A stretch of DNA of 32,000 nucleotides, from assembly GCA_020059585.1 (NCBI GenBank), contig JAGVBU010000005.1, positions 1-32,000 of the forward strand, written 5' to 3'. Positions 1-32,000 of the stretch are shown piece after piece; the stretch's first letter is position 1, and every line of letters starts with the position of its first letter. Below the pieces are notes generated by a model. That model was not told the DNA's origin and did not search any database. It saw only the letters and a list, made by a program, of their open reading frames with translations. Made by a program: the position numbers and the translations under genes. This DNA comes from Minisyncoccota bacterium (GTDB lineage: Bacteria > Patescibacteriota > Minisyncoccia > UBA6257 > GWB1-50-10).

Positions 1-345
1 ATTGCGACTGAAAGGAGCGGGCGAGGCGCAAAGATCATTCGTCAAAATCCTGCGGATTTTGTCCGAAATACATTCGAACTTCGTCCAATACACACCGCAA
101 AAAAACCAGTATCACATTGATACTGGTTTTGCATTCTCTTCGCGGAGAGGAGCAACACAACTGCTTGTGTTGCGAGAGGGATTCGAACAGCGGAGCGTTA
201 TTCCATCAGCAGATGGAATCGTGAGCTGGTGCCCAGACCGGAATGATTCGACGGAATCATTCCGAGTCGAGGGCGAATCCCTTTCTGTAGCGACGGCGAA
301 CCGAGAGTCGGAGCCGAATCCCTCTGTAAACGAATGGTGAATGGG
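1..345. ncRNA. Unclassified hairpin-dense, stop-free segment; possibly structured RNA (family and strand not identified)
   Basis: Five perfect stem-loops with unrelated sequences: 43-61 (8 bp), 106-126 (9 bp), 152-173 (9 bp), 200-219 (8 bp), 239-264 (11 bp). An 11-nt long-range complement pairs 175-185 agagggattcg with 315-325 cgaatccctct. Imperfect ~38-nt tandem units lie at 262-300 and 301-337. ORFs 2..340(+) and 112..450(-) are both open, which palindromy can explain. I recognised no protein motif. Confidence 0.3.
99..131 (-). terminator. Rho-independent terminator hairpin, bidirectional in form but stronger on the minus strand
   Basis: Stem ccagtatca (106-114) / tgatactgg (118-126) with loop cat. 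It is flanked by A7 (99-105, read as T7 on the minus strand) and by tttt (127-130) on the plus strand. Confidence 0.5.
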
Positions 346-353
346 GATATAAT
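325..353 (+). promoter_or_regulatory. Putative promoter of the MazG-like gene (-10 TATAAT at 348-353, weak -35 tgtaaa at 325-330)
   Basis: A perfect TATAAT sits 6 nt before the ATG at 360. There is no Shine-Dalgarno sequence in between. The -35 matches only 3 of 6 positions. Confidence 0.3.
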
Positions 354-359
354 CAAAAT

Positions 360-740
360 ATGTCCGATATTCAAAAATTAACCGGTTTGATAAAGAAGTT
401 TTGTGAGGAGCGGAACTGGAAGCAGTTCCACAATACGAAGGATCTTGCAATCTCCCTGAATCTCGAGGCGGCGGAAGTGCTTGAGCATTTCCAATGGAAG
501 AGCGAGGAGGAAGTGAGGGAATATCTGAAAACGCACAAAGAGCACGTGGGAGAGGAGCTTTCGGACGTGCTTTATTGGATTTTGCTCATGAGCGACGATC
601 TTGGAATCGACATCGCGGACGCATTTGAGAAGAAAATGAAGAAAAACGAGGAAAAATATCCGGTGGAGAAGGCGAAAAACAGGCATAATAAGTATAATGA
701 ACTCGCGAAAGATCATGAATCAAAAAAAGAAAAAGAGTAA
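360..740 (+). CDS. MazG-like all-alpha nucleoside triphosphate pyrophosphohydrolase
   Basis: 126 aa. NWKQFHNTKDLAISLNLEAAEVLEHFQWK followed by ELSDVLYWILLMSDDLGIDIADAFEKKMKKNEEKYP is the typical MazG/dCTPase-type EexxE...D helix pair. Confidence 0.85.
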   Translation: MSDIQKLTGLIKKFCEERNWKQFHNTKDLAISLNLEAAEVLEHFQWKSEEEVREYLKTHKEHVGEELSDVLYWILLMSDDLGIDIADAFEKKMKKNEEKYPVEKAKNRHNKYNELAKDHESKKEKE

Positions 741-759
741 TATAAAACCAAGAGGGAAA

Positions 760-1575
760 ATGGCAAAAATTCTTCAATCAATAGATAAAAAACCCTATTT
801 CATTGGAGGGGATAGTTTTGTCTTGTTCCACGGAGATAGTGTTGAATTACTCTCTAAATTACCCGAAAGTTCAGTAGATATGATTTTTGCCGATCCCCCA
901 TATAACCTCTCGAATGGAGGTTTTTCGGTACACGCAGGGAAGCGTGTAAGTGTAGATAAAGGAGATTGGGACAAAAGTAGAGGATTTAAGGATGACTATG
1001 AGTTCCACTACAGATGGCTCGAGGCGTGTAAAAGAGTTTTGAAGCCGGGAGGGACACTGTGGGTGAGTGGAACATATCATTCGATATATCAATGCGGACA
1101 TGCGATGCAGGCGCTTGGATATCATATCCTCAACGATATTTCATGGTACAAACCAAATGCGTCACCAAATTTAAGTTGTCGATTTTTTACCGCAAGTCAC
1201 GAGACACTCCTTTGGGCAAGGAAAGAAAAAAAAGCGAAACACACCTTCAATTATAAATTGATGAAAGAGGGAGATTGGCACAATGAGGATTTTATAAAGA
1301 AAGAAAATAAACAGATGCGTTCCGTGTGGTCCATTAATACTCCAAAACCATGGGAGAAGAAGTTTGGGAAACATCCTACACAAAAACCGATTTCGTTACT
1401 TCATCGCGTTGTACTTGCAAGCACAAAACGCGGGGATATTGTGATCGATCCTTTTACTGGAAGTTCTACCACCGGATTATCAGCAGTAAAACACGGAAGG
1501 AAATTCATTGGCATTGATACCGATTCAAAATACCTTGATCTGTCGATCAAGAGATACAAAAGTGATTTTGCATAA
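760..1575 (+). CDS. Beta-class DNA methyltransferase, probably N6-adenine (N4/N6 MTase family), M subunit of a type II R-M pair
   Basis: Motif IV FADPPYNL precedes HPTQKP and motif I VIDPFTGSSTTG, which is the beta-class order. Start chosen at ATG 760 (agagggaaaATG, SD-like) rather than ATG 697, which would overlap the MazG-like gene by 44 nt. Confidence 0.85.
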   Translation: MAKILQSIDKKPYFIGGDSFVLFHGDSVELLSKLPESSVDMIFADPPYNLSNGGFSVHAGKRVSVDKGDWDKSRGFKDDYEFHYRWLEACKRVLKPGGTLWVSGTYHSIYQCGHAMQALGYHILNDISWYKPNASPNLSCRFFTASHETLLWARKEKKAKHTFNYKLMKEGDWHNEDFIKKENKQMRSVWSINTPKPWEKKFGKHPTQKPISLLHRVVLASTKRGDIVIDPFTGSSTTGLSAVKHGRKFIGIDTDSKYLDLSIKRYKSDFA

Positions 1576-1583
1576 ATAAGAAT

Positions 1584-2105
1584 ATGATAGAAAAAGGATT
1601 TGGGGGAGGAAATACAAAAACCGGTCTCAATTTTGAAAACGAAAGAGATCTTCTTAAAGTCCTCGAAAAAACAAAGGGCTATTCTATAAAAGATTCAATT
1701 ATTTATTACAAAGGTGAAGAGGTTGCAAGGAGTTTTAGAAAAAACGCTCTTTATAAATATCTTGAATCAAGAAAACTTGATTATAGAAAATATATATCGA
1801 AAAAACTTCTTCCTGATGACGCTATCTACGTGATCGTGAATAATACGCTTTTTATTGTGGAGATGAAGTTTCAAAAAGTTGCTGGATCGGTAGACGAAAA
1901 ACTACAGACTTGTGACTTTAAGGTAAAACAATATCGAAAATTGATGGCTCCTCTTAATATCGAAGTCGAGTATATTTATATTCTTAATGATTGGTTTACA
2001 AAACCAGAATACAAAGATGTTTTAGATTATATCATTTCAGTAGGATGCTATTACTATTTCAACTATTTACCCCTACAAAAACTAGGACTTCCTGTTCCAA
2101 AGTAA
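1584..2105 (+). CDS. Putative type II restriction endonuclease (PD-(D/E)XK fold), cognate to the upstream methyltransferase
   Basis: 173 aa, starting 8 nt after the MTase stop. LLPDDAIYVIVNNTLFIVEMKFQK gives P77-D78 ... E93-x-K95, a PD-(D/E)XK signature. I could not recognise the specific enzyme family. Confidence 0.6.
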   Translation: MIEKGFGGGNTKTGLNFENERDLLKVLEKTKGYSIKDSIIYYKGEEVARSFRKNALYKYLESRKLDYRKYISKKLLPDDAIYVIVNNTLFIVEMKFQKVAGSVDEKLQTCDFKVKQYRKLMAPLNIEVEYIYILNDWFTKPEYKDVLDYIISVGCYYYFNYLPLQKLGLPVPK

Positions 2106-2230
2106 TTTTTTATTCTCATAAAGAAAGCTCAAGTTTTAAATAAAAATCACGACAGAGATCCAAACAGCAGAGCTAAATTTCGCAGATAAATATTTAGTAT
2201 TGGAATGATCCATAATATCATAATAAAATC

Positions 2231-3841
2231 ATGAAAATAACTAGAATTGAGATTGAAAATTTTAGGTCCATTGAGAAATATGATTTTCTAGTAAAAGATT
2301 TTAATGTGTTTGTGGGACAAAATAACCACGGTAAGACAAATCTTTTTGATGCCCTAGATTGGTTTGATTCTGGTAAAACAGATAGAGCAAACTATAGAAA
2401 CCACGATGCCACCCTTCCTATCAAAGTAAGGGTTCATTTCTCACAAGTACAAGAAACATTATTATCTCTTCCTGAGGGAGCTTATCGAACCGCCATACAA
2501 AACGTGCTTCATGAACACGACAGTTTAATTGTTGAAAAAACCAGTGAAGATGATAAAAGAGCGCTAATTATAAATAAAAATAGAATTACTAATCCCAGAG
2601 GTTTTGATTCTGCTCTTAATTATTTTTTACCAAAAATTGTTTATGTAACTACGAAACATAGACTTTCTGATGTGGCTAGCTATAAAGCAAAGTCTCCTAT
2701 TGCGGAAATGCTTGGAGATGTTCTTGTGGACATGGTAGATCATGAACCAAAGTATAGAGATTTTCTCGATCTTTTTAACGATCTTTTTAATACAAGCACG
2801 TCAATATTTCGAAAGTCCGTTAATGATTTACAACGTAGAGTTGAATTTTATCTTTCAAAACAATTTGCGGAAGGGACAACCGTGACGTTTCGTATAGAAA
2901 ATCCCGAGGTTGAAGATATGCTTAAAAAGTTTGAAACTGAAGTTGATGATGGAGTAAAAACCAAAGCAGAAGAAAAAGGAGATGGAATGCAAAGAGCTAT
3001 TATGTTAGCTATAGTTCAGGCTTACGCTGATTATAGAAAAGAAAAAGGAATAGCTAGGAACTTTGTGTTCTTAATAGATGAAGCGGAACTTCATTTACAC
3101 CCAACAGCTCAGAGATCTCTCAAAAAAGCACTGCGAGATATTGTTGATAACGGAGGACAGGTTTTTATTAATTCTCATTCTTCTATTTTTGCAAATGAAA
3201 TATTTGAAAATCAAAAAATTTTTAGAGTTGAAAAAAGGGCTGGCGTTTCGTGTGTTTCGGAGATTGAAGGAAAACAAGAACAATTGGATTCTATTTATCA
3301 ACTACTTGGAGGTAGCCCAAGTGATATTTTGTTGCCAAGTAATTTCATAATAGTTGAAGGTAAGTCTGATTACGAATTTCTTAAAAGGATTATTATGAGA
3401 TTTTATGGAACAAATAATAAATGTCAGCAAATAAAAGTATTGTTTGCTAATGGAGATATTGAAAGAGAAGGGGAGCTTTATCATCGTATCCATGAGACAT
3501 ATAAACCTCTTCTTACTAATGGCATTTACAAAAACAAGGTAGTTTTTTTATTAGACAAGCCTCATCCCTCAAAAAAAACACAATACGAAGAATTTAAAAA
3601 GTCTCATCCTTATTTAGTCGAAGGAGAACAGATACAAATCTTACCTGTTTCAGCATTGGAGATGTACTATCCAGAACCTTACAAAAAAACAGAAAGTGAA
3701 GTAAATGGGATGACGCAAGTAAAAGTAAAGGTTGATTTAGCAAAAGAAGTCGGTGACTCTATAACACTTCAGCAACTCAAAGAAAGCATGCCGATGATTG
3801 TCGTTACTCTCGATAAGGCAGTAGAACTTGCTTACGAATAA
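2231..3841 (+). CDS. OLD-family (GajA/Old-like) ABC-type ATPase with C-terminal Toprim-like domain
   Basis: 536 aa. N-terminus MKITRIEIENFRSIE, Walker A GQNNHGKT (aa 29-36), signature-like GDGMQRA (250-256), Walker B FVFLIDEAELHLHP (278-291), H-loop INSHS (313-317). IIVEGKSDYEF (373-383) is a Toprim-type EG motif. Confidence 0.8.
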   Translation: MKITRIEIENFRSIEKYDFLVKDFNVFVGQNNHGKTNLFDALDWFDSGKTDRANYRNHDATLPIKVRVHFSQVQETLLSLPEGAYRTAIQNVLHEHDSLIVEKTSEDDKRALIINKNRITNPRGFDSALNYFLPKIVYVTTKHRLSDVASYKAKSPIAEMLGDVLVDMVDHEPKYRDFLDLFNDLFNTSTSIFRKSVNDLQRRVEFYLSKQFAEGTTVTFRIENPEVEDMLKKFETEVDDGVKTKAEEKGDGMQRAIMLAIVQAYADYRKEKGIARNFVFLIDEAELHLHPTAQRSLKKALRDIVDNGGQVFINSHSSIFANEIFENQKIFRVEKRAGVSCVSEIEGKQEQLDSIYQLLGGSPSDILLPSNFIIVEGKSDYEFLKRIIMRFYGTNNKCQQIKVLFANGDIEREGELYHRIHETYKPLLTNGIYKNKVVFLLDKPHPSKKTQYEEFKKSHPYLVEGEQIQILPVSALEMYYPEPYKKTESEVNGMTQVKVKVDLAKEVGDSITLQQLKESMPMIVVTLDKAVELAYE

Positions 3842-4056
3842 ACTAACCCCGTAGAAAAAAGCTGCTAAAACCCTTAAATTGCTTTTGCCAAAAAGTACTA
3901 ACAAAAAACATAAACCGATAGTGCCGAGGGAGGGTGACAGTGTTCAGGGTATAGTTCAAGAAGTGCTTAAATAAAATAACTATCAATTTGAGCGAAATTG
4001 AGGATAAAGAATACGGAGTGAGCAAGGAAGATGTTAAAAGTTAAACAAAGAATTTT

Positions 4057-5772
4057 ATGACCTTAATTGAGACAATAAAAAAGATTCATAATGCAGAAAA
4101 CGAAGGAGACATTTTTGATGGTCTTTGTTGTATTCAGAATTTTCTAGAACATAATGACAGAAAAGGATTTTTTGAAGAGAAAATTTCTAAAAAAGGTGAA
4201 AAATTCTTTGTACTAAAAAATGATTATACAATAGGAATTTTTTGTAAAATATTTGATAATCCAACTTTTTTAAAATGTATTTTGGGTATACTAAAATATC
4301 AAAAAGAATATAAAGAACTTGAATCTGTTCCGGAAAAAATATTAAGACAAGGATATTTTGTAAATTTATCCCTTAATAGTTGTTTTTATTTTATATCTCT
4401 TTTTTCAAAAGATCTTAAGCAAAAAAATATAGAATTTTTTGGTCGTAGTTTTTGGTTAGAAATTAAAAAATTAGAGGAAAAATTTTCTTATGAATTTACT
4501 AAAATAGATATATTAAATGCATTCGAGCGAATAATTTTTGATCAACAATATTTTTTTAAGAAGGAATTCTCAATAAAAATAAATGCCGAAAGTTTTTATC
4601 ATAACTTTCAGAAATCTCGTTTAATAATTGGGAATTATCTTACAGATTTTTCAATCCCAATCTTACTTTCTAATACTTTTAAAAAATTAACTAGTGCGAA
4701 AAAAGAATCTGGTGGAACCATTTCGGCAAAACATTGCAAAAATGTTTTAATTGCTACGCTTAGAAAATATGAATTTTTAAGTAATGGTTTCAAATTTGAT
4801 AGTCTTAAGGATAAAAAAAATGAATGTACTTCATTTGATTATTTTTTTAGTGTTAGAGAATCTAGAAAAATTTTATTTCTAATTTACTCCGTTATAGAAG
4901 ATTTAGATATGTTTGATGAAAATGAAATTATTAATAAAATTAATAATTCTGAAGATCAACTTGGAAAAGTAAGAGATTTTTTTTATCGAAATTATAATAT
5001 TTTTCCTGATTATAGGGGCCCAAAAACGGAAGGGCAATGGGGAAATAAATCCTTTTTAAATACGATTAAATTTTTTTCAATTATAAGCACTATTAAGAAC
5101 TCTCATGATGCTCGGTGGAAAATTGATAACTTTTTAAAACATTTTGGTGATTGGATGGACGATTTAAATGATAATATAAATTATTTTTCAGAGCTTGATG
5201 ACTTTAATATAATAAACGACCTTTTAAAATCCGGGGAGGATAATGAGGTTGAATTTAAAGCCACTTTTGGTTTACCAATTCAAGGATATGCGCATGAATC
5301 AGAATTAAAAGGAATAAAAAGAGATATATTAAACAAAATAGCAGAAACTATTTTAGCGATGGCAAATTCAAATGGAGGTAATATTTTTATTGGAGTTATA
5401 GAAAAACCAGACAAAATTAAACTTAATAACGAAATAACTTCACAGATTGTGACGAGAGAAGGTTTGTCATTTTTAGACATACATTTTTCCCTGAATAAGG
5501 AGGGGGAGGATTTCGACGGTAAGAGATTAACACTACAACAAATATTAAAGAATTTAACTACTGAAAGATTAGATTTCCTAGATTCTTTATTTTCTTTTCG
5601 TTTTTACAAAATTTATATAGAAAACAAGAAATCACACATTGAAATCTTGGATATAAAAGTTGAGAAAGCGAACAAACCTATTTTTCTCGAAAAAGATAAC
5701 TGGATTACACTTCCCAAACGATTAAATGGTAGGGTTGAAAAGGTCAATCCGGTCAAAGAACTTATAAAATAA
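4057..5772 (+). CDS. Large protein with orphan N-terminal ~390 aa and C-terminal AlbA_2 (Schlafen-type, putative DNA/RNA-binding) domain
   Basis: 571 aa. GEDNEVEFKATFG ... ILNKIAETILAMANSNGGNIFIGVIE ... IEILDIKVEKANKPIFL matches the AlbA_2 pattern (E-x-E-F-K, AxAN-x-GG-x-IxIGV). I recognised no motif in the N-terminal part. This is the lowest-GC gene in the window. Confidence 0.7.
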   Translation: MTLIETIKKIHNAENEGDIFDGLCCIQNFLEHNDRKGFFEEKISKKGEKFFVLKNDYTIGIFCKIFDNPTFLKCILGILKYQKEYKELESVPEKILRQGYFVNLSLNSCFYFISLFSKDLKQKNIEFFGRSFWLEIKKLEEKFSYEFTKIDILNAFERIIFDQQYFFKKEFSIKINAESFYHNFQKSRLIIGNYLTDFSIPILLSNTFKKLTSAKKESGGTISAKHCKNVLIATLRKYEFLSNGFKFDSLKDKKNECTSFDYFFSVRESRKILFLIYSVIEDLDMFDENEIINKINNSEDQLGKVRDFFYRNYNIFPDYRGPKTEGQWGNKSFLNTIKFFSIISTIKNSHDARWKIDNFLKHFGDWMDDLNDNINYFSELDDFNIINDLLKSGEDNEVEFKATFGLPIQGYAHESELKGIKRDILNKIAETILAMANSNGGNIFIGVIEKPDKIKLNNEITSQIVTREGLSFLDIHFSLNKEGEDFDGKRLTLQQILKNLTTERLDFLDSLFSFRFYKIYIENKKSHIEILDIKVEKANKPIFLEKDNWITLPKRLNGRVEKVNPVKELIK

Positions 5773-5885
5773 TAAGGAGATTCGAGACAAACTTTCTGAA
5801 AAGAAAAAAGAGACTCGAGAAACAAAAGGAATTCCTCCAAAAACGCTATAATCTACATACGGTAAAGAGGATTTGTGGAACAACC

Positions 5886-6359
5886 ATGCACATAGAAACG
5901 CTCACAAAATTTTTGAACGAGGCGAATAAAGCAACGTATGCGGATAAGAACGCGGAAAAAGCCGTGTCTTCGCGTGCGGGATCAAAAGAGTATCATTTTG
6001 AGAAGGGCGGATTCGCGTACCATGACACCTATTTCGGAAGCCGTGATTTTATCGGAGAGGAAATTGTGTACGAAAACGGAGATCCTGTGTGGGGGATGAA
6101 TTATTTTGGCGTTGTCCTCGACGAAGAAGTGAGTGAAAAGGAGGTGTTCGATTTTCTTAGGGAAGCACTCATGCAAGAATATGAGGATGTGATTCCTGTC
6201 CGAGGACCGAGCAATTTTTCTTCTGGAGACAAAGAATATCGCTTTTCGGTTGAGGGAGATTTTGCAAATTTTTCCGGCAAGGAAGAAATCTTATTTGGCG
6301 AAAAGGTTGTATATCGATGTCTGGTACACGGAGGGGTTATAGAAGAAAGTAGTAAGTAG
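5886..6359 (+). CDS. Conserved hypothetical protein, DUF5680-like (name assignment tentative)
   Basis: 157 aa. ATYADKN...YHDTYFGSRDFIGEEIVYENGDPVWGMNYFG resembles the DUF5680 pattern as I recall it. A TATAAT lies at 5848-5853 and aaagagga lies upstream. Confidence 0.6.
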   Translation: MHIETLTKFLNEANKATYADKNAEKAVSSRAGSKEYHFEKGGFAYHDTYFGSRDFIGEEIVYENGDPVWGMNYFGVVLDEEVSEKEVFDFLREALMQEYEDVIPVRGPSNFSSGDKEYRFSVEGDFANFSGKEEILFGEKVVYRCLVHGGVIEESSK

Positions 6360-6388
6360 TAAGTAGAAAATAGTAAGTAGAAAGTATT

Positions 6389-6574
6389 AGGTATAAAGTA
6401 TTACGTATGAAGAAAGAAGAAATTAAACTAGGAAAATACAAGCACGAGCATAAATAATTCTCAAATTTCAATTCTCAATTTTCATTAAATTTTCAATATA
6501 CAAATCATAATGACTGAAAAAATCAAAAGTGAATCGTTTGAGATCATAGGAGAAGGTATAAAGTATTACGTATG
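6389..6574. repeat. 21-nt perfect direct repeat aggtataaagtattacgtatg (6389-6409 and 6554-6574)
   Basis: Read directly from the sequence. The flanks continue with similarity (atgAagaaaGaa versus atgCagaaaAaa). The copies are 165 nt apart in an AT-rich spacer. Confidence 0.8.
6456..6498. repeat. Tandem 14-mers aattctcaaatttc / aattctcaattttc plus a partial third unit
   Basis: Read directly. A closely related tandem pair, aattttcaattcac / aattttcaattttt, occurs at 11551-11578. Confidence 0.7.
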
Positions 6575-6600
6575 CAGAAAAAATAGAAATCAATTTTCAA

Positions 6601-7332
6601 ATGACGAAAGAAACAACACAGGATAAAAATTTGAACGGCCGGCGTATTGCAACGGTGCTTCATGACGCGGGAGGAAAAAACATCGTCATCTTTTGTCACG
6701 GATTCCATGGAACGAACATCGGCCCGAGCCGTTTCTTTGTGAGAACGGCGCGCCGGCTGGCAGAGAGGGGAATATCCTCGCTTCGCTTCGATCAGTATGG
6801 AAGCGGCAATTCGGAGGGTGATTTTCTTGATTCACGATTTTCGGATTGGGTGAAAATGATACAAACAATTGCCGAGGACTATATGAAAAACGGCTACAGA
6901 GTGGCGCTTTTCGGTCAGAGTATGGGAGGATCGGCAGCCATCGTTGCCGCCGCAGCGTTACCGAAACTTTCCGCACTCGTCGCATGGGCTCCCGATCCGA
7001 ATATCGATAAATTTGCCGGAGTGGAAGACGAGATAACTGAGGAGGGAGGACAGAGAGTGCGGACGCGGTTTTGGCAGGAAGCGCACGACGCACATGTGGC
7101 GGAAACATTTGCATTGTTGAAAGCTCCCGCGTATATCGTACAATGCACGGCCGATGCGTATGTGAACAAAGAGAACAGGGATGCGCTGATAAAAAACGCA
7201 CAGCCGCATCATAGCGTGGAGAATCTCGAGGGGTATGCGCATGCGATATGGACGTATGATCAATCAGAAGAAATAATAGAGAAAAGCGTGCGTTTTCTTG
7301 AAGAGTATCTCAAAGGAGAGAAATTGGATTAG
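6601..7332 (+). CDS. Alpha/beta-fold hydrolase
   Basis: 243 aa. Nucleophile elbow GQSMGG, an HGFHG oxyanion-region-like motif and a C-terminal H (YAHAIW). GC content is high. No SD precedes the ATG at 6601. Confidence 0.8.
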   Translation: MTKETTQDKNLNGRRIATVLHDAGGKNIVIFCHGFHGTNIGPSRFFVRTARRLAERGISSLRFDQYGSGNSEGDFLDSRFSDWVKMIQTIAEDYMKNGYRVALFGQSMGGSAAIVAAAALPKLSALVAWAPDPNIDKFAGVEDEITEEGGQRVRTRFWQEAHDAHVAETFALLKAPAYIVQCTADAYVNKENRDALIKNAQPHHSVENLEGYAHAIWTYDQSEEIIEKSVRFLEEYLKGEKLD

Positions 7333-7340
7333 TTTTCCGA

Positions 7341-7380
7341 AAAATAAAAACCCCCGAAAATAAGGGGGTTAATTTTTTTC
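7341..7380. terminator. Bidirectional terminator between convergent hydrolase and plsY genes
   Basis: Stem aaccccc (7349-7355) / gggggtt (7364-7370) with an 8-nt loop. It is followed by aattttttt on the plus strand and by tttatttt on the minus strand. Confidence 0.7.
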
Positions 7381-8016
7381 TTTCTCCCAGAAGAACCGCA
7401 CTTTGGGTTCCTCATTTCTTTTGATCCGCGAAAAGTTTTCACCGTGACGCAGATACACCACCACGGATGCGATAGCGGTGAAAAGAAGCGCGTCATGAAA
7501 AACAATGAGCGTGAGCGCGAAAACGAAGACCACCGCGCTTACCGACGCCACCGACACGTATCGCTCCATATAAAGCATCGCGAGAAACGCCGCGATTCCG
7601 CCGAAAAGGAAGAAGGGGTGCGCAAGCGCAAGGATCACGCCGATGCTTGTCGCGACTCCTTTTCCCCTGCGGATTCCGGAAAAGAGCTCGCAGGAAAATG
7701 GATTCGTATTACCAAGAAGCACCGCCACGCCGAGAAGATTCTTCAGAATCGCGCTCTCGAAAAACATACTGAGAAAGTGCACGGCAAGAAATGCCTTGCA
7801 CGCGTCGAGAATCAGCACGAGTCCGAAAAGAAAGATCTTTTCAAGCTTGTTCTTTCCCGTGCGCGCCACGTTTGTCGCGCCGATATTTCCCGAACCCTTC
7901 TTCGTGATATCCACGCCCCGTATTTTTCCTATAAGGAATCCCGAGGGTATCAATCCAATGAAAAAAGAGGCGATAAGGGAGATAAGGAACAGCAGGATGC
8001 CTGTAGGCGTATCCAT
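7369..8016 (-). CDS. plsY: Glycerol-3-phosphate acyltransferase PlsY
   Basis: GSGNIGATNVARTG motif in a multi-TM protein. Start set at the MDTPTG ATG (8016), preceded by aaaaaggagagcattt. The longer 304-aa ORF extension has no support. Confidence 0.85.
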   Translation of the reverse strand: MDTPTGILLFLISLIASFFIGLIPSGFLIGKIRGVDITKKGSGNIGATNVARTGKNKLEKIFLFGLVLILDACKAFLAVHFLSMFFESAILKNLLGVAVLLGNTNPFSCELFSGIRRGKGVATSIGVILALAHPFFLFGGIAAFLAMLYMERYVSVASVSAVVFVFALTLIVFHDALLFTAIASVVVYLRHGENFSRIKRNEEPKVRFFWEKEKN

Positions 8017-8098
8017 AAATGCTCTCCTTTTTTTATTTGCTACGCCCAGTATACACGAGGAAAAACCTATTTTCAATCGTCGTTTTTCGTGGTACAGT

Positions 8099-8632
8099 AT
8101 GGACGACATGACGAGAATACACGAGGCAAAACACAATCTTTCCGCAAAATTTTCAATTCGCGCAACAGAATGGGTGGGTACGACGAGTTCGCTTGTGGTG
8201 CATACGGTCATCTTTCTTGCCGCGCTTCTTTTGCCGTATTTCGGCCTTATTCCCGCCGATGAGGCATTCCTCATTCTCACCACGGTGGTGTCGCTTGAGG
8301 CGATCTATCTCGCGATATTCATTCAGATGACCGTAAACAGAAACAATCAGAGTCTCGCGGAGGTGGAAAAAGACATTGATGAGATTCAGGAGGACGTGGG
8401 AGAGATAGGGGAAGACATTGAGGAACTTTCTGAAGATGTGGAAGAACTCTCAGAGGACATCGATGAGATTCAGGAGGATATCGGTGAAATATCCGAAGAC
8501 ATCGATGAGATTCAGGAGGAGGACAGCGAGGATGAGGTACACGAAAAACAGGTAAATTCCGCGCTGCAAAAGATAGAGGTGAATCTTCAGCAGATTATAA
8601 ATGAGATAGAGGCCCTCAAATCGAAAAAATAG
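8099..8632 (+). CDS. DUF1003-like membrane protein with acidic repeat/coiled-coil tail
   Basis: TM segments followed by SLEAIYLAIFIQMTVNRNNQ (DUF1003-type S-x-EAI...NR), then DIDEIQED repeats. Start set at ATG 8099 (MDDMTRI), after the divergent plsY start. Confidence 0.6.
   Translation: MDDMTRIHEAKHNLSAKFSIRATEWVGTTSSLVVHTVIFLAALLLPYFGLIPADEAFLILTTVVSLEAIYLAIFIQMTVNRNNQSLAEVEKDIDEIQEDVGEIGEDIEELSEDVEELSEDIDEIQEDIGEISEDIDEIQEEDSEDEVHEKQVNSALQKIEVNLQQIINEIEALKSKK
8372..8520 (+). repeat. In-frame repeats of gacatYgatgagattcaggagga (8372, 8456, 8498), spaced 84 and 42 nt
   Basis: Read directly. They encode DIDEIQED-type acidic units inside the DUF1003-like gene. Confidence 0.8.
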
Positions 8633-8635
8633 CAC

Positions 8636-10357
8636 ATGGGAAAAGAAACGGAGCTCATTAAACAGAAGATCGACGTGGTCGATTTTCTGCGTTCATATCT
8701 TACGCTCTTCCCCGCGGGAAAAAGTTTCAAGGCGCTCTGCCCTTTCCACGCGGAAAAAACACCCTCATTTATCGTGTCGCCGGAACGGCAGACGTGGCAC
8801 TGCTTCGGATGCGGAGAGGGAGGAGATATTTTCAAATTCATCATGCGCTATGAAAATATCGAGTTTCCCGAAGCGCTCCGGTTTCTCGCGGAAAAAGCGG
8901 GGATTCCCATACGGACGATCAGCCCCACGCAACAGCGCGAATTCGGCGTGCTCTACGACATGCATGCCGACGCGGCAAAGTTTTTCAGCGACGCGCTCGA
9001 GAAACATATTCCTTCGCAGGAATATCTCGCGAAAAGAAAGCTTTCAAAAGACACCATAGAGGAATTTTCCATAGGGTTTGCTCCCGGAGACGATTCGCTC
9101 GTTCTGCATCTCATGAACAAGGGGTTTGATATTCAGGACATCTCACGGGCGGGACTCGCGTACAAGAATAACCGCGGACTGTATCGCGATCGCTTTGAAC
9201 AGCGCATCATATTTCCCATTTTCAACGCGGTGGGAAAGATCGTGGCCTTCACGGGGCGCATTATCGGTCCTGAAAGCGAAACCTCCCCGAAATACATGAA
9301 TTCACCCGAAACTCCGATATTCAATAAATCAAAGATTCTTTACGGATTCTCACACTCGAAACGCGCCATTATAGAGACCCGCACCGCCTTTCTCGTCGAG
9401 GGGCAGATGGATTTTCTCATGGCGTGGCAGTCGGGAGTGAAAAACACCATTGCCGTTTCGGGAACCGCGCTTACGAAAGATCATCTTGAGAAACTGCGCA
9501 GGATTGCTGACGCGATGGTGGTGAGTTTCGATAATGATTCCGCGGGATTCCGCGCGTTGGAACGGAGCATTGAAACTTTCGGCTCATTCGATTTTCACGT
9601 GAAAGCGGTGCACCTTGGAAAATATAAGGACCCCGCCGAGGCGTGCGAAGAGGACCCCGAATTCCTCAAGGGCGCTATACGAAACGCGGAACCGGCGCTC
9701 AAAATCCTTCTCGAGAGGTATTTCACCGAGAAAAACAGCGCGGATATCGTCCTTGTGAAGCGGATTGTCCGGCATCTGCTTGAAACGATTTCACGGATAA
9801 AAAGCCCACTCGAAAAGGAACGTTGGATAAAAGAAATGGCGAAAAAAACCGACATTCGCGAAGAGACGCTGCAGAAGGAGCTTTTTGAAATAGAGGCGCG
9901 CGGGGAAAAAAAGGAAACCGCTGAGAAAAAAGATCCTCCCAAAAAGAAAGAGGAGGCCTCGAGGATGCGTACTATATGCGAGCGCCTCGTCCTTTTGGGA
10001 TTTACTGATCCTGAGTTTTCGTCTATATTGAAAACGTCTCATTCCGACATATTTCCGGAGGAATTCCTGAAAACAATCGAGGCGGGGGAGAAAGACCCCG
10101 AAGATGAGCGCGTGGCGCTTTTGAAAATGAAAGCGACATATGAATTTTCCGGCATTCCGAAGGATGATCTTTTCAGGGAATTTAACGAGCTTATCAGGCA
10201 ATTTACGCTTGAATATCTCCGCGACGCGCTGGAAAAGAAAAGGAAGGAATTAAAAAAAGCCGCCGACGATGAGGTGATGATGAAAAAGACGGCCGATGAG
10301 TTTCATTCAATATCAAAGAAAATAAACGAATTACAAAAAAATGAAAAAAAGAAATAA
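8636..10357 (+). CDS. dnaG: DNA primase DnaG
   Basis: CHC2 zinc finger [30 protein letters not shown] and a Toprim region ([17 protein letters not shown]). Confidence 0.95.
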
Positions 10358-11522
10358 AGGAAAGAAGCCGGAACAAAAAACAAAAAAGGCGCGCGCGGTA
10401 AAAAAATCTCCCGTGAGGAAAAAAAGCGCAAAGGAACTTGGATTGGAGCAGGAATTTGCGGATCGCCTTGGAGAACTCATCACGCGGGGACGCGTGCGAA
10501 GTTTTGTCACCGACGCGGAGGTATTGAATTATTTTCCTGATATCGAAAAAAACCTTTCTTTTCTTGAGAAAATATACGATCGCCTCGAGAAGGAGGGGAT
10601 AAAGGTGCAAAGCGCGACTACCGCGTTTACAAAAAAGGAAACGGACGAGATTTCCGCCGATGAGCTTAAGGACGCGACGCGTATCGACCAGAATCTTCCC
10701 GACGCGGTGCAGATGTATCTCAAGGAAATCGGACGAACGCCTCTTTTAAATTCGAAAGAGGAAAAGGAACTCGCGAAAAGAATCGAACAGCAGGATGAGG
10801 CGGCGAGAAAGAAACTCATTCAAGCAAACCTCCGTCTTGTTGTTTCCATCGCGAAACGATACGTGAACCGAAGCCCCCATCTTTCCATTCTTGATCTTAT
10901 TCAGGAAGGGAACATAGGATTGTCGCGCGCGGTGGATAAATTCGACTACCACAAGGGATTCAAATTCTCGACTTACGCAACATGGTGGATTCGTCAGGCA
11001 ATCACGCGCGCGCTTGCCGACTATTCACGCACCATCCGCATTCCGGTGCACATGGTGGAAACCATCACGAAATATACGCAGGTGAAACGCCGTCTTATGC
11101 AGGAACTTGGGCGGGAAGCGCTCCCCGAGGAGATCGCGACCGAAATGGGAATGCCTGTTGAGAAGATTCACTATATTCAGAAGATTTCGCAGGAGGTCAT
11201 CTCGCTCGAAGCCCCCGTGGGGGACGATGATGAGGACTCCATGCTCTCCGATTTCATTAAAGACGAACAGAGCATGAGCCCCGATCAGCTCGCGAACCAC
11301 GCGCTCCTCAGGGATTACATAAGAGAAATACTCGTTGATCTCACGGAGCGGGAACAGAAAATCCTCGCGATGCGCTTTGGACTCGACGACAACATTTCCC
11401 ACACGCTTGAGGAAGTGGGGAAGGTGTTTGGCGTCACCCGCGAACGCATCCGGCAGATCGAGGCGAAGGCGCTTGAAAAGATACGGGGACATCACAAGAT
11501 AAAGAAATTGGAGGGATACTGA
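10341..11522 (+). CDS. rpoD: RNA polymerase sigma-70 family primary sigma factor
   Basis: Region 2 [13 protein letters not shown], region 3 and region 4.2 [24 protein letters not shown]. It overlaps the dnaG end by 17 nt. Confidence 0.95.
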
Positions 11523-11524
11523 TG

Positions 11525-11556
11525 AAAAAGCCACCGATTGGTGGCTTGTTAATTTT
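11525..11556 (+). terminator. Terminator hairpin after rpoD
   Basis: Stem agccacc (11529-11535) / ggtggct (11540-11546) with loop gatt, followed by tgttaatttt. Confidence 0.5.
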
Positions 11557-11578
11557 CAATTCACAATTTTCAATTTTT
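11551..11578. repeat. Tandem 14-mers aattttcaattcac / aattttcaattttt, related to 6456-6483
   Basis: Read directly. They sit immediately after the rpoD terminator, about 125 nt upstream of alaS. Confidence 0.7.
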
Positions 11579-11704
11579 AAATAATATCCAAGTTTTTGAT
11601 TTTTAAATGCAGAACAGAACCCGCGAGATGCGGGGATTGTGGTGAGTCAAGATTCTTTCAAAGCGGAATAAAATCCTTTAAAATAGACATATACGCAATT
11701 ATTT

Positions 11705-13471
11705 ATGAGAACCACAAAGGAGATTCGAGAACTTTATCTCGACTTTTTCAAATCAAAGGGGCACACGGTCATTTCTTCCGCATCACTTATTCCGGAAAAT
11801 GACTCAACGGTGCTTTTCACGACCGCGGGAATGCATCCTTTGGTTCCTTTTCTTCTGGGCGAGAAGCATCCCGGCGGGAACAAGCTTGCCTCATGCCAGA
11901 AATGCATCCGCACGGGGGATATTGATGAGGTAGGGGACGCGACACATCTCACGTTCTTTGAAATGCTCGGGAACTGGTCGCTCGGCGACTACTTCAAGAG
12001 AGAGGCGATCGAGATGAGCTTGGAATTTCTCACATCACCCGATTGGCTCGGACTCGATAAAAACCTTATCGCGGTATCCGTGTTCGAAGGCGATGCCGAC
12101 GCGCCGTTCGACAGCGAGGCGTTCGAAATATGGAGGTCGGTCGGAATTCCCGAGAAGCGCATCGCGAAACTTCCGAAAAAAAATAACTGGTGGGGACCCG
12201 CCGGAGAAACGGGGCCCTGCGGACCCGACACGGAAATGTTCTATTGGACGGGGAAACCGGAGGAGGTTCCCGAATCTTTTCACGACGATAACGAACTCTG
12301 GGTGGAAATCTGGAACGACGTCTTCATGCAATATAACAAGACGAGGGAGGGGATGTACGAACCACTTGTACAGAAGAATGTTGATACCGGCATGGGACTT
12401 GAGAGGACGGTCGCGGTGATGAATGCGTGCGACATATATCTCATTAATACAATGAGGCCGATAATCGAGGAGATCGAGAAACTCTCGGAGAAAAAATACA
12501 GCGAGGGCGGGAAGAGTACGCGTTCCATGCGCGTCATTGCCGACCATATCCGCGCCGCAACGTTTATTCTGGGAGATGAGAGGGGAGTTCTTCCCTCAAA
12601 CGTAGGACAGGGATATGTGCTTCGTCGCCTTATTCGGCGCGCGGTGCGTCACGGGAGACTTCTCGGCATCGAGGGGAAGTTTACGAAAAATATCGCTGAA
12701 AAGGTTATAGAAACTTTAAAAGATACCTATCCCGAACTCAAAAAGAACAGAGAACATACTTTGGGGGAAATAGAGAGAGAGGAGGAAAGATTTGCCACGG
12801 CACTTGATAAGGGAATGAAAGAATTTGAAAGACTTTCAAACATAGACGGAAAAATCGCGTTCGATCTCTATCAGTCATACGGTTTTCCGATAGAGCTCAC
12901 GGAGGAGCTTTCCAAAGAGCGGGGATTTGTAATCAACAAAAATGAATTCGAAAGCGAATTCAAAAAACATCAGGAGCTTTCCCGCACCGCGTCAGCGGGG
13001 GCATTCAAGGGAGGACTCGCCGATCATTCGGATGAGGTGGTGAAATATCACACCGCAACGCATTTGCTTCACAAAGCGCTCCGCGAGGTGCTCGGCGACC
13101 ACATTGAGCAAAAGGGGAGCAATCTCACGGCGGAGCGTTTGAGATTCGATTTTTCTCATCCGCAAAAAGTGACCCCCGAAGAGATAAAGAAAGTTGAGGC
13201 GCGGGTAAATGAAATCATACACAAAGATCTTCCCGTGAAGTTTGAGATGCTTACCGTAGAAGAAGCGAAAAAAAAGGGAGCAATAGGATTATTCGAGGAA
13301 AAATACAAAAGCATCGGAGAAAAAGTGAAGGTGTATTTTGTGGGAGATTATTCCGCGGAAATCTGCGGAGGTCCCCACGTTGAACACACGGGACAAATCG
13401 GGGCATTTACAATTACGAAAGAGGAGGCGGTGGCGGCAGGAGTGAGGCGCATCAAAGCCGTGGTATCTTAA
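11705..13471 (+). CDS. alaS: Alanine--tRNA ligase, compact form (588 aa)
   Basis: N-terminus IRELYLDFFKSKGHTVISSASLIPENDSTVLFTTAGMHPLVPF. Editing-domain HTATHLLHKAL and CGGPHV motifs are present. The protein ends at GVRRIKAVVS. Confidence 0.9.
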   Translation: MRTTKEIRELYLDFFKSKGHTVISSASLIPENDSTVLFTTAGMHPLVPFLLGEKHPGGNKLASCQKCIRTGDIDEVGDATHLTFFEMLGNWSLGDYFKREAIEMSLEFLTSPDWLGLDKNLIAVSVFEGDADAPFDSEAFEIWRSVGIPEKRIAKLPKKNNWWGPAGETGPCGPDTEMFYWTGKPEEVPESFHDDNELWVEIWNDVFMQYNKTREGMYEPLVQKNVDTGMGLERTVAVMNACDIYLINTMRPIIEEIEKLSEKKYSEGGKSTRSMRVIADHIRAATFILGDERGVLPSNVGQGYVLRRLIRRAVRHGRLLGIEGKFTKNIAEKVIETLKDTYPELKKNREHTLGEIEREEERFATALDKGMKEFERLSNIDGKIAFDLYQSYGFPIELTEELSKERGFVINKNEFESEFKKHQELSRTASAGAFKGGLADHSDEVVKYHTATHLLHKALREVLGDHIEQKGSNLTAERLRFDFSHPQKVTPEEIKKVEARVNEIIHKDLPVKFEMLTVEEAKKKGAIGLFEEKYKSIGEKVKVYFVGDYSAEICGGPHVEHTGQIGAFTITKEEAVAAGVRRIKAVVS

Positions 13472-13493
13472 TGCGCGTGATATACTGATAAAA

Positions 13494-14657
13494 ATGGCAT
13501 CACGAATCATCAGTTTCATACGAAATATCCCGTCGTTCTTCCGGCGGAAAAAGCATTTCATCCTCGTGCAGGAAGACGAAGGTTCGGTGAGTATCACTGA
13601 AGCGCGCGTCTCAGAAACGGAAAAAACCATCACCATCACGAATGTAGTATCCGGAGAGTCGCTCGGGGAATTCACGCGCCCGCTTTTCAAAGCTGACTTC
13701 CTTGTATACGCGTTGCACGGGAAGAACGCGACCACGATACAAAATACGGTTCATATATTCCGCACCAATCCCGAAGAAAAAATAACCGAGGAGGAATTTG
13801 AACAGCTTATTTTCCGCGGTCTCTGGGAATATCTCAATGAATATCGCGGATTTTCCGCGAAAAAAATGGGATCGAATGAAACTGACACGGTGCTTTTTGA
13901 CATTTCAATCGCGGAACTCTCGCTGGATGGACACGTTGTCGTGAGTCCCGTAGGCATCACGGGGAAAAAACTTTCCGTCCGTCTGCGCGGAACATTTCTC
14001 ACAAGGAAAAAAATCGAGGACACGCGGGCATTCGCGAATTGGGCGAATGCGGTGATCCCCGTCGAAGCGAACGGAATCCTTTCGGTGTTTCTTTCGGGAG
14101 AAAGAGATACCGCGTTTTTCTGCGGAGAAAAAAGAAGTGAGGCGTTTCACGCGAGAAAAGACAGGACTCTTTACGCAGGAGACATCCAATGGAGTCTTTC
14201 TCAGGTGATAAAGGAGATTCAAAAAGATCTTTCCGTGGATGAGACAAACGCAAAGGATATATTCAAGACATTCACGAAGGGGCGCGTGTCGCCTTCCTTT
14301 TCAAACTTTATCGAAAGGATATTCTCAAAAAATATGAGGGAATTTCTCGCGTCCGTGAACGATGCGGCAAAAAAACAGGGCCGCGCGCACGCGCCCACCA
14401 TTCACCTTGTTTTTTCTATCCCCATGCCCCCCGAAGAACGCTGGCTTAAAAATACCGGAAGATTTAAAATTAATTCACTGGAGGAAAAATTCAGAGATGC
14501 CGGATTTAGAATTGAACACAAGGAAGGGCAGGAATGCGATCTCCGAACCTCCATTCTTGTCGCGTGTCCCGCGCTTTTTTCGAGAAACGACAAGGCAAAC
14601 AAACTGCTTTTGCATCGCGCGAAATGGCTTATAGATCCGATGTATAAAAACACATGA
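13494..14657 (+). CDS. Hypothetical protein (387 aa)
   Basis: Long ORF with host-like composition, and its stop overlaps the next start (ATGA at 14654-14657). I recognised no motif with confidence, and any FtsA/PilM-like resemblance is too weak to call. Confidence 0.6.
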   Translation: MASRIISFIRNIPSFFRRKKHFILVQEDEGSVSITEARVSETEKTITITNVVSGESLGEFTRPLFKADFLVYALHGKNATTIQNTVHIFRTNPEEKITEEEFEQLIFRGLWEYLNEYRGFSAKKMGSNETDTVLFDISIAELSLDGHVVVSPVGITGKKLSVRLRGTFLTRKKIEDTRAFANWANAVIPVEANGILSVFLSGERDTAFFCGEKRSEAFHARKDRTLYAGDIQWSLSQVIKEIQKDLSVDETNAKDIFKTFTKGRVSPSFSNFIERIFSKNMREFLASVNDAAKKQGRAHAPTIHLVFSIPMPPEERWLKNTGRFKINSLEEKFRDAGFRIEHKEGQECDLRTSILVACPALFSRNDKANKLLLHRAKWLIDPMYKNT

Positions 14658-16363
14658 AAACAGAAAAAAAATTCTTTCTTGATCCCATAGACGGATTGGA
14701 GGTTGCTAAGGAGTGCATTGCCGATTCCGAGGGATCGCTCGCGATACTGAATATTCCCAAAGATTCGGTGCTCAACGCTTCCGCGCAGAATTTTAAGGAG
14801 ATAAAAAAAATCGCGGGAAAGGAACATAAAGAAATTGTCATAGAATCTCCCGATGAACGAGTGCTTGAATTCGCCGAAATCGCGGGGATTCGCACGGTGA
14901 ACACCTCGTATCGCTCCCGCGAGCGCGCCGTATCAGACATACTTCCCGCGGGACGAAAAATGACACACTCTTTTCCGGAAAAACCGCAGGAGGATGAGTA
15001 TGTTCCCGCGTCTCCCGAAGAAAAGAAAAGACCTGATATCTCGATAATATTTGAAAAGAAACAAGAAGCGGAAGAAAGGAAAAAACGCAGTGAAGAGAAG
15101 GGGAAAAGTCTGCGTTTCTTTTCACGGAGAAAAAAAGAAAAGAAAGAACCTGAAGAAGCCACGTCCTTCGAAGAAGAGGTGAGGGAAATCAAAGAGAAAA
15201 AAAGAGGAAAGCGGAAAACCCGCACGATTATTTTTCTATCTTTTGTGGCGGTGATTCTTCTTGGTATATGGGCATCAATCACATTTCTTCCAAAAGCCAC
15301 CGTGATACTCACGCTGAAAAAAGTTTCCGTTCCATTTGAGGAAACGCTTGTCGTTTCGGTTACGGCAACGTCTCCGATTACGACGGATAAAGAAAAAACA
15401 ACGATTCCGGGAGAGTTGATATCCGCAAAGAAGAACATGCTTCTTGAATTCGAGGCGGAAACGCGTGAGGAGGTTTCATACAAGGCGAAAGGAACGCTCA
15501 TCGTCTCAAACGCATATAGCACCTCGCCCCAAACGCTTGTTGCCACTACGCGTTTTGAATCTCCCGACGGAAAAATATTCCGTCTTGATGAAAAAACAAC
15601 GATTCCGGGGGCGAAAATCTCCGCGGGAAAAATCACGCCTTCTTCCGCAGAGGTGAAAGTAACCGCCGATGCGGCGGGTGAGGAGTGGAATCTTCCTCCC
15701 ACAAAGAATTGGAAGATCCCCGGATTCAAAGGTACTCCCCGATATGACGCGTTTATCGTAGAAAACACAAGAGCAATGAGCGGGGGATTCGTGGGAGAGG
15801 CGCCCGTCATTTCCGACGCGCAAAAAGAATCAGCGGAAAAAAACGCGCAACAATCCCTCAAAGACGTCCTGAATGGAGAAATGTTTGTGCTTATGTCGGA
15901 TGATTTCAAACTTCTTCCGGAAGCGGAACGTTTCGAAATAATAAAGAGTGAGTTTCAGACGATACGCGATGCCCCCAACAAACTTGGAATATTCGTTGAG
16001 GGAGAAATGAAACGGATTGTCTTTGAGGCGCAGACCGCGGAAGACGCGCTTTTCAGAAAATACGGATCATCATATATCGAAGAAGGATACACCGCGCTTC
16101 AAAATTTTGAGATTGAGTACGGAACATCAACGCTTGATCTTGTGAATAAAACAATCAGCGTCCCCATACGTGGATCCATTACCTATACATTCGATCTGGA
16201 ACAGGAATCCCTTAAGGAAGAATTCAAGGGAAAGGAGGACGCGGAACTGAGAAGAATAATTTTTTCTCTCCCCGGAATTGAAAACGCCACGATATCCCTT
16301 TGGCCATTCTGGGTGAATCGCGTTCCTGATAGCGCGCGCCGACTTTTGGTGGAAATCAAATAG
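14654..16363 (+). CDS. Hypothetical single-pass membrane protein with large extracytoplasmic domain (possibly Baseplate_J-like, tentative)
   Basis: 569 aa. Cytoplasmic N-domain, K/E-rich linker, TM TRTIIFLSFVAVILLGIWASITFL, then a beta-rich domain with repeated TTIPG...K motifs. Confidence 0.65.
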   Translation: MKTEKKFFLDPIDGLEVAKECIADSEGSLAILNIPKDSVLNASAQNFKEIKKIAGKEHKEIVIESPDERVLEFAEIAGIRTVNTSYRSRERAVSDILPAGRKMTHSFPEKPQEDEYVPASPEEKKRPDISIIFEKKQEAEERKKRSEEKGKSLRFFSRRKKEKKEPEEATSFEEEVREIKEKKRGKRKTRTIIFLSFVAVILLGIWASITFLPKATVILTLKKVSVPFEETLVVSVTATSPITTDKEKTTIPGELISAKKNMLLEFEAETREEVSYKAKGTLIVSNAYSTSPQTLVATTRFESPDGKIFRLDEKTTIPGAKISAGKITPSSAEVKVTADAAGEEWNLPPTKNWKIPGFKGTPRYDAFIVENTRAMSGGFVGEAPVISDAQKESAEKNAQQSLKDVLNGEMFVLMSDDFKLLPEAERFEIIKSEFQTIRDAPNKLGIFVEGEMKRIVFEAQTAEDALFRKYGSSYIEEGYTALQNFEIEYGTSTLDLVNKTISVPIRGSITYTFDLEQESLKEEFKGKEDAELRRIIFSLPGIENATISLWPFWVNRVPDSARRLLVEIK

Positions 16364-16407
16364 AATCTTAAATACGCGATCGGGCCGCGGGTGCGGCATT
16401 GTTCGAT

Positions 16408-16436
16408 TTGTCAGAGAAAAAAAGAGGATATATAAT
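16408..16436 (+). promoter_or_regulatory. Near-consensus sigma-70 promoter TTGTCA-N17-TATAAT upstream of the S41 protease gene
   Basis: TTGTCA at 16408-16413, a 17-nt spacer, TATAAT at 16431-16436, and the ATG at 16447, only 10 nt after the -10. Confidence 0.45.
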
Positions 16437-16446
16437 ATACATTACA

Positions 16447-17673
16447 ATGAATTTTTGGAATAAAAAAACCGCATTCGGATACACGCTCGCCGCGATTATT
16501 CTTGTGGGAGGTGTTTCTTTCTTTGCTGGAATCTATCATGGAACATCGAAAAATATCGAGGCTCTTCCTGTGGCAAAAGCTCAGACGCAAAATCTTCCTA
16601 ATGCCGATTTTTCGCTTTTCTGGGATGCAATCGCGGTGATTAAGGAAAAATATTTTGACGCGAACACGGTCACGGACGAACAGCTTCTTTATGGAGCGAT
16701 ACGAGGAGCATTTGAATCTCTTGATGATCCGTATTCGGGATTTTTCGAACCGAGTGACGCGAAAAAATTCCATGAAGACCTGAGTGGAAGTTTCGGCGGT
16801 ATAGGAGCAGAAATAGGACTTCGGGACGGACAGATCGTCATCGTTGCGCCCCTGAAAAACACTCCTGCGGAGAAAGCGGGAGTTATGGCGGGAGACAAAA
16901 TACTCGAAGTGAACGGAAGTTCAACCGCGGGACTTATTGTCGAGGAAGCGGTGAAGATGATCCGCGGGGAACCCGAAACCGTAGTAACGCTCCTTATGAT
17001 GAGAGAGGGGTGGAGTGAGGCGCGCGAAATTCCCATAGAACGCGCGATAATCACGGTTCCTACGCTTGAGTGGGAAATGAAAAAAGGAAATATTGCGTAC
17101 GTGAAACTCAACAATTTCAACGCAAATGTTCCCGAGCTTTTCTATCAGATGGCTCTCCCGATGCTCATGCAAAAACCGAATGGAATCATACTCGACCTGA
17201 GAAATAATCCCGGAGGATTCCTTGACGTATCCGTGCGCATCGCGGGATGGTTCCTCGATCGGGGAGATATCGTGGTGCGGGAACGCTTCAATACGGAGGA
17301 AGAGGACAGATTCTACGCAAACGGAAACGCATCGCTCGCGTACGTCCCTCTTGTTGTTCTTGTAAACGAGGGTTCGGCATCCGCATCCGAAATACTCGCC
17401 GGCGCTCTTCGGGACCATAGGGGAGTAATGCTTGTGGGAGAAAAGACATTCGGAAAGGGAACTGTTCAGGAGGTGAAGGACATGAGAAACGGATCATCGG
17501 TCAAAATTTCGATTGCGGAATGGCTGACACCGAACGGAAATTCCATAAACAAGAAGGGACTCGAACCTGATTATGAGGTAAAAATGACAGAGGAGGATAT
17601 AAAGGAAAAGAGGGATCCGCAGCTCGAAAAAGCAATTGAAGTCATGAAAGAGGAAATTAATCTTCATTTTTAG
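16447..17673 (+). CDS. ctpA: S41 family C-terminal processing peptidase with PDZ domain
   Basis: N-terminal TM, PDZ region (GGIGAEIGL...AGVMAGDKILEVNG), and catalytic NEGSASASEILAGAL and GEKTFGKGTVQ motifs. ATG 16447 is preferred over the TTG at 16399. Confidence 0.9.
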   Translation: MNFWNKKTAFGYTLAAIILVGGVSFFAGIYHGTSKNIEALPVAKAQTQNLPNADFSLFWDAIAVIKEKYFDANTVTDEQLLYGAIRGAFESLDDPYSGFFEPSDAKKFHEDLSGSFGGIGAEIGLRDGQIVIVAPLKNTPAEKAGVMAGDKILEVNGSSTAGLIVEEAVKMIRGEPETVVTLLMMREGWSEAREIPIERAIITVPTLEWEMKKGNIAYVKLNNFNANVPELFYQMALPMLMQKPNGIILDLRNNPGGFLDVSVRIAGWFLDRGDIVVRERFNTEEEDRFYANGNASLAYVPLVVLVNEGSASASEILAGALRDHRGVMLVGEKTFGKGTVQEVKDMRNGSSVKISIAEWLTPNGNSINKKGLEPDYEVKMTEEDIKEKRDPQLEKAIEVMKEEINLHF

Positions 17674-17678
17674 GAATA

Positions 17679-18113
17679 ATGAAAGTTATCTTTCTGAAAG
17701 ACGTCAGGGGAGTGGGAAGGAAAAATGAATTGAAGGAGGTTCCAGACGGATACGCAAGGAACTTCCTCATTCCAAAGAATCTCGCAAAGCACGCGCTTGT
17801 TAAAGATGTGAATTCTCTCGCGCAAAAAGAAAGCGACGCGGCCGCGCATAAAAAGAATTTGAAAGAAAAAGCGGAAGCAACGGCGGCGACAATAAAGGGA
17901 AAAACATTCACGTTCCGGATGCGAATAGGGGAAAAGGGAGCGCTCTTCGGCTCCATTGGAATTAATGACATAAGCGAGAAATTAAAAGACGCGGGATACG
18001 CAGGTACCCCCATCCTCGAAAAAAACATAAAAGAAACAGGCACGAAAGAAATTACCATTGATTGCGGAGAGGGAGTGCGCTCAAAAATATTTATAGAAAT
18101 ACTTCCCGAATAA
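17679..18113 (+). CDS. rplI: 50S ribosomal protein L9
   Basis: MKVIFLKDVRGVGRKNELKEVPDGYARNFLIPKNLA. Confidence 0.95.
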   Translation: MKVIFLKDVRGVGRKNELKEVPDGYARNFLIPKNLAKHALVKDVNSLAQKESDAAAHKKNLKEKAEATAATIKGKTFTFRMRIGEKGALFGSIGINDISEKLKDAGYAGTPILEKNIKETGTKEITIDCGEGVRSKIFIEILPE

Positions 18114-18143
18114 AAATCCCGCCAGTCTAATAGACTGGCGGGA
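18112..18143. terminator. Strong hairpin between convergent rplI and rpmA
   Basis: Stem tcccgccagtc (18117-18127) / gactggcggga (18133-18143). A T-run (read from aaaaa at 18112-18116) follows on the minus strand only. Confidence 0.6.
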
Positions 18144-18155
18144 CTATGTAGGTAT

Positions 18156-18431
18156 TTATACGATCACACTCACCACTTTCACCATCCGTTTCGTTCCGTC
18201 ATATTTCACTTTCTTCTTCGTCGCGAATTTCACAAGCCCCTTCTTTGAAGCGTAAAGGGTGTCATCGCCTCCGCGCCGGACATTTATTCCGGGGTAGTAT
18301 TTCGTTCCGCGCTGACGGATGATCACTTCTCCCGCGCCCACGGCCTGCCCGTCACCGCGCTTTACGCCAAGGCGTTTTGATTCGGATTCTCTTCCTAATT
18401 TAGTAGAGCCTTTGGCTTTTGTATGTGCCAT
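18156..18431 (-). CDS. rpmA: 50S ribosomal protein L27
   Basis: [48 protein letters not shown]. Confidence 0.95.
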
Positions 18432-18497
18432 ATCAGATTAATATAATAACTAAACCTTACACGATATATCCCAACGACAATCGGGAATTCGTGTATA

Positions 18498-18701
18498 ATG
18501 ATAAAAAAAAGAGGGGGAAAAGTCAATTCCAAAGAAAACTCACCTATGGAAAATTTCTATAAAAAGAAGGAGGGGATTGTCGCAATGCTCACCGTCGCGC
18601 TTTTTCTTACTGCGGTATTTCTTACCGGATATTTCGTCGGAAAATCCGAAAATCGGATTCCCATCATAATAGAAAAGTGCAGCGAGACCGAAAAACCCTA
18701 A
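18498..18701 (+). CDS. Small hypothetical membrane protein (start uncertain; alternative ATG at 18546)
   Basis: One hydrophobic helix (IVAMLTVALFLTAVFLTGYFV). There is no clear SD, and the ATG at 18498 sits inside a TATAAT (18494-18499). Confidence 0.3.
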   Translation: MIKKRGGKVNSKENSPMENFYKKKEGIVAMLTVALFLTAVFLTGYFVGKSENRIPIIIEKCSETEKP

Positions 18702-19462
18702 AGATAACCGACCTCTTTTAATATCGATTCGTTTTCCCATTCCCAAAGCTTTTTTGCCCCAAGAAACGCACGATAATCGGGTTCCCATTCGGGAAACTCC
18801 TTAAGCTCGACAATACCCTCCGTCGGCCCCCATTCGTGCCGACAACGCCACATTTCCTTGTTCCCGAACTGTGTTTTCACCTGAGGACGCCCTCCTTTCG
18901 TGCGAAGCAGAGCGCCGCAACGCACGCATTTTTTTGCCTGATCGATGCGGAGAATCCAGCGGGTCTCAAGGTCGGGGATTATATCCTTCATTGCGGCAAC
19001 GTATGCCGAGGTCTGAAGATTATAATCTCTGTAAATCTCCTGAGACGTCTTTATGTCGAGAATCCCTTTTTTCCCGCCGATCGTGGCAATCGCGTCAAGA
19101 GTTCCCGCGTATCGCTCGCCACGATGCACAAGCCGCAATTCAACGAATTCCGGATGTACCTCAATGTTATTCTCTTTTTGAAAACGCAGAAACGCGTCTA
19201 CGGAAGGGGAGATGCGCGGATCAACTGTCGGGGTCTTTCCTACAAGGAAATCCTCAACCGCCTCGTGCACCATTGTTCCTTCTTCGGCGGAAAGTTTTTT
19301 CATCCGTTCTCCGGCCTCGAAATTCTCCATACGCGCGTAAAACCTATAGAGCGCGGGTTTTGCTTTGATCTCCACGATCTTCGTGACGCGGGGATACCAT
19401 GTGTCTTCAATGACGTATCCGTGACTTTCCAGAAAGTCCTCCTTGTTCTTGAAATCATTCAT
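18698..19462 (-). CDS. PD-(D/E)XK nuclease superfamily protein (Cas4/RecB-exonuclease-like core) with Cys-rich insertion
   Basis: GTLDAIATIGGKKGILDIKTSQEIYRDYNLQTSAY gives D...D-x-K...Q..Y. A CVRCGALLR...WRCRHEW insertion lies near the C-terminus. Confidence 0.6.
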   Translation of the reverse strand: MNDFKNKEDFLESHGYVIEDTWYPRVTKIVEIKAKPALYRFYARMENFEAGERMKKLSAEEGTMVHEAVEDFLVGKTPTVDPRISPSVDAFLRFQKENNIEVHPEFVELRLVHRGERYAGTLDAIATIGGKKGILDIKTSQEIYRDYNLQTSAYVAAMKDIIPDLETRWILRIDQAKKCVRCGALLRTKGGRPQVKTQFGNKEMWRCRHEWGPTEGIVELKEFPEWEPDYRAFLGAKKLWEWENESILKEVGYL

Positions 19463-19467
19463 AGAAA

Positions 19468-20898
19468 TTATTTTATTTTTTTGAGTATTTTTTTCGTTTC
19501 TTCGTTGATATTTCCCGCGCCCATCATGATAAGCACCGAATCGCGATAGGGGAGCTTCCCGTCTTTCCCTATATTCATGAGAAAAGGAAAAAACATGGAA
19601 AAATCCTCAAGATACGTAAGCTCTTTTATTTTCTTCCGCGCCGCGATACGCCCCGCGAGATTTTTCGCGGTATGCGCGCCCGCGGATGCTTCGCGTCCGG
19701 CAACGCGGTACACAGGGAAGAGGAAGAGCGCGTGAACGGAATCAAACGCCTTTATAAACTCCGGAAAAAGAATTGAGAGGCGTTTTTCCTGATGCGGCTG
19801 AAACGCGCATATGATATTTTTCTTTTTAAAGAATTCTCTCGCGCCCTTCAGTGTCGTCGCGATTTCCGTGGGATGATGCGCGTAGTCATCGTAGACATCA
19901 ATTGCGGATTTCTGAATTTTAATTTTCCCCTTGTATTCCATTCTGCGCCACACGCCGTGATACGCGCGAAATGCCCCAAGAATATCCTTCTCCTTAGCTC
20001 CAAGTATCCGCGCGAGAAGAAACGCCGCGTATGCGTTTGAAATCATATGCGTTCCGGAAACATGCGCCATCGCGCGCCGCACTTTTTCCGCGTCGCGATC
20101 ACGGAGAGAGTACCACACGATAGTGATATTTTTTCTTTCGCATATGGAAGCTATTTTCTTCGCGAGAGAGCGAAGGCGCGCGTTATCTTTATTCAGAATC
20201 AGGGATCCGCCCGGACGCATATTTTTCACGAACTCCAGAAATGCCCGTTGCACGTTTTCAAAGCGTTCATACCAATCGAGATGCTCGCGATCGATATTAG
20301 TGATAATGGCATGTTGAGGCGCGTAATTTAAAAACGAACCATGAAACTCATCCGCTTCAAGAACAAGAGAGCGATCACTTCCTTTGCGGAAATTCTTTCC
20401 TCCAAATTCCGAAAGAAGCGTGCCGACGATAACCGTTGGACTTTTTTTCGCGCGCACAAGCGCAAGAGAGAGGAGTGAGGAAGTGGTGCTTTTCCCGTGC
20501 GCGCCGGCGACGGCATACGTATCGTAATATCGGGTTAAAAATCCCACCGCCTCCGCGTAAGAGAGAAGGGGCGCCTTTTTTTTCTCCGCCTCGGCGCGCT
20601 CCTCGTTTTTCTCGGAAATCGCCTGATTATATATGAATAATCCCGTAGATCCCCCTATATGAGCCCTTTTCTGGCCTATTTTGACCCTTACGCCCTCCTT
20701 TTCAAGTGCTCTGGTGATATCACTCTCCACGACGTCGGACCCCGAAACAGCCCATTTTTGAGCGAGAAACCATCGCGCAAGCGCGCTCATGCCGATTCCT
20801 CCTATTCCTATAAAATAGACCGATTTTTCCTTTATCTCTGAAAACGGCGGCGATCCGGCGGGGAAAATATGGGAAGGGGTTGAATTCTTATGCGTCAT
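19468..20898 (-). CDS. murC: UDP-N-acetylmuramate--L-alanine ligase
   Basis: FIGIGGIGMSALARW, the GAHGKSTTSS P-loop and DDYAHHPTEI. Confidence 0.9.
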   Translation of the reverse strand: MTHKNSTPSHIFPAGSPPFSEIKEKSVYFIGIGGIGMSALARWFLAQKWAVSGSDVVESDITRALEKEGVRVKIGQKRAHIGGSTGLFIYNQAISEKNEERAEAEKKKAPLLSYAEAVGFLTRYYDTYAVAGAHGKSTTSSLLSLALVRAKKSPTVIVGTLLSEFGGKNFRKGSDRSLVLEADEFHGSFLNYAPQHAIITNIDREHLDWYERFENVQRAFLEFVKNMRPGGSLILNKDNARLRSLAKKIASICERKNITIVWYSLRDRDAEKVRRAMAHVSGTHMISNAYAAFLLARILGAKEKDILGAFRAYHGVWRRMEYKGKIKIQKSAIDVYDDYAHHPTEIATTLKGAREFFKKKNIICAFQPHQEKRLSILFPEFIKAFDSVHALFLFPVYRVAGREASAGAHTAKNLAGRIAARKKIKELTYLEDFSMFFPFLMNIGKDGKLPYRDSVLIMMGAGNINEETKKILKKIK

Positions 20899-20944
20899 AA
20901 TCTACATTATAAGCAGAAATTCACAACTTTAAAGGAGTGTCACA

Positions 20945-21370
20945 ATGAATGGATCACTGGATACCGTCACCGTCCCGACAATATTCGGAGAAAAAAAGGT
21001 TTTTCGAAGTTCCGAATTAGCGGAAGCATTTGAAAAAGGCAATTGCTGTGTACATAGAATGCCCAACGGAGACGTTAAAAAATGCGTGTTTTTCGAAAAC
21101 ATAGAAAAACATATCGGCGAGATACGGGCAGAACTTGGCGGAGACGAAGAAGTCATCGGAAGACAGCTCAGAATGGACGCCACGGCGCTTCTCAACAATT
21201 CCCTTGTCCATACACAGGGAAAAATGGGGGAGACGCTTAGACGTGGAAGATCGCTGTGCCCCGTAGCATTTCTTGCAATCGTAGTAAGAGCAAATACCGG
21301 AATGGATATTGCCGTGTTTCAATGCCCATTCGTATCGCAGAAAAAAATAAATTCCCGAAAAAGAAAGTAA
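20945..21370 (+). CDS. Hypothetical protein (141 aa, Cys-containing, no recognised domain)
   Basis: SD aaaggag lies 7 nt before the ATG at 20945, and a strong hairpin follows downstream. Competing antisense ORFs lack such signals. Confidence 0.5.
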   Translation: MNGSLDTVTVPTIFGEKKVFRSSELAEAFEKGNCCVHRMPNGDVKKCVFFENIEKHIGEIRAELGGDEEVIGRQLRMDATALLNNSLVHTQGKMGETLRRGRSLCPVAFLAIVVRANTGMDIAVFQCPFVSQKKINSRKRK

Positions 21371-21386
21371 GGAATAAGAGTATCAA

Positions 21387-21424
21387 AAGACCGGCAGAGG
21401 AGTGTCCTCTCGCCGGTCTTATTT
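21387..21424. terminator. Long hairpin after the 141-aa ORF
   Basis: Outer stem aagaccggc (21387-21395) / gccggtctt (21412-21420), inner stem agagg/cctct. It is followed by attt on the plus strand and by tttt on the minus strand. Confidence 0.55.
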
Positions 21425-21433
21425 ACATTCTTA

Positions 21434-21643
21434 TCTGTCGCACAATATATGTTTTGCGACACTTTAATATAAAGTGGCGTAAAACATAGTCACGATTGTG
21501 CGTACAAGAAGGTCTCTGTCGCACAATCGCTCTTTACGACAGTTTATACTGTCGTAAACGGTATTGGCTACTTGTGCGACGCAAACGTTTTTGTGTACGC
21601 ACAAGTAGCCTTTGCGACACTTTAATATAAAGTGGCGTAAAAC
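21434..21643 (+). repeat. Three tandem, diverged copies (~79-nt period) of a two-hairpin module; candidate ncRNA locus
   Basis: A perfect 33-nt direct repeat tttgcgacactttaatataaagtggcgtaaaac occurs at 21453-21485 and 21611-21643. A diverged middle copy tttacgacagtttatactgtcgtaaac lies at about 21533-21559. These alternate with hairpins built on tgtcgcacaa/ttgtgcgaca (21435-21460, 21495-21527, 21566-21610). A possible promoter is TTTACA (21422-21427), N18, TATATG (21446-21451). Confidence 0.5.
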
Positions 21644-21650
21644 TCGAAAT

Positions 21651-21681
21651 AAAAATCCGGGGGTTTCCCGGATGGATTTTT
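21651..21681. terminator. Bidirectional terminator
   Basis: Stem atccggg (21655-21661) / cccggat (21667-21673). The T-run ttttt (21677-21681) follows on the plus strand and ttttatttcg on the minus strand. Confidence 0.65.
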
Positions 21682-21685
21682 GAAA

Positions 21686-22132
21686 TCATTTTATCTTCTG
21701 AGCATAATACTCAATCGCCCTTGCGACGGGTTCCCACTTCCCATCCCAATAATATACGACAAGCCACAAAACTGACTCCCGCGGGGTCATATTCACGAAA
21801 ATTTCATGAAATTTCTCATGATCTCGCTTGTCGACGGGCACCAGTATAATTTCGTCGCATTCAAGGACTCCTCGCTCAAACGTTCTCTTTACAAGGGCGT
21901 TTACGAGAAAAAACCATCGTCTGCCCCAGAATTTTTCAACAAGAAAAACAAGAACCTCAAAAGGATTTTTTGATCCGAAAAGTTTCCTGTATTTGATCAT
22001 CTGATCGTCTGCCACAAGATGGTTCAGCATTTTTCCAGCGATTCTGGACTGCGGAATCACATGATGCTGAGTTTTCTTTTGTAAGGACTGTTTTCTTTTC
22101 CCGTGCTCTTTTCTTCTGCCACGGCCGTTCAT
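21686..22132 (-). CDS. Small HNH-like (His-Me finger-like) protein, tentative
   Basis: 148 aa from ATG 22132 (aggagcgagcatatATG). HHVIPQSR, then ...YRKLFGSKNPFEV and later DHEKFHEIFVNMTPRESV, resembling the HH-x-x-P-x-SR ... H-x-x-x-H-x-x-F-x-N-x-TP-x-E small HNH family. Confidence 0.5.
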   Translation of the reverse strand: MNGRGRRKEHGKRKQSLQKKTQHHVIPQSRIAGKMLNHLVADDQMIKYRKLFGSKNPFEVLVFLVEKFWGRRWFFLVNALVKRTFERGVLECDEIILVPVDKRDHEKFHEIFVNMTPRESVLWLVVYYWDGKWEPVARAIEYYAQKIK

Positions 22133-22189
22133 ATATGCTCGCTCCTGTGTTATGTAAAAAAACAAGACGTTCTAAATACAATAGTATCT

Positions 22190-22225
22190 CCGGAAAAACA
22201 AAAAAACAATCACGTGGGATTGTTT
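22190..22225 (-). terminator. Rho-independent terminator ending the minus-strand cell-wall operon
   Basis: Stem aaacaatc (22204-22211) / gattgttt (22218-22225). The minus strand reads ttttttgttttt after the hairpin. Confidence 0.7.
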
Positions 22226-22249
22226 TCTTTTTGGTATGAGAAATGACTA

Positions 22250-22624
22250 TCAGGCCCCGAGCTCACTGAGTCCGCCTTTCAAAAGTCCGATTGTTAATTC
22301 AAGAATCCACATTATAAAATTTCCGATCGCGCCGATTATCTGCCCGAGACTGATGCCTATCGTCTCCCTCATCCATTCGTTCGCGGTATCCCATATCTCT
22401 TGTATTCCTCCCGCGTTTGATAATTTCTGAGCAACCACAGAATCGCCGAAAGAAATATTGTCGGAAATCTTTTCATTAATATTGTCAATGTTTATTCCCT
22501 TAAGAGATTCCACAAAGTCCCCTATTGGCTGCGGCACGGAGATCTCAGTCATCTCCGCGAATACCGCGCGCAAAGGAAAAAGAGTAAGTATTCCCGCAAT
22601 CGCGAAAAAAAGTATTGTGCGCAT
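22250..22624 (-). CDS. Small secreted/membrane protein of unknown function
   Basis: 124 aa. Signal-peptide-like MRTILFFAIAGILTLFPLRAVFA and a C-terminal hydrophobic segment IIGAIGNFIMWILELTIGLL. A TATAAT lies 7 nt before the ATG. Confidence 0.55.
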   Translation of the reverse strand: MRTILFFAIAGILTLFPLRAVFAEMTEISVPQPIGDFVESLKGINIDNINEKISDNISFGDSVVAQKLSNAGGIQEIWDTANEWMRETIGISLGQIIGAIGNFIMWILELTIGLLKGGLSELGA

Positions 22625-22643
22625 TAGTATTATTATATCACGT

Positions 22644-23960
22644 TTACTGTTGCAGAGAGACGGCCTTGAGTTCCTCGCGCACCACTTCCCTATCGTCCCA
22701 AGAAATTTTTCCGGAACTCACCATCATCGACTGTTCGGAACCCTTACCTCCAATGAATACGATATCACCTTTTTTCGAAAGACTAATCGCCTTTCGTATG
22801 GCGTTCCTGCGATCCAGCTCAAGAAAAAGATTCTTCCCTCGAATCTTCCCCTCGGATTCGCTTCCGCGCGCGATCTCTTCCATAATCTGTTCCGGATCAT
22901 CGTCATAAGGATCCTCATTCGCGATAACAACATATTCTCCGTAGCGCGCCGCGATCTGTCCCATGATCGGACGTTTCTCTTTATCGCGCCCGCCGCCCTG
23001 ACCGCCGGTAAGCACGATGCACCTTCCGTCTCCTTTTGTTTTTGTAAGCGAAGAAAGCGCGGCTTCAAGGCTTATCGCATCATGCGCGTAATCGACAAAA
23101 ACAGATATTCCAAGATTATTTTTAATCTCTTCCATCCTTCCCGGAACAAGCGTGAGTTGCCGAAGACCCTTTTGAATGGCGTCGTTGCGGATGCCGAGCG
23201 CCGACGCGCACGCAATTGCCGCAAGTCCGTTCGAGACATTAAAATCACCCCTTATTCCGAGCATATACCGTGACGGTCCCACGGAAAACTCAACGCGTCC
23301 TTCCGCGTCTTTCTGTATGTCTGTCGCCCGCATATCAGCGACGTTCTTCACGGCATATGTGATTTTCGCGTCGGCAGGATATTTGAGAAAGATGTCTTTC
23401 TCCTCAATATCCGCGTTCACGATCGCGGTCTTTGGAACTTTCTTTCCCTGAAAACGCTTATAAGGCTGTTTTTTGAGCGTTGCAAAAACCTTTTGATGCA
23501 TCTCCTTGCATCGTTCAAAACTCCAATTGTGAGTCTCAAGATATTCGGGATAGAGCGTTGTCATAACAGCCACATCATACGCGATGCCAACGGTACGCCA
23601 CTGTTCAACGCCCTCAGAAGGCGTTTCCACGATTGCAAAACGGCATCCCGCCGCGCGCATTTCCGAAAGCATGCGCTGCATCGCAAAACGTCCGGGCATG
23701 GTCATATGGAAAGGATTCATCTTCTCGCTCTTCCCAATGCGTATATTTGCCGTTCCCGTGAGCCCCGCGACATATCCCGCGGCATCAAGGCAGGACCATA
23801 TAAGATTCGCCACCGTCGTTTTTCCCCGCGTTCCAAGAACCCCTATCACCACCATATCTTTCGAAGGAAATCCAAAACGCAGCGCCGCGAGATACGCGAG
23901 AAAGAAATGATACGCGCGGAGAACGAACCTCGGAACAAATTTTTTGATTATGTGTTTCAT
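22644..23960 (-). CDS. Mur ligase family protein, MurE-type C-terminal motifs with a short N-terminus
   Basis: P-loop GVLGTRGKTT at about aa 41-50, LVPGRMEEI, VDYAHDAISLEAAL and GGQGGGRDKEKRPIMGQIA. Confidence 0.8.
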   Translation of the reverse strand: MKHIIKKFVPRFVLRAYHFFLAYLAALRFGFPSKDMVVIGVLGTRGKTTVANLIWSCLDAAGYVAGLTGTANIRIGKSEKMNPFHMTMPGRFAMQRMLSEMRAAGCRFAIVETPSEGVEQWRTVGIAYDVAVMTTLYPEYLETHNWSFERCKEMHQKVFATLKKQPYKRFQGKKVPKTAIVNADIEEKDIFLKYPADAKITYAVKNVADMRATDIQKDAEGRVEFSVGPSRYMLGIRGDFNVSNGLAAIACASALGIRNDAIQKGLRQLTLVPGRMEEIKNNLGISVFVDYAHDAISLEAALSSLTKTKGDGRCIVLTGGQGGGRDKEKRPIMGQIAARYGEYVVIANEDPYDDDPEQIMEEIARGSESEGKIRGKNLFLELDRRNAIRKAISLSKKGDIVFIGGKGSEQSMMVSSGKISWDDREVVREELKAVSLQQ

Positions 23961-23969
23961 ATATGAATG

Positions 23970-24923
23970 TTATAATATTTTTTTCAGCGTACGATACGCA
24001 AAGTATTTCGCGGCAACATACGGATAATCCCACGTCCCCGCATAGTGAATCATATCGCCCCCGAAACTTTTTTTGAATGCGGTTACTCCCGCCCATTCTT
24101 TCTTTGTCGCGCTTGCGCCCCAAAAATCAAAAAGGACGCACCCACTGTTCTTTGCGTCGCGAATCGCTTCCCACACAAGAAGCGTGGGCGCGTTCAGATT
24201 TCCAACCCCCGCGCGGGATGCCGCGTAAAGATACGTAGCCCTCTCGCCAAAAAACACCACGATCGCCGCGGCAATGGGCGCGTCTCCATGATACGCGACA
24301 TACATCTTTGAAAAACAATCTCCGCGAAGAGAAGTGACGCCCCGATAATAATCCTCCGAATAGGAACGCAATCCGTGCCTCCTGTTCGTCTCACGGAACA
24401 ATTCGCAAAACACCTCAAATACTCCTTTTTTTATCGCGTCATCACCCGAAAAGGAAACAACGGAAACGCCTCTCCGCGCTGCCGCGCGGATTGAATATCG
24501 CGTATTATGTTCCATCTTTTTCAGAATATCCTCTTCCGACGGAGTAAGATCGAGCACGATTGTTTCTTCCGGCTGCACGTGCGCCGATTTCCTGAATCCG
24601 GCGCGGGTAAGCGTTTCCGAGAGCGATTCGGAAAAAAGAACAAAGGGTTCAACGCGGAGAAAAAACGCGTTCTTGAGTAGGGCGTTTTTTTTCGTTTCTT
24701 CAATGAACGCCAAAAGACTTTCTTTATTATACGTTCCCGAAGGACCGTGCGGCGCGTACGCGTAATAATTCCCATATCCTACGGGAGAACGGATGATTAT
24801 TCCCGAAAGAGCGCCCGCAACGACGCGCGCGGTTTTTTTTTGGAGTATCTCTGATTGAAAATCCGCCCACGCGCGTGACTGAAGAAAGGAAATCGACGAT
24901 GAAATTGTGTTCTCGTGCTTCAT
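23970..24923 (-). CDS. FemAB-family peptidoglycan interpeptide-bridge aminoacyltransferase (FemX-like)
   Basis: 317 aa. N-terminal FLQSRAWADFQ and overall FemAB-like pattern (YLYAASR...). It lies between Mur ligase and M23 peptidase genes. Confidence 0.7.
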   Translation of the reverse strand: MKHENTISSSISFLQSRAWADFQSEILQKKTARVVAGALSGIIIRSPVGYGNYYAYAPHGPSGTYNKESLLAFIEETKKNALLKNAFFLRVEPFVLFSESLSETLTRAGFRKSAHVQPEETIVLDLTPSEEDILKKMEHNTRYSIRAAARRGVSVVSFSGDDAIKKGVFEVFCELFRETNRRHGLRSYSEDYYRGVTSLRGDCFSKMYVAYHGDAPIAAAIVVFFGERATYLYAASRAGVGNLNAPTLLVWEAIRDAKNSGCVLFDFWGASATKKEWAGVTAFKKSFGGDMIHYAGTWDYPYVAAKYFAYRTLKKIL

Positions 24924-24924
24924 C

Positions 24925-26208
24925 TTAAGAAGGGATCTCTATGTATTTCATCGGATCAATGTCTCCTCCCACGGGCATCGGCCCGCATACGCGGGACGCC
25001 TGCGTTCCTTCCGGAAAACCTGAGCGCGCGGGGGTCAGCGTATTTGAGGCAAACACAGTGAAATGCAGATGAGCGCCCGTCGCCCATCCCGTGCGTCCCA
25101 TGTATCCTATTATTTCTCCCCTTTTTACAACGCTTCCCACAGCAACGGTATACCGCGACATATGGCCATACAAGGTAGTAAGCCCGTTCGTATGTTTTAT
25201 AACGACAAATTTCCCATACGCGGCGCCACGGCAATAATTATCCTGATTTCCCACATTGATCACCGTTCCATCTTCCGCGGCGACGATTTCAGCTCCAAGA
25301 AATCTTCCGATGTCTATGCCGTTATGGTACTGACTCTTATATGTTTTAATCGCAAAAGAGGTTCTCCCATACGCCTGCGTCAATCTCCCTTCGGGAACCG
25401 GCCAAAGCAAGACGCCTGCCCGAGGAAGAGGCAAAAGATTCGGGTCTATGTTTTTTCGCAATTCGTTTTCTATCTTTTCTATATCTGAAGATATCTCGTC
25501 CTGTAATTTTTTGAGTTCGTTTATCTGTACCTCATATACCTTTTCCTGATCTTTCGTCTGAGAGAGCAGGGTTTGTTTTTCTTTTTTTTGATCTTCGAGT
25601 ATATACTGGCGATCTATGAGGTTCACGCTTTCGATTTTCTTACTTTGTTTTTTGTGTTCTTGCTCGTAAACTTTTTTACTGAGATTTTCCTGCAGTTCGC
25701 TTAATTCCTCAAGTTGAACAAGCAATCCATTGTTGAGATTGGAAATCGCCTGTATCTCCCCTACCGCCTCCGCAAGACTCCTGTTCCTCAAAAAAATGAC
25801 GAGAAAATTCTCATTTCCTTTCTGCTGAAGTTCGGAAAAAAGCCTTCCGACGGTCTGTTTCTTGTTCGTAATGTTCTGTTCAGTTTCCTCAATGTCCTCA
25901 TGGAGAGAATTTATCTCAAGATCCAATTTCTCGACGGTAAGCTCATTCGAACGGACAAGCATCTGAAGTTGAGTGATTGTGCTGTTCACGTATCGGATTT
26001 CGCCGGAAAGTTTGTTGCTTGATTTACTCACCTCATCGAGCTGCTTCTGGAGTTCTTTCCTCTGAGCCTCAAGCTCCTTAAGCGCCGATGCCTTTTGATC
26101 TATAAGACTCCTCAGTTCCACGGACGCCTGTCCGGAAACAATAGCGGGAATTGTGCCGAATCCTATCGCGATAAAAAGAAGAAGAAATTTCCATGTATGC
26201 GTCATCAT
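24925..26208 (-). CDS. M23 family metallopeptidase with N-terminal coiled coil
   Basis: Signal/TM segment, then a long coiled coil. HNGIDIG (HxxxD) and GAHLHFTVF (HxH) motifs are present. Confidence 0.9.
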   Translation of the reverse strand: MMTHTWKFLLLFIAIGFGTIPAIVSGQASVELRSLIDQKASALKELEAQRKELQKQLDEVSKSSNKLSGEIRYVNSTITQLQMLVRSNELTVEKLDLEINSLHEDIEETEQNITNKKQTVGRLFSELQQKGNENFLVIFLRNRSLAEAVGEIQAISNLNNGLLVQLEELSELQENLSKKVYEQEHKKQSKKIESVNLIDRQYILEDQKKEKQTLLSQTKDQEKVYEVQINELKKLQDEISSDIEKIENELRKNIDPNLLPLPRAGVLLWPVPEGRLTQAYGRTSFAIKTYKSQYHNGIDIGRFLGAEIVAAEDGTVINVGNQDNYCRGAAYGKFVVIKHTNGLTTLYGHMSRYTVAVGSVVKRGEIIGYMGRTGWATGAHLHFTVFASNTLTPARSGFPEGTQASRVCGPMPVGGDIDPMKYIEIPS

Positions 26209-27632
26209 ATTTTTTTTGAGAGCAGTGTCCGCGCGTGCCCTATCCGCCGCAAGGCCTCTTTCTTTCCGAGAATTTCCGCGAGATCAAAGGGTCCGGGAGA
26301 GGCATTCTTTCCCGAGAGCGCAACGCGAAGAGGCCAGAGAACCTCTCCCCTTCCGCGCATCTCCGCAAAAAGCATCATTTTCGATTCTATAATCTTCTTG
26401 TTAAAATCTTCTTCTGATATTTTTTCAAATATATCCGCCGTCTCCTTGAGATTCTCGTTGATTGTTTCGATAGACATCTGTTTCCACACGAGAAGTTCCG
26501 GAGCATATGAAGGAAGTTCGAAAATAAAGTCCGCCGCGACCGCAAAATCGGTAAGTTTCTTCATGCGTTCTTTCTCCACCGCGACCGCTTTAATAAATTT
26601 GTCTTTGTCGGCAATCCATTCAGGAGGAACAATATCTTCAAGAAGCAGAGTAAGCGTCTCATCGCTGAGCGCGCGAATATAATAGCCATTGAACCAATCA
26701 AGTTTTTCTATATTGAATATTCCCCCCGATTTTTGAACGCGATCGAAAGAAAATTCTTTCTGCATCTCTTCAATTGAAAGAACCTCTCTATCCTCCTTAG
26801 GATGCCACCCTAAAAGCACGAGAAAATTGACGATTGCGTGAGGAAGATATCCTTCTTTCCTGTAATCGGAAATTGATTTTGCAAGATCCCTTTTTGAAAG
26901 CTTTTTCTTATTCGCGCCAAGGATAAGCGGAAGATGGGCGTATATGAGCGGAGGAAATCCAAGTGCTTCTTGTATCGCGATCTGGCGGGGAGTGTTCGAT
27001 ATATGCTCTTCGCCGCGAACCACATGGGTAATATTCATCTCGAAATCATCAATGACGTTTGCAAAATTATAAAGGGGCTCTTTCGCACTCTTCGCGATGA
27101 TAAAATCCCCTATTAGTCCAAGATTAAACGTGACCTTTCCTCGGATAAGATCATGAAATGAAACTTCCTTTTCGGGAATCTTGACGCGAATCACATGCTT
27201 TTCATTCTCCGCGCGCCGTGCCGCCTCTTCCGGAGGAATACTCCTGCAGCGTCCGCCATATTTCGGTTGAATTCCCTGACTCATCTGCGCTTCCTCGTCG
27301 CGTTTCAGATCTTCTTCGGAGCAGAAACATCGGTATGCAAATTTCTTTTCAAGAAGGATCGCGATATATTTCTCATAATTCGAGATTCTGTCCGTTTGCC
27401 TGTATAACTCATCCCAATTCAATCCAAGCCACGAAAGACTTTCTTTTATGTCATCCTCGAATTCGGGGCGCGACCGCTCTCTATCCGTATCTTCGATGCG
27501 GAGGATAAAAGATCCCCCCTCGTGTTTCGCGAAAAGCCAATTGAAAAGCGCCGTGCGTACGCCGCCGAAATTCAAAGGACCCGTCGGAGAGGGAGCAAAT
27601 CGCACGCGCACATGTTTTTTTTGTCCAAACAT
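26205..27632 (-). CDS. gltX: Glutamate--tRNA ligase (GluRS family) with atypical HIGH motif
   Basis: RVRFAPSPTGPLNFGGVRTALFNWLFAKHEGGSFILRIEDTD and KLSKRD (KMSKS). ATG 27632 (MFGQKK) is preferred over the TTG at 27665, which would overlap murG. Confidence 0.85.
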   Translation of the reverse strand: MFGQKKHVRVRFAPSPTGPLNFGGVRTALFNWLFAKHEGGSFILRIEDTDRERSRPEFEDDIKESLSWLGLNWDELYRQTDRISNYEKYIAILLEKKFAYRCFCSEEDLKRDEEAQMSQGIQPKYGGRCRSIPPEEAARRAENEKHVIRVKIPEKEVSFHDLIRGKVTFNLGLIGDFIIAKSAKEPLYNFANVIDDFEMNITHVVRGEEHISNTPRQIAIQEALGFPPLIYAHLPLILGANKKKLSKRDLAKSISDYRKEGYLPHAIVNFLVLLGWHPKEDREVLSIEEMQKEFSFDRVQKSGGIFNIEKLDWFNGYYIRALSDETLTLLLEDIVPPEWIADKDKFIKAVAVEKERMKKLTDFAVAADFIFELPSYAPELLVWKQMSIETINENLKETADIFEKISEEDFNKKIIESKMMLFAEMRGRGEVLWPLRVALSGKNASPGPFDLAEILGKKEALRRIGHARTLLSKKI

Positions 27633-27645
27633 AGGGATAGTCTTT

Positions 27646-28770
27646 TTATTTTCGAAGCGCGGCAAGACGTATAATTTCGTTCACAATACTCTCCGTCGCA
27701 TCAATACGGGAAAATCGTTTTGCCGCGGCGCTCATCTTTTCATAGAGTTCGGGGTGAGATACGATCTCCTTCATTTTGAGCTCAACTACGTGATATGTGA
27801 AATTTTTTCCCTCGAAAACTTCAGCCGCTCCTGATGCCGCGTAACTGTACGCATTCGCCCGCTGGTGATCGTTTGCTGACGATTCAAGCGGAACAAGAAT
27901 TGAGGGTTTTCCAAATGCCGCAATTTCCGCAATGGTAGAACCGGAACGCGAAAGAACGATATCCGCGGCGCATAACGCGTCCCGAAGGGTGCTTGTATTC
28001 ATATGGCCAATCACGCGATATCGATCGGAAATGGAGGGCGTGGCGCGCATTGCCGCATCTGCCGTCATCGCCGTTGATTCATAATTCAATACTCCCGATT
28101 GATGAAGTACCTGAGTGAACGAAAGAATCGCGGGAAGATTATCAAGGACAAAATTATTAAGTTGTTCCGCCCCCCGCGAGCCTCCGAGAACGAGCAAAAG
28201 AGGGAGATTTTTTTGAAATCCTATCTTCTCCTTTGCTTTTTCGCGATCAAGCATTCCCTCCATAAGTTCCGCGCGGAGAGGATTTCCCGTGAACGCTACT
28301 TTCTTTTTTGAAAAATATTTTTCCGCCTCCGGAAACGATACCGCGACACGTTGCGCCAAGCGTCCGGAAATTTTGTTTGTAAGTCCCGGAATGGCGTCGG
28401 ATTCGTGAACGATGACGGGAATAAGATAAAAACGCGCGGCAAGAACAACCGCGAGAGATCCCGGACCCCCTTTCGAGAACACTACGTCGGGCATAAGCAC
28501 GTAAAGCCTGTGAAGCGCCTGAACCACGCTCCAAAAAAACTTCGGGATATCAATAAAATTATTTAAAGAGAAATACCTTCGTATCTTACTCGAAGCAACG
28601 GTGTAGACGGGAATATCCCTGTCAAAAAATTCCTGGTTTAAAGGACTCTTCGGTCCGACATAAGAAAGTCCCACAGATACATCCCGCATCCGCGCAAATT
28701 CCTCGGCAACCGCCAAAAGTGGATAAATGTGGCCGCCGCTCCCTCCGCCGGTAAGTAGCACTCGTATCAT
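27646..28770 (-). CDS. murG: Undecaprenyldiphospho-muramoylpentapeptide beta-N-acetylglucosaminyltransferase
   Basis: MIRVLLTGGGSGGHIYPLLAVAEE and a C-terminal GT28 pattern (SRSGSTIAEIAAFGKPSILVP). Confidence 0.9.
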   Translation of the reverse strand: MIRVLLTGGGSGGHIYPLLAVAEEFARMRDVSVGLSYVGPKSPLNQEFFDRDIPVYTVASSKIRRYFSLNNFIDIPKFFWSVVQALHRLYVLMPDVVFSKGGPGSLAVVLAARFYLIPVIVHESDAIPGLTNKISGRLAQRVAVSFPEAEKYFSKKKVAFTGNPLRAELMEGMLDREKAKEKIGFQKNLPLLLVLGGSRGAEQLNNFVLDNLPAILSFTQVLHQSGVLNYESTAMTADAAMRATPSISDRYRVIGHMNTSTLRDALCAADIVLSRSGSTIAEIAAFGKPSILVPLESSANDHQRANAYSYAASGAAEVFEGKNFTYHVVELKMKEIVSHPELYEKMSAAAKRFSRIDATESIVNEIIRLAALRK

Positions 28771-28811
28771 AAGAAATTGAGGCGGGCTCTGAACGCGCGA
28801 GAAAACGAGCG

Positions 28812-29915
28812 TTATCGCCTGCTTCTTGATATGTTAACAAGAATGCCCGACATCGTCAAAAAAACCGCGAGCGCAGTGCCTCCGTAGCTTATGAAAGGCA
28901 AAGGAACGCCCGTGAGAGGAAGAAGCCCTGAAATCGCGCCCATATTCACAAATGCCTGAAATCCGATGAGCGTCGTAACACCCACCGCGAGCGAACGCGA
29001 AAAATTATCACGCGTGCGGCGAGCGATGAAAAATCCCCGCCATATGAAGATTCCAAAGAGCAGCACAACGGTCATCGTTCCCACAAAACCGAACTCTTCT
29101 CCTATTACCGCGAAAATAGAATCTCCTATCGGCTCGGGAAGATATTTTAATTTCGTAGTCGAATTTCCGAATCCAACGCCGAAAATTTCTCCGGCGCCGA
29201 TCGCGTTGAGCGACTGGCTTATGTGATACGTTTTTCCAAGAGGATCAGACTCCGGATTTAAATAACTCGTAATGCGATCCATGCGGTATCCCGTTGTTGA
29301 TATAAGCACGCCAACCGTGACTAAACCGAGAAGCATAATGACCGCGATATATCGTATTTTCGCGCCCGCGGCGAAATATGCCGCGAGTACCGCGATCACT
29401 AATATAACCGCGATGGTCGTCGCGGGCTGAAGGAAAAGGAGTCCCACGGGGATTCCAAGTATAAATATAAATGGAATGAGTCCGCGAGAAATGCTTTTTC
29501 CGCGTTCTTTATCGCGTGCTACCCACGCTGAAAGAAATATAAGAAAAGTAAGCTTCAGAAGCTCTCCCGGCTGAAAACTAAGACCTCCTATACTAAGCCA
29601 TCGCTCGGCTCCTTTCGTATATATCCCCAATGAGGGAATAAATACCATTACAAGAAATGCCAAACTCAAAAGAAAAATATAGAGTGAATATTTCTCCCAT
29701 ATTCGAAGCGGAACAAAAACACCTATCAAAAATCCGAAAATGCCGACTAAGAGTCCGTTTATTATCTGATGCTGTATGTAATAATAACTGTCGCCGAAAC
29801 GTTCCTGAGCGAGATCCGAGGACGCGCTCGCGAGCATCACGAGTCCTATGACTGTAAGTGCGGCAACAATCCCTATGAAAAAATAATCCGGCGCTCCGCC
29901 GCGGGACAATCTCAT
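28812..29915 (-). CDS. ftsW: FtsW/RodA/SpoVE (SEDS) family peptidoglycan glycosyltransferase
   Basis: Polytopic membrane protein with PEPIGDSIFAVIGEEFGFVG. Start set at ATG 29915, forming an ATGA overlap with the upstream stop. Confidence 0.85.
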   Translation of the reverse strand: MRLSRGGAPDYFFIGIVAALTVIGLVMLASASSDLAQERFGDSYYYIQHQIINGLLVGIFGFLIGVFVPLRIWEKYSLYIFLLSLAFLVMVFIPSLGIYTKGAERWLSIGGLSFQPGELLKLTFLIFLSAWVARDKERGKSISRGLIPFIFILGIPVGLLFLQPATTIAVILVIAVLAAYFAAGAKIRYIAVIMLLGLVTVGVLISTTGYRMDRITSYLNPESDPLGKTYHISQSLNAIGAGEIFGVGFGNSTTKLKYLPEPIGDSIFAVIGEEFGFVGTMTVVLLFGIFIWRGFFIARRTRDNFSRSLAVGVTTLIGFQAFVNMGAISGLLPLTGVPLPFISYGGTALAVFLTMSGILVNISRSRR

Positions 29916-31426
29916 AATAAAATGTTTTCTTTTTTTCTTAGCATGTGTCCGGGACGCGCATTCATACATTTTCCTTCGCGCAACACGCATGATCCGTTCA
30001 CAAAAACATCACTGGGGATAAAATCGCGAAGTACCGCGATGTCCGCGTAATATCCTTCACGCAATACTCCCCTTTTTCCTATGCGATATTTCCGCGCGGG
30101 AATAGACGTGCATTTCATTATTGTTTTTTCAAATGGAATATTCTGATCTTCATACGCATCTTTGAGAAATCTTGAAAACAATCCTTTTTCCGGAATCGAG
30201 GCGCTTTCATTCATTCCGATGCCCGCGCTATGAGACGCCACAATAGAATACGGCGAATGAAGGAACGGAAGATATGAATCACGCGGAACGCTTTCAAAAG
30301 TACACAACAGCGCGCCATGGGATATTTCGATAAGTTTCAAAAGCGCGCGAGGACCGTCAATATGAAGATTCTCCGCGAATTCCGATACGTTTTTTCCCAC
30401 GAGAAAACCAAGAGGCGTTGACGCGCGGACTATGGATATAGCATGGAATGGAAGCGACTTGAGATGGGATACAATTCTTTTCTCCATATGGGGAGAGATG
30501 ATGTGCCCCAAAAACGCATCGCGTCCCCCTTCCTTTACCCAATCAGGAAGAAACGAAAGAACTGAGAACGCGCGGGTTCCCGAGGGCGATACATCGAAAT
30601 TGATTTCCGAGAGAGATCCTTCTTTTTCTATATACTGCAATCCTTTTTCATATTCAGAAAGAAAATCAGCGTTCGGGATAAAATGACTTATCTCCATCCG
30701 AACGCCCTTCTTTTTTGCAAACGTGACAGATTCGCGAAGAGCGTCAAGAACACCGGCACCGCTGTTTTTGAGATGCATCGCATACACTCCATCAAAACGT
30801 TTGACGATTTCCAAATACTCCCCCACCTCCTTCAATGAAATGCCCCGCTCATCAGGATGTTCCATTCCGCTTGAAAACCCGAGCGCGCCAGCGCGAAAAG
30901 AATCTTCAAGCATCTTCTTCGCGAAACGAAGTTCAGCATCGGTAAAATCCTGAAGCGATCCTCCGTTTGCAAACATTCGAAGCGTCCCTAATCCCACAAG
31001 TGTTCCGAAATTAACTCCCAAACCCTTCTTATGAAAAAATGAGAAAAAATCCGCGGGGGTGGTCCATGTCGCGCTGAATGGGGAAAATCCCGCATCCCAT
31101 TCCGACATCACGCGCAATGTTCGTGGGGCAAAAGGAAAAAGAGATTTCCCACAGGTGCCTCCGATAATAGTGGTGATCCCCTCGCGAATAGGATGCTCCT
31201 GATACGGATCCGAAAAAACACTCAGGTTATGATCTGAATGCGAATGAATGTCGACAAATCCCGGAACCACAAAAGCTCCCGTTGCATCGATCACCTCGTT
31301 TACACGCACTGCTTTGAGCGTTTCCCCTATTTTTACTATTCTTTTTCTCTCTATAAGGATGTCACGTTTTACGGGAGATCCTCCCGCGCCGTCGTAGACA
31401 AGTCCGTTTTTTATGAGAATAGGCAT
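29912..31426 (-). CDS. Amidohydrolase family protein, N-acyl-D-amino-acid deacylase (D-aminoacylase)-like
   Basis: 504 aa. N-terminus ILIKNGLVYDG...VIDATGAFVVPGFVDIHSHSD (HxH metal site). Confidence 0.75.
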   Translation of the reverse strand: MPILIKNGLVYDGAGGSPVKRDILIERKRIVKIGETLKAVRVNEVIDATGAFVVPGFVDIHSHSDHNLSVFSDPYQEHPIREGITTIIGGTCGKSLFPFAPRTLRVMSEWDAGFSPFSATWTTPADFFSFFHKKGLGVNFGTLVGLGTLRMFANGGSLQDFTDAELRFAKKMLEDSFRAGALGFSSGMEHPDERGISLKEVGEYLEIVKRFDGVYAMHLKNSGAGVLDALRESVTFAKKKGVRMEISHFIPNADFLSEYEKGLQYIEKEGSLSEINFDVSPSGTRAFSVLSFLPDWVKEGGRDAFLGHIISPHMEKRIVSHLKSLPFHAISIVRASTPLGFLVGKNVSEFAENLHIDGPRALLKLIEISHGALLCTFESVPRDSYLPFLHSPYSIVASHSAGIGMNESASIPEKGLFSRFLKDAYEDQNIPFEKTIMKCTSIPARKYRIGKRGVLREGYYADIAVLRDFIPSDVFVNGSCVLREGKCMNARPGHMLRKKENILL

Positions 31427-31475
31427 ACGTCCGTTTCATTATACCCGAACGGACCCCATTTTTCAGCACATCCGA

Positions 31476-31871
31476 CTATCTGAAATCGATTTCGAAACCA
31501 TACATCCCCATACTACACAATCCCCTGACCGTTCCTTCCGATTGCGAAGCGCTAAGCGGTATGTCTCTCACTCCCGAAGGATCAAGCATCGTGCGATAGT
31601 TCAATTTGGGAACAACAAGAGAAGAAGAGCAATCGAAAGTTCCGTTTGTTTTCATCCTTATTATTGTCGGTATCCCCGCTTGTGCGATCGTCCTTTTAGG
31701 AAAATATCCTCCCCTCGCCGATATTTCGACGATTTGCACTCCATCAACGATTTTTGCCTCCCCATCTCCCGCGCCGCGAGACGCGGTGTCCGTGTCACGG
31801 GAGATATAGAAAAATGCTCCTATGATAATAAGGAATGCAATTCCAAGGGATGCGATAGTGTTTTTTTTCAT
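31476..31871 (-). CDS. Cupredoxin_1-like domain protein with N-terminal membrane anchor
   Basis: TM IASLGIAFLIIIGAFFYI, then VQIVEISARGGYFPKRTIAQAGIPTIIRMKTNGTFDCSSSLVVPKL...GLCSMGMYGFEIDF. ATG 31871 is preferred over the TTG at 31874. Confidence 0.65.
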   Translation of the reverse strand: MKKNTIASLGIAFLIIIGAFFYISRDTDTASRGAGDGEAKIVDGVQIVEISARGGYFPKRTIAQAGIPTIIRMKTNGTFDCSSSLVVPKLNYRTMLDPSGVRDIPLSASQSEGTVRGLCSMGMYGFEIDFR

Positions 31872-31874
31872 CAA

Positions 31875-32000
31875 TTAAAAATCAAATACCGGATTAATCA
31901 GGCCCGCGACCACGAGCATGTTTATTATATTAAAAAGCGCAAGCGCAATCACAACAATTCCCGCGGATTTGAAAAATATTCCGCTCCACTTCTTTCCGGC
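31875..32000 (-). CDS. C-terminal fragment of a membrane protein (gene continues beyond the window)
   Basis: An open frame reads AGKKWSGIFFKSAGIVVIALALFNIINMLVVAGLINPVFDF, with its stop at 31875-31877 abutting the next start. It is too short to name. Confidence 0.4.
   Translation of the reverse strand, partial: AGKKWSGIFFKSAGIVVIALALFNIINMLVVAGLINPVFDF

Follow-up and report, generated by a model that had tools for sequence, protein, structure and literature searches.

The 28-bp sequence at positions 21435-21462 of the window (the whole stretch of 32,000 nucleotides that was analysed) is probably a chromosome dimer-resolution site (dif), and the series of hairpins beside it is best read as an array of copies of the dif arms held in DNA rather than as an RNA gene, a reading drawn from sequence comparison. 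The site matches a pattern found across the Patescibacteria (CPR), and the fall in GC skew across it, the convergence of genes towards it, the presence of a nearby Xer-family gene and the prophages that abut it together lead us to regard it as the CPR dif.

Layout of the locus

The letters of the locus (21434-21681) agree with their description in an earlier, sequence-only reading, which had seen three tandem units of two hairpins each. The features are as follows.

21387-21420, + strand: terminator hairpin of the 141-aa gene (20945-21370), forming the left boundary; 9-bp perfect inverted repeat (I17), kept with changes in the sister species
21435-21462, + strand: dif-like site I, 28 bp, an exact match to the CPR-wide pattern and the sole full site with 6-nt spacing in the 32-kb window
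21436-21445: left arm of site I, TGTCGCACAA
21446-21451: central region of site I, TATATG
21452-21461: right arm of site I, TTTTGCGACA
21448-21488, unstranded: hairpin B1 (I3), in which the dif right arm plus ATG pairs with an inverted copy; third arm TGGCGTAAAA at 21475-21484, then CAT at 21485-21487
21475-21505, unstranded: inverted pseudo-site with a long spacer; arm at 21475-21484, 11-nt spacer CATAGTCACGA and arm TTGTGCGTAC at 21496-21505 (arm map)
21493-21529, unstranded: hairpin A2, inverted left-arm-type copies with a 10-bp perfect stem, 21493-21502 with 21520-21529 (I16)
21517-21542, + strand: pseudo-dif site II, TGTCGCACAA, spacer TCGCTC and TTTACGACAG; 1 nt below the dif spacing
21533-21558, unstranded: hairpin B2, a right-arm-type perfect 11-bp palindrome (I13)
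21566-21610, unstranded: hairpin A3, with a 13-bp perfect stem (I7) that extends to about 20 bp in the fold
21595-21620, + strand: pseudo-dif site III, GTACGCACAA, spacer GTAGCC and TTTGCGACAC; left arm degenerate (arm map)
21611-21643, unstranded: hairpin B3, the same 33-mer as at 21453-21485 (D1, I9)
21655-21673, unstranded: bidirectional terminator, forming the right boundary and ending the 148-aa gene (21686-22132, - strand)

Most of the repeats that had been described from the letters are borne out. The 33-mer is present in two identical copies (21453-21485 and 21611-21643), where chance would be expected to yield none, and the middle copy has arms unlike those of the 33-mer but keeps its pairing, 21533-21543 with 21548-21558 forming a perfect 11-bp palindrome. 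The perfect 13-bp stem of 21566-21578 with 21598-21610 is likewise present, and hairpin a1 is itself a palindrome (21436-21448 with 21449-21461; I11). The proposed period of about 79 nt holds only loosely, the start-to-start spacings within repeat families being 75, 78, 81, 83 and 158 nt, and Tandem Repeats Finder reported no array at the locus. Both flanking hairpins (21387-21420 and 21655-21673) exist, the right one being a terminator on both strands in a terminator scan, but the insulation attributed to them falls away, as they are merely the terminators of two convergent genes, both of which point into the array. The 311-nt region folds far more stably than shuffled sequences (z = -14.5 on the + strand and -13.4 on the - strand). 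The claim that the units have diverged while preserving their structure holds, and it is reinforced by the covariation check that had been proposed for homologues: among 18 homologous hairpin modules from other genomes, eight of the 11 stem pairs carry double (compensatory) changes.

A 28-bp site common to the Patescibacteria

Hairpin a1 (21436-21461) fits a 28-bp site of the form R-TGTCGCACAA-TATAYC-TTTTRCGACA-Y. A 26-nt pattern for this site was found at no fewer than 119 loci, every one of them in a different CPR assembly; the flanks of these loci are unrelated to one another and the conservation is confined to the site. Positions that the pattern leaves free are nonetheless constrained, with a purine at position 0 in 89 % and a pyrimidine at position 27 in 95 % of cases, and with A at central position c4 in 94 % and C at c6 in 95 %, so that the complete site extends over 28 bp in an 11-6-11 arrangement. 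There is one match per assembly among the matches listed and one full site per 8-kb locus.

A dif is about 28 bp long, its two inverted arms, each of some 11 bp, flanking a centre of 6-8 bp, and the CPR site has this format. By published criteria a dif has 28 bp with two 11-bp arms and a 6-bp centre, lies where the skew is maximal, and varies between species in its flanks and its centre (PMC5357621, PMC2731167); the CPR pattern agrees with them. No relevant paper came up when the literature was searched for a CPR dif and for the sequences of the arms, the sequence matches being primers in unrelated work.

Terminus signals, a Xer gene and prophages

When the loci are all turned to read in the direction of the site, the left side has a higher GC skew than the right in 64 of 72 (p = 6e-12). 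Long ORFs to the left of the site favour the + strand (130 kb to 26 kb) and those to the right favour the - strand (115 kb to 28 kb). The genes at the site are convergent at 51 loci and divergent at three, and the site is intergenic at 67 of 72. By both skew switch and gene convergence, the site thus has the terminus location of a dif. In the window itself the switch in skew and gene orientation lies 3.4 kb from the site, in favour of the dif reading; the peak of the cumulative skew near 18 kb rather than at 21.4 kb counts against it.

A recombinase of about 310 aa is encoded 454-1235 nt to the right of the site, on the same strand, in 16 of the at least 119 genomes, and it matches the XerC and XerD models alike (E about 1e-74); Phage_integrase is the second commonest family among the nearest neighbours (11 of 150). 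In several viral contigs a Zot-encoding inovirus-like prophage abuts the site; L131, L133-L135, L140 and L152 have such a prophage ending there, its second junction lying outside the contigs. The inovirus-like prophages carry the plain site only. Perfect DnaA boxes are found within 150 nt of the site at nine of 118 loci, where about 1.3 would be expected, an excess that is unexplained.

The array consists of copies of the dif arms

Every hairpin arm other than those of site I is a copy of one of the two dif arms, as the arm map shows. Between 21448 and 21643 the copies alternate strictly in orientation and each neighbouring pair of arms makes a palindrome, which accounts for the A and B hairpins. 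The alternating inverted pseudo-sites have spacers of either 10-13 nt or 5-6 nt, the over-long ones of the array in the window measuring 11-13 nt, and the direct pseudo-sites have a spacer that is 1 nt too short or arms that are degenerate. Several of these details recur elsewhere: the long inverted spacing of 10-12 nt is seen again in other genomes, the TCGCT(C) spacer of site II is common to distant lineages, and the three bases that trail the third arm of B1 are complementary to c4-c6 of the dif central region, as they are in other lineages.

Extra arms with at most one mismatch number seven in about 210 nt of the window, against a background of 0.25 per kb, and the enrichment is found to the right of dif only. 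A third arm at this threshold is present in six of 113 genomes (three mirror controls gave 0, 0 and 2), the same composite occurs in 26 further metagenome loci, and distant CPR lineages have similar arrays, again to that side of dif. The last of the candidates listed by the sequence-only reading, an array of protein-binding inverted repeats, comes closest to the evidence. In the window and in at least 20 other loci the arrangement is that of a folded two-site architecture: after an inverted site with a 10-12-nt spacer comes a loop, and then a second site whose spacer is 4-6 nt, the folding being deduced from complementarity.

Neither the viral scans nor the loci examined contained a mobile element with genes that carries such a folded two-site attP, and a gene-bearing body in free and integrated form was not found. 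A scan of viral contigs for the left-arm hairpin joined to dif returned one unrelated terminator-like hairpin, and a scan of viral contigs for right-arm palindromes returned 16 matches, all of them stand-alone, in unrelated contexts and in many cases apparently in coding sequence; a metagenome scan for hairpin A3 gave no match. No composite was far from dif with genes in between, all of them lying within about 100 nt of it. The array is thus attP(+)-like in its folded architecture yet, having no gene-bearing body, is not classed as an IMEX.

Variation between strains and conservation of the modules

In the window and in L001, L002 and L003 the flanks are 95-98 % identical and free of gaps, and the module content differs. 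The DNA that the window has in excess of L003 lies exactly between the left and the right arm of dif, and one hairpin loop has opposite orientations in two strains. The centres at the strain junctions (TATATG, TATACC, TCGCTC and GTAGCC) are not simple products of one recombination event. Some of these strain variants are taken from short-read contigs that end inside the array, and L001 may therefore reflect an error of assembly. The hypervariability of the array makes it a strain marker in practice, and short-read assemblies break at it.

Comparison between species gives a different picture for the modules themselves. The array region 21515-21619, which holds A3, is 89 % identical to the sister species as against 67-72 % for the flanking genes; identity of the array to L197 and L198 is about 80 % as against 63-68 % for the flanks; and individual modules are conserved between species above the level of murC. 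Homologues of A2 are present in L112/L178, L197 and L198, with stem extensions that covary, and B2 has the same sequence in L003 and in the sister species (L007-L011), where it comes immediately after dif.

Possible mechanism and origin of the array

We suggest that a Xer-family tyrosine recombinase would bind the 28-bp dif and add one crossover at the replication terminus. The pseudo-sites would be poor Xer substrates as duplexes, and a long-spacer site may fold back on a short-spacer site, giving a hairpin in which the duplexes of both arms are restored and the centre between them stays partly unpaired. Modules would be gained, lost and swapped by Xer-catalysed recombination or by recombination between homologous arms, with breakpoints at the junctions of dif arm and centre, and such exchange would make the array hypervariable between strains with its arms and stems conserved. 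The array presumably originated by Xer-driven mini-insertions or by local duplication. It is possible, if doubtful, that the two-hairpin units are gene-less miniature elements that parasitise Xer; these would be foldable dif mimics of 80-110 nt that insert by Xer-catalysed strand exchange exactly between the arms of the chromosomal dif, pass from one CPR lineage to another and leave strain-specific stacks of inactivated sites, as a MITE-like class of IMEX whose stacks would record earlier integrations at the terminus.

Alternative explanations

The candidates that the sequence-only reading had placed ahead of protein-binding repeats were RNAs, and a structured small-RNA gene of tandem hairpins (type III antitoxin-like, decoy or guide), transcribed between the two terminators, would account for the very stable fold (z about -14), for stems kept through compensatory change and for modules that are more conserved than the neighbouring genes. 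The fold of the top strand is also slightly the better of the two. The wobble counts, however, mark neither strand as RNA: G.U pairs number 44 on the top strand and 31 on the bottom one, and the covariation table contains 10 G.U against seven A.C. The suggested promoter (TTTACA-N18-TATATG) was not picked up by the promoter scan and is not conserved, its putative -10 element lying in the variable dif central region. Nothing credible was found at the locus by Rfam at either gathering or permissive thresholds, and ARAGORN found no tRNA or tmRNA. The 141-, 148- and 124-aa neighbours matched no family in Pfam, NCBIfam, PHROGs or PADLOC, ToxN-like and other toxin or defence families included, so that the label 'HNH-like' given to the 148-aa gene is unconfirmed; homologue searches found each of these orphan genes only in the species of the window and in one sister species. 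The co-occurrence of the array with the supposed HNH-like gene does not hold either, since the array is present without the 148-aa gene in the sister species. The units are diverged palindromes towards which both genes point, and not the near-identical direct repeats of an antitoxin array. What is decisive against a small RNA is that the arms all copy a Patescibacteria-wide 28-bp site that behaves as dif, half of the central region included, and we consider an RNA gene very unlikely. A CRISPR array was also rejected, only two of the repeats being identical, the 'spacers' being palindromes of the same arms and the window having no cas genes, with nothing nearer to one than a weak Cas4-like match for a PD-(D/E)XK protein.

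Other readings concern the nature of the site or the origin of its companions. That the 26-28-bp palindrome is not dif but a CPR-wide regulator operator (loosely NrdR-box-like), a partition site or a part of oriC seems highly improbable: the dyad symmetry, the AT-rich core ACAATATAT and the DnaA boxes near nine loci would suit it, but the site has one copy per assembly among the matches listed and stands in unrelated gene contexts, between convergent genes and with a GC skew of terminus polarity, opposite to that of an origin. Neither nrd, dnaA nor parB is among the recurrent neighbours, a Xer gene is linked in 16 genomes, and a prophage junction falls at the site; copy number, context and skew polarity told against both the NrdR box and oriC, which were rejected. 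It is extremely unlikely that a dispersed repeat of the REP/BIME, BOX or MITE type lies here by chance. Palindromic units that alternate in orientation between convergent genes, vary in number between strains and break contigs do resemble such repeats, but no other copies occur in the 32-kb window or in the flanks of its relatives, the arm 9-mer TTGTGCGAC being found only here and one-mismatch matches elsewhere being at chance level, and in the loci of other genomes the arms cluster only beside dif, above the low background. A functional role for the array as an accessory region of the CPR dif, in loading or holding the recombinase, in resolution selectivity like that of cer and psi, or as a barrier to forks or translocases, is unlikely; it would be in keeping with the constant side of dif, the constraint on arms and pairing and the recurrence in several CPR classes, but about 90 % of the CPR genomes with a perfect dif lack the array, and its modules vary in number and order between strains of one species, unlike an essential architecture. 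We also entertain, tentatively, an origin unrelated to mobile DNA, in which fold-back (template-switch) inverted duplication and unequal exchange at the terminus, where Xer is bound and forks converge, would have produced an array with no function, the extra sites being inactivated by later changes in their spacers. The palindromes begin within the central region of dif and take in its flank, the distribution is patchy (a near-perfect third arm is present in about 5 % of genomes), the loop flip between two strains shows that palindrome-driven rearrangement takes place here, and the searches turned up no element that has a gene-bearing body. Against local duplication, distant lineages share arbitrary details, among them the TCGCT(C) spacer of site 3, the spacings of 10-12 and 5-6 nt and a linker of the GGCGCGA type, the modules are conserved between species above coding genes, and the insertion in the window relative to L003 is bounded exactly by dif arms.

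Significance

Read as dif, the 28-bp motif marks the replication terminus in the Patescibacteria, a very large and mostly uncultured group known almost exclusively from metagenome bins. It is a landmark by which assemblies can be checked and oriented and against which skew and growth estimates from coverage can be read, and it gives a lead to the recombinase system by which these minimal cells separate their chromosomes. The site is also a natural and almost invariant integration target, apparently already used by filamentous prophages, and could serve genetic tools in the small number of cultivable, naturally competent Saccharibacteria. We found no described counterpart of a stack of folded dif mimics that stands next to dif without a phage body. 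Should the units prove mobile, no smaller elements that exploit Xer would be known; otherwise they would illustrate how palindromes are bred at terminus sites.

Comparison with known systems

The CPR site resembles the dif sites of E. coli (XerCD) and B. subtilis (CodV-RipX) in its 28-bp length, its two partly symmetric 11-bp arms and its 6-bp centre, and also in its location at the terminus and skew switch, its unrelated flanks and its species-variable centre. The inner arm positions and the AT-rich centre are similar to those of E. coli dif, which we take to be GGTGCGCATAATGTATATTATGTTAAAT and which the CPR site matches at 17 of 28 positions. It differs from both in its arm sequence, TGTCGCAMAA, in having arms nearly identical to each other and in being almost invariant over the whole superphylum.

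Such near-symmetric arms would suit a single recombinase. The xerS gene lies next to difSL, and in one CPR clade the xer gene similarly adjoins the site (PMC5357621); as with XerL and dif in the Legionellales, the site was recognised partly via the mobile elements that use it (PMC9765430). Unlike XerS/difSL, XerH/difH, archaeal XerA/dif and XerL/dif, however, the CPR site has a xer gene linked to it in only 16 of the at least 119 genomes, its 11-6-11 format differs from difSL (31 bp) and difH (about 40 bp), and its recombinase fits the XerC model and the XerD model equally well.

Among repeat arrays, the type III toxin-antitoxin arrays (ToxI) are similar in having short tandem units between terminators beside small genes. 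ToxI, however, consists of near-identical direct repeats upstream of a ToxN-type endoribonuclease gene and on the same strand, whereas the units here are diverged palindromes downstream of both convergent genes, neither of which matches a toxin family. The NIMEs of Neisseria are strain-variable intergenic arrays of 50-150-bp units, bounded by the short dRS3 inverted repeats that also serve filamentous prophages as their attachment site; unlike the present array they occupy many loci per genome, involve a Piv-type recombinase and are unrelated to dif. The pdif modules of Acinetobacter plasmids are alike in that multiple alternating Xer sites bound discrete modules that are shuffled between replicons and strains, but those modules carry genes, have complete 28-mers with 6-bp centres and sit on plasmids, and the modules described here are gene-less hairpins beside a chromosomal dif.

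In the attP(+) of the CTX phage of Vibrio cholerae, two inverted dif-like sites fold on one strand into a hairpin and rebuild both binding arms, with a centre that is unpaired in part, the duplex being a poor substrate, and after integration of the CTX type a new dif and the inverted attP sites flank the prophage (PMC3442271, PMC5357621). The array shares with the CTX-type attP(+) and IMEX a foldable pair of inverted sites beside dif. It differs from the CTX attP in that no phage body lies between or beside its sites and no free element was found, in that its loops are 4-35 nt long as against about 90 nt in CTX, and in that its units are about 80-110 bp in length and stacked in tandem.

The hairpin locus and its components

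The locus of two-hairpin repeats is very probably the dif site of a CPR bacterium (Patescibacteria) together with a hypervariable array of dif-arm palindromes. Its main features are as follows.

20945-21370, + strand: 141-aa ORF on one side of the locus, ending in a terminator-like hairpin
21435-21462: dif, a head-to-head arm pair with a spacer of 6 nt
21475-21505 and 21550-21581: inverted pseudo-sites, spacers 11-13 nt
21517-21542: direct pseudo-site II, centre TCGCTC
21595-21620: direct pseudo-site III, centre GTAGCC
21686-22132, − strand: 148-aa gene on the other side, ending in a terminator-like hairpin

On re-reading, the repeats were as the sequence-only reading had described them: identical 33-mers lie at 21453-21485 and 21611-21643, where chance predicts none, the central copy (21533-21558) forms a perfect 11 bp palindrome whose paired positions differ from the 33-mer arms, and stems of the other type are found at 21436-21461, at 21493-21502 with 21520-21529, and at 21566-21578 with 21598-21610. 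The proposed period of about 79 nt fits loosely the spacings between repeats of 75-83 nt and 158 nt; Tandem Repeats Finder calls no array. Folding of a 311 nt stretch gives z-scores of −14.5 (+ strand) and −13.4 (− strand). The region contains no Rfam family or tRNA, and the promoter suggested earlier is not picked up by a promoter scan. The 141-aa, 148-aa and next (124-aa) proteins have no match in Pfam, NCBIfam, PHROG or PADLOC, and the 'HNH-like' motif of the 148-aa product (HHVIPQSR ... HEKFHEIF) likewise matched no family.

All of the hairpin arms in the window are copies of one or other dif arm. A-type hairpins contain the left arm (TGTCGCACAA) in inverted pairs and B-type hairpins the right arm (TGTCGYAAAA on the other strand), with arm orientation alternating strictly; seven extra arms with at most one mismatch fall within about 210 nt of the window, against a background of 0.25 per kb. 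It follows from this map that the 'two-hairpin unit' is a pseudo-dif site, with its left arm within hairpin A, its right arm within hairpin B and a 6 nt linker as central region; the direct pseudo-sites II and III either have a spacing 1 nt less than that of dif or contain one degenerate arm. The array probably consists of DNA-level Xer pseudo-sites, and the protein-binding inverted repeats named earlier as an alternative are essentially right.

Distribution and identity of the 28 bp site

When one genome per GTDB species was searched with TGTCGCACAATATNNNTTTTRCGACA (hairpin a1, 21436-21461), at least 119 loci were found, every one in a different assembly and with one match per locus, and 25 viral contigs also matched. 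The matches listed span the Patescibacteria, including Saccharibacteria, Paceibacterota, Nomura-, Kaiser-, Doudna-, Ryan- and Yonathbacteria; conservation is confined to the site, and the flanks are unrelated between loci. Among the matches listed, positions left free by the pattern are constrained (the preceding base is a purine in 89 %, the following base a pyrimidine in 95 %), and the element is therefore a 28-mer of 11-6-11 architecture. The centre among these matches is TATAYC (TATATC 58 %, TATACC 21 %), and TATATG is rare (1 of the 118 species representatives among the matches listed). Surveys of dif have found the centre to be invariant within species (PMC2731167); here it differs within one, being TATATG in the window (21446-21451) and two loci of the same species (L001 and L002) and TATACC in a third (L003).

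We consider it very probable that this site is dif. Loci were oriented by the site, and flanks were compared in the 72 genome loci with at least 1.5 kb on each side, among the matches listed. The left flank has a higher GC skew than the right in 64 of the 72 (P=6×10−12; means +0.068 and −0.042), long ORFs to the left lie mostly on the + strand (130 kb versus 26 kb) and those to the right mostly on the − strand (115 kb versus 28 kb), and the site is intergenic in 67/72, with genes convergent at 51 loci and divergent at three. Such skew and convergence mark a replication terminus; an origin would show the reverse. The peak of cumulative GC skew in the window and the flip in gene orientation fall at about 17000-18700, which places them some 3.4 kb left of the site.

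Peptidase_M23 is the commonest family of the nearest long ORFs (22/150), followed by Phage_integrase with a SAM-like N-domain (11/150). A recombinase model built from these Phage_integrase neighbours and used to search the loci revealed a gene for a protein of about 310 aa, on the same strand as the site and 454-1235 nt to its right, in 16 genomes (L015, L026, L029, L031, L034, L050, L054, L059, L061, L066, L074, L079, L091, L098, L099 and L102). These belong to one clade, with centre TATTAC or TATAAC and with gene side and strand constant, and the product scores equally on XerC and XerD models (E-value about 10−74). Published dif sites are 28 bp long, with two 11 bp arms and a 6 bp centre that differs between species, lie at the skew maximum in variable surroundings and, in single-recombinase systems, are linked to the recombinase gene (PMC5357621, PMC2731167, PMC9765430). 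The architecture, position, flanks and neighbours of the present site all match this definition.

Several other features were noted. Between the switch in the window and the site lie murC, a 254-aa PD-(D/E)XK-like gene (18698-19462) with weak Cas4-like matches, and the 141-aa orphan; PD-(D/E)XK nuclease genes recur beside the site (5/150 flanking ORFs). The window's Peptidase_M23 gene (24925-26208) is 3.3 kb from the site. Nine of 118 genomes (L013, L030, L035, L044, L069, L076, L080, L097 and L124) have perfect DnaA boxes (TTATCCACA) no more than 150 nt from the site, versus about 1.3 expected, even though skew and gene orientation point to a terminus. A low-G+C island at 2231-6359 (23-34 % versus 45-50 % elsewhere), encoding an AAA_15/AAA_21 (AbiEii/OLD-like) ATPase, a Schlafen AlbA_2-domain protein and a DUF5680 protein, looks like an acquired defence islet; directly after it, at 6344-6412, is a 7 nt tandem repeat (AAGTAGT-like, about nine copies, with 14 and 21 nt periods also).

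Variation of the array within and between species

Six further contigs from this species also encode the 148-aa protein; their flanks are 95-98 % identical to the window and gapless over 2-2.3 kb. The intergenic array differs between these contigs by whole modules.

Module order in arrays of the same species
Window: dif-B1-A2-II-B2-A3-III-B3
L003: dif-B2-A3-III-B3'-A4-B4-B5
L002: dif-B1-A4'-B4-B5
L001: as L002, but shorter

Hairpin A4 keeps its stem in both L003 (about 7540-7580) and L002 (A4', about 6030-6070), but its loop has opposite orientations in the two, which resembles a flip-flop inversion over a short inverted repeat. Five independent assemblies (L003-L006 and L008) break inside or right at the array, a recurrent assembly breakpoint that probably arises from strain mixtures and palindromes.

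A sister species, in which the 141-aa orthologue is only 55 % identical, speaks against the array being tied to the adjacent 148-aa gene, since it lacks this gene and still carries dif-B2-A3-... directly after the same terminator as in the window. This stretch is 89 % identical to the window, versus 67-72 % for murC, murE and others; thus the modules, although rearranged within the species, diverge less than housekeeping genes do. The absence of the 148-aa gene indicates that gene content beside dif is in flux. We note that the 141-aa and 148-aa genes are orphans, with occurrences limited to this species and a single sister species.

Similar arrays in other lineages

Enrichment of extra arms across 145 loci is confined to the right-hand side of dif. 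Of 113 genomes, six carry, no more than 90 nt downstream, a third arm with at most one mismatch (0, 0 and 2 in three mirror controls), and 26 further loci came from a metagenome search for dif accompanied by such an extra arm. The composite occurs in Paceibacterota (L075, where about ten extra arms cover 400 nt), Doudnabacteria (L081), Saccharibacteria (L085 and L112) and many unnamed bins, each time in the following order.

1-2: dif, then a loop
3: inverted right arm plus the complement of positions 4-6 of the resident centre (ATC/GAT, ACC/GGT, ATG/CAT)
4-5: 2-5 nt, then a left-arm hairpin, its stem reaching 3-7 bp into the next spacer
6: a further right arm

Inverted sites have spacers of 10-12 nt and direct sites have spacers of 4-6 nt, and the spacer TCGCT(C) is common even to distant lineages. 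The compensatory arm changes claimed for the window recur in an alignment of 18 left-arm hairpins, with double changes in 8 of 11 stem pairs and very few pairs broken. G.U and A.C mismatches are about equal there (10 and 7), and across lineages the two strands fold about equally (44 G.U pairs on the top strand, 31 on the bottom). Pairing is therefore selected or homogenized and neither strand is marked as RNA, which leaves the small-RNA interpretation unsupported.

Probable filamentous prophages at the site

A conserved element, spanning 63-3505 in L133, has one end exactly at the dif-like site in several viral contigs (L131, L133-L135, L140 and L152), and the host DNA past the site varies from contig to contig. 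The products of this element include a Zot-like ATPase (PF05707) and a Gly/Ser-rich, pIII-like protein of 401 aa that may be a receptor-binding protein. Such an arrangement is the one that integration of a filamentous prophage at dif produces, and suggests that filamentous prophages of CPR bacteria use Xer. These inovirus-like prophages have the plain site only.

Origin of the array and comparison with known systems

We favour a history in which small dif-mimic modules were repeatedly gained, lost and exchanged at dif. About 81 bp in the window is additional to what L003 and the sister species have; it lies exactly between the left and right dif arms, where it replaces the central region. In L197 and L198, loci from other genomes, dif is followed only by the one module corresponding to this segment. 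Xer-mediated events would place the ends of insertions and deletions at arm/centre junctions, but recombination between the 10 bp arm repeats would give identical end points. An inverted site with a long spacer and a short-spacer site, with a small loop between them, could fold on one strand into a hairpin that would restore both arm duplexes around a partly unpaired centre. Growth of the array by Xer-mediated mini-insertions is put forward tentatively, and that its units are mobile elements spreading between lineages seems unlikely. Three observations speak against a derivation from phage relics: viral-contig scans and a search of the loci found no element with a body, the inovirus-like prophages lack any site beyond the plain one, and the centres at the junctions are not what a single event would simply yield. 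Local fold-back duplication as the origin of the array, and an accessory role for it in Xer control, are live alternatives to repeated exchange of modules at dif.

Our literature search found no paper on dif in Patescibacteria or on these site sequences, and the 28 bp site is a new member of the known dif sites. The linkage of an Xer-family gene to the site in one CPR clade resembles that of xerS and difSL. The attP(+) of CTX phage consists of inverted attP1 and attP2 sites, is recombined with dif by a single strand exchange, and on integration leaves dif beside inverted attP sites (PMC3442271, PMC5357621). The fold proposed for the paired sites of the array has the same architecture, and the array would represent attP(+)-like units without a mobile element, a variant that is new.
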